Shown: piece by piece, positions 1 through 64,000 of the stretch
Layout of the letters: each line of letters opens with the position of its first letter
Position numbering within the stretch: the stretch's first letter is position 1
Source of the DNA: Spirochaetia bacterium
Lineage (GTDB): Bacteria > Spirochaetota > Spirochaetia > SP-2023
NCBI GenBank assembly: GCA_965225855.1
Contig: CBDDCK010000004.1
Location: 279,006 to 343,005 of the forward strand
Length of the DNA stretch: 64,000 nucleotides
Direction: 5' to 3'
Position numbers and translations under genes: made by a program
Notes under the pieces: generated by a model
The model's input: only the letters and a program-made list of their open reading frames with translations
Database searches by the model: none
Told to the model about the DNA's origin: nothing

Positions 1-3000
1 GCATACGGTAAACTTCTTGGACTTCGTCAACCAAAAAACGCTGCAAAGCATTTTCCCCTTGAATTTCCAGCACCGTATGCGGATCGACAGGGCCATCACA
101 TAAAGGCTCGGCAACGACAACAGGGTCGCCATCACGCACCAATAAATGTCTGCCCTGTGGAATTAAATGCCGGCTTTCATTGCCATATTGATCTTCGACA
201 ATCACTAAACGCTTACCTTTAAAAAGGCCACGGAATAATACAGTACCCGTAATGGAAGCCAGAACGGTAGCATTTTTAGGCCGCCGAGCTTCAAAAAGTT
301 CCACAACGCGCGGCAGACCACCGGTAATATCTTGCGTTTTTGCACTTTCTTTGAGCAACTTTGCCAAGATGCGCCCCGCCAAAATCGATGCTCCATCTTC
401 GACATTTAAATAAGAACCACCGGGTAAAAAGTAATTGCCAATAACCTCATCTTCTTGATCCAATAATTCAATGCGCGGTTCTAAACTTTGTGAAAATTGA
501 TCGGCAATCTTTTTCTCAATATTTCCCGTTTCTTCGTTTAGCTCTTCACGCAAGGTAACACCATTGATCAAATCCACAAAACGAACCGTACCCGCCTGCT
601 CGGCAATAATCGGATCACTAAAAGAATCAAATACCGCTATAGGCTCATCGATACCGACTATTTGGCCCACAGTAACACTAACATTCGAGCCATTTCTCAC
701 TTCTAAACGCTGTTCTTGAGCCACTAATAACAAGATATTATCACTATAAACTAAGAAAGCGGTTTGATGGGCTTCAATAATATCGCCTTGGCTATCAATA
801 ATCGGGACACCCTTTACCACTCGCTCGCCTGCTTCCAGCAATAACTTATCACCTTCGGCTAACTCATGCCTATCCAAAATCTTGGAAACAAATATATATC
901 CTTTACGAGTAAACAGTAGCCGATTATTGCCCATATTCAAATAATGGCCCTGAATGCTGCGCACCAACACTGGATATTTTAGAGCAATTTTATTGTCTTC
1001 GGCAATAGTTGAAGCCGTACCGCCAACATGGAAAGTACGCATAGTAAGCTGGGTACCCGGCTGGCCAATGGATTGTGCTGCCAAAATACCTACTGCTTCA
1101 CCCACATTCACCGTCTTGCGAGTAGATAAGTCGCGGCCATAGCAACGGCAACAAACACCGTAGCGGGCCTCACAAGTTAGCACGGTACGCACGCGTACTT
1201 CTTCAATGCCAATTTGTTCAATACTATCGGCCAGTGTGTCCGTAATTTCTTCATTCACATTGAGAATAAGCTCGCCTGTAATGGGGTGTTTCACTCGTTC
1301 AAGCGTATAGCTGCCACGAATGCGATCAGCCAAACTCTCAACAATTTCTTCACCGTCTTTAAGGGCAGACATCACGATACCGTTTATGGTTCCGCAATCT
1401 TCTTGATTCACCACTACATCTTGTGAAATATCAACTAGGCGGCGGGTAAGATAACCGGCATCGGCTGTCTTCAAAGCGGTGTCAGCTAAGCCCTTACGCG
1501 CACCATTAGTCGAAATAAAAAATTCAATTACCGAAAGGCCCTCTTTAAAATTGGAACGAATTGGCAACTCAATAATATCACCAGACGGCTTGGCCATGAG
1601 TCCACGCATACCAGCCAACTGGCGGATTTGGTTGCGAGAACCACGAGCCCCGGAGTCCGCCATAATATAGATATTGTTAAAACCTTGCTGATCTTCAGAA
1701 AGCAAATCCATCATCAAGCGCGTTAAATCTTCATTAGTTTTGCTCCAAACTTCCACTACGCGGTTATAACGCTCTTCATTGGTAATATGGCCTGAACGGT
1801 ACTGTTCTTGAATTTTGGCCACAGCTTGGTTGGACTGTTCGATCAATTCAGGTTTTTGTTTGGGCACCAAAATATCGTCAATGCCAATCGAACAACCCAA
1901 TAAAGTGGCGTTGTGAAAACCAATTTCTTTAATACAATCTAACAATTCTACCGTAACCGATGCTCCATTTTCTTCAAACGAACGCTCAATTAAACTGCGT
2001 AAACCCTTATCACCTAAAGTTTCATTGACAAAACCAATCTTTTTGGGGATACCTATATTAAACACCACACGGCCGGGAGTGGTCTCCAACCAACGAGATT
2101 CTGTTTCAGTATTTTCTTTCTTTAAGTATGGGTTTGGCACTTTAATCAGAGAGTGATGGGTAATTTGTTTAAAATCTAAAGCTTTAATTACTTCATTAAA
2201 ACTAGAGAAATGGCGTCCTTCACCTTTATCACCCTTGCGGGGTTTGGTCAGTAAATAAATGCCCAACACCATATCTTGCGATGGAAAAACGATGGACATG
2301 CCATTGGCAGGGTTCATCAAGTTTTTAGAAGCCAACATCAAAGACCAACACTCTACTTGAGCTGCTTGAGTTAGCGGCAAATGCACCGCCATTTGGTCTC
2401 CATCAAAGTCCGCATTAAACGCATGGCAAACTAAAGGATGCAATTGAATGGCTTTACCTTCTACTAGCACCGGCTCAAAAGCTTGAATACCCAAGCGGTG
2501 CAAAGTCGGCGCACGATTGAGCAATACAGGATGCTCACGCACCACTTCATCGAGCACGCCCCAAACTTCCTTGGTAGTTTGCTCAACTAAAGTCTTTGCT
2601 TTCTTGATATTAAAAACGACTTCTTTTTCTACTAATTTGCGCATGATAAATGGCTTATACAATTCCAAAGCCATTTTGGTTGGCAGACCACATTGGTGTA
2701 ATTTAAGCTGTGGCCCTACTACAATTACAGAACGGCCAGAATAATCGACACGTTTACCCAACAAGTTTTGGCGGAATCGGCCCTGCTTCCCTTTGAGCAA
2801 ATCAGATAGCGATTTTAAAGGACGATTAGCAGGCCCTTTATTTACTTTTTTGCGTTTGGAATTGTCCAGCAATGCATCGGTAGCTTCCTGCAACATGCAC
2901 TTTTCATTGCGGATAATTACCTCTGGAGCCGTCAGGCTCAGTAGCCTTCTAAGCCGATTGTTGCGATTGATCACACGGCGGTATAAATCATTCAAATCCG

Positions 3001-3754
3001 AAGTAGCAAAACGCCCGCCGTCCAATTGCACCATCGGGCGCAAATCCGGGGGAATAACCGGTATAACATCGAGAATCATCCATTTGGCTTGGTTGTCCGA
3101 CCGATTAAAATTTTCTACAATTTCAATGCGCTTGAGCAATTTTTTATCCGCTTTTGCACCTTTCTCAATCATCTTAGCGCGCAATTCTGCCGACAGTGAA
3201 TCTAAGTCCAAATTTTCCAACATTTGGCGAATACATTTTGCACCGATGCCCGCATTAAAAGCTTCGCCAAAACGGTCGCGCGCTTCTGAATATTCTTCCT
3301 CCGTCAAAAGCTGATGGACCTCCAACTCCGTATTGCCCGGATCGACCACAATATATTTTTCGTAATACAAAATGGCACGCAACGCACTTTGAGAAAGGCT
3401 TAACAACGCCCCCATACTCGATGGGATCGCCCGGTAATACCAAATATGCGATACCGGAGCAGCTAACTCAACATGCCCCATGCGCTCGCGCCGCACGCGA
3501 CTGTGAGTGATTTCCACACCACAGCGGTCGCAGACAACACCTTTATATCGAATAGATTTAAACTTACCACAAAAACATTCCCATTCTTTAGTCGTGCCAA
3601 AAATACGCTCACAAAATAAACCATCTTTTTCTGGGCGAAGGCTACGATAATTTATCGTTTCGGGTTTTCGAACTTCACCGTAAGACCAACTGCGAATTTG
3701 ATCAGGCGAAGCCAAGCGAATTTTTAAACTATCAAATTCTTGAATATCTTTCAT
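1..3754 (-). CDS. rpoC: RNA polymerase beta' subunit (3' end runs off window start)
   Basis: Manual translation: [53 protein letters not shown]..., [12 protein letters not shown] active-site motif near 2390-2420, same frame ends ...QEVYRM at position 2; absent from the ORF track because there is no stop in the window. Confidence 0.98.
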
Positions 3755-3774
3755 TGGTATAACTCCCTACTTTT

Positions 3775-6700
3775 TTACAAAGTATCTTGACTATTGTTAA
3801 TCAATTCTTCATCGCGTTCGGTTAAAGGCAATTGTTTGCCATTGCCATTGTAAACCGAAACATCTAAGGCCAAACCACGTAACTCTTGCACCAACACATT
3901 AAACGATTCGGGAATACCCGAAGCCGAAGCGGGGTCGCCTTTGACAATACTTTCATACACATGAACTCTACCATTCATATCATCTGACTTAACGGTCATC
4001 AATTCTTGCAAGGTATGGGAAGCACCGTAAGCCTCCAAGGCCCATACTTCCATTTCTCCAAGGCGTTGGCCACCAAACTGGGCTTTACCACCTAAAGGCT
4101 GCTGAGTTACCAATGAATACGGGCCAGTCGAACGAGCATGCATCTTATCATCAACCAAATGATGCAGTTTCAAATAGTACATATAACCAACCAGTATGGG
4201 GTTATCAAAAGCCTCTCCAGTCTTGCCATCAAAAACTTTCATTTTAGAAGAACCAGAAACACCAGACTCTTCTAATAAACGACTAACTTTTTCTACATCG
4301 GGTGAGAGAAAAACAGGGGCTTCATACAGTTTGCCCAAACGTTTTCCAACATGACCCAACATCGTTTCCAATATTTGGCCAATATTCATACGCGAAGGAA
4401 TACCCAGCGGATTCAAACAAATTTCCAAAGGGGTGCCATCTTCTAAAAATGGCATATCTTCTTCTGGCAAAATGCGAGCAACAACACCTTTATTTCCGTG
4501 CCGCCCAGCCATTTTATCCCCTTCTTTCAGTTTGCGCTTAGTAGCCAAAACAACCTTGACAACCTCATTAACACCCGGATCGAGGTTATCACCAGCCGAA
4601 CGAGCCAAACGCTGAATTTCGACAACAGTACCTTCTACTCCGTGAGGCAACTTGAGCGAAGTATCGCGCACATCACGGGCTTTTTCACCAAAAATGGAGT
4701 TGAGTAAACGAAATTCGGGGGTAATATCCGATTCCGATTTGGGGGTAATTCGTCCAACTAAAATATCGCCAGAATGAACACGGGCACCAATGCGAACAAT
4801 CCCTTCTTCGTCTAAATGCCCTAAATTTTTGTCAGCGATATTGGGTATATCACGAGTAATTTTATCCAAACCCAATTTGGTTTCCCGAATTTGAATCGAA
4901 AATTCTTTAATATGAATAGAGGTATAGTAGTCATTTTTCACAACTTTTTGCGAAATCAATACCGCATCTTCAAAATTATAGCCATTCCAAGGTACAAAAC
5001 CTACCAATAAATTTCGACCCAAGGCCAATTCACCTTTATCGGTCGCCGGCCCATCGGCAATCAAGCCACCTTTGGCAACTCTATCTCCTTGCTCTACCAA
5101 TGGACGCTGATGGAAGGCGGTATCTTGGTTGGTTCGCCCATACTGAACTAAAGGATAAACCGTCTCTTTTTCTTCCCCATCATGCAAAATACGTATTTCA
5201 CAAGATGTAACATAGGTTACTTCACCTGCTTCGCGCGCCTTAGCCACCACTCCAGCATCATAAGCAGCTTTGGCTTCCATGCCCGTACCCACTACTGGTG
5301 CTTCAGGAAATAATAATGGCACAGCTTGGCGTTGCATGTTACAACCCATCAAAGCACGGTTTGCATCATCATGCTCCAAAAAGGGAATCAATGAAGCTGC
5401 TGTGGAAATAATTTGGCGTGGAGAGACGTCCATGTATTCAATTTCTTCGGGCATTTTATTGGTGTAATCGCCCGAACGCCGCACAGCAACTAACTCATCG
5501 ATAAAATTGCCATCACTGTCTAGCTGCGCCGAGGCTTGAGCAATATAGCATCTCTCTTCATCAATTGCTGAAAGATATTCAATTTTATCACTGACTTTGC
5601 CCTCTATTACTCGGCGGTAAGGAGTTTCCAAAAAACCAAATTCATTGATGCGAGTATAATTTGCTAGCGACACAATCAAACCGATATTCGGGCCTTCTGG
5701 TGTTTCAATAGGGCACATTCGGCCATAGTGAGAATAGTGCACATCGCGAACTTCAAAACCTGCACGATCACGCGAAAGGCCACCCGGGCCTAACGCATTC
5801 AACCTACGCTTATGTGTCAATTCCGCTAAAGGGTTTATTTGCTCCATAAATTGAGACAATTGACTGCTACCAAAAAACTCTTTAATGGCAGAAACAATCG
5901 GCTTCGTGGAAATCAAGTCTTGAGGGTTCAAAGTTTCCGCATCTTTGAGCGGCATGCGCTCACGCACAATGCGCTCCATACGGTTAAAAGCTGTCTTGAG
6001 TTGATTCGCCATCAATTCCCCTACCGAACGAACCCGGCGGTTTCCCATATGATCGATATCATCGACTGACTCATAGCCTTCATAAACTTTTATTAAATGC
6101 TTAGTTGCTAAAATAATATCTTCAATACTCAAAACTTGTAGATCGCTAGGAGATTGGCTATTCAATTTTTTATTCAATTTATAACGACCCACCTTTCCCA
6201 AGTCATAACGACGGGCCGAAAAAAATATACTCTGCAATTCCCTATCTGCTATTTCCACCGTTACCGGGTCTCCCGGCTGTAAAGTGGAATACACCAGACT
6301 CAGTGCATCTTCTCGCGAAGGCTCATCTTTTTTGTTCTCTAAATTCTCTGAAAACAAACCACCTTCGCGCTCAAAACAATTTAAGATCAACACAGAATCT
6401 AATGAATCCACAGCATGCATATCGATAACGGTTATGGAACTCACTTTACTATGCTGTAAATCATCAATATCGTGGGGCATCAATTTTTCACCAGCGCGGT
6501 AGAGTTTGCGCTCATTGCCATTTTCATCGACAATGTAGACCGCTTTTGCCAAATACGAACCTGGCAGCTCTTTTGCTGATTTTTGCGATAGTTTGACAAC
6601 TTTCGATTTGTAAAAAGCGGCAATAATTTCTTCACGGGTACTCAAACCCAAAGCACGAAAAAACATAGTCGTTAAAAATTTTTTTCTGCGGTCAATTTTG

Positions 6701-7293
6701 GTATAGAGAATTTCTTTTTTTGCATCTATTTCTAAATCTAACCAAGAACCACGATAAGGTATTACCTGCGCAGAATAAACGCCTTTATCATAGTTGAAAA
6801 TTACACCCGGCGAACGGTGCAATTGAGAGACAACAATACGCTCAATACCATTGATAATAAAGGTACCGCGATCAGTCATAATGGGAATATCTCCCATATA
6901 AATTTCTTTTTGACGAATTTCGCCCGTATGCTGAAAAATTAAGTTGATCCGTGCTTTTAATGGAACAGCATATGTATGCCCTTTGCGTTTACACTCCGTT
7001 TCGGAAAAACGCACACCATGATAATCAAGAGTAAAATCGACATATTCAATCAACAAATCACCACTGGGGCTTTCAATAGGAAACACAGAATTAAAAACAT
7101 CTTCAAGGTTTTGACTAATTTTCCCTTCTCCAGTAGCCCCAGTAGATAAAAAGCGATCATAAGATAAGGTCTGAACTTCTACGAGATTCGGCAACGCTAA
7201 GACTTCATTGTATTTCTCACCAATATAAGTTCTCTCACTTTTACTCATTGGGCTTTTTAAAGCAATGTTTTTTGTCTCTTCGCCCACAGACAT
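3775..7293 (-). CDS. rpoB: RNA polymerase beta subunit
   Basis: [29 protein letters not shown] motifs; likely ATG at 7293 after GAGGAG RBS (ORF track starts at 7323). Confidence 0.99.
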
Positions 7294-7358
7294 CTCTCCT
7301 CGTATTTTCAAAATAATGTTCAATCACAACCACTCAAAGTTACCAGCTTTACATTAAC

Positions 7359-7396
7359 AAAGACGGAGTATAACCGAAATTACAACTCCGCCCTTT
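7359..7396 (-). terminator. Hairpin/attenuator between rplL and rpoB
   Basis: Minus strand GGGCGGAGT...ACTCCGTC stem followed by TTTGTT. Confidence 0.55.
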
Positions 7397-7563
7397 ATAA
7401 GTTTGTTCTGTATATCTTTGGATAAAACAGATGCGAACGCAAATAGACTTTAGGCTGCAAACACCAGAAACACAAAGCCAACATTCCATTATGCAATTAT
7501 TCCATGAAATAAAACGAAAATGAAATTAAGCTTGTCTTACAAACTGTACCTATATAAGCCCAA

Positions 7564-7935
7564 TTATTTGACTTCGACTTTTGCACCAGCAGCCTCAAGT
7601 TTCCCTTTAAGCGCTGTAGCCTCTTCTTTTGAAAGACCTTCTTTCACAGTTTTCCCTGGATTTTCCACAAATTCTTTGGCACTCTTCAAGTCTAAACCTG
7701 TAACACTGCGAATTTCTTTAATCAAAGGAATTTTCTTGCTATCATCGATACCCGCCAGAATTACGTCAAATTCGGTCTGCTCTTCTTCTGCGGGAGCACC
7801 AGCTGTTGGCATCGCCATTGCAGCTACAGGCGCAGCAGCACTCACGCCAAATTTTTCTTCCAGTGCTTTGACCAATTCTGAAACTTCCAACACTGTCAAT
7901 TTACTGATTTCTTCAACCAGATTTTCTATCGCCAT
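7564..7935 (-). CDS. rplL: 50S ribosomal protein L7/L12
   Basis: [37 protein letters not shown]. Confidence 0.98.
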
Positions 7936-8042
7936 ATTATCTTCCTCCTAATTTAATTTTTATTAGACAGCAGCATGACGATAGCAAAAAATTGCCGAAG
8001 GCTGGCTGTCTATTTTTTATCATAGTTATACTCTTGCTTTTC

Positions 8043-8561
8043 CTACTTTTCCTTGATGGCATTTAATGCATAAAGCAATTGAGCAATAGAAGCATTTAAC
8101 ACGCCCACAGTTTGTTGCGCAGGGGCATTCAGTGTAGCGAGCAATTGAGCAATAAGCTCGGACTTACTGGGTAATTTAGAAAATGCGATTAAACGCTCTT
8201 GATCAAAAAGATTACCATCAATAACACCACTCTTCATATCTAGCGGATTATCCCTAGGAAATTCTACAATCGCTTTAACAGCCCCACTGGCATCATCAGA
8301 CATAACCGCAATAGCCGTTGGCCCTTTAAGCGATTCTTCTTGATAAGGCTTTTGTTGTTGATCGAGCGCAATTTTTAAATAATTATTTTTAATAACATGA
8401 AATCGCGCACCTTGCTGACGCAATTTTTTGCGTAGATTGGTAATCTCTTTTACGGTCAGACCACGGTAATTGACAAAAACATAATTATTGCAATCATCTA
8501 GCAAATTCCGTAACTCTACTACGGCATCTTTTTTGTATTGCTGAATTTTCTTCTCCATCAT
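8043..8561 (-). CDS. rplJ: 50S ribosomal protein L10
   Basis: YRGLTVKEITNLRK, KNN, GPTAIA, LPSKSELIAQL; position in operon. Confidence 0.96.
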   Translation of the reverse strand: MMEKKIQQYKKDAVVELRNLLDDCNNYVFVNYRGLTVKEITNLRKKLRQQGARFHVIKNNYLKIALDQQQKPYQEESLKGPTAIAVMSDDASGAVKAIVEFPRDNPLDMKSGVIDGNLFDQERLIAFSKLPSKSELIAQLLATLNAPAQQTVGVLNASIAQLLYALNAIKEK

Positions 8562-8569
8562 AATCCTCC

Positions 8570-9256
8570 TTATACCGTAACACTGTTTAAATCAACCGAA
8601 ACACCAGGGCCCATAGTCGAAGCAATAGAAAGCCTCTGAATATATTCGCCTTTAACATCGCTAGGACGTTTTGCTTGAAGACTTTCCAACAGAGCCAAAA
8701 GATTCTGTTTGATTTTGTCATCATCCATCGACTTTACTTTGCCAATAGCCAAATGAACAACTCCGCCTTTATCTGCCCGAAATTCAGTGCGCCCTTGTTT
8801 GAGCTCTGCCAATGCACCTTTCACATCCATCGTAACAGTACGAGTTTTGGGATTCGGCATCATGCCTCTGCGCCCCAAAATTTGACCCAGCTTACCGACA
8901 TTTTTCATCATATCAGGTGTTGCTACGCAAACATCAAAGTCAAGCCAGCCACCTTGAATTTTTGTAACTAAGTGCGCACCTCCAACATAAGTAGCACCCG
9001 CTTCTTCTGCTTCTTTTGCTTTATCACCTTGAGCAAAAACCAATACGCGAGCCTCTGCACGAAACTGATTGGGCAACACAACCGTATCGCGAACAGAATG
9101 ACTTTTCTTCAAATTTAATTTAGCCGCAACTTCTATCGTTTCATCAAAGCGCGCATACGAAATCTTTTTAACCAATTGAACAGCTTCATCAACGTGCACA
9201 GGTGCTTTTGCAACTTGTTCTGCTGCAGCACGAATTTTTTTACCTTTTTTCGCCAT
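8570..9256 (-). CDS. rplA: 50S ribosomal protein L1
   Basis: FDETIE, ATPDMM, GMMPNPK, STMGPG. Confidence 0.98.
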   Translation of the reverse strand: MAKKGKKIRAAAEQVAKAPVHVDEAVQLVKKISYARFDETIEVAAKLNLKKSHSVRDTVVLPNQFRAEARVLVFAQGDKAKEAEEAGATYVGGAHLVTKIQGGWLDFDVCVATPDMMKNVGKLGQILGRRGMMPNPKTRTVTMDVKGALAELKQGRTEFRADKGGVVHLAIGKVKSMDDDKIKQNLLALLESLQAKRPSDVKGEYIQRLSIASTMGPGVSVDLNSVTV

Positions 9257-9261
9257 AATAC

Positions 9262-9699
9262 TTATGCCTCAACAGTAATGCCCATACTCCGGGCGGTGCC
9301 TGAAATAATCTTGATAGCAGCTTCAATATCATTTGCATTCAAGTCTGGCATCTTTGTCTCTGCAATTTGCTGAACTTGAGTGCGAGTTACAGCAGCAACT
9401 TTCTCTTTATGAGGAAGTTTAGAACCTTTATCAATTTTCGCAGCCTTTTTAATTAAAACAGAAGCTGGCGGGGTTTTCAGAATAAACTCATAAGTACGAT
9501 CACTATATACGGTTATCTCAACTGGAATAATTAGCCCCGGCTCCATATTTTTGGTAGCATCATTAAACTGCTGCACAAACTGCGGGGCACTAACACCATG
9601 TGGCCCTAGAGCAGGCCCAATGGGCGGTGCTGGGGTCGCCTTACTAGCAGGTGCCTGCAACTTTATCATTGCCTTAACAATTTTTTTCTTCTTAGCCAT
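9262..9699 (-). CDS. rplK: 50S ribosomal protein L11
   Basis: [30 protein letters not shown] at 9699 after GGAGG. Confidence 0.98.
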
Positions 9700-9767
9700 A
9701 TATCCTCCTGTGATACAAACACCGCTGACCAAACGGTTCCCACCATTTTCTCTTGTACGAGAAATAT

Positions 9768-10325
9768 TTAAATAATTCTCTCTACTTCATCAAATTCAAG
9801 CTCTACCGGCGTATCACGCCCAAAGATAGCAACCATCACTCTAAGTTTATTTTGTCCTGAAAAAATTTGATCGACACGACCGGTAAAAGTTTCAAATGGC
9901 CCAGAGATAATTTTCAGTTCCTCGCCCATTTTATACCCTTCGCGAACTTGAAATTTAACATCCGATTTAATATCGCCACTTCGCTGCAAAATAGAGCGAG
10001 CTTCCTCTTTAGAAATTGGCTGCGGCTTGTCTTTCTTTGAATAGCCGACAAAACCCGTAACGCCTTGCAAAGCACGCAATTCAGAACAAATATCTTTCCA
10101 GTCTTCACGCGGCAAATCCATTTCGACCAAGACATAACCCGGCAAAAATTTTTTATTAATATTGCGTTTCTTACCATTGCGAATTTCAACAACAGTTTCC
10201 GAAGGAACCTTAACCGCATTCAAAATACCGTCAAATCTACCACTAGTTATTATATTTTGAATATATTTTTCAATTTTACTTTCTTGACTAGTCAACGCTT
10301 TTAAAACATACCAACCCATTGCCAT
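9768..10325 (-). CDS. nusG: Transcription termination/antitermination factor NusG
   Basis: [18 protein letters not shown] motif [15 protein letters not shown]. Confidence 0.97.
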
Positions 10326-10416
10326 ACTTGCTCTCTCCTCAGCTGATTTTCTAGTTCACAAATGCTTATAACAAATGCAAATATTACTACATCAGGAATC
10401 GTATATAGTAACCAGA

Positions 10417-10593
10417 CTATGCTCCCAACAGCAGCAGCAACAAAGTACGCACTAAACTATCTATCCCAAAAAAAAACACAACAAACAAAAATGTGGACAA
10501 CAACATCACCTTCGATGCCGATACAACTGTGTCTCGACTAGGCCAAGTAACTTTTTTAAATTCCACAACACATTCACGGATAAATTTTAACAT
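10417..10593 (-). CDS. secE: Preprotein translocase subunit SecE
   Basis: EFKKVTWP motif plus one TM helix, between tRNA-Trp and nusG. Confidence 0.92.
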   Translation of the reverse strand: MLKFIRECVVEFKKVTWPSRDTVVSASKVMLLSTFLFVVFFFGIDSLVRTLLLLLLGA

Positions 10594-10676
10594 TTTCAAT
10601 CGACCCAATTCACTTTAGCAATATTATTAAAAACATAAGAAAAGAAATTATATAAAGACAATAACCTTAAATACAA

Positions 10677-10749
10677 CAGGCCAGGCAGGACTCGAACCTG
10701 CAACCCCTGGTTTTGGAGACCAGTGCTCTACCAATTGAACTACTGACCT
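10677..10749 (-). tRNA. tRNA-Trp(CCA)
   Basis: AGGTCAGTAGTTCAATTGGTAGAGCACTGGTCTCCAAAACCAGGGGTTGCAGGTTCGAGTCCTGCCTGGCCTG cloverleaf. Confidence 0.96.
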
Positions 10750-10759
10750 AAAATTCTTG

Positions 10760-10936
10760 CTATTTAATCTTTCCTTCTTTATGGGTTACAGATGCTTTAC
10801 ACCACTTGCAATATTTTTTCAGCTCTAGCTTTTCCTGTGTATTCCTGCGATTTTTGCGAGTTGTATAATTTCGACGAGAACAATTACCACAACGAAGCGA
10901 TATAAGCTCTACAGCTGTTTTTTTACTTTTTGCCAT
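10760..10936 (-). CDS. rpmG: 50S ribosomal protein L33 (Zn-binding type), 58 aa
   Basis: Manual translation MAKSKKTAVELISLRCGNCSRRNYTTRKNRRNTQEKLELKKYCKWCKASVTHKEGKIK; too short for the ORF track. Confidence 0.95.
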   Translation of the reverse strand: MAKSKKTAVELISLRCGNCSRRNYTTRKNRRNTQEKLELKKYCKWCKASVTHKEGKIK

Positions 10937-10974
10937 ATTAAAATTCTCTCACAATGCGAATCCTCAATAAATTT

Positions 10975-11047
10975 AGCCTCCGACCGGATTTGAACCGGTG
11001 ACTCCAACCTTACCATGGTTGTGCTCTACCTACTGAGCTACAGAGGC
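10975..11047 (-). tRNA. tRNA-Thr(GGT)
   Basis: GCCTCTGTAGCTCAGTAGGTAGAGCACAACCATGGTAAGGTTGGAGTCACCGGTTCAAATCCGGTCGGAGGCT. Confidence 0.95.
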
Positions 11048-11151
11048 ATTAAGGAAATTTGCGCTTACTCTAAGGAATCAAAAAAATTTTGTCAACTAAA
11101 ATGTCAATATTGTTTGACCTTTTTTACCAATCAATTTCTTACCAATTAGCT

Positions 11152-11192
11152 AAAATTTTGCTTGACATAATCAAAATAACATGCGATATAAT
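11152..11192 (+). promoter_or_regulatory. Sigma70-like promoter, copy 1 of a 34-bp direct repeat
   Basis: TTGACA 11162-67, TATAAT 11187-92 (19-nt spacer); 11152-11185 is identical to 12916-12949. Confidence 0.6.
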
Positions 11193-11228
11193 ACTTTGAT
11201 TTTATAACTCAAGGGAAATACTGGAATT

Positions 11229-11891
11229 ATGAGACTCTACTTAGACACTGCCGATGAAGCAGAATGGCGGGCACTATTGCCACTGGGCCTATTTTTTGGT
11301 GTTACCACCAACCCGCTACTCACCAGCCGCGCTGGACTTTTGTATCACAATATAGATTGGCAAGGAATGGTTGATCGCGCGGCTGCCTTAGGCGCACAAG
11401 AATTTCACGCTCAAATTATCGGAGATGAACAGTATGCTGTGGATTTTGCCAAGCAATTGTACCAAGCTGGAGAAGCGAGTGGCATTACCACTGTAGTTAA
11501 GATACCTTTAACACAATTGGGCATAGGCTTGACGCGCCAAATACAAGATTTGGGTTGTAAGGTACTGATGACTACGTGCTATAGTGCTAAGCAAATGGTC
11601 ATAGCCCAGTGCCTAGGAGCGCAATACATTGCCCCGTATTTTGGCCGCATGGTTGAAATGGGCTTAGATGCACAGCAGCAAATGCGCCAAATCGCAGCCA
11701 TACGTAAATGTGGCAGTTGCGTGCCGCTAGTTGCTTCGCTACGCAATACCAACCAGATATTACAACTGACCGAATTGGGTTATGACCACTTTACAATTTC
11801 ACCAGTGCTGGCCCACAATTTGATGCACGATGAAATATCTTTGCAGGCGGCACAAGAATTTGAAATTGCGGCAAAGGAAGTGAAAACGTGA
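11229..11891 (+). CDS. Transaldolase/fructose-6-phosphate aldolase family protein
   Basis: LYLDTAD, GVTTNP, VVKIP (Schiff-base Lys), YIAPYFGR. Confidence 0.88.
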   Translation: MRLYLDTADEAEWRALLPLGLFFGVTTNPLLTSRAGLLYHNIDWQGMVDRAAALGAQEFHAQIIGDEQYAVDFAKQLYQAGEASGITTVVKIPLTQLGIGLTRQIQDLGCKVLMTTCYSAKQMVIAQCLGAQYIAPYFGRMVEMGLDAQQQMRQIAAIRKCGSCVPLVASLRNTNQILQLTELGYDHFTISPVLAHNLMHDEISLQAAQEFEIAAKEVKT

Positions 11892-12841
11892 TTGTCGTTG
11901 GTGGCGAGAACTTAATCGATCTGGTCGCACAAGCTGGAGAGCATACAGCCCTACCGGAATATAGTACTAGCTATACTGCGATTCCAGGTGGCTCGCCTTA
12001 CAATTGCGCGTTGGCAATTGCGCGGCAAGGTGGGCAGGTAACCTATGCCACCCCTATTTCCAACGACAACTTCGGTGAATTGCTGGCCGCCAAGCTAAAA
12101 CGCAGCAATGTGGTTTTGGGGGTTGAGTGCTGCGCTCTGCCGACATCGCTGGCTATCGTTTTCGTTTCCCAAGGTATTGCCAATTATCAATTTTACCGCC
12201 AAGGCACTGCCGATAGAGCGGTAACCAGAGAACTAATTGCTAAAGCTTGCCCGCCGGATATGACTATTTTTCATATCGGTTCAATTGCATTGATCGACGG
12301 AGAGGATTCTCAAGTTTGGCAAGAGCATTTTACAAGTTGTTATAAACAAAATATTATTACATCATTTGACCCAAACGTACGGCCAGTGTTAGTTACCGAG
12401 CCAACGGCATATCGAAAGCGCATACTTTATATACTAGAGAAAACCGATATTCTCAAGCTTAGCGATGAAGATTTGGGCTTTATCATACCGCATTTGAGCA
12501 GTGATGCCAGCTTTGACGAGCTTTTTCAGCGAACTACGGCCAAAGTGATTATCTTGACCAAAGGCAAGGAAGGTGCGCTGGTCCAAACGGGGAACAACCG
12601 CTTTCATGTTCCAGCATTTTCGGCTAGCCCTTTGGTCGATACCGTTGGTGCTGGTGATACATTTATGGGCACAATTTTATGTGAGCTTCAACGCCAAGGT
12701 TTTGACAGTCGGGATAAACTGACTGCTCTAAAGTCCGTTAATCTTCGCAAAATTGTTGAGCGCGCCAACCGAGCGGCCGCCATCAACTGCCAGCAAAAAG
12801 GTTGTGAACCACCGTACCTAGAGCAGCTTGCTGACAATTAG
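11888..12841 (+). CDS. PfkB family carbohydrate kinase (fructokinase-like)
   Basis: GGSPYN, FDPNVRP, DTVGAGDTF. Confidence 0.92.
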   Translation: MIVVGGENLIDLVAQAGEHTALPEYSTSYTAIPGGSPYNCALAIARQGGQVTYATPISNDNFGELLAAKLKRSNVVLGVECCALPTSLAIVFVSQGIANYQFYRQGTADRAVTRELIAKACPPDMTIFHIGSIALIDGEDSQVWQEHFTSCYKQNIITSFDPNVRPVLVTEPTAYRKRILYILEKTDILKLSDEDLGFIIPHLSSDASFDELFQRTTAKVIILTKGKEGALVQTGNNRFHVPAFSASPLVDTVGAGDTFMGTILCELQRQGFDSRDKLTALKSVNLRKIVERANRAAAINCQQKGCEPPYLEQLADN

Positions 12842-12915
12842 CAAATAACTATATCTTGATGAAGGCAAAGCTCTATGGTAATTATCAACCCTATCAAGTT
12901 AGCTCAAATTTTAGC

Positions 12916-12957
12916 AAAATTTTGCTTGACATAATCAAAATAACATGCGTAAATACT
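12916..12957 (+). promoter_or_regulatory. Promoter copy 2 (repeat of 11152-11185)
   Basis: AAAATTTTGCTTGACATAATCAAAATAACATGCG directly upstream of the AKR ATG at 12962. Confidence 0.55.
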
Positions 12958-12961
12958 ACAT

Positions 12962-13980
12962 ATGGACTACTTAAACTCCCCTATACTTTTAGAACAAATC
13001 CCGCACAAAACCCTCCTAGATGGCAACACTATCCCGGCTATAGGCTTGGGGACTTTTGGCTCAGACTGCGTTTCTGCTCACGATGTACAGCAAGCTGTAG
13101 AATTTGCCATTCGCATTGGATACCGCCATATCGACTGTGCTAGTGTTTACGCTAATGAAAGAGAAATTGGAACTGCGCTTGCGAGATTGCAACAAGAAAA
13201 AGTTGTAAAGCGTGAAGACCTTTGGATTACCAGTAAAGTCTGGAATGATATGCATAACAAAGTAGAGCGTTCTTGTTACCAAAGTTTAAAAGATTTACAG
13301 CTTGATTATTTGGATTTATATTTAGTTCATTGGCCATTTCCCAATCACCATGCAAAAGGTGTTGCGCAAAATTCGCGTAATCCAAATGCAAAGCCTTATA
13401 ATCACGAAGCTTACGTAAAAACCTGGGAGCAAATGGAGCAACTGCAAAAAAAGGTTTCGTACGCTATATTGGCTGCTCCAATATGAGCATTGCCAAATTA
13501 AAATTGCTGTTGCATGGTGAAAATCGCATAAGGCTTGTTTTTAATCAAATCGAACTCCACCCTCATTTTCAACAACCAAAATTGTTTGACTATATGCAAC
13601 GCCAGGGGATTATACCCATTGCTTATAGTCCGCTCGGTGCTCCGGGGAGGCCGGAGCGGGACCGTATGACCGAAGATACCATAGATATGGAAGACCCCGT
13701 GTTAATAGAAATTGGACAGAGAAATAATTTACATCCTGCCCAAGTTTGCCTTAAATGGGCTTTGCAACGGGGGCAGATACCCATTCCTTTTTCAGCTAAG
13801 CAGAGCAATATTTATGCCAATCTGAAAGCAGTTACTTTACCACCACTTAGTAATGAAGATATGGCGGCCTTGGCAAAAATTGATAAAAATTGTCGCTTGA
13901 TTAAAGGCCAAGTGTTTTTATGGCGTGAAAACCAAGATTGGAATGATTTGTGGGATATTGATGGTATTATTAAACAGTAG
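12962..13980 (+). CDS. Aldo/keto reductase, split by a -1 frameshift at the A7 run 13446-13452
   Basis: PAIGLGTF, GYRHIDCA, DYLDLYLVHWP in ORF1; QIELHP, AYSPLG in ORF2; joining frames restores KKGFVRYIGCSNMS. Confidence 0.88.
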
Positions 13981-14012
13981 CAATATTGGATCTCAAAAAT
14001 AGGTATTAGATT

Positions 14013-15074
14013 ATGAAACAAAAAATGTTAGCAGCCTATTTACCCGGAAACAGCACTGTTCTACTCAAAAATGAAGATATTCCAGAGCCAGGATACGGGC
14101 AAGTTCTACTCAAAATGAAAGCTTCTACCATTTGTGGTAGCGATATTCGCGCAATCTATCGTGAGCATTTAGGTAAAGGTCCAGAACGTTACCAAAACGT
14201 AATTTGTGGCCACGAACCTGCTGGACAAATAATTTCCTGTGGCACAGGATTAAAACGTTTTCAAAAAGGAGATAGAGTTCTGGTTTACCATATATCGGGT
14301 TGCGGTCTTTGTTATGATTGTCGGCGTGGCTACCAAATTAGTTGTTCATCTAAACATCGTGCTGCTTATGGTTGGCAGCGCGACGGTGGTATGGCTGAAT
14401 ATATTGTAACAGAAGAAAAAGATTTAATTGCCCTTCCTGATAGGCTTTCTTATGCAGATGGCGCACAAATTGCTTGTGGTTTTGGTACTGCTTACGAAGG
14501 TCTCGAAAAAATTGGAATTTCTGGAAACGATGCAGTCTTGGTTGTGGGATTGGGTCCAGTTGGTTTAGCAACTCTAATGCTAGCCAAAGCGATGGGAGCC
14601 AACCAGCTTATTGGCGTGGATATAGTAGCTGAACGTTTGGCCCTTGCAAAAGAAAAAAACATTGTTGATGTAGTTTTAGAAACTGGGCCGGATACTTTAG
14701 TGCAATTGCACAAATTGACCAATGGTTATGGTGTGGAACGAGCTATTGATTGTTCTGGCAACGACAAAGGCCGTGAGCTTGCAATTCAAGCTACGCGTAA
14801 ATGGGGGAAAATAGCCTTTATCGGAGAAGGTGGTTCTGTATCTTTCCGGCCATCGCCAGATATAATTCACGACCAAAAAACAATTTATGGTTCTTGGGTT
14901 ACTTCTTTGTGGAAAATGGAAGACTTAGTGGAAAAAGTTGAGCGTTGGGCAATTCAGCCTGCAAATTTAATTACTCATAAATTCCCTCTAAGCAAAGCCA
15001 GTGAAGCATATGCTTTAATGGCAGAAGGAAAATGTGGCAAAGTTGCAATTCTTGCAGAAGAAGAGCTCCTATAA
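14013..15074 (+). CDS. Zn-dependent alcohol/polyol dehydrogenase (YphC-like)
   Basis: ICGSD, GHE, CGLCYDC...C, GLGPVG; N-terminus MLAAYLPGNSTV resembles E. coli YphC. Confidence 0.9.
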   Translation: MKQKMLAAYLPGNSTVLLKNEDIPEPGYGQVLLKMKASTICGSDIRAIYREHLGKGPERYQNVICGHEPAGQIISCGTGLKRFQKGDRVLVYHISGCGLCYDCRRGYQISCSSKHRAAYGWQRDGGMAEYIVTEEKDLIALPDRLSYADGAQIACGFGTAYEGLEKIGISGNDAVLVVGLGPVGLATLMLAKAMGANQLIGVDIVAERLALAKEKNIVDVVLETGPDTLVQLHKLTNGYGVERAIDCSGNDKGRELAIQATRKWGKIAFIGEGGSVSFRPSPDIIHDQKTIYGSWVTSLWKMEDLVEKVERWAIQPANLITHKFPLSKASEAYALMAEGKCGKVAILAEEELL

Positions 15075-15107
15075 ATACATATTTTAGGAAAGATAAGATA
15101 AAAAATT

Positions 15108-16607
15108 ATGCAAGAAATTCTTCGTTTTGAACATATTGACAAACGGTTTATGGGCGTTCACGCTTTAAAAGATATTAGTTTTAATCTATACAATGGCGAG
15201 ATTCACGCCCTAATGGGTGAAAATGGTGCTGGTAAATCTACCTTGATGAAAATATTGACAGGTATCTACAGTAAAGATTCTGGCAAGATATATTTTCAAG
15301 GTGAACTACTCAGCCCTAAAAGCCCTAAAGAAGCTTTAGATCGTGGTATCAGTATTATTCACCAAGAATTAAATATGATGGAGCAACTTAGTGTTACCCA
15401 AAATATTTTTATTGGGCGCGAGTCTTTGCAAAACAATAAATTATTACTTGACGAACAAGCCCAAAATAAACGTGCAGAACAATTATTTCAACAATTAAAT
15501 ATGGATATAAACCCCACGGAATTGATGAGCAACTTGAGTGTGGGTAAACAACAAATGGTGGAAATAGCCAAAGCTGTTTCGTTTGATCTCAAAGTGTTGG
15601 TGTTAGATGAACCTAGTGCAGCACTAACAGAAACGGAGATTAATGAACTTTTTGCCATTATGAAAGATTTGGCAAACAAAGGTGTATCCATGATTTATAT
15701 TTCTCACCGCATGAATGAAATTCATCGAATTACCGATAGAGTTACAGTTATGCGCGATGGGCAATACGTAGCTACTCACAAAACAGCCGAAGTCTCAACT
15801 CAAGATATTATCAATATGATGGTAGGGCGAGTTATTTATGAACAACCTAAATCCAAGAGTATGGTAGCTCCAGATGCAAATATTGTAATGGAAGTATCGA
15901 ATCTCAATTCTGGTAAAATGGTGAACAATATCAGTTTCCAATTGTATAAGGGTGAAATTCTGGGTTTTTATGGCTTAATCGGTGCAGGACGTACGGAAAC
16001 AGCGCGAGCTATTTTTGGTGCTGACGATATTCAAAGCGGGAAAATCAATATTAATGGTCAATTAGCCGATATTAAAAATCCAATTGATGCTGTTCGCTAT
16101 GGCATTGGCTATCTTTCTGAAGACCGCAAGCGCTTTGGCTTGGCTACATCTTTGAATGTTATGGAAAATGCTCTAATGGCTTCTTATGAAGACTATCAAA
16201 TAGCTGGCTTTATCGACAGACAAAAGGCTAAAAAAATTACTAGCGAACATATCAATAAGTTGAAAATTAAAACACCTTCTGTTTACCAAATAGTTTCAAA
16301 ACTTTCAGGGGGCAATCAACAAAAAATTGTTATCGCCAAATGGCTTATCAATGATGCCCAAATATTGATTTTTGATGAACCAACGCGGGGTATTGATGTA
16401 GGGGCTAAAAGTGAAATTTACCATTTAATGAATGAATTAGTACAAAAAGGAAAATCTATTATTATGATTTCTTCAGAATTACCAGAAATATTGCGCATGA
16501 GTGATAGAATCATCGTGATGTGTGAGGGTTCTATCAGCGGAGAATTGGATATAGAAAATTTAAGCCAAGAAATGGTAATGCAGTATGCAACCAAAAGAGA
16601 TTCTTAA
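15108..16607 (+). CDS. Sugar ABC transporter ATP-binding protein (RbsA/MglA type)
   Basis: GENGAGKST, LSGGNQQK, two ABC domains. Confidence 0.95.
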   Translation: MQEILRFEHIDKRFMGVHALKDISFNLYNGEIHALMGENGAGKSTLMKILTGIYSKDSGKIYFQGELLSPKSPKEALDRGISIIHQELNMMEQLSVTQNIFIGRESLQNNKLLLDEQAQNKRAEQLFQQLNMDINPTELMSNLSVGKQQMVEIAKAVSFDLKVLVLDEPSAALTETEINELFAIMKDLANKGVSMIYISHRMNEIHRITDRVTVMRDGQYVATHKTAEVSTQDIINMMVGRVIYEQPKSKSMVAPDANIVMEVSNLNSGKMVNNISFQLYKGEILGFYGLIGAGRTETARAIFGADDIQSGKININGQLADIKNPIDAVRYGIGYLSEDRKRFGLATSLNVMENALMASYEDYQIAGFIDRQKAKKITSEHINKLKIKTPSVYQIVSKLSGGNQQKIVIAKWLINDAQILIFDEPTRGIDVGAKSEIYHLMNELVQKGKSIIMISSELPEILRMSDRIIVMCEGSISGELDIENLSQEMVMQYATKRDS

Positions 16608-17649
16608 AAACGAAATACTGAAAGAAAAAAGGATAAACACGATAAATACTATGTCTGAAAAAAATTTTGCTAATGTGTTGCAACAATTCTTGGCCCTAGC
16701 ATCTTTGATAATTCTATATATCTTTTTTGCTCTTTTTGGTCGAAACTTTTTTTCTTTTTCCTCTCTAATTAACATTTTAGATGCTTCATATTATATTGGT
16801 TTTCTAGCTATTGGGGTTACTTTTGTGATTATTACGGGTGGTATTGATTTGTCTTGTGGTACTGTCATGATGGCTGCAGCAATTGTCGGTGGCACCGCAT
16901 ATAAGTCCTGGAACTGGCCAATGTGGCTTTCACTGTTGTTAATTTTATTCGTAGCTATTTTATTTGGTGTTCTCAACGGTTTGATGATCACTCGTTTAAA
17001 AATTCCACCTTTTATTGCAACGCTGGGTACTATGATGATCTCTATGGGAGTAGGCTCTATTGTTTCCAACGTACGTAGTGCTACGTTTCCGACCCGTTCT
17101 GAACCAGATGGCTGGTTTAAAGATGTCTTCAAATACTTAGAAGAAAATAATACTTTTCCTACGGGCTTTATGGTATTATTTGGGGCTGCGTGTATTTGCC
17201 ATATTATTTTGACGAAAACGAAAATGGGACGCTATATTTTTGCTATTGGTTCTAATAAACAAGCAGCCCACCTTTCGGGAGTAGATGTTGTCCGTTGGGA
17301 ATGTATGAGTTATGTAATTAGTGGCTTGATGGCTGGCATTGGAGCAATCGCTTTTGCTGCAGTCTATACAACGATACTGCCTGCTCAAGGCCAAGGGTTT
17401 GAACTTTACGCTATCGCAGGCGCAGTAATTGGAGGTACCTCATTAGCTGGTGGTATCGGTTCGGTATTTGGTACATTGATAGGTGTCTATATTATGAGTA
17501 CACTCCGTGTGGGTTTACCTTCAATGGATTTACAATCCCATTATCAGACTTTCTTTACTGGTTTAGTAGTGATTGGAGCTGTGTTACTGGACTTGTATCG
17601 CAATAAAAAAGCAAATCAAGTGCGTATTCCCAAAGTATCTGCAAAATAG
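16585..17649 (+). CDS. Sugar ABC transporter permease (RbsC type)
   Basis: GGIDLS, IPPFIATLG, IGGTSLAGGIG; start may be 16651. Confidence 0.93.
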   Translation: MQPKEILKNEILKEKRINTINTMSEKNFANVLQQFLALASLIILYIFFALFGRNFFSFSSLINILDASYYIGFLAIGVTFVIITGGIDLSCGTVMMAAAIVGGTAYKSWNWPMWLSLLLILFVAILFGVLNGLMITRLKIPPFIATLGTMMISMGVGSIVSNVRSATFPTRSEPDGWFKDVFKYLEENNTFPTGFMVLFGAACICHIILTKTKMGRYIFAIGSNKQAAHLSGVDVVRWECMSYVISGLMAGIGAIAFAAVYTTILPAQGQGFELYAIAGAVIGGTSLAGGIGSVFGTLIGVYIMSTLRVGLPSMDLQSHYQTFFTGLVVIGAVLLDLYRNKKANQVRIPKVSAK

Positions 17650-17765
17650 GAAAATTCAAAAATAATGTAGGAGGCTAATATGTGTTGATATATACATTTC
17701 AAACAACAAAAATCATAAGCAGAGGCTTTGCTCAATCTTAACAAAAATCAAAAAGGATAGAACAT

Positions 17766-18854
17766 ATGAAAAAAATTCTTTTAACTTCTGCCATATTGCT
17801 TGGCCTGGTATCTTTGTTGATGCCTTCATCATTATTTGCCCGTGGCTCTTCGGGAGGAAAGCCTTACATTGCCGTAGTCTCCAAAGGGGAACAGCATGAT
17901 TTTTGGCAACAAGTAAAACGAGGTGCAAACGATGCAGCTGAAAAATATGGTATAGATATGACTTTTGAAGGGCCACCTTCAGAAAGTGATGTGCAAATTC
18001 AAGTCGAAATGCTGAATAATGCGATAGCTAAAGCTCCTGTTGCGGTTGCTTTGGCAGCATTAGATACCAAGTCTGTTATCGACCAACTAAAACAGCTAAA
18101 GGCTAAAAAAATCCCTGTTATCGGTTTTGACTCTGGTGTTCCCGAAGCTCCGGCAGGTTCGATTGTAGCCAATGCTTCAACAGACAACCGTGCGGCTGCC
18201 GGTGTAGCTGCAAAGGAAATGTTTGGTAAAATCAAATTGGCAATTATGGCTGCGACAGTAGATAATCCAGTCAAAATTGTTGTTATGAACCAAGATGCTA
18301 CCAGTGAATCAATTTTAAGTCGCGGTAAAGGTTTTCGCGATACCATGCTGAAATTGCTTATGGATAATGGTATTGCCAAAAGCGATATAGCAGTAATGGG
18401 CAATCCAGCTTTTATTGCCAGTGATAACCCTACTACTGGGGGCAAAGTTTTTATCGAAATGATCGTCCCCGCTTCTTCCAATAATACCGATGTAACTGCC
18501 TCGGCTTCGGCTATTTTGAATAAAATGGCTTCGGATAAAATTTTGGGAATATTTTGTTCTAACGAAGCTACTGTAAAAGGCATTTTAGCTGCAACCAATG
18601 ACGGGGCTGACTTAGCCAACAATGACTTAGTTGTGATCGGTTTTGATGCTGGAGCAGGGCAAAAAAATGCAGTTCGCAAAGGCTATTTTGCTGGTTCTAT
18701 AACTCAAGACCCTTATTCTATTGGTTACAAAGCAGTAGAATTAGCTTACAAATCGTATAAAGGTGAATCTGTTGCCGATATTGATACGGGTGCAAAATTC
18801 TACACCGCAGAAAATATGAATAATTCTGACATCGCTCCGCTGCTTTACGATTAA
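17766..18854 (+). CDS. Sugar ABC transporter substrate-binding protein
   Basis: Signal peptide, FWQQVKRG, IPVIGFDSG, QDPYSIGY. Confidence 0.92.
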   Translation: MKKILLTSAILLGLVSLLMPSSLFARGSSGGKPYIAVVSKGEQHDFWQQVKRGANDAAEKYGIDMTFEGPPSESDVQIQVEMLNNAIAKAPVAVALAALDTKSVIDQLKQLKAKKIPVIGFDSGVPEAPAGSIVANASTDNRAAAGVAAKEMFGKIKLAIMAATVDNPVKIVVMNQDATSESILSRGKGFRDTMLKLLMDNGIAKSDIAVMGNPAFIASDNPTTGGKVFIEMIVPASSNNTDVTASASAILNKMASDKILGIFCSNEATVKGILAATNDGADLANNDLVVIGFDAGAGQKNAVRKGYFAGSITQDPYSIGYKAVELAYKSYKGESVADIDTGAKFYTAENMNNSDIAPLLYD

Positions 18855-18863
18855 AAAACGTCA

Positions 18864-18913
18864 AATACTGGATTTGGATATTTTATTTATTACTAATATC
18901 TTAATCCAGTATT
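18864..18913 (+). terminator. Stem-loop after the substrate-binding protein gene
   Basis: AATACTGGAT ... ATCCAGTATT inverted repeat. Confidence 0.45.
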
Positions 18914-18961
18914 CTGGTATTTACAAAATTTTATATATATTCCCTGGACTCTGGAGGGTTT

Positions 18962-19063
18962 ATGAAAAGGTCTAAAAGCTTTATTTTTATATTTGTAGTG
19001 ATCTCTACATTAAGTATTCTGTTTTCTTGTTCCCGCAAAATCCCAAATGGATCGGGGGGTTAA
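18962..19063 (+). pseudogene. Short or truncated lipoprotein ORF (33 aa)
   Basis: GGAGG RBS; MKRSKSFIFIFVVISTLSILFSC signal with lipobox, stop just after a G6 run. Confidence 0.45.
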
Positions 19064-19216
19064 ATAAGAAAGAAATTAACCTTTTCTGTCAATATATCTC
19101 CAATACTTACTTTAGATTTTTGGGTTAGAAGATTTGCCACCACAAGAGCAAATGCTTATCCATTAAATGTTTATTTATTATTGAGAATTTTTTTGATTAT
19201 TGAAGAGGATTGTTTG

Positions 19217-19867
19217 ATGTTACTTGAATTGCAGCGTATCCAAATAATTGAATATTGTCGTAAACTAATTGCTTCAGGATTGACCAATGGTACAGCCGGG
19301 AATGCTTCGATATACGATAAAGAGACTAATTTAGTAGCTATTTCGCCAACTGGTATTAATTATGATACTTTAGAACCGCAAGATGTATCGATCATTACTC
19401 TCGAAGGCAATCTGATTGAAGGTCTAGTATCGTCAAGCGAAGTGAGCATGCATTTAAAGCCCTATCAGTATCGCGATGATATTTTTGCTGTTTTGCATGG
19501 GCATACTACTTACGCCACAGTTTTGGCTGTAATGCGTTGTGAATTACCCGCTATTGACTATATGATCGCGGTTGCCGGTGGAAATAATGTACGTTGTTCA
19601 AAATATGCAACCTATGGTACAAAAGAGCTAGCGCAAAATGTTCACGAAGCAATGAAAGAACGAAGGGCTGTTCTTCTGGCAAATCACGGTCTATTGACAG
19701 GAGCACAAGATATGAAAAATGCTTATAATATCATGGAACAAGTAGAGTATATCAGTAAGCTATATGTTTTAGCTAAAAGTAGTGGTATTGCGGAGCCTGT
19801 GATTCTCGATGACTTAGAAATGCAGTTAATGCTCAAAAAATTTCAGACCTATGGCCAGGTAAAATAA
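19217..19867 (+). CDS. fucA: L-fuculose-phosphate aldolase (class II)
   Basis: GTAGNAS, ISPTG, SSE..MH, HGH, LLANHG; adjacent to fucU/fucI. Confidence 0.85.
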   Translation: MLLELQRIQIIEYCRKLIASGLTNGTAGNASIYDKETNLVAISPTGINYDTLEPQDVSIITLEGNLIEGLVSSSEVSMHLKPYQYRDDIFAVLHGHTTYATVLAVMRCELPAIDYMIAVAGGNNVRCSKYATYGTKELAQNVHEAMKERRAVLLANHGLLTGAQDMKNAYNIMEQVEYISKLYVLAKSSGIAEPVILDDLEMQLMLKKFQTYGQVK

Positions 19868-20011
19868 GATTGGCGGTAACCAAGATTGATACTTTGTCCA
19901 GAAATTACAACACTTCAGTTCCTACGAAATAAAGCTAGGCTCTACCGAAAGCTTCAGTATTAGGTAATACAAAGCTTGCAGTAATTTTATTAGTAAACTA
20001 TAGGAGTTACG

Positions 20012-20437
20012 ATGTTAAAAACAATACCCGAGATATTGCCACCCAAATTATTGAAAATTTTAATGGAGATGGCAACTTTCCGGCTGCTTCAATTGCTAAA
20101 ATCTTCTGATATCAATTTAGTGTACTGTAATGGGCATAATATCCCAGAAATACTAGAAGCTTTTATGCAATTGTTTCCACTTGAAAAAACTTTTACGAAA
20201 AAAGATTCTGTTGCTTTCTTAATGGGTATAGAACCCCATCACAAAGATGAAATACCCATACCTGAACGATGGCAAGAATATAAAACAATTTTGCAACAGT
20301 ATGAACCAAGTTTTTCTGAATTTGCGATACTTGATCGTTTTGCATTCTACGATCGTGCTAGACTTTGTTATGCGATAGTTGCTACTAACGATAAAGCCAT
20401 TTACACCAATATTATTATTAAAAAAGGTGTCTTATAA
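20012..20437 (+). pseudogene. fucU: L-fucose mutarotase (RbsD/FucU family) lacking the GHGD segment
   Basis: MLKTIP...LMEM and RFAFYDRA...YTNIIIKKGV termini; GNFPAASIAK is out of frame at 20071-20100. Confidence 0.75.
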
Positions 20438-20471
20438 ATACCTTAACTTTTATATATAGGGAAATAAAATT

Positions 20472-22259
20472 ATGTATGAACTGAAAAACGAGTTGCCAAA
20501 AATTGGTATTCGCCCCGCTATTGATGGCCGGCGAGAAGGTATCCGCGAATCGCTTGAAGGGCGGACAATGGCGATGGCTCTAAATTTGCAAAATTTTTTG
20601 GAAAGTCAATTACGCCATCCCTCCGGTGAAAAAGTAGAATGTGTCATAGCTGAAACTTGCATTGGTGGGGTGGCTGAAGCAGCCCGCTGTGAACAGCAAT
20701 TCATCAATCAAAATGTGGGGCTTTCTATAACGGTTACTCCTTGTTGGTGTTATGGTACAGAAACAATTGATATGACTCAAGGTATTCCTAAAGCAATTTG
20801 GGGTTTTAACGGTACCGCACGCCCTGGAGCCGTTTATTTGGCAGCAGCTTTAGCTGCTCACGATCAGCTAGGTATACCGGCTTTTGGCATTTATGGCAGT
20901 GAAGTCCAAGAACCAGATGACACAAGTATTCCTAGTGATGTACAAAGTAAAATTCTTTGTTTTGTACAGGCTGGATTAGCTACAGCTTACATGAAGGGCA
21001 AAAGTTATCTTGCTTTAGGTTCTGTATCTATGGGTATTGCTGGTTCAGTCGTCAACCAAGAATTTTTATCCGATTATCTAGGCATGCGTACAGAATTTAT
21101 CGATATGACTGAAATTAAGCGTCGCTTAGAGCTAGGTATTTACGATGTAGAAGAATATCAAAAAGCTTTAGCATGGACGAAAGCAAACTGTAAAGAAGGC
21201 CAAGATATTAACAAAAAAATTCGCAACGCTGCCCAAAAAGACAAAGAATGGGAAACCGTTGTCAAGATGACGTTAATTACTCGCGATTTGATGATTGGCA
21301 ATCCAAAGCTGGCAGAGATGGGCTACCTTGAAGAAGCAGAAGGACACAATGCTATTGCAAGTGGCTTTCAAGGCCAACGCCATTGGACCGATTACATGCC
21401 CAACGGCGATTTTATGGAAGCAATCCTCAATTCTTCTTTCGATTGGAATGGCATTCGTAAGCCGTTTATTGTAGCTACAGAAAACGATCACTTAAATGGA
21501 ATTTCGATGTTGTTTGGGCATTTACTTTCCAAGCAAGCTCAAGTTTTTGCCGATGTACGCACTTATTGGAGCCCTGATGCTGTAGAACAAGCTACAGGCC
21601 AAAGGCTTGGTGGCAAAGCTTCCAAAGGTATGATCCATCTGATCAATTCAGGTTCGGCCTCCTTAGATGCTACTGGTAAGTTGCAAGATAAACGAGGAAA
21701 TCCTTGTATGAAACCGTTTTGGGAAATTAGTAAAACCGAAGCTGAAGCTTGCCTTCAAGTGACAACATGGCCAGCAGCTAACTACGAATATTTCCGTGGT
21801 GGTGGATTTTCTTCCTGTTTTCTCACCGATGCACAGATGCCCTTAACGATGATTCGTCTAAATTTGATTAAAGGACTCGGCCCGGTTTTACAAATTGCGG
21901 AAGGCTATTCTCTCAAAATTGCAGCAGAAATTCACGACAAACTAAACTTGGTAACCGATCCAACTTGGCCAACCACTTGGTTTGTGCCGAATCTCACCGG
22001 TCAAGGGGCATTTACCGACGTCTATTCTGTGATGAATCATTGGGGGGCCAACCATGGGGCTTTTACCTATGGGCATATCGGCCATTTATACATTGCTTTG
22101 GCGGCAATATTGCGCATTCCTGTTGCAATGCATAATGTAGCAGAAGCTAGAATATTCCGGCCCAAAATCTGGAGTGCGTTTGGTACTCAAAATTTGGAAA
22201 GTGCTGATTTTCGCGCCTGTGATGCTTTGGGCCCATTGTATGGCAAACTGAAGCGTTAG
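20472..22259 (+). CDS. fucI: L-fucose isomerase
   Basis: [41 protein letters not shown]. Confidence 0.97.
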
Positions 22260-22266
22260 TTTAAAA

Positions 22267-22315
22267 AATCTGTTTAGAGCGTTTATTATTTTTAGACCAT
22301 AGCTCTAAACAGATT
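22267..22315 (+). terminator. 14-bp perfect inverted repeat after fucI
   Basis: AATCTGTTTAGAGC ... GCTCTAAACAGATT. Confidence 0.55.
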
Positions 22316-22379
22316 ATAGACATACTAATATATTTTCGTTAGATTAGCGGGCAGTTTCCAGTTTATCATGGAAGCTTTA

Positions 22380-22466
22380 GGAGAGATGCCAGAGTGGTTG
22401 AATGGAGCGGTCTCGAAAATCGTTGTAGGTTTCGGCTTACCGAGGGTTCGAATCCCTCTCTCTCCG
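22380..22466 (+). tRNA. tRNA-Ser(CGA)
   Basis: GGAGAGATGCCAGAGTGG...CTCGAAA anticodon loop, long variable arm, GGTTCGAATCCC, acceptor TCTCTCC. Confidence 0.95.
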
Positions 22467-22579
22467 ATATATTTTGTAAGCTAGTTATTTAATGCTACCA
22501 TAGCAAATGGTTGATAAACGGTTGATCATTTGTGTTCTTGCAATTATAACAAGAATGAAATTCTATCATCGAGCATTTA

Positions 22580-23410
22580 ATGGATCATTTAAACGAATAT
22601 AAAAAATCATATTATTCGCAGTTTGGTGAAGAAGGTATATTAGAAGAAATATTTGAAAGATTAGATATTTCTACGGAATGGAGGGGTATTTTCTGTGAAT
22701 TTGGAGCATGGGATGGAAAACATCTTTCAAATACCTACTATTTTTATAAAGAAAAAGGCTGGACAGGGTTGTATATAGAAGCAGACCCAGAGAAGATAAG
22801 AGACTTATACAAAAACATTCCCGATGAAAATATTAAAAAAGAAAATTCGCTGGTGGAAATTGCAGGTGAAAATAGTCTGGATAATATTTTCCAACGGAAT
22901 AATATGCCCAAGGAAATTGATTTACTATCAATAGATATTGATAGTGATGATTATGCTGTCTGGGAAAATTTTGTAAACTATAGTTCTAAAGTTGTGGTGA
23001 TAGAGATCAATCCATCAATACCTATGCACATTGAATATATACAAAAAGCTGGTAGCAATAAGGGAAATTCAGCTAGGGCTATGTATAATCTTGGCATTGC
23101 AAAAGGTTATTCATTAGTTGCGTCTACAAAGTGCAATTTATTTTTCGTTAAGAAAAGCCTATGCTCAAAATTAAAAATCCAAGAGGACTTGGCGTTAGAA
23201 TCTGTATTTACGCCATCTGCATGTTTATTTATGACTTACGATGGCAAAGTTGAACGCCATAATTCTGAAAGTGTCTCCCATCTTTGGACAGGGCAGGAAA
23301 TAGTCGTGCTACCTGTTAAAAGAACTCCAATAAGAAGATTTTTTATATCTGTATTAAAAGTTTTGCATGTTTATCCTATAGCTAAGCTTATTTATAGAAA
23401 ATTTTTGTAA
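22580..23410 (+). CDS. FkbM-like SAM-dependent methyltransferase family protein
   Basis: YSQFGEEG, CEFGAWDG...SNT, DLLSIDIDSDDY; AT-rich. Confidence 0.7.
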   Translation: MDHLNEYKKSYYSQFGEEGILEEIFERLDISTEWRGIFCEFGAWDGKHLSNTYYFYKEKGWTGLYIEADPEKIRDLYKNIPDENIKKENSLVEIAGENSLDNIFQRNNMPKEIDLLSIDIDSDDYAVWENFVNYSSKVVVIEINPSIPMHIEYIQKAGSNKGNSARAMYNLGIAKGYSLVASTKCNLFFVKKSLCSKLKIQEDLALESVFTPSACLFMTYDGKVERHNSESVSHLWTGQEIVVLPVKRTPIRRFFISVLKVLHVYPIAKLIYRKFL

Positions 23411-23622
23411 AAACGTCTGATTATACGATAAAAATTTTCATGAGTGGTATAAAACCAAAAAACAACCGATCTACCCGATTTGACAGAATTGCCCGCAATA
23501 TCTGAATTGCCAGATATATTGAGCGAATCCGACTTAGCTTCCTTGGCTACTTTAACCAACCCAAAGCAACAAACCCAAAACACTGTATGGCCAAAGTTGT
23601 TTGCGCAAAGCGCTTTCGGTAT

Positions 23623-23698
23623 ATACGGGAAGAGCTTCGACTAAATACGGGAAGAGCCCCGACTAAATACGGAGAGAGCTTCGGCTAAATACGGGAAG
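23623..23698. repeat. Tandem repeat, ~3.5 copies of a 22-bp unit
   Basis: (AA)ATACGGGAAGAGCTTCGACTAA-like units. Confidence 0.85.
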
Positions 23699-23976
23699 CC
23701 AATATAGCCAAAACTATTGATCATTGCATGGAAACAGCCACAGGCTGAAACAGCCACAGGCCAAACCAACAACCCTTAAGCCTTTTGATTGGCATTGATT
23801 TTTAACCACCTTATAACACTAAAAAACAAAAAAAGTACCCCAAACATAAAAAAGCACAAAAAAACTTACAAAAAGCCTTATAAAGGCCTTGACGCAACAC
23901 CCCCCTAGCAAAATGGGCACTGTACACTAGCCCGTATGGGTTGGCCAATCTTTATCCATTGTTGGAGGTATTGCTT

Positions 23977-25749
23977 ATGTATAAGCTAAAACTACTTTTA
24001 TTGCCTGTAGCCTGGCTACTGGCCTTTATGGCCTTGGCCTGCGCCCCACCCGATGACGATGATCGATCTTCTGGGCCGTCTAAGCCGACTATCAATAACG
24101 CCATCTACGATGTTGGCACGGCTCTGTTAACCGTACAAGGTACCCACTTAAGTCCTACAACTGCGACCCAAGCGCAAATCAAAACTATCAAAGTATATGG
24201 CGTAGCCTTAGATTCCTATACTGCAGATGACCCAGCCACTGGGGTAAATAGTAACGGTCTTGAACAAGGTAAGTACCGTATTGCAAACGATGGCACAGCG
24301 CTTTGGCTTAGACTTACCGATGACGATAAAGCTACTCTGAATGGCAAGCCCGGTATGGATAGCGATAGTCTAAAAAAAGGCTTGCTTAGCGTTGGCTCTG
24401 GTGCTTGGGCAGGTTTAAATACACCTAAAGACTTGGACGTTAGTAATGTACCCGAAAATAAGCAGTCTAAAGTATCCGATGACAATCAGCCATCTAAGCA
24501 AGCTGAAGAAGACGAACAAGACGAACAAGACGAACAGCAGTCGCCTAAGCAAGCCGAACAAGCTGAACAAGTCGAACAAGCTGAACAAGCCGAAGAGGAG
24601 TCGCGTAAGCAAACTGAAGCCGAACAAGCTGAACAAGCTGAAGAGGAGTCGCCTAAAGCCGCAATTACCGGTGCAACCTACCATGTTGGCACGGCTCTGC
24701 TAACTGTACAAGGTACTCACTTAGGTAGTGCGACCCAAGCCCAAATCCAAACTATCAAAGTATATGACCTAGTCTTCAGTTCCTATACTGCCACAGCCAC
24801 TGGGCCAGATAGTCGTGGTCTTGCAAAAGGTAAGTACCGCATTAAAAACGATGGCACAGCGCTTTGGCTTAGACTTACCGATGACGATAAAGATGCTCTG
24901 AATGGCAAGGACGGTATGGATAGCAATGGTCTAAAAGATGGGTTGCTTAGCGTTGGCACTGGTGCTTGGGCGGGTTTAGATACAGCCAAAGGCTTGGCCG
25001 TTAGTGGAAACCCCGCACCCACAATTACCAGTGCAACCTACGATGTAGATACAGGCGTGTTAGTGATTACAGGTGTCAATTTACCAGAAGCAGTTGCAGG
25101 CTGGGACTTTAGCAAATTGAGGCTTGTCGCAGGTAATGGTCGTAAGAGTAAACCATTATTAAAGCACAACCCAACCGGTATTAATAGAGCTACAGGTTCT
25201 GCAGCAAGTGCAACAAGCTTAACGATTACTTTAAAGGGTAGTGAATACAGTAAAGCCAGCAATATACTGGTTGAGAATGGTAAAAGAGATGCTAATGGTG
25301 CATACAACCTGGAAGCAGCAGCAGGATTTGCAGGTGGTAGGGCTGAAGACACAAGCAATAACCCTATTACCGTTAGTGGGTATGTAGGCCAGATCACCAA
25401 CTCACAATACAATTCACGTACAGGCGTGTTAAGGATTAATGGTAGCAGGTTACCGTCAACAGTGGATAACTGGGACTTTAGCAAATTGACGCTTGTATCC
25501 GGTGATGGTAGTAAGAGATACACATTACCCCAGCACGCAACTGCAGGTGAAAACACAGCCACAGGTACTGCAGCAGGTAAAGGCTACTTAAGTATTACTT
25601 TAAGCGGTACTGAAAAAGCCAAAGCCGATGCTATACTTGATACGGTTGGTTTTCAAGATGCTGATGGTTATTACAACCTGGAAGCAGCAGCAGGATTTGT
25701 AACTGGTAGTCCAGAAGACCTAACAAAAAATTATATTTTAGTAGTTTGA
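23977..25749 (+). CDS. Surface lipoprotein with duplicated beta-rich domains and E/Q-rich linker
   Basis: GGAGG RBS, signal ending ALAC; domain pairs A/A' (YDVGTALLTVQG) and B/B' (TGVL.I.G...WDFSKL...YNLEAAAGF). Confidence 0.8.
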   Translation: MYKLKLLLLPVAWLLAFMALACAPPDDDDRSSGPSKPTINNAIYDVGTALLTVQGTHLSPTTATQAQIKTIKVYGVALDSYTADDPATGVNSNGLEQGKYRIANDGTALWLRLTDDDKATLNGKPGMDSDSLKKGLLSVGSGAWAGLNTPKDLDVSNVPENKQSKVSDDNQPSKQAEEDEQDEQDEQQSPKQAEQAEQVEQAEQAEEESRKQTEAEQAEQAEEESPKAAITGATYHVGTALLTVQGTHLGSATQAQIQTIKVYDLVFSSYTATATGPDSRGLAKGKYRIKNDGTALWLRLTDDDKDALNGKDGMDSNGLKDGLLSVGTGAWAGLDTAKGLAVSGNPAPTITSATYDVDTGVLVITGVNLPEAVAGWDFSKLRLVAGNGRKSKPLLKHNPTGINRATGSAASATSLTITLKGSEYSKASNILVENGKRDANGAYNLEAAAGFAGGRAEDTSNNPITVSGYVGQITNSQYNSRTGVLRINGSRLPSTVDNWDFSKLTLVSGDGSKRYTLPQHATAGENTATGTAAGKGYLSITLSGTEKAKADAILDTVGFQDADGYYNLEAAAGFVTGSPEDLTKNYILVV

Positions 25750-25938
25750 CTGCGCTTGCCCAATAGCTCTTAGAGCAGCTAAGTGAAAGCTGGCAGGCAG
25801 GCCAACCAAGTAAATGCTGCAAGCAATGCTTGGTTGGCTTATTGTTAGCCCTTAGATAATAGGCTTAGTGGGCAAGCAAGTTTTGGCAAGTATAAAAGTA
25901 AATTCACAAATTAAAGGGATATTACCCAATCCCAAATG

Positions 25939-27144
25939 CTAGTATGTGTTCATTTTTTTTCTACGACTAAGTATCACTTGGAAAGTAAATTGTTTGCCAT
26001 TTCGGATAACGGTTAAGCTTACTTTGTCGCCAGGTTGGGTAGGTTCCAATGCTGAATATAAGTCGGCCATACTGGAAACTTCGCTATTATTTATTTGGGT
26101 AATAATATCGCCACCCAAATAAATAATTTGGTTTCCTCGGCGCACGGCTTGATTGGGTTGTCCACCTTTAAGACCGGCTTTTTCGGCTTCACTGTTTTTT
26201 AGCACTTGAGAGATAAGTAGGCCTTTTTCTACAGATAAATTGCTATACCGAACTAATTGTGGAAACAGTGGGATCACTTGTATATCAATCCAGCCCCGAC
26301 GAACTTCACCGAATTGAATCAAATCTGGTAGTACGCGTTTGACCGTGCTGATGGGGACGGCAAAGCCCAAGCCTATCGATCCCCCTCCATTGGGCGAATA
26401 AATAGAAGAATTGACCCCAATCATTTTCCCTTGTGAGTTTAGTAAAGGCCCCCCGGAGTTTCCTGGATTGATGGAAGCATCGGTTTGGATCATTCCTTGG
26501 ATAATTAGGCCATTTTCATTTTGAATTGGGCGCCCCAAACCAGAGACGATACCCACAGTTAAGGTACGTTCAAAGCCGTAGGGGTTACCAATGGCAAAAA
26601 CTTTTTGACCAACTTGCAAGCCTTCCTCTTTAACAAAGGCAATCGTACTAAGTTTACGCCCTTTGGGCTCAAACCGAACAATGGCTAAATCATTTTCTGG
26701 GTCAGAGCCCACAGTCTTACCTTCAAATTGGCTGCCATCATACAAGGTAATTAATAGCTTTGAAGCATTTTGCACCACATGACTGTTCGTCAAAATATAA
26801 CCATCTTTGTCGATAATAGAACCTGAACCAATGGCTTCATCTTTGCGGGGTATCGGTTCAAAAAACCAGTTAAAAATGCGTGTTTCTTTCCAGGCTGTAA
26901 TATTTACCACAGCTTGATTAGTTTTTTCGTAAACTTTAATATTGTTGGCTTCGCTATTTGTATAAGATTTTTGATACCAACTAACTGCTTGTGCTTCTGG
27001 ATAGTCTGTTTTGATTTCGATTAATTTGGTGCTTGTTTGTTTCGTTTGACCGTCAAAATAATTTATAGCTAGGTACACTAATACGGCCCCCAAAAAACCA
27101 GAACAAAAATTGAGTGCCACCATTTTTATTATTTCTTTGCGCAT
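25939..27144 (-). CDS. HtrA/DegP-type serine protease with PDZ domain
   Basis: GSG, TNSHVV, DLA, IQTDASINPGNSGGPL. Confidence 0.95.
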   Translation of the reverse strand: MRKEIIKMVALNFCSGFLGAVLVYLAINYFDGQTKQTSTKLIEIKTDYPEAQAVSWYQKSYTNSEANNIKVYEKTNQAVVNITAWKETRIFNWFFEPIPRKDEAIGSGSIIDKDGYILTNSHVVQNASKLLITLYDGSQFEGKTVGSDPENDLAIVRFEPKGRKLSTIAFVKEEGLQVGQKVFAIGNPYGFERTLTVGIVSGLGRPIQNENGLIIQGMIQTDASINPGNSGGPLLNSQGKMIGVNSSIYSPNGGGSIGLGFAVPISTVKRVLPDLIQFGEVRRGWIDIQVIPLFPQLVRYSNLSVEKGLLISQVLKNSEAEKAGLKGGQPNQAVRRGNQIIYLGGDIITQINNSEVSSMADLYSALEPTQPGDKVSLTVIRNGKQFTFQVILSRRKKMNTY

Positions 27145-27263
27145 GAATTCAAATACCTTATTGTAAATTCTAAACAGTTTTTCTAAAAACTAAAAAGAAA
27201 AATAGGGGAAGACAGAAGATTTCTACTCGTGCAATTTTTCCCTTGTTAAAAATTACACTCTGT

Positions 27264-28703
27264 TTATATAACCATAACATGGAGTAAATTACTATAGCCA
27301 CTAATACCCAAAGGAATCCCCGCTGTGATGACAACTTCATCTCCTTTTTCCGCTAGCTTATTTTGGGCTAAAGCTTTGCAGACTAAGTCAAAAAGTTCAT
27401 CGACACTTTGCGCCATAGTGGTTTTAATTGGAGTTACTCCCCAAATTACAGAAAGCTGGTAAAATGTTATCGAGCTGTGCGTTAAACCAATAATTGGGCA
27501 GTGTGGTCTAAATCGGGCCACCGAACGTGCGGTTCGCCCTGATTCGGTACAGGCCACAATAAACTTTGCATTGGTATCGGCTGCAAGCATACATGCGGAA
27601 TAACCAATAGCGGTTTCACATTTGTTTGGAAGATCAGTTGGGAGTTCTGTATCAGGCTTAATCAAATATGGCAAATGAGGTGTTGTCGACTCAGCAATTT
27701 GGACCATTTTCAAGCAGGATTCAATTGGATATTTACCGGCTGCGGTTTCGTCTGAAAGCATAACGGCATCGCTACCATCATACATGGCATTGGCCACATC
27801 GCTAACTTCAGCACGAGTTGGAATGGAAGACTCCACCATGGAGAGCAGCATCTGGGTAGCGGTGATAACAAATTTGCCTTGACTTCTGGCTTTGGCAATC
27901 AAATTTTTTTGGATAGCTGGTAATTCGACCATAGGCATTTCCACACCCAAATCACCGCGCGCCACCATAATACCATCTAATTTTTCCAAGATTGCATCAA
28001 TGCATTTTACCGCTTGAGGCTTTTCAATTTTTGCCAACAGCATAGGAGGAGATTTAATATTTTTAAACGAGTCGATGATTGGCTGGACATCTTCGGGATT
28101 GCGCACAAAAGATAATGCAATAAAATCTACACCCAGTTCAATACCTAATTTCAGATCAGCCATATCTTTATCGGTCATAGCCGGAATTTGAAGCTCACTT
28201 TCTGGCATGTTGACACCTTTGCGCTTAAGCAGCGTACCCGGTTTGGTAACTTGGCAAATAACTTTATGACCATCAATACGTTTTACCAAAGCCGCCATTT
28301 TTCCATCGGAAAATAAAATTCTTTCGCCAACTTTTAAATCTTCTGAAAGAAAATCATAATCTACTGGTAGTGCCTCTGCTATTGGCAAGTTGTACTTACT
28401 GGCTGCCAAAATTAATTCTTTCCTTTCAACTAAAAGAATCCCTTCTTCTGGCAGATTCGCATTCATACGAATTTTAGGGCCTTGCAAGTCCTGCAAAATC
28501 CCAATATTCAAATCCATTTCTTTGGAAATGCGGCGAATAGTTTCTACTTTTGCGCGGTAAAATTCATGGTCTCCATGGGAGAAATTTAAGCGCACAGTAT
28601 TCATACCCGCTTCAATTAAAGCACGGATTTTTTCTTCGGTCTCTGTTACCGGGCCAATCGTACAAACTATTTTCGGTGCACGACTAATTCTTTTTTCTAA
28701 CAT
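27264..28703 (-). CDS. pyk: Pyruvate kinase
   Basis: KIVCTIGP, RLNFSHG, DLQGPKIR, MVARGDLG, ATQML. Confidence 0.98.
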   Translation of the reverse strand: MLEKRISRAPKIVCTIGPVTETEEKIRALIEAGMNTVRLNFSHGDHEFYRAKVETIRRISKEMDLNIGILQDLQGPKIRMNANLPEEGILLVERKELILAASKYNLPIAEALPVDYDFLSEDLKVGERILFSDGKMAALVKRIDGHKVICQVTKPGTLLKRKGVNMPESELQIPAMTDKDMADLKLGIELGVDFIALSFVRNPEDVQPIIDSFKNIKSPPMLLAKIEKPQAVKCIDAILEKLDGIMVARGDLGVEMPMVELPAIQKNLIAKARSQGKFVITATQMLLSMVESSIPTRAEVSDVANAMYDGSDAVMLSDETAAGKYPIESCLKMVQIAESTTPHLPYLIKPDTELPTDLPNKCETAIGYSACMLAADTNAKFIVACTESGRTARSVARFRPHCPIIGLTHSSITFYQLSVIWGVTPIKTTMAQSVDELFDLVCKALAQNKLAEKGDEVVITAGIPLGISGYSNLLHVMVI

Positions 28704-28846
28704 AAATTTTATCCTTAATAGTTAGTAATTCAATTTGCGTAGTATATTGTTTTCTCAAATTTGGGACAATCCAGATAGACAAGTAAAGATAGTGAAACTA
28801 ATTCTAATAATTTAACTACGATAATCTAGTATAATTAATACAATGA

Positions 28847-28875
28847 TTGACAAATTAAAATATAAATGCTAAACT
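28847..28875 (+). promoter_or_regulatory. Sigma70 promoter of the Rrf2-suf operon
   Basis: TTGACA-17 nt-TAAACT with TGn extension. Confidence 0.65.
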
Positions 28876-28882
28876 ATTGCAA

Positions 28883-29368
28883 ATGAAATTTTCTACATCT
28901 GTTGATATGGCTTTACAAATTTTAGTTTATTTAGCTCAAAGAAGAGCAGACGGTTTGGCTTCAGCACCAGAGGTGAGTCAGGCATTGCAAGTCTCTTATA
29001 ATAATGTAGTGCGCATTATTAATCGCTTGCAGAATGCTGGTTTAATTTTTACTCGTGCTGGGAGATATGGCGGTATGGAATTGGCTCTTCCCGTGGAAAA
29101 AATTACAGTTTTAGCCATAGTAAAATCTATTGATGGCCCAACCAAATTAGCTCCGTGTGGCCATAAAGAAGGAAATAAAACTTCAAATACTAATGTTGTT
29201 TCGTCTAATTGTAATATACAAAGTTGTAGAATTCGTGAAGAATTATTACAGCTCAATACAAAAATTGACGCTTTGTTGGAAAGCGTTAGCATTGCTAGCA
29301 TTGTTGGTCGGCAACCTAAAGGAAATGAAAGTGTATCTGTTTTGTTACAGGTTGGAAATTACAGGTAA
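28883..29368 (+). CDS. Rrf2 family regulator (IscR-like)
   Basis: wHTH, GRYGG, IDGP, three C-terminal Cys; upstream of sufB. Confidence 0.88.
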   Translation: MKFSTSVDMALQILVYLAQRRADGLASAPEVSQALQVSYNNVVRIINRLQNAGLIFTRAGRYGGMELALPVEKITVLAIVKSIDGPTKLAPCGHKEGNKTSNTNVVSSNCNIQSCRIREELLQLNTKIDALLESVSIASIVGRQPKGNESVSVLLQVGNYR

Positions 29369-29452
29369 AAATCTAGCTGAAAGCAGCGATAACAGAGAAA
29401 TCTCGATATTGGAACAAAAAGGCCTCCGGCCAAAAATAAATTATATTTAGAG

Positions 29453-30946
29453 GTGTATATGAACCAACAGTACCAAAAATTAAGTGACAACCCGATTGCC
29501 GAAGCTTATAATCCTTTGGACGATTTAACTGGTAGTGAATATAAGTATGGTTTTAAGACCGAAATTGATAGTGAAGTTGCGCCCAAAGGCTTGAATGAAG
29601 ACATTGTTCGCATGATTTCAGCCAAAAAAAATGAGCCCGATTTTATATTGGAATTTCGCTTAAAAGCATTTCGCCATTGGCAAAATATGATAGAGCCCCG
29701 CTGGGGTAATCTTGAATACGGCAAAATCTATTTTCAAGACTATCACTATTATTCAGCTCCTAGAAAAAAACAGGTTCAATACCAATCTTTGGATGAAATT
29801 GACCCAGAACTAAAGCGCACTTTTGACAAGTTGGGAGTGCCTATTTTGGAACAGAAAAAAATGGCCAATGTAGCGATTGATGCAATTTTTGATAGTGTTT
29901 CGGTCGCCACCACTTTCCGTGAAAAACTAAAAGAAGCTGGGGTTATTTTCTGCTCTATTTCTGAAGCTATGCATGATTACCCAGAATTAATCAAAAAATA
30001 TTTGGGATCTGTGGTGCCTTATACGGATAATTTTTATGCTGCTCTCAATTCTGCCGTATTTACCGATGGCTCTTTTTGTTATGTGCCCAAAAATACAGTT
30101 TGTCCTATGGAGCTTTCCTCGTATTTTCGCATTAACACTCAAGATACGGGCCAGTTTGAGCGGACATTGATCGTTTGTGAAGAATCCAGTTACGTCAGTT
30201 ATTTGGAAGGTTGTACTGCACCGATGTTTGACACTCGACAATTACATGCTGCAATTGTCGAATTAGTCGCACTGGATAATGCGACTATCAAATATGCCAC
30301 AGTCCAAAACTGGTACCCCGGTGATAAAGAAACAGGTGAAGGTGGCATTTACAATTTTGTGATTAAGCGCGGTAAATGTTTGGGCAAAAATTCGCGTATC
30401 ACTTGGACTCAAATAGAAACTGGTTCAGCCATTACGTGGAAATATCCGAGTTGTATTTTACTGGGCGACAATTCAGTAGGAGAATTTTTTTCTGTAGCGG
30501 TAACTAATGGGCGCCAACAAGCCGACACGGGTACCAAAATGGTGCATGTTGGCAAAAACACTAAAAGCACTATTTTAGCGCGTGGTATTTCTGCTGGTAA
30601 GTCGATGAATACCTATCGTGGTTTGGTACAAATCAATAAAAGTGCTACTGGAGCGCAAAATTTTACCCAATGTGATTCTATGTTAATTGGCAGTAATTCA
30701 GGGGCTTGTACCTATCCCTATATTGATGTACGCAACAGTAGCTCAGAAGTGGGCCATGAAGCGACTACGGTGCGCATCAGTGAAGAACAATTGTTTTATT
30801 GCCAGCAGCGAGGCATTGGCCCCGATGATGCTCTAGCTACAATCGTCAATGGCTTTTGTGCCGATGTCTTCCGTACTCTGCCGACTGAATTTGCAGTGGA
30901 GTCCAACCGATTGATGGAACTAAAATTGGAAAATACGGTTGGTTAA
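29453..30946 (+). CDS. sufB: Fe-S cluster assembly protein SufB
   Basis: [35 protein letters not shown]. Confidence 0.97.
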
Positions 30947-31057
30947 GTGCAATCAAGAATTGTCTTCAGTTTTATAAAAATTTTCTATTCGAGTTGTGCA
31001 GAATTATTGGGAATTGAGAGGGACCAGTCCCTAATTTAAGGAGAAATAAAAAATCGT

Positions 31058-31807
31058 ATGCTTGAAATTAAAGACCTTAGTGTCTCGATTGATAATAAAA
31101 AAATACTCGATGGTTTTGGGTTATCTATCCAGCAAGGAGAAATTCATGCGATTATGGGGCCCAATGGCTCAGGCAAATCAACTCTTTCTAAAGTGATTGC
31201 GGGCCACCCGAATTACCAAGTAGACAGTGGAGAGTTGCTACTCAATGGTGTAAATTTAGCTGAATTAGAGCCAGAAGAACGTTCCCATGCTGGAATTTTT
31301 CTAGCTTTGCAGTATCCTATTGAAATTCCCGGGGTAAATAGCAGTGATTTTTTGCGCATGATCTACAATGCCAAGCGCAAGAGCCAAGGACAAAATGAAG
31401 TCGATCCTATTGATTTTGCCGATTTGATTACAGAAAAACTGCCAGAAATAGGTCTAGATTTGTCTTTTATGGAAAGGTCGGTTAATCAAGGTTTTTCTGG
31501 GGGTGAGAAAAAGCGCAATGAAATATTGCAAATGTTGTTGCTGAACCCGAAACTTGCAATTTTAGATGAAATTGATTCTGGCCTTGATATTGATGCTCTA
31601 CGTACCTTGGGTTCAGCAGTATTGAAATTTCAACAGCAAAGCCAAAGCGAAAAAAGTTTATTGTTGATCACGCACTATCAACGGTTGCTTGATTTTATCC
31701 GCCCAACTCATGTTCATATTATGATTGAAGGTAAAATTGCCAAATCGGGGGATTTTCAATTGGCAGAAGATTTAGAAAAGACTGGTTATGATCCTTATGT
31801 GTCGTAA
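31058..31807 (+). CDS. sufC: Fe-S assembly ATPase SufC
   Basis: GPNGSGKST, FSGGEKKRNE, DEIDSGLDID, ITHYQRLL. Confidence 0.97.
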   Translation: MLEIKDLSVSIDNKKILDGFGLSIQQGEIHAIMGPNGSGKSTLSKVIAGHPNYQVDSGELLLNGVNLAELEPEERSHAGIFLALQYPIEIPGVNSSDFLRMIYNAKRKSQGQNEVDPIDFADLITEKLPEIGLDLSFMERSVNQGFSGGEKKRNEILQMLLLNPKLAILDEIDSGLDIDALRTLGSAVLKFQQQSQSEKSLLLITHYQRLLDFIRPTHVHIMIEGKIAKSGDFQLAEDLEKTGYDPYVS

Positions 31808-31855
31808 TTTATTTTGCATCAATCCATTTTATTATTATCGATCAAAGAGGGACTT

Positions 31856-33136
31856 GTGAGCCTATATTTCAGTGACCAGCTACAAAAACTACAAGAGCAG
31901 GCAAAAACTAGCCAGTGGACTTTTCGCCAAAATGCTCTAGAAATTTTTCACACTTACGGCTTGCCTCATCGCAAACAAGACCCGTGGAAATACGTAGACA
32001 ATTCGGCTCTGCTCAATTTACCGTTTATAGAATCTTGTCCAAAAGTAAAAACAGACGAATCAACCTATAGGCAAACCCAAATTGTCGAACAAGCAGTTGA
32101 ACCAGAAAATATGGATTTTGTTTGTTTTGACAACGGGGTGGTAACTACTTCATCTTTGTTGGATTCTTTGAAGCTTTTAGAGATACAAGATATAGAGCAA
32201 AATTTGGCCAAGTGGCAATTAGACAAAGCCAGTTTGCAAGCAGAAGAAAATAGTTATAGTTTGATCAATGCTTTTAGTTTTGAGCACGCCTATGAGCTAA
32301 AGCTGGGCAGAAAAAACTCGGTTGTTCGGTTGCGTTTTTGTGGTGATTTTAGCTATCAGGCTTTGCGCTTGTATATAGAAATACCTGCAGATTGCGATAT
32401 TTCTCTTTTAATCGACAGCCAAGAATTGGGGGAAAATGCCTACTGGAATCCTTATTTCCATTTTGTGCTTGGCGAGAATTCTCATTTGACATTATTAGAG
32501 CGGGGGCCCCGTTTGTCAGCAGAACAGTCACAACATGTGCGCAGTGTAAGTTTACGGGGCAGGGTTTCTGCAGGAGCTCAAGTCCATAGCGCCTTATTTT
32601 ACTGGGGTACTGCATTGTCTATCCACGATGCGCGCCTAGCTATTTGCGGTGAAGCTGCTGATGTGCAGATGCGAGGCATTTGCTTTGGCGAAGGAACTTC
32701 ACGCTACCACATGCGTTGTGAAAACCAACATTTGGCTCCCCGTTCCGAATCTCAATGCCTATACAAAAATGTTTTGTTTGACAAAGCCAGTAGTGAATTT
32801 TACGGTATTATCCGCGCAAATAACGATGCCGTGGGTACCAATGCAGGGCAAAGCAATCAAAATCTTTTGTTATCGAACCAGGCTAGGGCTATTGCTCGAC
32901 CACAATTGGAAATTTTGATAGATGACTTGAAATGTCAGCACGGTTCTTCTACCGGCAGCATTGATGCGGAAGAATTATTCTACATGCGCGTGCGTGGCCT
33001 GAATCAGCATGAAGCGATGCGGTTAGCTGTGGTTGGTTTTGTCGAAGAAATTAGTACCTATTTTTCTGCTAAGCTTTTAGATGCCCTGAATATTGAAGAT
33101 TGTTTGCACGCCCTCTTAGATAAGAGAAATACATAA
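31856..33136 (+). CDS. sufD: Fe-S cluster assembly protein SufD
   Basis: GLP...WKY, NLLLS, PQLEI..DD.KC.HG, FYMRVRG; follows sufC. Confidence 0.88.
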   Translation: MSLYFSDQLQKLQEQAKTSQWTFRQNALEIFHTYGLPHRKQDPWKYVDNSALLNLPFIESCPKVKTDESTYRQTQIVEQAVEPENMDFVCFDNGVVTTSSLLDSLKLLEIQDIEQNLAKWQLDKASLQAEENSYSLINAFSFEHAYELKLGRKNSVVRLRFCGDFSYQALRLYIEIPADCDISLLIDSQELGENAYWNPYFHFVLGENSHLTLLERGPRLSAEQSQHVRSVSLRGRVSAGAQVHSALFYWGTALSIHDARLAICGEAADVQMRGICFGEGTSRYHMRCENQHLAPRSESQCLYKNVLFDKASSEFYGIIRANNDAVGTNAGQSNQNLLLSNQARAIARPQLEILIDDLKCQHGSSTGSIDAEELFYMRVRGLNQHEAMRLAVVGFVEEISTYFSAKLLDALNIEDCLHALLDKRNT

Positions 33137-33206
33137 GGCTATGCCTACACTAATGGGGGAGTTTGTTCTTTAAATATTCTAGCATTCATGGTGCGCTACC
33201 GTTGGT

Positions 33207-34484
33207 ATGCAAGCAAATTTAGAGGTTTCTGTTATGAATAAATTGCGGGTAAAATTTTCCTTAAAATACTTACAGGAAAATTTTAACGATAACGAGCATA
33301 TTCAGCCCTTTATTGGTAGCGTTTTTATTTTTGGTTTAGCTATCGGTTTATATCAAAATGTTTTGCACAACTACCTTTCCGATGTCTTACAATTTTCACC
33401 CGCAGCACGCGGTTGGGCCGAGTTTTTCCGCGAACTGCCGGGTTTGTTTTTAGTAGCAATTTTTGCGCTGCTCTACCGTTTTACTGAGAGTAAATTGATA
33501 CGCATTGCCTTTGCTATTTCTACCTTGGGTATGATTGGCCTATTATTACTTATGGAATATACCTTTTGGGGCATTTTTTTCGTAGTGATTTTCAGTACTG
33601 GCGAACATGTTTTATTGCCAATTCGCGATGCTTTTGCGATGCACCATGCCAAAGTGGGTAGGGAAGCCAAAGCCATAGGGCGGACTCAAAGTGTTCATAA
33701 TTTGGGGTTAATTTTGGGTTTTACTTGCGTGAGCCTAATATTTTATTTGTTTCATTTTTTGGGCAATGCCACTGGTAAGTATTGGGATTTTCGTTTGAGC
33801 TATATTATTGCTGGGCTTTGTTTGATAGTAGGTTTTATATTGACTCTGCATTTTTCAGACTTAAACCAGTGCATTAAACGCGAACGTTTTTACTTCCGCA
33901 AGAAATATTGGAAATATTATATTTTGGAAACATTTTACGGTGCTCGTAAACAGGTATTTTTAACTTTTGGCCCCTACGTTTTAATTTTAATTTATGGCCT
34001 GCGAGCCGAACACCTAAGTTTATTACTTATTACGAATAGCTTAATGGGCATTCTTTTAGCCCCAAAACTAGGCCAACTGATAGACCATTTTGGTTACAAA
34101 AACATGCTAATTGTCGATGCATTTTTGCTGATTTTAGTTTGTTTGGCCTATGGTTTTTTGCCCCTATGGCTGCCTGGCAAACTGGGTATAGTGCTCGTTT
34201 CCGGCTTGTTTATTTTGGACAGTCTGCTTTTCCATATCAGCGCGGCGCGCAATGTCTATGCTCGCACTTTGGGCGACCGCCAAGAAACTATGGCAACATT
34301 AGCTACAGGGGTTTCATTAAATCATGTTGTTAGCATTATTATTGCCATTGTCGGTGGCTTTTTATGGGAGAATTTGGGTTTACAATATCTATTTGGCACA
34401 GCCGCGATATTTGCCCTATGCTCTATGCTGTTTTGTTTGAGCTTGCCAGCAGTCAGCCGCCAGCCTGCTAGGGTTGTTGCTTAA
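33207..34484 (+). CDS. MFS transporter
   Basis: About 12 hydrophobic segments, G.L.D.FG motif. Confidence 0.85.
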   Translation: MQANLEVSVMNKLRVKFSLKYLQENFNDNEHIQPFIGSVFIFGLAIGLYQNVLHNYLSDVLQFSPAARGWAEFFRELPGLFLVAIFALLYRFTESKLIRIAFAISTLGMIGLLLLMEYTFWGIFFVVIFSTGEHVLLPIRDAFAMHHAKVGREAKAIGRTQSVHNLGLILGFTCVSLIFYLFHFLGNATGKYWDFRLSYIIAGLCLIVGFILTLHFSDLNQCIKRERFYFRKKYWKYYILETFYGARKQVFLTFGPYVLILIYGLRAEHLSLLLITNSLMGILLAPKLGQLIDHFGYKNMLIVDAFLLILVCLAYGFLPLWLPGKLGIVLVSGLFILDSLLFHISAARNVYARTLGDRQETMATLATGVSLNHVVSIIIAIVGGFLWENLGLQYLFGTAAIFALCSMLFCLSLPAVSRQPARVVA

Positions 34485-34564
34485 AATAAAACTATTTTTA
34501 TCATGCTATTTTTTTACTGTGGAGGTTTCGATGTTCAGTCTAGCGCAGGATTTATTACACAAAG

Positions 34565-34906
34565 TTGGTATGGGCATCATACTGTTCATACATAAGCAAA
34601 GAAGCAACAACTTTCTTTTTTATACAGTATAACTTCCTTAAATATAATCAAGATAAGATATATCACATGCAAACTGGCGCAGCACAGCCACACATTTACC
34701 CAAAAGATTTTGAACGACTTATGGTGATTATATATAATGAAACGATCGACTTAAAATTAGAAGGCATACTTTCCTCATTTTTCGATATTATTGCAAACAA
34801 TAAAAAGCAAGCCCAAACACTAACCCAACTGCGCGATACCCTTTTACCAAAACTGCTATCCGGCCAACTGCGTATTGCCGATGTGGAAAATTTCATTAAA
34901 GACTAA
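34565..34906 (+). pseudogene. hsdS: Type I RM specificity subunit C-terminal fragment
   Basis: TGAAQPHI, TLTQLRDTLLPKLLSGQLRI; N-terminal part missing. Confidence 0.8.
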
Positions 34907-34908
34907 GA

Positions 34909-35096
34909 TATTAATAGATGGGAGGCTATCCTATTATAGATTTGGGTCGATTCTATTATATAGATGGGAGGTTATTCTATTAATAGATTTGGGTCGATTG
35001 TATTATATAGTTGGGAGGTTATCCTATTATAGATTTGGGTCGATTGTATTATATAGTTGGGAGGCTATCCTATTAATAGATTTGAGTCGATTCTAT
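34909..35096. repeat. Tandem array of four 45-47 bp dimeric units (alternating 22-24 bp A and B subunits)
   Basis: A = TATTATATAG(A/T)TGGGAGG(C/T)TATCC, B = TATTATAGATTTGGGTCGATT(C/G). Confidence 0.9.
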
Positions 35097-35132
35097 GGCT
35101 AGAGGGGGCTGGAGTGTTTATGGGTTGGGGGA

Positions 35133-35588
35133 TCAAGTTGGTTTATTTGGCTTATTCCATTTACGGTATAACTTCTTGATACTGGAATATGTGCTATCCT
35201 CATCAAATTGTTCTGGATGATCGCCTATAATATCACAAACTAGCACTTGATATTGATCTTTTGCTTGGCCGTTAGGTAAATATCCCTTTAAAATTAACAA
35301 AGCCAGCATTTCTAAACAATTGATGTAGTCTTCTCTAGCTACTGCTATTTTTAGTTCAAAACAGCATATATCTTTTGCCCCCAGCTTATCAAATTCATTT
35401 GATACCATAGCTTCTAGTAATATAGAATCCCAAACGGCTTTACGCTTTGCCAGCCTCGAGTCTAAATCAATAATGACTTGAAACTGATTACTCTTCCTAA
35501 AGCCTTTAAGCTGAACATAGGCTATACAAACTAAAAGGAAATTTAGCGCAACACCTGTGATACTAATAATATCGGAATTAGAAAGCAT
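35133..35588 (-). CDS. Hypothetical protein with an N-terminal TM helix
   Basis: 151-aa ORF, hydrophobic N-terminus. Confidence 0.6.
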   Translation of the reverse strand: MLSNSDIISITGVALNFLLVCIAYVQLKGFRKSNQFQVIIDLDSRLAKRKAVWDSILLEAMVSNEFDKLGAKDICCFELKIAVAREDYINCLEMLALLILKGYLPNGQAKDQYQVLVCDIIGDHPEQFDEDSTYSSIKKLYRKWNKPNKPT

Positions 35589-35596
35589 TTATAATT

Positions 35597-35773
35597 TTAC
35601 TCTGAATCTTGTTGAGGTTTAAGCTGTCCAGTATCGGGCTCGGTATTCTTCTCAAGTTCTGCTTTAGCCTTAGCTAAAATTTGTTTTACCCGCCGATCAT
35701 TAATAATCGTTTGGCTATGTTTTTGGCTTTTTTCAACTCTCTTATAACCTTTATCTTGCGGCTCTTCTGCCAT
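35597..35773 (-). CDS. Small hypothetical protein (58 aa)
   Basis: AGGAG RBS; MAEEPQDKGYKRVEKSQKHSQTIINDRRVKQILAKAKAELEK...; ends 8 nt before the next ORF. Confidence 0.55.
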   Translation of the reverse strand: MAEEPQDKGYKRVEKSQKHSQTIINDRRVKQILAKAKAELEKNTEPDTGQLKPQQDSE

Positions 35774-35980
35774 AGAATGCTCCTTTTAGTGTGGTATATT
35801 GCTGCCTAAAGGGTAACCTAAACCAAACAAAAAACAAATTGCACTAGTCCCCAACCAAAAATCAAAATAAAATATATAATACGGAGCGGTTTTCCGTTTT
35901 AATCTATAGCTGGAAGGCTAGGGGTTATAGGGCAGAGCCTAAAGCCATAACCACAAACCCCCAAAGGTAAGGGCGCATTG

Positions 35981-37027
35981 ATGCACATTAAAAGTATTAA
36001 AATTGAAAGTTTTAAGGGCTTTAACCGGGAAAGCGGTAGCTTTTTATTGGATAACATTAATAGCGGGCTCAACCTACTGGTTGGCCACCCGAACACCGGC
36101 AAAACTAGCGTGCTAGAAGCCGCAGTATTTGGTTTATCTCATCCACCCAATAACATCTTTACTTCGCTCTACCATGATTGGCATGAGGAGACAACCTTTG
36201 AAACAGTAAGCGACTTTAGGAAATTATTCCCGTTTAATTCAACAGATATGGAGCTGAACATAAGCATAGAAAGCCACCACGGCCAAAGGCAAGATTGCCA
36301 GGCATTTTGGCAAACCGATGATTTCGTCAATGAGGCTCTAGTTATCACCGATACAGCGCAACCCCCCGAATCCGATGCTCGGCCCCAAAGAACCATATCC
36401 TTAACGAACGGCCTAAATGGCGGACTTATGGCTGAAAGAAAGAGTCCAGCCCAACATTTCCCAGATATAGGTATAGCATGTGCGCACTTCGTTAGGGCCT
36501 TTGTACCCACCTTACAAGACCATGCTCTTAAAACACTTGAAGACTTAGCAATCGAACAAAGGCTTTGGCAACTCCTTAGGCCCATGCTGCCGGCCTTTAA
36601 GCAAATGCGGCTCAACGGCAGGGAACTAATCTTTTACGATGCCCAAGACCGCCCCATGCCATTGTCCTATATGGGCACTGGCATTATTAAAATGGTAAAA
36701 CTAATCCTACCTTTGTTTACTTTCCCAAACAGGGTATTTTTTATTGACGAAATAGCCGATTCCCTTCATCCGCAAAGCATTCTGCAATTCCTGCGTATCT
36801 TACTGCCGCTAATTGTGGAACAGAATATTCAAATTATCGCAACCAGCCATTCGTTCGATATATTAGATGTTCTGGCCCAAAATTATCAATCATTTCCAGA
36901 ATACCATCAATCGCTGCAAATACACCGCTTTCTATCCCAAGATAATGGTAAAACTAAGGTAAAACAAAGCTCATGGCAAGAAATGGAAGCTATCTTTCCC
37001 ACATTTATTGACGTAAGGGCGCAGTAA
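35981..37027 (+). CDS. AAA/ABC-type ATPase (AAA_15/AAA_21-like, defence-associated)
   Basis: IKIESFKG, Walker A GHPNTGKTS, signature MGTG, Walker B FFIDEIADSLHP, ATSHS. Confidence 0.85.
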   Translation: MHIKSIKIESFKGFNRESGSFLLDNINSGLNLLVGHPNTGKTSVLEAAVFGLSHPPNNIFTSLYHDWHEETTFETVSDFRKLFPFNSTDMELNISIESHHGQRQDCQAFWQTDDFVNEALVITDTAQPPESDARPQRTISLTNGLNGGLMAERKSPAQHFPDIGIACAHFVRAFVPTLQDHALKTLEDLAIEQRLWQLLRPMLPAFKQMRLNGRELIFYDAQDRPMPLSYMGTGIIKMVKLILPLFTFPNRVFFIDEIADSLHPQSILQFLRILLPLIVEQNIQIIATSHSFDILDVLAQNYQSFPEYHQSLQIHRFLSQDNGKTKVKQSSWQEMEAIFPTFIDVRAQ

Positions 37028-37686
37028 TGAAAGCTATCGTATCAGAAGGCCAAAGCGATGCTCTAGTTATACAAAAGATCATAGAATTACGGCAGCAAGA
37101 AACAGGGACAAAGCAGGGTATTCCGCCCATTAAATATTTGGATCCAAAAAGTTTTGCCAACCCTCAACAAACATTAAACCTAAATGGCGAAAATGTAATG
37201 AATATTATTTATACTCGCGGTAATACGCATTTATACCGGTTGGTTTGTGCTTTGTTTGACCAATACCAAGAGCAAAATATCGAGATATTGCTAATTTATG
37301 ATTTAGATAGCAAGGAAAGCGAACACCACTCAAATACACAAAAACTTATTAATGCTCTAGATTCTTCTAAACAATTACAAGAAAGACAAAGCCAAGGCTA
37401 CCTAGATTGCTTTACATTTCAGGAAGATTTGGAAGGCTTTTTAATAGAGTACCTAGAGAGCAACCGCCCCGATTGGTACCGTAATGTATGTAAATGCACC
37501 GAACCATGGCTAAAGTGCCTAAACGCAAGACCGGTATTTTCCGACTGGAAAAGCAATAAAAACAAAGAAGCACTATTGCGACTGATTTACCAAGCACAAA
37601 ATGCAGATGGTGCCCACTATGGTTTATTCCCCGAATCATTCTTTGAATGTTTTGGAATGTTTTGGAATGTTTTGATTGGGAACTAG
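37027..37686 (+). CDS. TOPRIM-like putative nuclease partner of the ATPase
   Basis: SEGQSD and YDLD motifs, LE.FL; stop/start overlap with the ATPase. Confidence 0.65.
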   Translation: MKAIVSEGQSDALVIQKIIELRQQETGTKQGIPPIKYLDPKSFANPQQTLNLNGENVMNIIYTRGNTHLYRLVCALFDQYQEQNIEILLIYDLDSKESEHHSNTQKLINALDSSKQLQERQSQGYLDCFTFQEDLEGFLIEYLESNRPDWYRNVCKCTEPWLKCLNARPVFSDWKSNKNKEALLRLIYQAQNADGAHYGLFPESFFECFGMFWNVLIGN

Positions 37687-37754
37687 CCAAAATAAACAAT
37701 ACAAAAGAAGGTAAAGCTCTATTAAAAGCCATTAATAAATTCATTGGGCTTTCA

Positions 37755-37860
37755 TAAATATTTAGGCCAATATTCTATAGCACTTGCTTGACAAATGGGC
37801 GTAATTTGCAATAATAGTGCTTTATAAAAAATTACATATACATAAGGTGGAATATATGGC
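37755..37860 (+). repeat. 106-bp promoter+RBS+start module, copy 1
   Basis: 3 mismatches to 38819-38924; contains TTGACA, TGCAATAAT, TAAGGTGG, ATGGC. Confidence 0.92.
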
Positions 37861-38782
37861 ACAAAGAAAATCAGAATCTTCTACAAAAAAGCCAAGTTTA
37901 ACTATATCACGTGAACAGGTAAAGAAAGAACTTCAAGATCGAATTGATAAAGGCAAGGAGCTGCAAACACAGTCTAACAATTTAGTCTCAATTGGAGGTT
38001 TAGATCAATCCGAGTTTTGTCTGTTAACCGATTCAATGTCTAATAATTTAGCCTCAATTGAAGGTTTAGATCAATTGAGAACAGAACAAGACAAATGGCA
38101 TGAATATAATATAGAGTATCTGTCTCGTTGTTTTGATATTGATTCAATATCACAATCATATGAAAATCGTGGCATTCGTTTATTATCATTCGGCACAAGA
38201 GAAAGCCCAGTGGAACAAATTAAAAGATTCCAAAATAGAATCGGTGCTCAAATTACTGAGTTAGAGTCCATATTAGAGAGGCTCAAATTGATTCCAGAGC
38301 TTAATATCCCAGATACCCCCAATAAATTACTTCAAAAACAAAATACAAATGATAATAATTCCGTATTTATTGTTCATGGTCATGATGAATCAGCAAAAGC
38401 AAATGTTGCAAGATTAGTAGAAAAACTTGGAATGGAAGCTATTATTTTGCATGAACAACCAAATCAAGGGCGAACAATAATAGAAAAGCTTGAATCAAAT
38501 GCCGCAAGTGTTGGATTTGCTATTGTTTTACTGACTCCTGATGATACAATAGATTCTAATGGCAAGAAGCGTGCAAGACAAAATGTAATTATGGAACTAG
38601 GTTATTTTTGCGGTTTACTTGGGCGGAATAAAGTCTGTGTTCTTTATAAAGAGAATGTTGAAATACCCAGCGACTGCTTAGGTCTTGCTTATATTCCGTT
38701 AGATAGTAATGAGGGTTGGCATCTAAAACTTGCGAAAGAAATGAAAGAAGCTAAGCTAGATGTTGATCTTAACAAGATATAA
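37856..38782 (+). CDS. TIR-like domain protein (CAP12/Pycsar-type TIR)
   Basis: VFIVHGHD, IILHEQ...TIIEKLE, FAIVLLTPDD, RARQNVIMELGYF, EIPSD. Confidence 0.88.
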   Translation: MAQRKSESSTKKPSLTISREQVKKELQDRIDKGKELQTQSNNLVSIGGLDQSEFCLLTDSMSNNLASIEGLDQLRTEQDKWHEYNIEYLSRCFDIDSISQSYENRGIRLLSFGTRESPVEQIKRFQNRIGAQITELESILERLKLIPELNIPDTPNKLLQKQNTNDNNSVFIVHGHDESAKANVARLVEKLGMEAIILHEQPNQGRTIIEKLESNAASVGFAIVLLTPDDTIDSNGKKRARQNVIMELGYFCGLLGRNKVCVLYKENVEIPSDCLGLAYIPLDSNEGWHLKLAKEMKEAKLDVDLNKI

Positions 38783-38818
38783 TATCAAATGTAAATCGTA
38801 TGTTTTCTTATTATTTCG

Positions 38819-38924
38819 TAAATATTTAGGCCAATATTCTATAGCGCTTGCTTGACAAATGGGCGTAATTGGCAATAATAGGGCTTTATAAAAAATTACA
38901 TATACATAAGGTGGAATATATGGC
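38819..38924 (+). repeat. 106-bp promoter+RBS+start module, copy 2
   Basis: Near-identical to 37755-37860. Confidence 0.92.
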
Positions 38925-39639
38925 CATACAATATGAATTACTAAAGAATCATTTGGGCGACGAACCAAAAGGCTACCATGCTTTGGTATGCAACCAAAGA
39001 ATCTATAACCGAAAAGAAATTATTGAAATGATGCTCAATCGCGGCACTCTATTGACCTCAACCGATATAGAAGCCGTATTAGCTTGTCTAGAAGATGTTA
39101 TCAAACAAGTAATAAAAAATGGCGAAGGCTTAAATACCGGTATCTTTACCATGCGTATAGACATTAAAGGCAGATTCCCTGACCCGAACAGCCATTTTGA
39201 CAAAGCCCACAACAACTTGGCCATTAATATGACGGCCAGCAAATCCTTAAAAGAATCGCTGGAAGATATTGAGCTAGAGCGGGTCTATAGCTCTGGTAAA
39301 GAAGCCCAAATAACTATGGTGGAAGACATAAACAGCCAAAAGAAAGACAGCGTCCTGACCCCGGCAGGCCCCTTAAAGGTTTGGGGCAATCGCATCAAAA
39401 TAAGTGCCAGTGCCCCCGTTGCCGATAATCAAGAAGGGTTATATGCGGTAAATATAGCCGATGATACGGCAACCAAGTTTGGTACCGAGATCAACAATAA
39501 GCCTTCCGAGTTGATTTATATAGTGCCATCGTTAACAGCCGGGAAATACAAGCTAGAAGTACGTACCTATAACACCGGCTCTAGCGTAGGAAAGCTGCTA
39601 AAAGTCATTACCTCGGAGGCCACATTTACCGTTAGTTAA
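38920..39639 (+). CDS. HU-like DNA-binding domain protein with C-terminal Ig-like (DUF4469-like) domain
   Basis: Y.L..N.L, DIEAVL, I.G.F, G..IKI, NKPSELI..VP.L.AG.Y.LEVRT. Confidence 0.75.
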   Translation: MAIQYELLKNHLGDEPKGYHALVCNQRIYNRKEIIEMMLNRGTLLTSTDIEAVLACLEDVIKQVIKNGEGLNTGIFTMRIDIKGRFPDPNSHFDKAHNNLAINMTASKSLKESLEDIELERVYSSGKEAQITMVEDINSQKKDSVLTPAGPLKVWGNRIKISASAPVADNQEGLYAVNIADDTATKFGTEINNKPSELIYIVPSLTAGKYKLEVRTYNTGSSVGKLLKVITSEATFTVS

Positions 39640-39771
39640 AAGGGCATAAAAGCTGGGAAGTCCATTCCCCCATTGCTGTTTTACGCTAATAGTGCCAAGG
39701 TTTCTGCCGATCTACTAAGATCATGGGGCAACATCGCTAGGCTTTCCGCTAAAACGTGAAAGGCAAAACAA

Positions 39772-42100
39772 ATGAGCTTGATACAAAAGGGCATTGACCG
39801 TGGTTTAATTACATTTGACAATGAGAAAAAAACTATAACCTATGTTCACCAAAATAAAAGGCGTAACTACAACAGACCAGAAGAACAAGTACAAGCGGAA
39901 TCTTTTCTCAAACTGGTTTTGGACTATGGCTACAGCCCTAAGCGAATTGAACAATTTGTAGCGGTAACAATGGGTGCTGATACCAGAGAAGCGGATATTA
40001 TCGTGTACAACGATGATCAACATCACTCTGCCCATATTGTGGTTGAATGTAAGAAAGAAGATGTTTCGGAACTAGAATTTCAGCAGGCTATAGCTCAAGC
40101 CTTTAGTTATGCCGCTACTGGCACGGTGAGAGCGAAATATTTCTGGGTAACCTCCAGAATAAAAAATACTTGTTTTGCAATACCCGAACAAGAACCGAAG
40201 AACTATCGTTCTATTCCGGACATACCCAGATATGGTGCGGATAAACCAACCGAGTATAAATATGCCAAAGGTGGTGTTTCTACAGATGGGCAAACCTTAT
40301 TTGAGCTAGAACAGGTTACGGAAAGCGACCTTACCCAAATATTTAAGCAAGCCCATAATTCCCTTTGGGGTGGTGGTGAGCTAAACCCTTCCGAAGCCTT
40401 TGACGTCTTCTGATTTGTTCAGACTTTTGTTGGTTTCTACAGATGGGCAAACCTTATTTGAGCTAGAACAGGTTACGGAAAGCGACCTTACCCAAATATT
40501 TAAGCAAGCCCATAATTCCCTTTGGGGTGGTGGTGAGCTAAACCCTTCCGAAGCCTTTGACGAGTTGGATAAGCTGATATTTTGCAAAATGTGGGACGAA
40601 GGCAAACCGCGTATAAAAGGCGAGCCGTACGACTTCCAGATATTTAGCAAAAGTACGGAAGAACAAACAAAAACAGCATTACAGCAACGCATCAATAAGT
40701 TGTATAAAGAAGGGCGCGAAAAAGATCGGGAAGTATTTAAAGATAATATACGCTTGAGTAAAGAGAAACTATATACCGTTGTCGGTTATCTGCAAGGTAT
40801 CCATTTAGGCGATACCGATTTAGACAGCAAAGGCAGGGCTTTTGAAACTTTTATGGGCTCGTTCTTTCGCGGTGATTTTGGCCAATACTTTACCCCACGC
40901 CCGATTGTCAAATTTATTGTCGATACCTTGCCGATTAACCATAATTCAAAGGTGCTAGATACTTCCTGCGGCAGTGGCGGTTTTTTATTACACGCTTTGG
41001 ATAAAGTTAGAAAGCAAGCCGATGATTATTACAATCAAGTTACAGAGAGTAAACAACACTTGCTGCATTGGCACGACTTTGCTAAAGAAAACTTGTTTGG
41101 TATAGAAATCAATGAGCAAATAGCCCGCACTGCCAAAATGAACATGATTATCCATGATGATGGCCATACCAATGTAATTACGGCAGATGGTTTATTGCCG
41201 ATTGATGATATTAAAGATGCAGATGGTAAAGTTACCCAGCAAGGCATTTTTTCCAAAACCAAGAATAATGGTTTTATCTATGGTAGCTTTGATTTTATTG
41301 TTACTAATCCGCCCTTTGGCTCTAGTATTAAACAAACCGAACAAGCCTATATGCACCAGTACGGCCTTGCAATAAAAGAGGTGGACTGGCTAGAGCCGAA
41401 AAGCAAACAGAGCAAGCGGGATAGCCAGAACACAGAAGTTTTGTTTATTGAGCAGTGTTATAAGTTCTTAAAAGAAGGTGCTTATCTAGCCATTGTATTG
41501 CCCGATGGGGTTTTAACAAACTCTACTTTGCAATATGTTCGCAACGATATTGCGCAAAAGTTTCGCATTGTGGCGGTGGTTTCCATGCCACAAAGTGCCT
41601 TCCAAGCAACGGGAGCTGGGGTTAAAAGCTCTGTACTGTTTTTGAAAAAACATACCGCAGAATTTACAGAGAAACTCCAAAATCACAAAACAAAGCTGCA
41701 CGATGATATTAAGGACAAGCACAAATACCTAGAACAATTGGCAGAAATAGAACAAACAAAAAAACAACATATCAAAAACTTGAACGGTTTTGATAATCCA
41801 GCAGGATTAACAGGCAAAGCCCTTAGCCAAGACCCAAGCTATAGGGAATGGAAAGCGTGCGTAAATGCCCAATATAGAGAACAAATAGATTTGCTAAAAG
41901 AAAATTTGAGCGAGCAATATACACAACAACAAAAAGCAAAAACCATAGACGACTACCCTATTTTTATGGCAATTGCTGAAGATATAGGCTATGATGCTAC
42001 GGGAAAAGATACAGGGAATAATGAGCTTGATTTTATAGCTGAAAAGTTATCTGAATTTATTGAAGGCATTGAAAAAGGAAAAGACTCTTTTTTCGTCTAA
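39772..42100 (+). CDS. Fused restriction (HsdR N-terminal-type nuclease) / N6-adenine methyltransferase, interrupted by a 157-nt duplication
   Basis: PEEQVQ, ADI...VECK nuclease motif; GQYFTPR, DTSCGSGGF, TNPPFG; 723 aa if the duplication is removed. Confidence 0.88.
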
Positions 42101-42135
42101 GCCCTTCTGAAAAGATATTTTTACTTCAGAAGGGC
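42088..42135 (+). promoter_or_regulatory. Putative -1 programmed ribosomal frameshift signal
   Basis: T_TTT_TTC in frame, 6-nt spacer, perfect 11-bp stem GCCCTTCTGAA/TTCAGAAGGGC. Confidence 0.75.
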
Positions 42136-42162
42136 GAATTAGAAGACAGATTAGACCCTATA

Positions 42163-43533
42163 ATGGCACTTTATCAAAAAAGAACAAATCAATTCAAATT
42201 TGAAACAAAACATTTATCAGAACTATTACAACGAAAACCCCAGTATGGTGCAAATGAAGTTGGAGTTGAAAGATTATCAAATGAACAGCCAAGATATATA
42301 CGAATTACTGACATTGATGAATACGGACTATTGAAACAAGGAATGGGTAAAACAGCAAACAACATTGAGCCAAAATATATGTTAAATAATAATGAATTAT
42401 TATTTGCCCGCAGTGGGACTGTTGGTAAGTCATATATACATAAAACAGAATATGTCAGTTATCCGTGTTTTTATGCAGGCTACATGATTAGATTTGTTGT
42501 AAATGAAGAAAAGATAAACCCGGACTATCTTTTTATATATACTCAACTTTCAGTATATAAGGAGTGGGTGAATGCTATCCAACGTGTGGCTGCCCAGCCT
42601 AATATAAATGCAAAGGAATATCAATCACTAAAAATTCCCCTACCACCCCAAGAAATCCAAGCACAAATAGTGGCAAAGATGGATAATGCTTATGCTGACA
42701 AAAGGCAAAAAGAAACAGAAGCGCAGCAATTACTGGATAGCATTGATAATTATGTACTGGGAGAGCTGGGCATTGAATTGCCACAACAACCAGAGAATAC
42801 TATTGAAAACCGTATGTTTATAAGGCATTTCAGCGATATTTCGGGCGGGCGGTTTGATCCTAAGCTATATGACAAGAATACTAATGCTCTAAAAAAAGCT
42901 ATTTCAAACTCATCTTATCCAACTTTAAAACTTGAAGAGTTTATAATCCAAAGTATTTCAGGCGATTGGGGAAAAGATATTACAGAAGATTCAAGTCCAG
43001 AATACCAAAAGTGTCTTGTCATCAGAGCAACCGAATTTGACAATTTTTACAATCTAAATCTTAATAACTCAAGGATTAAATTTAGGCTTATTCAAACAGA
43101 GAAACTTAGAAAAATTGATATACAAACAAATGATTTATTGATTGAAAAATCTGGGGGCAGCCCAGACCAACCAGTAGGTCGTATTGCAATAATAAGCGAA
43201 GAATTATTAAAAAGTCATAATCTCTGTTATAGCAATTTCATTCATAAAATCAGGGTTTCATCTCTAATAAATCCCGAATATTTATTTTGTTTTCTAAGAA
43301 CAATCCACAATATAAAACTTACTAATTCAATGCAGAGCCAAACAAATGGTATTAGAAACCTAATAATGAAAGATTATTTTAATCAAAAAATACCCCTACC
43401 GCCTTTAGAAAAGCAAATAGAAATAGTCCATCATATTGCCAATCTTCGCAACAAGACCAAAGAGCTAAAGCAACAAGCCCAAGATATTTTAGAACAAGCA
43501 AAATTAGCAGTGGAACAAATTATATTAGGCTAG
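42163..43533 (+). CDS. hsdS: RM specificity subunit (two TRDs); frame open upstream to 42073
   Basis: YIRITDI, LFARSGTVGK, QPNIN, IPLPP..Q twice. Confidence 0.9.
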   Translation: MALYQKRTNQFKFETKHLSELLQRKPQYGANEVGVERLSNEQPRYIRITDIDEYGLLKQGMGKTANNIEPKYMLNNNELLFARSGTVGKSYIHKTEYVSYPCFYAGYMIRFVVNEEKINPDYLFIYTQLSVYKEWVNAIQRVAAQPNINAKEYQSLKIPLPPQEIQAQIVAKMDNAYADKRQKETEAQQLLDSIDNYVLGELGIELPQQPENTIENRMFIRHFSDISGGRFDPKLYDKNTNALKKAISNSSYPTLKLEEFIIQSISGDWGKDITEDSSPEYQKCLVIRATEFDNFYNLNLNNSRIKFRLIQTEKLRKIDIQTNDLLIEKSGGSPDQPVGRIAIISEELLKSHNLCYSNFIHKIRVSSLINPEYLFCFLRTIHNIKLTNSMQSQTNGIRNLIMKDYFNQKIPLPPLEKQIEIVHHIANLRNKTKELKQQAQDILEQAKLAVEQIILG

Positions 43534-43556
43534 GTAAAAGAAATTATCTATGGCTT

Positions 43557-44735
43557 TTATGATTCCAATAAGTGGAAGGTTGAGATTTCGGTTAGCAGTG
43601 GCCGAATATGTACTATTGCTCCTGACTGATAAGATGGCGCAGATAGCTTGCAACGCACAATCAATTTTATCTCTGGGAATTGTTCGTTACGGCAGTAGAC
43701 TTCACGGTAAGAACCACAGTAGCGTTGCTCGACAATTCGGGTGTGGCCATAAGTTCCCAAAGATTCTGTAGGGGATTCTGTAGATGATTCTGTAGAGAAA
43801 CATAATTGTTCAGGCCGCAAACAAAGGCTAACTTGAGAGCTTCTTGGGTAGTCTTTTGGGGAATTTTTTGGGGAGCTTTGATTATGGCCTATGTCTTTTA
43901 CAGCTGCTTTATCTTTGGCTTTGGCTTTCGCTTTGGGGATTGGGCCGATAGGGCTTTGCCAATATTGGGGGTCAGGGCTAGGGCACAAGGGCAAAATATT
44001 CACTTTATCCAAGTATCTAGCTACATAGGCATTAACGGGTTTCTCGTAAAGATTGCGGGCACTGCCTGTTTGTAAAAGCTGGCCATTGCGAATAATAGCT
44101 AATCGATTGGCAATCTGGAATGCCTCATTTTTATCGTGAGTAATATACAATACCCGCATTTGGTAGTATTCTACCAGCTCTCTAATATGGCAAAGCATTT
44201 GCTCGCATAGTTCTTGATCGACACTATTGAGCGGCTCATCTAAAATTAATAGCTGGGGCTGGCTGGCCAATACACGGGCTAAAGCAACACGCTGCATTTG
44301 GCCACCAGAAAGTTCGTGTGGATAGCGCAGTGCTAAATTTAAAGCCTTGAGCCTACAAGCTTCTAAAAGGTTTTGCATTATATCTTGCCTTTTGGCCTTA
44401 CTCAATTTTTTGCTCACCCCAAATAAAATATTTTCGCTTACATTTAGGTGGGGAAACAAAGCGTAATCTTGAAACAATACTCCTACTTTGCGAGCTTCGG
44501 GTGGTAGATAGCATGTGCTTGACGCAACTTCAAGCCCGTTGACGATAACCTTGCCAGAACTGGGACGCAAAAAACCAGCAAATAAGCGCAATATACTGGT
44601 TTTGCCAGAACCACTTTCTCCCAATAGAGCGGTAACCCCTTTATCGCCAACGGTCAGCGAAAGGCCTTGAACACAGTAATTTGTTGGTTGCTTTGGGTTA
44701 TAAGATGCTGAAACTGATTTCAGACAGGTTTCCAT
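43557..44735 (-). CDS. Fe3+ ABC transporter ATP-binding protein (FbpC-like)
   Basis: GESGSGKTS, FQDYALFPHL, LSGGQMQR. Confidence 0.9.
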   Translation of the reverse strand: METCLKSVSASYNPKQPTNYCVQGLSLTVGDKGVTALLGESGSGKTSILRLFAGFLRPSSGKVIVNGLEVASSTCYLPPEARKVGVLFQDYALFPHLNVSENILFGVSKKLSKAKRQDIMQNLLEACRLKALNLALRYPHELSGGQMQRVALARVLASQPQLLILDEPLNSVDQELCEQMLCHIRELVEYYQMRVLYITHDKNEAFQIANRLAIIRNGQLLQTGSARNLYEKPVNAYVARYLDKVNILPLCPSPDPQYWQSPIGPIPKAKAKAKDKAAVKDIGHNQSSPKNSPKDYPRSSQVSLCLRPEQLCFSTESSTESPTESLGTYGHTRIVEQRYCGSYREVYCRNEQFPEIKLIVRCKLSAPSYQSGAIVHIRPLLTEISTFHLLES

Positions 44736-46402
44736 TTATTTTCAGTCCATTGAAGTAGTAAGGTGCAAATTAAACCAACTCCAATAATGAAAAGAGTTGG
44801 CAATGCAGAAGCAATCAGCCTTTCATCGCGAGCTAAAAGATAAGCATTGATAGCAAGAGTATTGAAATTAAATGGCCGCAATATCAACGTCAGGGGGATT
44901 TCTTTTAGAATTTCTATAATCAGTAATAAAGAGCCGCTAAAAATAAAAGGCATATTCAGTGGCAAAGCTATACGCTTAAATACTGTTGCTTTCCTTGACC
45001 CAAGGCAACTGGCCGCATTTTCATAACGCTGGCTGTGATGGTGAAACCCTTGATAAATAGGCTTGGCTATCACAAAGAAAAATCGCAGTACCGCAGCAAA
45101 AACTAACGCAATGATTGTTTTACCAACGAAAATAATAGGTAACATTTCAGCAAAGCTAGCAAAAAGATAAATAAAACCTAAGACAGCAATACCGACAACC
45201 GCACTGGGGATAGCATAGCCCATGGTCATACTGTGGAAAACAACACCATACATTCTGCTTTGCCGAATGTGATATAAGTAAGCTATAGGCACAGCTAGCA
45301 AAACTCCTATGGCAAGAGTAATTAGTAATAGCACTAGAGTATTGAAAAATAATTCATTCAATTGGGGCGAAATTGTGGCCATAGTAGCCCAATGAATAAA
45401 ATGGCAAATCGGCAGTAAAAAACCCCAAAAAATCCAAATCATACAGTATATGCTGATACTAAAATTTTGCCAAAAAGGCAAGCACTGCCGCATGGCAGGG
45501 TTAGATTGTTGCTGCATGTCGTAACGAATTTTGTGGTCTTTATTTTGAAAACTTGCTACCAATACAATTACTAACAACAAAACCAAGGTTGCCAAAAGTT
45601 TTGCAGAGCCAATATCTTGATAAAAAAACCAAGTACGGAAAATCGCACTGCTAATGGTAGGAAAGCCAAAATAAGCAATAGCTCCATATTCGTTGAGTGT
45701 ATCCATTAACACGACTGCGGTTCCCAAACGTATGGCAGGTGCTGCAAGCGGGAGGCCAACAGCAAAAAATAGTGATCGGTGGTTACAGTTAAGCAGACGA
45801 GCATTGTCGATAATATTGCTGGAATTTTTAGAATACAATGCATAGGCATAGATATAGACGTAAGGAAACAACGAAAGCGTTAAAGTCCATACCAAAAACG
45901 GGAAATTCCACCATTGGTTAATAAAAGGTGCAAAACTTGGAAATTGCTTTTGCACCCAAGGGTATATGGCAAAATGCAATTGGTTTGCATATTCCATAAA
46001 TATTTGACTACGCATGTAGGGCGAAATAATTATGGAAATCGGCAACAACCAAACAAAAAAATTTCGCAAAGGGAAGTCATAGCAGCTAGTAAACCAAGCC
46101 GTTGTTACTCCGACAGCTAGAGAGCAGAATAAAACTCCAGCGCACAATAATAAAGTGTTTACAACATAGCCTAGCATGACAGACCCAAATAACGTTTTTA
46201 AAACACTATAATCGGCTTGCCATACTCCGCTAATGAGCGCCACAAACGGCACAATGCAAAGAATGCCTAAAATGGAAATCAAAATAAAAAGTATGACCAA
46301 AACCAGACTCTTGCCACTGTATTTATATTGAGCAAGAATAATTTTGGCCATACTTTCAATTTTACATATTTGAGCAAAGCAAATCGCGATAGATTTTTGC
46401 AC
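44720..46402 (-). CDS. Fe3+ ABC transporter permease (FbpB-like)
   Basis: GYAIP, KEIPLTLILRPFNFNTLA; true start may be later. Confidence 0.9.
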   Translation of the reverse strand: MQKSIAICFAQICKIESMAKIILAQYKYSGKSLVLVILFILISILGILCIVPFVALISGVWQADYSVLKTLFGSVMLGYVVNTLLLCAGVLFCSLAVGVTTAWFTSCYDFPLRNFFVWLLPISIIISPYMRSQIFMEYANQLHFAIYPWVQKQFPSFAPFINQWWNFPFLVWTLTLSLFPYVYIYAYALYSKNSSNIIDNARLLNCNHRSLFFAVGLPLAAPAIRLGTAVVLMDTLNEYGAIAYFGFPTISSAIFRTWFFYQDIGSAKLLATLVLLLVIVLVASFQNKDHKIRYDMQQQSNPAMRQCLPFWQNFSISIYCMIWIFWGFLLPICHFIHWATMATISPQLNELFFNTLVLLLITLAIGVLLAVPIAYLYHIRQSRMYGVVFHSMTMGYAIPSAVVGIAVLGFIYLFASFAEMLPIIFVGKTIIALVFAAVLRFFFVIAKPIYQGFHHHSQRYENAASCLGSRKATVFKRIALPLNMPFIFSGSLLLIIEILKEIPLTLILRPFNFNTLAINAYLLARDERLIASALPTLFIIGVGLICTLLLQWTENKWKPV

Positions 46403-46413
46403 AAATTATGGTT

Positions 46414-47448
46414 CTATTTCCAACCTTCTTCATCGGCAATTTTCGCAGCTAACGGTTCTTGTGCTGAAATTTTGTCTGTCTTGCTCATATCCTCTTTGAA
46501 GGTCCCCCAAGAAAGGAGCAAACCATTTGGCTCTACATTGCGAGCTACTGGATACTCAAAGTTTTCATTGGTAATAATTTTTTGGGCTGTTTCTGAAAGC
46601 AAAAAATTAATCAGAGCTAAAGCATTCTTTTTATTCTTACTGTATTTAGAAACGGCTAAGCCGGATACAGCAACATGGGTGCCACGGGAATTTTGATTGG
46701 GGAAAATAACACCAATTGCTTTGCCAGCCTCAACTTGCTTTGGGTCTTCATTGCGTAGCATTAGCCCTATATAATAAGTATTCATCACGCCATAATCGGC
46801 AATACCTTCTACTACAGCAATAGCTTGAGCGCGGTCATTGCCTTGTGGCGGACGAGCCATGTGTGCTACTAAATCGCGCGTCCACTGCCTAGCTACTTGT
46901 TCACCGTTTGCGTGGATAATTGAAGCCAAAAGCATACGATTGTAGTAGTTGCTAGAAGAACGTATTGCTACTGTTTGTTCTCCTTGTACTAGGTCTTCAT
47001 AGCTAGTTACCGTAGGATTGGGGTTTTTGTTTTTATCATAGACAATCACTCTAGCCCTTTTAGAAAAAGCAACCCATTTCTTATCTGGGTCTGATGAATT
47101 TTCCCGCACAAGTTTGAATATACTATCTGGCAAATTATCCAAAGAATCTAATTGCTTGAGACGATAAAATATATTGGCTCCCACGAAGAAAAATATATCG
47201 GCTTGGGTGTTGGCCCCTTCGGTTTTAATTCGCTCAAAAACCTCATCGGTTTTACCGTCAAATATATTCACCTCAATACCCGTTTCTTTGGTAAAAGCTG
47301 CATACAGCATATTGTCAATGTCGTAATGACGGCTGGTATAAATATTGACCGAACCTTTGTTGCTGCTAGTATCTCCTTTGGCATACAGAGGTGCAGATAA
47401 TATTAGGGCTAAAGTAAATACAGCCCCAAGAATTTTAGATATTTTCAT
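46414..47448 (-). CDS. Fe3+ ABC transporter substrate-binding protein (FbpA/FutA-like)
   Basis: YTSRHY, RSSSNYYN, GNDRAQ, NTYY iron-ligand Tyr pair; AGGAG RBS. Confidence 0.92.
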   Translation of the reverse strand: MKISKILGAVFTLALILSAPLYAKGDTSSNKGSVNIYTSRHYDIDNMLYAAFTKETGIEVNIFDGKTDEVFERIKTEGANTQADIFFFVGANIFYRLKQLDSLDNLPDSIFKLVRENSSDPDKKWVAFSKRARVIVYDKNKNPNPTVTSYEDLVQGEQTVAIRSSSNYYNRMLLASIIHANGEQVARQWTRDLVAHMARPPQGNDRAQAIAVVEGIADYGVMNTYYIGLMLRNEDPKQVEAGKAIGVIFPNQNSRGTHVAVSGLAVSKYSKNKKNALALINFLLSETAQKIITNENFEYPVARNVEPNGLLLSWGTFKEDMSKTDKISAQEPLAAKIADEEGWK

Positions 47449-47511
47449 TCTAAATCTCCTATGAATATAATAATGATTATTAAAATACAATACGTAATTT
47501 AACGGAACATA

Positions 47512-47539
47512 ATAATACAAAGATAATCATTATTGTCAA
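47512..47539 (-). promoter_or_regulatory. fbp promoter overlapped by a Fur-like box
   Basis: Minus-strand TTGACA (47539-34) and TATTAT (47517-12); GATAATCATTATT at 47522-34. Confidence 0.7.
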
Positions 47540-47657
47540 CTTAATATTAATAGTAGTTTTTTCTTTTATTTTTTGATTGACGAAAGGCGGAATAAATCGT
47601 TATGGTATTCCTAGTAAATTATCATTTTTGAGTGATAAATTTATGGAGAAAAAACAA

Positions 47658-48797
47658 ATGAGTAAAAAAAGACGCATCTTAAAATATTGTCTTATAGGCA
47701 TATTGGTTCTAATTATCGCGGCGGGTATTTATATTTGGAATTTTGTTATCCCGACACCTACGATCAGTTCCTATGATATTGGGACGCCAGAAAATGTAAA
47801 AATTATTACCACCGATTATGATGCCTTTTGGAATGCCTATGAAAAATCTGTTCAAAATCAGCGCACCCCAAACGATACCATTGATGAAGACCTGTTCTAT
47901 AAAACGTATAAAGCTAGTGTTACCGGTGAATTAGATTCATTTTCAGAACGCCGCTACGGCGATGCGCAGGCTGTTTACCAAACAGCAGAGATGGCCCCTT
48001 TTTATGCAAGCTATCGTGAGGTTTATCCTATTGATTCGGTATATAAACGCGATGAAATCATTGCGGGCTATAAAAAAGTTCGTACATACATGCCACAAGC
48101 AAAACTGCCAGATATTCATATTTTTATCGGCCGAATAGATAATGGTGGTACCATAACCGAAAATAAAATTATTATTGCTCATGAAGTTTTTGTTCCTGTA
48201 AAGCTAGCTAATTGGGATTTATATCCCAATCCTGAAAGAGTTGTACGGCAAAAGAAATACTTTCAAAACCGCATTGCCGATGTTGAAAGCATTGATACTA
48301 CACAGCTAATTATGCACGAGTTAATGCATTATATACAAGCAACACAGCGTTTAAATAAGTCCTCCATAGCATGGATAAAATGGCAGATGATTAAAAGTAT
48401 CATCAACTTAGGAGAATATGCAACCAGTCTATTCTTCTATTCTATGGTAGAAGGTATTGCTGAATTTTTAGCCTCCCACATTACCGGTAAGAGGTCGGCG
48501 GTATTTTTGGCACAGGATAAATGGGTAGAAGATAATAATATGGAAGAGCGTTTGTGGAATGAATTCTCCGCTAACAGAAATAGTACGGACAGAAAGGTTA
48601 TTAGTAGGTGGCTTTATAATTCTGATGTTGAAGATCGACCTTCAGACTTAGGATATTGGATGGGGCTGAAAATTGCTGAGACATACTGGCAGAAACAAAC
48701 AGACAAAAAACAGGCGTTTGATAATTTAGTTCATGCTACCGTCTTATCCAAAATGGAAGAAATTTATACGGTTGCCGACTTTGGCGCAAAATATTAA
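47658..48797 (+). CDS. Putative Zn-dependent protease (DUF2268-like), membrane anchored
   Basis: N-terminal TM, HELMH, EGIAEF, DLGYWMG. Confidence 0.7.
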   Translation: MSKKRRILKYCLIGILVLIIAAGIYIWNFVIPTPTISSYDIGTPENVKIITTDYDAFWNAYEKSVQNQRTPNDTIDEDLFYKTYKASVTGELDSFSERRYGDAQAVYQTAEMAPFYASYREVYPIDSVYKRDEIIAGYKKVRTYMPQAKLPDIHIFIGRIDNGGTITENKIIIAHEVFVPVKLANWDLYPNPERVVRQKKYFQNRIADVESIDTTQLIMHELMHYIQATQRLNKSSIAWIKWQMIKSIINLGEYATSLFFYSMVEGIAEFLASHITGKRSAVFLAQDKWVEDNNMEERLWNEFSANRNSTDRKVISRWLYNSDVEDRPSDLGYWMGLKIAETYWQKQTDKKQAFDNLVHATVLSKMEEIYTVADFGAKY

Positions 48798-49236
48798 ATG
48801 GTGTGCTACTTACAGGCCCCATTCGTTATGCTATGTTTATATCACTTGTTTTTTTGTTGTGGTGTATTATTTTGCTGTACCTCTTTGGGCCAATCATGGG
48901 CTTTAGTTCGTTTTTATTCTGTTTAGTCTCAAAAGCAGATAAAAATAAAAAAGTTTTGTTAATTAATATCTCTTTAACTTAATTTGAAACATCTTTTGCA
49001 GATTCTTATTTAAGTCGATTATTGCTGCCAAACTGTAATTGCTAGCATTTACAACAAAAAGGCAAGAGCAACTGCCCCTGCTTTGCCCAATGCTAATAAC
49101 ATTGGCTATATAGCTAAATTGCTTACTCTACTCATAACGGTAGGTAGTTGTTTTAGTTCCGCTGTTGTGCGTTACATACTTTGTCATTCTACCTTTTTAT
49201 TTATTGTCAATTGAAAAGAAGACTCAATTAACAGTC

Positions 49237-49781
49237 CTATAGGGAGGCAACCTTAGGGCCATGGCCTTTATAACGATAGGTAAACCTATCATCCTTTGCT
49301 AGCCTAGCTTTAGAATCATCGGTATGGTTAGTATCAACCTGCTAGGGCTTACCATCGGACTCGAAGAACTTTAAGCTATTTCCTTGCCGTTCTATATATT
49401 TATATTCCTTGTGACCATTTTGGGAGACAAATACTCTATCATAGAGAATATAATTATTGCCAGCCCCTTCCCTTCATAACGATATTCCTCCGTAGGCCTA
49501 AATTATGTACCAACTTTTTCAATCTGCCCCAATTATCATAGGTATATTCACCTATTACTGTAATGCCATTTGTATTATAATACTTTAGAACATTTCCTTC
49601 CCATTCGACATTTTTATACTCCTCGCTACTGCCTTCTGTAGCATATTGGGTTTTATAAGTCTTCAATAAACTTAACAAACGCGATGGGTTAGTATCTAGT
49701 TCTTCGCCATTTGGGGCGCAAGAGACTGGTTAGTATTAAGCCCAATAGCACGGGCATTAAGTATTGTTTTTGCTTATTCAT
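49237..49781 (-). pseudogene. Frameshifted lipoprotein gene
   Basis: GGAGG RBS, MNKQKQYLMPVLLGLILTS then off-frame SCAPNGEELD...; further shifts and a stop downstream. Confidence 0.6.
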
Positions 49782-49916
49782 AAGCAAATCCTCCTATAAG
49801 GTAGGTATAAATGGTATTCACTATGGGGCAACCGTGTAAATCCAGCATATTCATTATATAGTGGGTATTGTCTCAATACCTTTAGCGATATTTTTAGAAA
49901 AAATATTTAAAAAATG

Positions 49917-50500
49917 TCAGGTTGGTTTATTTACGGCAGGCCTTAGCCCATAACAAAACTCAACCCCAAGCACCCAATCAATAACTGGAAACACCAAAAG
50001 CCAAACCAAGCACCAGCACTCTGCACTATTGTAGAGCCGGCAAAATCGTGGAAAACCATTGCTGACAACCAACCGCCCCCAAGTCCAAGAACCTAAATAG
50101 GGGTAGATTAGACCGCTGATGATAATTGAAAATACAACATAGACACCAAATTTAGCCCGTTCCGCAAATGCTCCCGAAACAATCGTGGCCACAAACGCTG
50201 CTTGGAAAAACAAAGAGGCAAAATCCCCATTGCTAACCGCTAAACCCGAAAACCAACTGATTGCGACATTGCCACTAAAATCGTCAGAACCCAGATAAAA
50301 CATAATAGCCCAACCAATTAGCCATCATGATATTGGCAGCATTTTTGGCGCGCATGAGCCCCATTTCTAAAGCGGCAAAACCAGCTTGCATAAGTTTCGG
50401 CTAAGCCCAGCACAGAATTATCCTGCGCTACTAATGGATATGCCGGTAGAAAAGAACTGCATACAGCAAAAATTCTTTTCCCAGAACTACGTAATTTCAT
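49917..50500 (-). pseudogene. amt: Degraded ammonium transporter
   Basis: Fragments in different frames: MQAGFAALEMG, FFQAAF, IVSGAFAER, GFHDFAGS. Confidence 0.85.
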
Positions 50501-50568
50501 AAGAATCCTTTCTAAATGGAAAATTTTAGCCACATACTACTGATAATTTGTCGATAAAAATAAAGATT

Positions 50569-53500
50569 ATGTCCAACCTAGAGTCTCTACAAACATTATT
50601 GCATTCGGTGCGTGAGCAAGCCATTGATGATGATGGCGATAGCGATACTTCCAAACAACGAGACAAGGGCACGTTTTTTGAGCACTTGACGCAATCATTT
50701 TTGCAAAACGATAAGGCTTACGCTAGCCAATACAAAGAAGTCTATACCTATGCCGATTGGGCAGCAGAGCAAAATATTTCTACTCAAGACACCGGTATTG
50801 ATTTGGTAGCCGAAACCGATGACGGTGGTTATTGCGCAATTCAATGCAAGTTTTATGCCTCCGATTATAAGTTGCAGAAACAAGATATTGACAGCTTTAT
50901 GAATGCCTCGGGTAAAGTGCCTTTTAGCCAACGCTTGGTTGTGGATAGCACCATGGGCAAATGGGGACACAATGCAGAAGCAGCTATTCAGAATCAGCAA
51001 ATACCGGTTTCTCGCCTAACTATTGCTGAAATGGCCGATAGCAGTATTGATTGGTCGCAGTACCAGAAAGAAACCAATACTGTGAAGGTTTTTGATGGGG
51101 TAAAAAGTTTGTGCCCTCATCAGCAACAAGCCTTGGACAAAGTGGCTAAGCATTTTCAAAGCCAAGAGCGCGGTAAATTGATTATGGCGTGTGGTACTGG
51201 TAAGACCTTTACCAGTTTAAAAATTGCCGAACAACAAGCCGGTATAGGCCAGCGTGTTTTATACCTTGTGCCATCGCTAGCCCTAATGCAGCAGACGATT
51301 AAAGAATGGTTTGCCGATACTGAAACCGATATTTACGGCATTTCGGTATGTTCGGATAGCAGCATAGGCAAAAAGACGGGCCAAAAGATGAGCCAAAAGG
51401 ATGAGGATATGGCCGATATATCCTTAGCAGATTTGGCTATCCCGGCTACCACCGATGCCAAGAAGGTTGCAGATAAGGTAAATAAGGCCCCAAAAGATAA
51501 TATGACCGTGGTATTTAGTACCTACCAATCGATTCAAGTGGTATCTGCGGCACAGAATCAATACAACATGGCTGATTTTGCCATCGTGATTTGCGATGAA
51601 GCCCACCGCACTACCGGGGTAACCTTGGTAGGAGATGATGAATCGCATTTTGTCAAGGTGCACGATAACCAAATTATCCGCAGTAGCAAACGCTTGTATA
51701 TGACGGCTACCCCGCGGATTTATGGCGATACGGTAAAGGACAAGGCCGAAGAAGTAGCTGCGGAATTGGCCTCGATGGACGATGAACAACTATACGGTGG
51801 CGTAATTCACACCGTATCTTTTAACGAGGCGGTGGAAAACGACTTACTATGCGATTATAAAGTCATCGTCTTGGCATTGGAGGAAGGGGCTGTAGATAAA
51901 GCATTCCAGCGTCTATTTACCAACGATGATTATGAATTGAATTTAGAAGATACAACCAAATTGGTGGGCTGTTATAAGGCATTGTCTAAAATAGGCTTAA
52001 AGTCCGATGATATTACCGACCCAACCCCAATGCGCCGTGCGTTGGCATTCTGCCGGAGTATAAAGAAATCTGAAGATATTGCCAAATCATTCCCCATTAT
52101 CAGTGAGGATTATGGCAAGCAGGTCGCCGATAATAAATTAGCCCCGCTAGCTATTGAAATGCAGCATGTTGACGGCACGTACAGTGCGGCTGCTCGCAAG
52201 CAATGGCTAGAATGGCTAAAGGAACAAAAGGACAATGAAAAGGGCGACAAAGAAAGCAATAAGAAAACTTGCCGTATTTTGTCCAACGTCCGCTGTTTGT
52301 CTGAAGGCGTGGACGTACCCGCTTTAGATGCGGTGATGTTTTTGCATGCCCGCAATTCTATGGTGGAGGTAGTGCAAGCGGTGGGGCGCGTGATGCGCCG
52401 GGCACAAGGCAAAAAGATGGGCTATGTGATTTTGCCTATAGGGATTCCCGCCGGTACTGAACCCGACCAAGCCTTAGATAAAAACAAAAGTTATAAGGTT
52501 GTTTGGCAGGTGCTCAACGCGCTGCGCTGCCACGATGAACGTTTGGAGGGCACAATCAACCGTGCTAGTTTGGGTGGCGATATATCGGATAAGATTGAAG
52601 TTGTTGCCATGGCAGACGCTTTGCCCAGCAAAACAGAAGCCCAAAGCCCAAAAAACGATATTGGCAGCGGTGGTGGCAATAATGGCGATAACGACCCTAA
52701 TGTAGCAGGGCAAGAACTGCAGACCAACAAACCCCAAGAGTTTGATTTTCAGGACAAAGTGAACCAAGCCATCATAGCTAAATTGGTCAAAAGATGCGGT
52801 ACCCGCGATTATTGGGAAGACTGGGCCAAAGACATTGCCCAAATTGCCCAAACACACATTGAGCGCATCAATACCATTTTAGAACAGGGCGATAGCCATA
52901 TTACAGCAACCTTTGCGAACTTTGTTGCCGAATTACAGCAAGATTTAAACCCGTCTGTGTCCTGTGCTGCTGCGGTGGAAATGCTGGCGCAGCATATTAT
53001 TACCAAGCCTGTATTTGATGCCCTGTTTGCAAACCATGACTTTAGCGCAAGCAATCCCGTTTCTGTAGCCATGGAGGAAGTTTTACAGGTGATTGAACGG
53101 CCAAGTTTGGAGACGGAAACCGATTCTTTAAAGAAATTTTATGCTAGCGTCCAGCGGCGCGTGCAAGGCACTAAAGCCGTTGCCGAACGCCAGCAACTCA
53201 TTATGCAGCTCTATGACAAATTTTTTCGAGGAGCATTTCCCAAAACGACTGCGCAACTGGGCATCGTCTATACGCCTACCGAAGTGGTGGACTTTATTAT
53301 CCACAGTATTGACGATATTTTGCGCAATGAATTTGGTAGCGAAATTGGGGCCAAGGGCGTAAATATTTTAGACCCATTCACCGGCACCGGCACTTTTATT
53401 ACCCGGTTATTGCAAAGTGGGCTAATCACACCCAAACAATTACCATACAAATACCAAAACGAAATCCACGCCAACGAAATGGTGCTGTTGGCCTATTACA

Positions 53501-55557
53501 TTGCCAGCATCAATATTGAACAGGTATACCACCAAATTATGCTGGAAAACAACATGGGTAATCAATACCAAGTATTTACCCACATCTGTTTAAGCGATAC
53601 TTTCCATACCTTGCAAATGCAACCAAGCCAAGACGAAAGCCCACTCTTTTTGTTCGCCAACAACCAACGCCGTAAAACCCAAAAGGAATTGGATATTACC
53701 GTAATTATGGGCAACCCGCCCTACAGTGCGGGGCAAAAAGCTGCTAACGATAACGCCCAAAATGTAGCCTACCCTGAATTGGACAGCCGCATTGAAAAAA
53801 GCTATGTAGCAAATTCTACAGCCAACTTGAAAAATAAATTGTACGATAGCTATATCCGTGCGATTCGTTGGGGTTCTGACCGTTTGGGCGATAGTGGCGT
53901 GATGGGCTATGTTTCGGGCAGTGGCTATATTGAAAAGACGGCAATGGACGGAATACGCAAATGCCTGGCAGAGGAGTACAGCAATCTGTATGTGTTTAAT
54001 CTGCGTGGTGATATTCGCAAAAATATGCTATCCAAAGGAAAGGCCAAAGAAGGGCAAAACGTATTTGGTTCTGGTTCTATGACCGGTATTGCTATTACCT
54101 TGTTTGTGAAAAATCCCGAGGCCACAGCACACGGCAACATTTATTACCATGATATTGGCAATGAGTTGAGCACCAAGCAAAAATTGGCCATCATTGATAA
54201 CTTTCAATCCATTCAGGGCATTACCAAACAAACCAAGCCTTGTACCATCGGTGGCATGGTGGGCTGGCAAGCCATCACGCCCGATAAATATAACGATTGG
54301 CTGAACCAACGCGACGAAAGTTTTTATGAGCATATACCAATGGGGGACAAAGCAACAAAGGGCAAAGCCGATACCCCAGCCATTTTTGCAAACTATTCCC
54401 TTGGTCTTGCGACTAATCGTGATGCGTGGTGCTATAACAGCAGTAAAACAAAGCTAGCCACCAACATGCAAAAGATGATTGGCTTTTATAACAGTGAAGT
54501 AGAACGCTACCAAGCATCCGATAAAGCAAAAGATGTTCAAGATTTTGTCAGTAATGATGCAACCAAGATTAGTATTTCAGGTAGTACGCCGGAACATATG
54601 GAACAGGGTATAAAATATACATACTACTGCCAAAGTATTATACTAAGTGAATACCGCCCTTTTTCTAAACAATGGGCATATTATAATAAGCAATTGAATC
54701 AAAGAACCAACCAACTACCCCAAATATTCCCTATGGCAACCGATTTACCCAATCGCTGTATTTGTGTCTCTGGTATTGGGTCTCGTAGTGGACAGTTTAG
54801 TGCTTATATAGTTGATACTATAACAGATTTATCTGTGTTAGAAGGAACACAACTATTCCCATTAAAACTATATGAAGAAAATACGGATACAAAATTATTG
54901 CCTCAAGGGGCAAAGAGATACAAGGTGCGTGATGGTATTACCGACTATGCCCAACAGCATTTTGCCTATGCAGAAGGCGCGCCCTCTAAGGAAGATATTT
55001 TTTATTACATTTATGGCGTGTTGCACCACCCAGATTATACCGCCAAGTGGCAAAACAATTTAACCAAAGCCTTGCCCCACATTCCCAAAGTAAAAACCTA
55101 CTCAGCTTTTATGGCCTTTGCCACAGCAGGGCGAGCCTTGGCTGAACTGCATATTCATTATGAAAATGTAGAACCCTACCACGCCAATTTTGCCGAAGGC
55201 CACCACGCTTTGCTAAACTTTAGCGATGAGCATTACCGCGTCAAAAAGATGAAGTTTGGCAAAAAAGGCAAAGAGATCGACAAAAGCACCATTATTTATA
55301 ACGAGCATATCACGCTGCAAAATATCCCATTGGCAGCATATGATTATAAAGTCAACGCCCGCTCTGCCATTGAATGGGTAATGGATAGGCAAGTAGTCAA
55401 AACCGACCAGGCCAGCCAGATTGTAAACGATGCCAACGACTTTGCCTGCGAAACTATGAATAACCCCAAGTATCCGCTAGAATTATTGCAAAAAGTGATT
55501 ACCGTATCTTTGGAAACCCAGAAAATCATCAAGTCCTTACCCAAGCTGGAATTTTAA
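50569..55557 (+). CDS. Type ISP restriction-modification enzyme (Mrr-like nuclease, SF2 helicase, N6-MTase, TRD)
   Basis: DTGIDLVA...IQCKFY, MACGTGKT, DEAHR, LSEGVDVPALD, DPFTGTGTF, GNPPYS, TNRDAW. Confidence 0.93.
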   Translation: MSNLESLQTLLHSVREQAIDDDGDSDTSKQRDKGTFFEHLTQSFLQNDKAYASQYKEVYTYADWAAEQNISTQDTGIDLVAETDDGGYCAIQCKFYASDYKLQKQDIDSFMNASGKVPFSQRLVVDSTMGKWGHNAEAAIQNQQIPVSRLTIAEMADSSIDWSQYQKETNTVKVFDGVKSLCPHQQQALDKVAKHFQSQERGKLIMACGTGKTFTSLKIAEQQAGIGQRVLYLVPSLALMQQTIKEWFADTETDIYGISVCSDSSIGKKTGQKMSQKDEDMADISLADLAIPATTDAKKVADKVNKAPKDNMTVVFSTYQSIQVVSAAQNQYNMADFAIVICDEAHRTTGVTLVGDDESHFVKVHDNQIIRSSKRLYMTATPRIYGDTVKDKAEEVAAELASMDDEQLYGGVIHTVSFNEAVENDLLCDYKVIVLALEEGAVDKAFQRLFTNDDYELNLEDTTKLVGCYKALSKIGLKSDDITDPTPMRRALAFCRSIKKSEDIAKSFPIISEDYGKQVADNKLAPLAIEMQHVDGTYSAAARKQWLEWLKEQKDNEKGDKESNKKTCRILSNVRCLSEGVDVPALDAVMFLHARNSMVEVVQAVGRVMRRAQGKKMGYVILPIGIPAGTEPDQALDKNKSYKVVWQVLNALRCHDERLEGTINRASLGGDISDKIEVVAMADALPSKTEAQSPKNDIGSGGGNNGDNDPNVAGQELQTNKPQEFDFQDKVNQAIIAKLVKRCGTRDYWEDWAKDIAQIAQTHIERINTILEQGDSHITATFANFVAELQQDLNPSVSCAAAVEMLAQHIITKPVFDALFANHDFSASNPVSVAMEEVLQVIERPSLETETDSLKKFYASVQRRVQGTKAVAERQQLIMQLYDKFFRGAFPKTTAQLGIVYTPTEVVDFIIHSIDDILRNEFGSEIGAKGVNILDPFTGTGTFITRLLQSGLITPKQLPYKYQNEIHANEMVLLAYYIASINIEQVYHQIMLENNMGNQYQVFTHICLSDTFHTLQMQPSQDESPLFLFANNQRRKTQKELDITVIMGNPPYSAGQKAANDNAQNVAYPELDSRIEKSYVANSTANLKNKLYDSYIRAIRWGSDRLGDSGVMGYVSGSGYIEKTAMDGIRKCLAEEYSNLYVFNLRGDIRKNMLSKGKAKEGQNVFGSGSMTGIAITLFVKNPEATAHGNIYYHDIGNELSTKQKLAIIDNFQSIQGITKQTKPCTIGGMVGWQAITPDKYNDWLNQRDESFYEHIPMGDKATKGKADTPAIFANYSLGLATNRDAWCYNSSKTKLATNMQKMIGFYNSEVERYQASDKAKDVQDFVSNDATKISISGSTPEHMEQGIKYTYYCQSIILSEYRPFSKQWAYYNKQLNQRTNQLPQIFPMATDLPNRCICVSGIGSRSGQFSAYIVDTITDLSVLEGTQLFPLKLYEENTDTKLLPQGAKRYKVRDGITDYAQQHFAYAEGAPSKEDIFYYIYGVLHHPDYTAKWQNNLTKALPHIPKVKTYSAFMAFATAGRALAELHIHYENVEPYHANFAEGHHALLNFSDEHYRVKKMKFGKKGKEIDKSTIIYNEHITLQNIPLAAYDYKVNARSAIEWVMDRQVVKTDQASQIVNDANDFACETMNNPKYPLELLQKVITVSLETQKIIKSLPKLEF

Positions 55558-55775
55558 CTGGAATATAAACTTGCAATGTGCTGACCAATTTCTAAATAAC
55601 GTTGGTATTTAGCAGCCCAGGCTTTGGTTTGTTCTATCGACCTTGGGTACAAAGGTTCGTCATAATGAGTCCAAAAATTCATAGCCTCTATCTAGGAAAT
55701 TGGCAAAATGGCCGCTACCCACTGCAGCAGCCATTGCCGCACCTTTACAACCAGATTCACGGGTGTTTTTAAATG
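55554..55775 (-). pseudogene. C-terminal remnant of an FGGY-family sugar kinase
   Basis: ESGCKGAAMAAAVGSGHF then off-frame ...P...KYQRYLE. Confidence 0.55.
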
Positions 55776-55931
55776 ATGCAGGACGCGATAACTTTGTGCC
55801 ATCGGACGTGATAACTCGATTTTTTTCTACTTTCCAGAATGGGTATTTTACCCAATAGCTACTTGAAGTACCACTTGACACAATTTGCAATTGTTGTTAT
55901 CTTGCCACCAAATGTTGTGCCGGTACAACAT

Positions 55932-55961
55932 TTCAAAAGGGCAACTGGTTGCCCTTTTGAA
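55932..55961 (-). terminator. Intrinsic terminator ending the tail operon
   Basis: TTCAAAAGGGCAAC-TG-GTTGCCCTTTTGAA perfect hairpin, 9 nt after the stop at 55971. Confidence 0.8.
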
Positions 55962-55970
55962 TCAACCGAT

Positions 55971-56618
55971 TCATAACGATTCATAACGAGTATCTATATT
56001 CCACTGCGCTGGCAGCAAGTCCTCTAGTAGTTTTACTTCTGCTCTTATATTTTGGTGCTTTGGCATTTCGGCTATTGTGGTATGTATGGCCGATTGATTT
56101 GGCCAAAGCTTCTCTTTACAACGCACACGGCCTAAGTTAGCTACTTTTTCTGTGGCAATTTCGCTGCTTAACGCTTTAAACCCCATACTTGCCGAATGCA
56201 ATTTGATTCTTTGTTGTGCTTTGGTATTGTTGTTGCGCTCTAATTTGAGCGTATAACCCAACGTTTTCGCTATACCTGTGATTCCCTCTTGTGTACTAGC
56301 TTGGCTGCCTATCAACGTTACTAAGATTTTTATTCGTTGCGCTAATTGCCTGCTTTCTAGCAAACTGATACCGGTAGCTAGTGCCCAAGGCTGTATTTCT
56401 TTGGCTGTTAGTGGCGATGTTTGGGCATGCAAACTATACAGAATATCCTCTAGCTTAGCGTATTCTTGTGCCCAAACTTCGCAAAGGCGGTATATCTGGC
56501 CGTTGCTATCTTGCTTTTCATCTTGCCAAAGTTTACCTTGTGGCAATAACGCTAGCAAAGCATCTCGGTATTGGGCTACACTATGTCTACCCAAAAGTTT
56601 GGCTACATCTAAGCCCAT
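55971..56618 (-). CDS. Mu gp48/YmfQ (DUF2313)-like baseplate protein
   Basis: YRDALLALLPQGKLW, IAKTLGY; follows baseplate J. Confidence 0.8.
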   Translation of the reverse strand: MGLDVAKLLGRHSVAQYRDALLALLPQGKLWQDEKQDSNGQIYRLCEVWAQEYAKLEDILYSLHAQTSPLTAKEIQPWALATGISLLESRQLAQRIKILVTLIGSQASTQEGITGIAKTLGYTLKLERNNNTKAQQRIKLHSASMGFKALSSEIATEKVANLGRVRCKEKLWPNQSAIHTTIAEMPKHQNIRAEVKLLEDLLPAQWNIDTRYESL

Positions 56619-57643
56619 GTTACTGTTCCTAATGTTAATATTTGCCTTTGGGTGCTGCTTATATCTGCGGTTGGCGACTGAATTGCCACACTGTTTAGCC
56701 CCGTAACATTGTCTTCTAAGTATTGATCCAACTTCTTTAGGATAATCTTGGCTTGGGGTTTCTGCCCCTTGCGAATATAGGTTTGTAAGGAATTTTCTAC
56801 CGCTACGCGCATATCGGCCGTGTTGGGCACGATGGCCAAGCGAAAGTCTAAAGTTTTCTTTTGTGCCTTAACAATTGTTGTCTCTACTCCCGCTAATTTC
56901 TTTTGCGCTATCGCTGTTTGGGCATTTTGCAACGCACCATTGGAGACACTTGCCAAATTGTTACCGGCGATCACAATTGCCAAAGTGCCTTTGTTTTCAA
57001 AGTTGGGCACTTCCCAAGCCTGCACGATTTCATCGCTGCTATCGGTGGCCCAAATCGCATAGTCGCCTTTTTTGCCATACAAGCTGCCCCGCTTTTGGAT
57101 AGTATCCAAGGCACGACTGCGATAATCTTCATCGCTTTCGCTATTGCTGCCACCTGTGGCGCTAACCAAAACTTTGGTCGACATACCGCTAATTGATGAT
57201 TCCCATTTGGCTTTTTCATTGGTTGCATTGCCGGCCGCTCCGGGCTCTTTGGCCTGCACCTGTATTATTTGATTTGGGGCACTCAAAGTAGTTTCTTGTA
57301 AGATACTATATCGCTGGCCGTTGTCAGCGCTAATTACGCTATCCTTTGGAATAACAGAGCCCAAACTGCCCGCCACAGTAGCCGTGCCTTTGGCCTTTTT
57401 AGCTGCCATGCGCAGCAAAGGCCGCCATGTGAGTAAATTGTCCAAAAACTTGCCCGTGGCGGTTTGCGGAAACAATTGCTGGGCATGGTAGTCGATCATG
57501 CCGTAAGCCAAGTGCATTGCGCTGGCGTGCATTCGTGCCATCACTTCCAAAATGCCTTTGCCTTCACTCTCTAAATCGGGGAATTGGGTTTTTATTTGCG
57601 CTAGGTTGCGCTGTTCTAAAGTCTCTAATGTGGGGAAGTTCAT
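56609..57643 (-). CDS. Baseplate J / Mu gp47 family protein
   Basis: FPTL, FPQTATG..LD, PGAAGN, GG...ESDEDYRSR, G...DY..WA. Confidence 0.92.
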   Translation of the reverse strand: MNFPTLETLEQRNLAQIKTQFPDLESEGKGILEVMARMHASAMHLAYGMIDYHAQQLFPQTATGKFLDNLLTWRPLLRMAAKKAKGTATVAGSLGSVIPKDSVISADNGQRYSILQETTLSAPNQIIQVQAKEPGAAGNATNEKAKWESSISGMSTKVLVSATGGSNSESDEDYRSRALDTIQKRGSLYGKKGDYAIWATDSSDEIVQAWEVPNFENKGTLAIVIAGNNLASVSNGALQNAQTAIAQKKLAGVETTIVKAQKKTLDFRLAIVPNTADMRVAVENSLQTYIRKGQKPQAKIILKKLDQYLEDNVTGLNSVAIQSPTADISSTQRQILTLGTVTWA

Positions 57644-57918
57644 TGGCTTACCTCGGTTATTCTATATTGAAACTCGCTATTTTCCTGCCAAGTCTCTACT
57701 TCTACCGGTAAATGCGCTACGGCCTTTAATAGGCTTTGGCGCAGCTTTAGGTAGTTTTCTCGGGTTTTCTTTAACTGGTTGGCTTGGTGTAGTTCACTGC
57801 CTAAATTCTCATCGGCAAACCAATTGCCCAATTGCGTTTGTATGGCTATTTCGGCTTGTTGGGCTAGTGTGGGCTTAGCGAGACTTAGCATAAGTAAACG
57901 CCTCATTAATGTAGTCAT
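57640..57918 (-). CDS. Mu gp46-like baseplate protein (short/divergent)
   Basis: WFAD..LGSEL resembles the gp46 WW.D...GSRL motif; synteny; start may be 57891. Confidence 0.5.
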   Translation of the reverse strand: MTTLMRRLLMLSLAKPTLAQQAEIAIQTQLGNWFADENLGSELHQANQLKKTRENYLKLRQSLLKAVAHLPVEVETWQENSEFQYRITEVSQ

Positions 57919-58789
57919 AATGCTGTTTGCGTTTTGTTCCTAGGCTGGCAAATTCGGCTTCGCTTGGAAATGTCAAAGCTCCTGCCCGCCCTAACTTTTT
58001 GTTTACATCGTTCATATCTACACCATGATAAGCCGCAATGCCATACTTTAGGGCATCTTCAGCACTGCGCCCTTCTGCTATGCGCTCGGCTGCCCGTTTT
58101 GTTTTCATTAGCAATACAGCACCAATCATAAAGTTTTCTAAGACTTTAACGTTTTTCTTATCCATTGGATTGTACTTTACGCTTAGGTCATTGAGCTTGT
58201 ATGTCTCAATTTGTTTCTTCATTTGTTTTTTTAGCTCGATGGCCTGCACAACCTTATCTAAATATGTAGAGAAATAAGAGCCATAATCTTGTATGGCTTC
58301 GTCCCAATTTGCTTGACCTATCTGACCCCGTCCTACTGTGCTATTGAAATTAGGGGAAAATGCCCCTATTCCACCATAAAGCCCTTCAACCAATAGTATG
58401 CCAATCCCTGCTGAAGCCAATGCAACCCAGCCTGTTGGAACACCTAGTGTCAGAGCTAGGCCAAACTTTGCCGCAACAGCACTAACTCCAGCCGCTCCAG
58501 CCGCGGCGATCCAGCCCACTTTATCCATTTCCACAATACCACGAACGGGCAGAGCCATAGCAAACAAAGCCCGCCCCCAAGCATCGGGAATCGAAGGCAT
58601 ATCATCGTTCAGCTCCCAAAACATCGCTTCTGCATTAATAATGCCTTGTATTACTGCCCCAGATTCTAGCAAAGTTTTTAGTTCTGGCCGAAAATTGGTT
58701 TCTGTTTCTGATAACAAAGTTTGCATAACCAATTGCTGTAGTTTGGTATCGGTTATATCGGTTTGTATTTTGCCAGTTTGTATATTCAT
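57875..58789 (-). CDS. Lytic transglycosylase-like protein with a hydrophobic insertion
   Basis: GIINAE, GRGQI, NFMIGAVLL, IAAYHG. Confidence 0.5.
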   Translation of the reverse strand: MNIQTGKIQTDITDTKLQQLVMQTLLSETETNFRPELKTLLESGAVIQGIINAEAMFWELNDDMPSIPDAWGRALFAMALPVRGIVEMDKVGWIAAAGAAGVSAVAAKFGLALTLGVPTGWVALASAGIGILLVEGLYGGIGAFSPNFNSTVGRGQIGQANWDEAIQDYGSYFSTYLDKVVQAIELKKQMKKQIETYKLNDLSVKYNPMDKKNVKVLENFMIGAVLLMKTKRAAERIAEGRSAEDALKYGIAAYHGVDMNDVNKKLGRAGALTFPSEAEFASLGTKRKQHYDYINEAFTYAKSR

Positions 58790-59505
58790 GTAGGCGCTCC
58801 TAGCTCTAATTCAAATACCCCAATTTTATTTGCTTTGTCCTGTTTGCCTTTGTCTTTTTGGCTTTGTTGTTGCTCTTCGGTATTTTGTGCTACCTTCTGT
58901 TGTTGTTGTTCTCGTTTTTGTTGTTGCTCTTGTTGCTTTTGGGCACTTTCGGGCTTCTTGCCTTTTTGTAATAATTTGTCCAGCCTTTGGGCTATCTCGT
59001 CTAACTTTTGGCTGCTATTTTGCGAAAGCCCAACTCCCGGGTTGGTTCCCTCTGCTTTAGCAACCGTACTACTGCCTCCCGGAACAGCTACTGAACCCCC
59101 GTTTACTTCGGTATCAATTTTTGCGGTGGTCAAACCTTTAATGGCCGTTAACAGGTCTTTTAGTAGGCTATAAAGGTCTTCTTCATCGCTGTGTAGAGAA
59201 AGCTTGCCCGCAGCCTCTAAATGCAAACTGCCATCGTCTTTGTAGTACAATACTTGGCCGTGCTCACTGTACAACAACACCTCGCCCTCTTTCAATTCAT
59301 ACAGTTTTTCGATATAGCCCAAAATACCAGAGCGTCTGCTTTGGTTATCAGATTGCAATACCACCGCCATAGATTCTGTAGGTAGATGACGCTGTAAACC
59401 ATAGGGCTGTAAATCTTGGGTCTCGCAGCTAAAACTACCGTTTTGAGTTTGGATACAATTTTCTTCTAAACTACTGCGACTGACCTTGTGGACACTAACT
59501 TTCAT
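58786..59505 (-). CDS. Baseplate spike / Mu gp45 family protein with Q-rich C-terminal extension
   Basis: QPYGL...P, LKEGEVLLY...G. Confidence 0.75.
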   Translation of the reverse strand: MKVSVHKVSRSSLEENCIQTQNGSFSCETQDLQPYGLQRHLPTESMAVVLQSDNQSRRSGILGYIEKLYELKEGEVLLYSEHGQVLYYKDDGSLHLEAAGKLSLHSDEEDLYSLLKDLLTAIKGLTTAKIDTEVNGGSVAVPGGSSTVAKAEGTNPGVGLSQNSSQKLDEIAQRLDKLLQKGKKPESAQKQQEQQQKREQQQQKVAQNTEEQQQSQKDKGKQDKANKIGVFELELGAPT

Positions 59506-60608
59506 AAGCCACGAACCTGACCTTTGCCATCAAACTTAGGCTTGTTGTTATTCTTTTGTTTTTCCAGATTACTCATCGTTACCATAGTTTGTTTGGTTTG
59601 TGGTTTGGCTGCTAAATTTTCGCTGGGACGTGTTTTTAAGTCAAAAGCTGCTTTGTTGCAACACGATAGCTCTGCTCTATAACCGCCGTATTTAGATAAG
59701 CTCAAAGCTACGGCATACACAAAAAAGCTGCGCTTCTGGATTCCCAATTCTGGCATTTCTATCAAGATATTGCTGTTTTCGTACCAATGAGTTTTACCAT
59801 TAGAAATTTGCCAACCTTGGATACTAAGCTTGATTTTTTGGCTCATACCATAACGCCGATTGCGTTCATTCTTTAATTGAGAACGCAATAAACCAATACT
59901 TTCGCCATCGGTGGGAATTTGCAACACACGGCTTTTGCGTATGCGATTATCTGTTTCTTGGTATTCTGTGGCGGCTATCACGCCTTTGTACTTGTGATAG
60001 CACTGGCTCAAATCTTGTGTGTATTCTAAGTCTATTATGTTACTCAAGCCAAAAACTTCGTTGTTATTGAGAATATCACTTTTTACTTTGGCTAACTCTA
60101 GCGACCCCCAACCGTTGGTAATGAGCATTGCGCCTCTGGCCTTAGCCAAATCGTTGAGAATGCGAAACGGGCTTTCATTCTCACAAGCAAAGCGCACCTT
60201 GCCCAAACTTTGGCCTGCGGTATTGCTGAACGGCACAGAATATTTTTGGCAAACTTTTTCGACAACATCGCTTATCTCGCCATCAATACCTTGCAACGAA
60301 TCGACCGAATCTATCAAATCCAAAGCATAACTTCTTGCGCTGAAAGTAGCACTGTAGCCACTGCCCGAAAGCTGTAAATTCACATGGTCGATATAGCCAC
60401 AAAATATAGGGTCTTTGTGCTTGCCAAGTTTTTGCTCGTCCCAAAAGACTTGGACTTTATCGCCAGCTTGAAAATCTACATTAGTTGGCATTAAAATACA
60501 CGAAAACCCGTAAGCAAAGTTTTCTAGGCTGCGCTCTATGCGTACATTGTCGATATGCGTAAGGGCTTGTGCACCGACATACACCGTAAAGCGCAATTCA
60601 AGAGACAT
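59502..60608 (-). CDS. Baseplate hub / Mu gp44 family protein
   Basis: V.IERSLE, GYID, RS...DLIDS, ES.F..L..LA, QGW; synteny. Confidence 0.8.
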   Translation of the reverse strand: MSLELRFTVYVGAQALTHIDNVRIERSLENFAYGFSCILMPTNVDFQAGDKVQVFWDEQKLGKHKDPIFCGYIDHVNLQLSGSGYSATFSARSYALDLIDSVDSLQGIDGEISDVVEKVCQKYSVPFSNTAGQSLGKVRFACENESPFRILNDLAKARGAMLITNGWGSLELAKVKSDILNNNEVFGLSNIIDLEYTQDLSQCYHKYKGVIAATEYQETDNRIRKSRVLQIPTDGESIGLLRSQLKNERNRRYGMSQKIKLSIQGWQISNGKTHWYENSNILIEMPELGIQKRSFFVYAVALSLSKYGGYRAELSCCNKAAFDLKTRPSENLAAKPQTKQTMVTMSNLEKQKNNNKPKFDGKGQVRGL

Positions 60609-61743
60609 ACAGCACCCCGCTTTCAGGAAAAAACGGATTAGCAACTAAGCTAATATTTTTACCCTGCACGCGATGCAATGCTACAGGCAACGGCTCATCG
60701 GTATGCAAAGTTTTCTGTTGTGGCAAGCTAGCCATACGACTAGCTATTGCTGCATAAAAAGATTGCTCTATTTTTATAAGTTGTTCGTATTGGGCATAAT
60801 CGACTTTCGGTTTTATTTTGGAAAGTAAGGCATCTAAATCTTGCTGTATTTGTTGGGCTTGCTCTCTGCTTTGGGCTTGGCTATCAATGGCTTGCGCTGC
60901 TGGATAAAACAATGCCACAATTTGACTTGCGCTTGCTTGTAATTGCATTTGATATTGTTGCAATGTTTGCCCGTTTCCCAAAGCTTCTAAGCGTTTAAGG
61001 CCTCTGTTTAGATTGGCGATAGTTCGTTTTAGATTGACAAGCATTTTGTTGGGCACACTCAAAATAGCCTGTGCTAAATTGGCACTCATGTTCATAATAT
61101 TGGCTGCTATTTCAGATGGGGCTAAAGTGAAATTGTGCCATTCATCTACAGCTAAAAGCAATTCTTCCATGAACGCAAAAGGCACTTCTGCCAAACGATA
61201 CAGGCTTTGGATTGCGTTGTTTAGATCAGCAAGCTCTTTGCGTATTTGGGCAGGGTTGAATTGTTTATCGTTGGGAATTAAATGCATACGGCGTTCACTC
61301 GCTGCTGCAAACTCTTTTTGTAAGGCCAAGGCTTGCGGTTCTAAATCGGCACTGGCTGCGATACTACTTAATTCTTTGCGCTCATCGGCACGCAAAAAGC
61401 TAAGACTAAAACCTACATAAAACAAGCCATCGGCATAGTCTTGTTTTTCTTCTACACTTTGAACAAAAACCTCTAACTCGCCATAACTGGGGTGCACTAA
61501 TTTACCAACACCTCTTTTGTCTAATTCTTTGCGCAAAGCTGCTGCTTTCTCATAAGCATCATTGCCAGAAACAAAGGCTTGAATGCTAATAGCTTCACTT
61601 GCAAGGCCTAAATCGTCTTTTGTACTATGTGATGCATAGGGGCTGTGGTACTGCACCAAAGCATGCTGTGTTGTTCGGCTGCTGCTAGGCACACTAAAAT
61701 CAATCCCGTTATAACTAGCTTTATAAAATTGGGGCAATTTCAT
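60598..61743 (-). CDS. Mu-like DNA circularization/tail initiation protein
   Basis: ASYNGIDF, DLG, GKLVHPSYG, NPFF. Confidence 0.85.
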   Translation of the reverse strand: MKLPQFYKASYNGIDFSVPSSSRTTQHALVQYHSPYASHSTKDDLGLASEAISIQAFVSGNDAYEKAAALRKELDKRGVGKLVHPSYGELEVFVQSVEEKQDYADGLFYVGFSLSFLRADERKELSSIAASADLEPQALALQKEFAAASERRMHLIPNDKQFNPAQIRKELADLNNAIQSLYRLAEVPFAFMEELLLAVDEWHNFTLAPSEIAANIMNMSANLAQAILSVPNKMLVNLKRTIANLNRGLKRLEALGNGQTLQQYQMQLQASASQIVALFYPAAQAIDSQAQSREQAQQIQQDLDALLSKIKPKVDYAQYEQLIKIEQSFYAAIASRMASLPQQKTLHTDEPLPVALHRVQGKNISLVANPFFPESGVLYVS

Positions 61744-64000
61744 CGACTTGCTCCAATTTTATAAACAAAAGAACGGCTTTCCAATTTTTTCAGCATATTT
61801 TCGGTAAGGTCATTGCCCCGCTGGATTTCGGTAAAAGTTTGTCTCTGTAAATCTAACCCTTGCTTTACTTTTTCTTCTTTCTCTTGGCTTTGTTCAAAGT
61901 TAAATTTGTTTAGGGCTTTAGCCAAATCGGGTATATACTCGATAGTATCGACATTTTGGCCTCTCTGTATTTTACGGCCAATATCTTGGTTGATAGATTC
62001 TATATTTTTGGCAAAGGCATCCGAACTTTTAAAACTTTCAGGCATACTAGAAATAAACATTTCTAAAAACGGAGCTTGTATATCGTAAATCACTTTATCA
62101 AAGCCAACATATTCCATAATGTTTGCCTTAAAGCTACTTCTCAAACCTTTATTTGTTCTAATTTGCCCCGCTAATCCCATAAATTCTTTAGCTAAGACTT
62201 CTGGGGTTGTAATGTTTTCGCCTAGCCATTCTTGTAGTTCACTTTTGAATAGTCCTGCTTTTGGTTGTTTGGTTAATAATTCTTTTATGTTTGCTAAAGA
62301 GCTATCTACATTTTGGTTTTGTGTACCAGAATTGTTAGTAATTTTATTCATCAAGCTATTTTTACTAAAAAAAGGCAGCCAATTATCATTTTGCCTTCCG
62401 TAAATTTTATCGTTGTTTTCTAAAAACTTTTGATACTTTGCTTCATCGGTTTTGTTGTGCTCAATTTTGCCAGCAATGCCATCACCGACCAACTGACCCA
62501 AAGCCCCACCGATAAACAAACCAGGGCCAGGTGCGATCATACTGCCAATTACCGCACCTGCGGTACTGCCAAACAACCCCAAGAATTGCGATTCCAGACA
62601 CTTTTCATGGCCTTTTGTTGTTCTTCGCCAGTTAGTTTCGATTGCCGAATAGCCAAGGCTTCCAAGCCCATAGATAACCCACCAAAAGCCAAACCAACCA
62701 AACCGCCCTTAAAAGCACTACCTTTCCTACCATGCCAAAAACCGCTTTTGGCAGCCCCTTTACTAAAACCTTGTTCCACACCTGTAGCGATTGCTGTAGG
62801 CATAGCAGCTTGTGTACTTAATCCATTGTTTACCACCCATACTGGCAAAGGCTGGCTAGCAGACACACCGCCCAACAAACCTTTAGGGTTGGCAGCCATA
62901 CTTTGCATTGCTTGTTGATTTTTATACATTGAAAACGCAGTAAACCCCGACAAAACAGTAGAAAGCACTGCACCGCTAGAGGTCAATACCCCGCCTATAT
63001 CGCTAAGCAATTGCGTGGCCAAACTAATGCGCCCGGCAAGCACTGTGTTTTCTTTGGCTATATTGTTCAGATGATCGAAAAAGCCAATTTTTAATTGCTG
63101 TACACCAACTAATTGCTCACGACCCGCTTCGGTGATAGTGCTAAACAAGGCCTCTTTGCGACTGTTGATACCGGCCAAACCCGCAGCCAAACTTTCAGCC
63201 ATGGTATCTTGCATTTTTCGCACCGTGCCTTCAGCAGAAGCTTTCTAACAACGCAAGGAATTTCTCAAAGGCATCTTGCCCTTGACTCATCAAGGTCAAA
63301 ATACCACGCGAACCACGCTCCTTTAAATATGGTGTTGATTTCAGCTGCTCGTTGTTCTTGCGTCAAGCCTGCGGTAGCCTCGTTTACTTCACGCAACAAG
63401 CTGGAAATGCTGCGCATTTGACCTTTATCGTCATAAACTTTTATGCTAAGTCGCTCTAAAGCCTTGTGTGCGTTATCATCGGGTACGGCTAGGGCTTTGA
63501 CGGTTTCCTTTAGTGTGGTGCCGGCCATACTGCCTTTGATACCCGCATTGGCCAAGAGCCCCATCATAGCCGTTGTCTCTTCTAGGGAAAGACCTAGATT
63601 TTTGGCATCGGCAGCAGCGTACTTCATGGCTTCGCCCAGCATGCCAATATCGGTATTGGCGGAATTGGCTGCCAATGTAAGCACATTCATCACTTCGCCC
63701 AGCTCACCGGCTTGATAGCCAAAGGCCGTGCCTATATCGGTGGCAATATCGGCACCCGTGCCAAAATCAATATCGTTGGCCTGCACAAAGGCCGTTACAT
63801 CGGCTATACTGGCTTTGATCTCATCGGCATCAAAGCCGGCCATGGCCAGCTTGTTCATGCCCTTGCGCAACCTGCTGGCTAGTAAAAATCGTAGTTGCCC
63901 CAAGCTCTTTGGCTTGTTGTTTTAGTTCTTTGTATTGAGCTGCGCTAGTGCCCATCATTCTAGCTTTGACGCTAGTTATTTCGCGCTCAAATTCCATATA
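61740..64000 (-). pseudogene. Phage tail tape measure protein (TP901 type), multiply frameshifted, 5' end beyond the window
   Basis: AKELGATTIFT, LAMAGF, LGEAMKY, LANAGIKGSMAGT; split over at least four reading frames. Confidence 0.85.

Follow-up and report, generated by a model that had tools for sequence, protein, structure and literature searches.

Type IIB restriction–modification systems have been sorted into an 'RM + S' group, with an endonuclease–methyltransferase chain (RM) and a specificity subunit (S), and a single-chain 'RMS' group; the accessible part of that account does not contain the word frameshift, and it gives the composition of BsaXI as (RM)2S (PMC11997821). TstI is described as active as a homotetramer without free RM (PMC4027205). 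An engineered fusion of the M and S subunits of EcoKI needed additional M to cleave in vitro (PMC3510504), and the S genes of the BcgI-like systems of Helicobacter pylori are stated to have no start codon (PMC3936762).

Long and short subunits are produced from dnaX across bacteria by ribosomal frameshifting, by the converse layout, in which frame 0 carries the stop, or by slippage on a run of T or A (PMC5009743). A frameshift predicted at the junction of a C-REase was tested and not observed (PMC3850674). Our search of openly accessible article texts found no published RM/RM-S frameshift, and word look-ups in the accessible parts of PMC3711429, PMC5009743, PMC11997821 and PMC12707154 returned no description of one.

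The RM–S junction of the window

The window, that is, the whole stretch of 64,000 nt analysed here (contig CBDDCK010000004.1, positions 279,006 to 343,005 of the forward strand, from the Spirochaetia bacterium assembly GCA_965225855.1), contains an RM gene followed in the −1 frame by an S reading frame, all features lying on the plus strand. The RM reading frame stops at TAA 42098–42100 and contains, just ahead of this stop, the slippery heptamer T_TTT_TTC (Phe-Phe; 42088–42094). A 6-nt spacer, GTCTAA (42095–42100), made up of the final RM codon and the stop, separates the heptamer from a hairpin (42101–42135) with a perfect 11-bp stem (42101–111/42125–135) and a 13-nt loop, which lies within S-coding sequence and shows compensatory changes in relatives. 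An AGGA run resembling a Shine–Dalgarno (SD) sequence (42076–42079; −5.6 kcal/mol) is located 7 nt 5′ of the heptamer. A preliminary description of this DNA had placed all four elements correctly. Motifs of the type H_HH.U_UU.Y are reported among the most efficient −1 motifs in E. coli (PMC4066793), and the usual distance between heptamer and structure is given as 5–9 nt (PMC5009743).

The junction folds with a z-score of −4.95, none of 200 shuffled sequences being equally stable. There are 392 in-frame T_TTT_TTY sites in the 1646 long open reading frames (ORFs) of this genome, and only one, the window junction, has both a hairpin of −15 kcal/mol or below and a −1 frame open for at least 100 codons. 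An Rfam search gave three matches at E 0.16, far under the gathering scores.

An assembly indel in the T run, which with seven T residues would have made one continuous ORF, was ruled out: three sequencing runs of a single sample, perhaps the one behind the assembly, have Logan contigs that match the T6C junction with no differences and no gaps.

As had been proposed, the −1 frame is the S frame; it runs without a stop for 486 codons from 42073 and has no ATG, GTG or TTG ahead of 42163. The S frame proper (42094–43533; 479 codons) contains two target-recognition domains (TRDs) and encodes a two-domain Methylase_S protein, matching PF01420 in two stretches, with halves that align at E 4e-12. 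Its first ATG, at 42163, corresponds to residue 24 and has no SD sequence.

Interruption of the RM gene

The N-terminal, endonuclease part of RM (HSDR_N_2; PF13588, E 8.5e-16) is a 213-aa ORF (39772–40413) cut short by an insertion. A 130-bp perfect direct duplication (40276–40405 and 40433–40562; whole feature 40276–40562) surrounds a 27-bp insert (40406–40432), which recurs on contig C1 (G000 C1:107116). These 157 extra bp shift the RM frame and leave the methyltransferase part (N6_Mtase; motifs DTSCGSGGFL and NPPF) in a separate 566-aa ORF (40400–42100) that ends ...DSFFV. No SD sequence was found at the possible TTG starts of this ORF, and the 34–50 kb part of the window has no ORF longer than 600 aa. 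The preliminary description had predicted an RM of 723 aa and an RM-S of 1201 aa; these sizes hold for the gene without the 157 bp but not for the assembled one, in which RM is split.

In Logan unitigs from the three runs, depth is 13–15 for the repeat, 7–8 for the insert and 6–9 for the flanks: the 130-nt repeat unitig has about twice the single-copy depth and an 87-nt unitig spanning the insert has the single-copy depth. These values fit the presence of the duplication in most molecules. The apparent duplication may also be a library chimera common to the three runs; a relative from another study (run X4) does not have it. As the RM gene is interrupted upstream and the candidate restarts of the methyltransferase ORF lack an SD sequence, the window system is likely to be inactive, or at most to methylate only. 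A working system in this genome seems rather unlikely and, with its RM gene interrupted, the window copy is probably unsuitable for testing.

Junction types among related systems

Homologues of the RM protein number in the thousands. For an intact relative (P0003; 725 aa, 87 per cent identical over the M part), which carries an endonuclease and an N6-methyltransferase in one chain and no translocase, the best PDB match is RM.BsaXI (E 8e-48). A BsaXI-like Type IIB system is the best reading of these sequences.

Among the 80 best RM loci of the GTDB set, 66 have an RM stop without an FF junction and seven are in-frame RM-S fusions. Many of the 66 show an ATGA or GTGA overlap into an S starting like MSFxLSPxxDxNKIFL; the rest are truncated, or have an S start close by or another ORF in between. 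Five of the 80 end before the junction, and the −1 arrangement of the window is found in two of the 75 with a visible junction (L049, Ekhidna; L068, Gammaproteobacteria). A C-terminal FF(x)* occurs in 9 of 119 other proteins of near length. The −1 arrangement is a minority among the relatives.

Metagenomes were scanned with the pattern F-I-x-x-V/I-E-x-G-x-D-x-F-F, back-translated with the wobble bases and the downstream sequence left free. This gave at least 124 matches, and 37 of those listed match the RM protein; three of the 37 (L091, L154 and L208) match by the pattern only and were reassigned to the background. Two other candidates, L117 and L130, proved on inspection not to be RM genes. 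The remaining RM matches listed, nine GTDB loci with FF and the window make up an FF-junction set of at least 44 loci; relative to RM, and among the matches listed, S lies in −1 in 30 of the 44, in frame in 13 and in +1 in one (L112, one T shorter than its close relatives and left out of the hairpin set). Without six near-duplicates (L100, L140, L160, L179, L185 and L196) and the noisy L101, in which the −1 frame closes after 18 codons, there are 23 distinct −1 loci. An ordinary protein search of 401 genomes added one more (L218). A tblastn search of plasmids with the RM C-terminus gave no match; among viral contigs, none had an alignment and the four pattern matches are not RM genes.

In a tree of 89 RM proteins (leaving out L071 and, for their short open stretch, L002, L062 and L077), the −1 type needs four changes, three of them forced by well-supported branches, and 11 of the 16 −1 loci included form one clade. 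Since two RM proteins are nearly identical despite belonging to a fused and a separate form (L007 and L008), the junction and S may move together by recombination.

The FF junctions and the ATGA-overlap junctions are colinear, with no indels between them, so point mutations could erase the start of a once-coupled S; the RM gene of the window is, moreover, already broken. The locus might then be degenerate, with motif and hairpin accidental in a pseudogene. This is very improbable, as the cassette occurs at three or more points of the RM tree, and it is accompanied by long open S frames and compensatory changes in at least 23 distinct loci plus L218; for the family, the sequences largely refute degeneration.

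Conservation of the heptamer and hairpin

The heptamer T_TTT_TTY is present in all 44 FF-junction RM loci, among the matches listed, versus 7 among 68 distinct non-RM sequences that fit this protein-level pattern. Codon usage predicts it in 6.4 of the 23 distinct −1 loci among the matches listed, and it is observed in all 23 (second Phe codon TTC in 7 and TTT in 16). In the same 23 loci, the spacer always measures 6 nt in the alignment, and the zero-frame stop follows one codon past the heptamer in 21.

Hairpins were compared over the 50 nt after the spacer with synonymous-codon controls. Among the matches listed, the −1 loci have a median of −19.6 kcal/mol and 20 of 23 fall below z = −2; so do 2 of the 27 loci with an ATGA or GTGA overlap, but none of the 13 in-frame fusions. 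In the stem alignment of the −1 loci listed, 93 per cent of cells are paired and 29 double-sided changes affect 6 of the 10 pairs; none of 500 shuffles reaches this covariation score, and controls slid along the alignment are 34–59 per cent paired. RNAalifold, unaided, predicts the same stem. The −1 loci are related, so that these counts overstate independence; because kinship alone can beat shuffles, the contrast between junction classes is the stronger evidence.

The comparison of homologous loci, suggested earlier as a check, bears out the conservation of heptamer, 6-nt spacer and compensatory stem changes. To judge from the sequences, the family has the heptamer, spacer and stem of a −1 cassette of the dnaX/IS3 type joined to a start-less −1 ORF. 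A role of AGGA 42076–42079 as a selected stimulator, also proposed, is not supported: the run is weak and owed to a conserved Gly codon, and SD-like runs are as strong in the in-frame RM-S fusions as in the −1 loci, where the energies upstream of the heptamer range from −1.7 to −12.2 kcal/mol, most of them between −3 and −6, at 7–9 nt. What stands of the earlier interpretation is the heptamer, the covarying hairpin and the start-less S; the AGGA role and, at this locus, the two product sizes do not.

The missing start of S

Before ATG 42163, the −1 frame encodes RLSPSEKIFLLQKGELEDRLDPI (42094–42162), which shares homology with the N-termini of S subunits that have their own start. In an alignment of 49 S sequences, three of the six invariant columns (F9, R19 and D21) lie upstream of this ATG. 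The segment had been suspected to be real S sequence, and the invariant residues and the homology show that it is. The structure model of the S frame (pLDDT 90.7 overall; 57 for the first ten residues and 73 for residues 11–20) lends it modest backing.

In most relatives, RM and S are two coupled genes joined by an ATGA or GTGA overlap, and S could likewise be made separately here, by coupling or reinitiation at ATG 42163 or at a near-cognate codon, with the hairpin lowering S or protecting the RM message to reach a 2 : 1 ratio. An S initiated at 42163 would, however, lose the three invariant residues, and this codon has an SD energy of −0.6, compared with −6.8 as the median of 40 overlap-started S genes. 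Only one of the 23 −1 loci, among the matches listed, has a start codon at the homologous position (TTG in L120), and the other 22 have none; downstream start codons are not conserved among them, and L150 has none within 40 codons. Nor does the hairpin look like a terminator: neither strand has a T-run beyond the stem, and the hairpin is absent from the five terminator-like sites found in 39600–43600 by a scan for loops of 3–8 nt. Separate synthesis would also leave the conserved heptamer unexplained. We consider it improbable, and S does not appear to be a separately initiated polypeptide.

In-frame fusions and slippage on the T run

All 13 in-frame RM-S fusions among the matches listed have T9 exactly at the junction (3.8 expected), and this is the only run of eight or more T or A in the 33,864 nt of these genes. 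They are joined at the same DxFF position as the −1 loci, and stops lie 0 and 3 codons into their shifted frames. Two more T9 fusions were also found; many of the T9 fusions come from close cyanobacterial kin. Two distant in-frame fusions (L083 and L085) carry A10 at the junction. In a set of 120 long homologues rich in Microcystis, FF is found at the junction in 71 of 74 proteins with a full-length S tail and in 3 of 35 with a half-length tail (one tail is shorter and ten proteins have no anchor), a bias that would follow if extra RM were required by full S fusions only.

A polymerase could also join the frames, either in transcription, by an extra U in the mRNA, or in replication, by phase variation of the T run. 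Bacterial transcription slippage is reported on runs of nine A or T (PMC5009743), and the run is T7 in 16 of the 23 −1 loci and T9 in the in-frame class, among the matches listed; the missing T of L112 likewise counts for polymerase slippage. The window run is, however, only T6C, and its contigs show no length variant, although contigs drop rare variants. A 3′ hairpin is still untranscribed while RNA polymerase is on the run and gives no help to transcription slippage, yet only the −1 class has retained it. We regard polymerase slippage as the source of RM-S as improbable too, and the second family described below also speaks for the ribosome.

A second, BcgI-like family

Because the H. pylori BcgI-like S genes are stated to be start-less (PMC3936762), distant RM genes were examined. 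In one of them (L222), RM ends with G_GGA_AAG, a stop and a hairpin, and S lies in −1. This second family, 25 per cent identical to that of the window over 146 aa, gave 47 matches in 401 genomes of the order of L222. Of the best 30 of the 47, 20, counting the locus of the query itself, have a perfect heptamer within five codons of the stop, an open −1 frame and a hairpin (−11.9 to −23.8 kcal/mol). Their heptamers are G_GGA_AAR in 12, C_CCA_AAG in five, A_AAT_TTT in two and A_AAA_AAG in one, motifs reported among the most efficient in E. coli (PMC4066793). The other 10 comprise one imperfect case and nine in-frame or broken fusions, several without a strong slip signal. As G_GGA_AAG and C_CCA_AAG are not homopolymers and cannot be sites of homopolymer slippage, ribosomal frameshifting is favoured over slippage in transcription.

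The RM proteins of four C_CCA_AAG loci are named H. pylori by NCBI; at these loci the heptamer is followed by a stop and a hairpin of −18 to −22 kcal/mol. From their size and poly-G layout, they would be the HP1472 system. In the H. pylori-type loci L248–251, a GTG without an SD sequence overlaps the RM stop, which favours a separately made S; translational coupling at this GTG is possible.

Proposed mechanism

We propose, with a probability of about 0.8, that the conserved heptamer, spacer and hairpin constitute a programmed −1 ribosomal frameshift site, by which one mRNA would give free RM and RM-S. The hairpin would stall a ribosome carrying two tRNA-Phe on UUU UUC, and both tRNAs would re-pair one base back in a tandem slippage. 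Translation would then continue as ...DSFF-RLSPSEK... through the two-TRD S domain to make RM-S, and ribosomes that do not slip would terminate one codon on, making an RM that ends DSFFV. That −1 frameshifting operates in the family at large is, on the comparative evidence, slightly more probable still.

RM and RM-S would assemble into an enzyme of the (RM)2S type, with the slip rate setting their ratio. Since BsaXI is (RM)2S and the EcoKI M-S fusion needed extra M, the two chains would build the same enzyme; by this analogy a heteromeric RM/RM-S assembly is somewhat favoured. Free RM is not needed in every case, because TstI works as a single chain and a strong slip signal is missing from several of the second family's in-frame fusions.

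Recoding might be a general and convergent control of stoichiometry in Type IIB systems. The −1 slips on U_UUU_UUY, G_GGA_AAR, C_CCA_AAG and A_AAA_AAG would give RM-S, slippage on T9 or A10 in annotated single-chain RM-S would free RM, and catalogued 'RM + S' systems, including the H. pylori BcgI-like ones, would really be RM + RM-S. We see the arguments for and against this wider proposal as evenly balanced.

To our knowledge, conserved frameshifting in non-mobile bacterial genes is limited to few cases (dnaX, csoS2 and a handful more). If the proposal is correct, the family stands between 'RM + S' and single-chain 'RMS' as a third architecture of Type IIB systems, and the starts annotated for many S genes are false, so that these genes have been cloned in an incorrect form. 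The proposal would also suggest a testable reason for the lack of a usable start in the H. pylori BcgI-like S, although a homologue methylates natively.

Comparison with known systems

The closest described enzymes are BsaXI and BcgI (Type IIB, RM + S), which like the family of the window have a fused endonuclease–methyltransferase, no motor and a Type I-like S with two TRDs; in the window family, by contrast, S has no start of its own and is predicted to be reached by a frameshift. In the single-chain Type IIB enzymes TstI, AloI and HaeIV, RM-S forms one chain of about 1200 aa, as in the fusion predicted here, but they are described as in-frame products acting as homo-oligomers (PMC4027205), whereas both chains of the window family would come from one message.

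The H. pylori BcgI-like systems (HP1472/HP1471, JHP1365/1364 and HpyUM032XIII) resemble the window in that H. pylori-named loci end with C_CCA_AAG, a stop and a hairpin. They differ in their distance from it (25 per cent identity over 146 aa) and in the GTG that overlaps the stop without an SD sequence.

The nearest mechanistic counterparts are dnaX, with its tau and gamma products, and the −1 cassettes of the IS1/IS3 type, in which a heptamer and a 3′ stem yield the long and the short subunit of one complex, as proposed here; the variety of recoding modes in dnaX parallels that of the junction types in the RM family. The cassette of the window differs from these in its gene family, in its heptamer U_UUU_UUY and in having no supported SD stimulator. 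The system would work like dnaX, within a Type IIB-like setting from which the separately initiated S seems to be missing.

Homopolymer runs at RM-S junctions

A run of nine T (T9) lies at the junction in every listed homologous locus where the two-domain specificity subunit (S) continues in the frame of the fused endonuclease-methyltransferase (RM): L007, L010, L012, L019, L020, L022, L025, L118, L126, L127, L137, L168, L204, L211 and L213. Both shifted frames are closed by nearby stops, and the organism, wherever named, is a cyanobacterium. The T9 run is a candidate slippage site giving off free RM. The distant in-frame fusions L083 and L085 carry a run of ten A at the junction, again with stops nearby in both shifted frames. 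A third RM gene, of 685 aa, ends shortly past an A9 run (L220:2660–2700); a two-domain S frame without a start follows in -1, and a strong hairpin is absent from this junction. The slip site of locus L112 has one T fewer than those of its close relatives, which places S in the +1 frame; the missing T is either a mistake of the assembly or a slip mutation that arose naturally.

Surroundings of the RM gene in the window

The RM gene of the window is split by a 130-bp duplication on both sides of a 27-bp piece (40276–40562), an arrangement backed up by contig depths. The piece is identical to positions 107116–107142 of contig G000 C1, and the whole looks like a template-switch insertion, which recombination between the 130-bp repeats could undo.

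The defence cluster upstream of the RM locus includes a CAP12/Pycsar-type TIR domain protein (37817–38782; PADLOC PDC-S35, E 1e-74). The first codons of the TIR ORF (within 37817–37860) and of an HU-like DNA-binding ORF (within 38869–38925) encode one shared peptide, LYKKLHIHKVEYMA, which suggests that a leader upstream of them is repeated. An AbiLi/PDC-M38A-like AAA ATPase and its 219-aa partner (35978–37686), the latter without a match in Pfam or PADLOC, probably form a two-gene defence system. A 113-aa ORF (34565–34906), without a Pfam match, ends by eye like a Type I HsdS C-terminus and is possibly a remnant of another R-M system.

A second, BcgI-like family

In the distant BcgI-like RM genes (L222, L227–L256), which include proteins named from H. 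pylori, the RM end carries G_GGA_AAR, C_CCA_AAG, A_AAA_AAG or A_AAT_TTT followed by a hairpin, with S in -1, in 20 of the best 30 of 47 matches from 401 genomes of one order. One member, L253, is in frame; it has G_GGA_AAC with a hairpin, and its -1 frame meets a stop two codons downstream.
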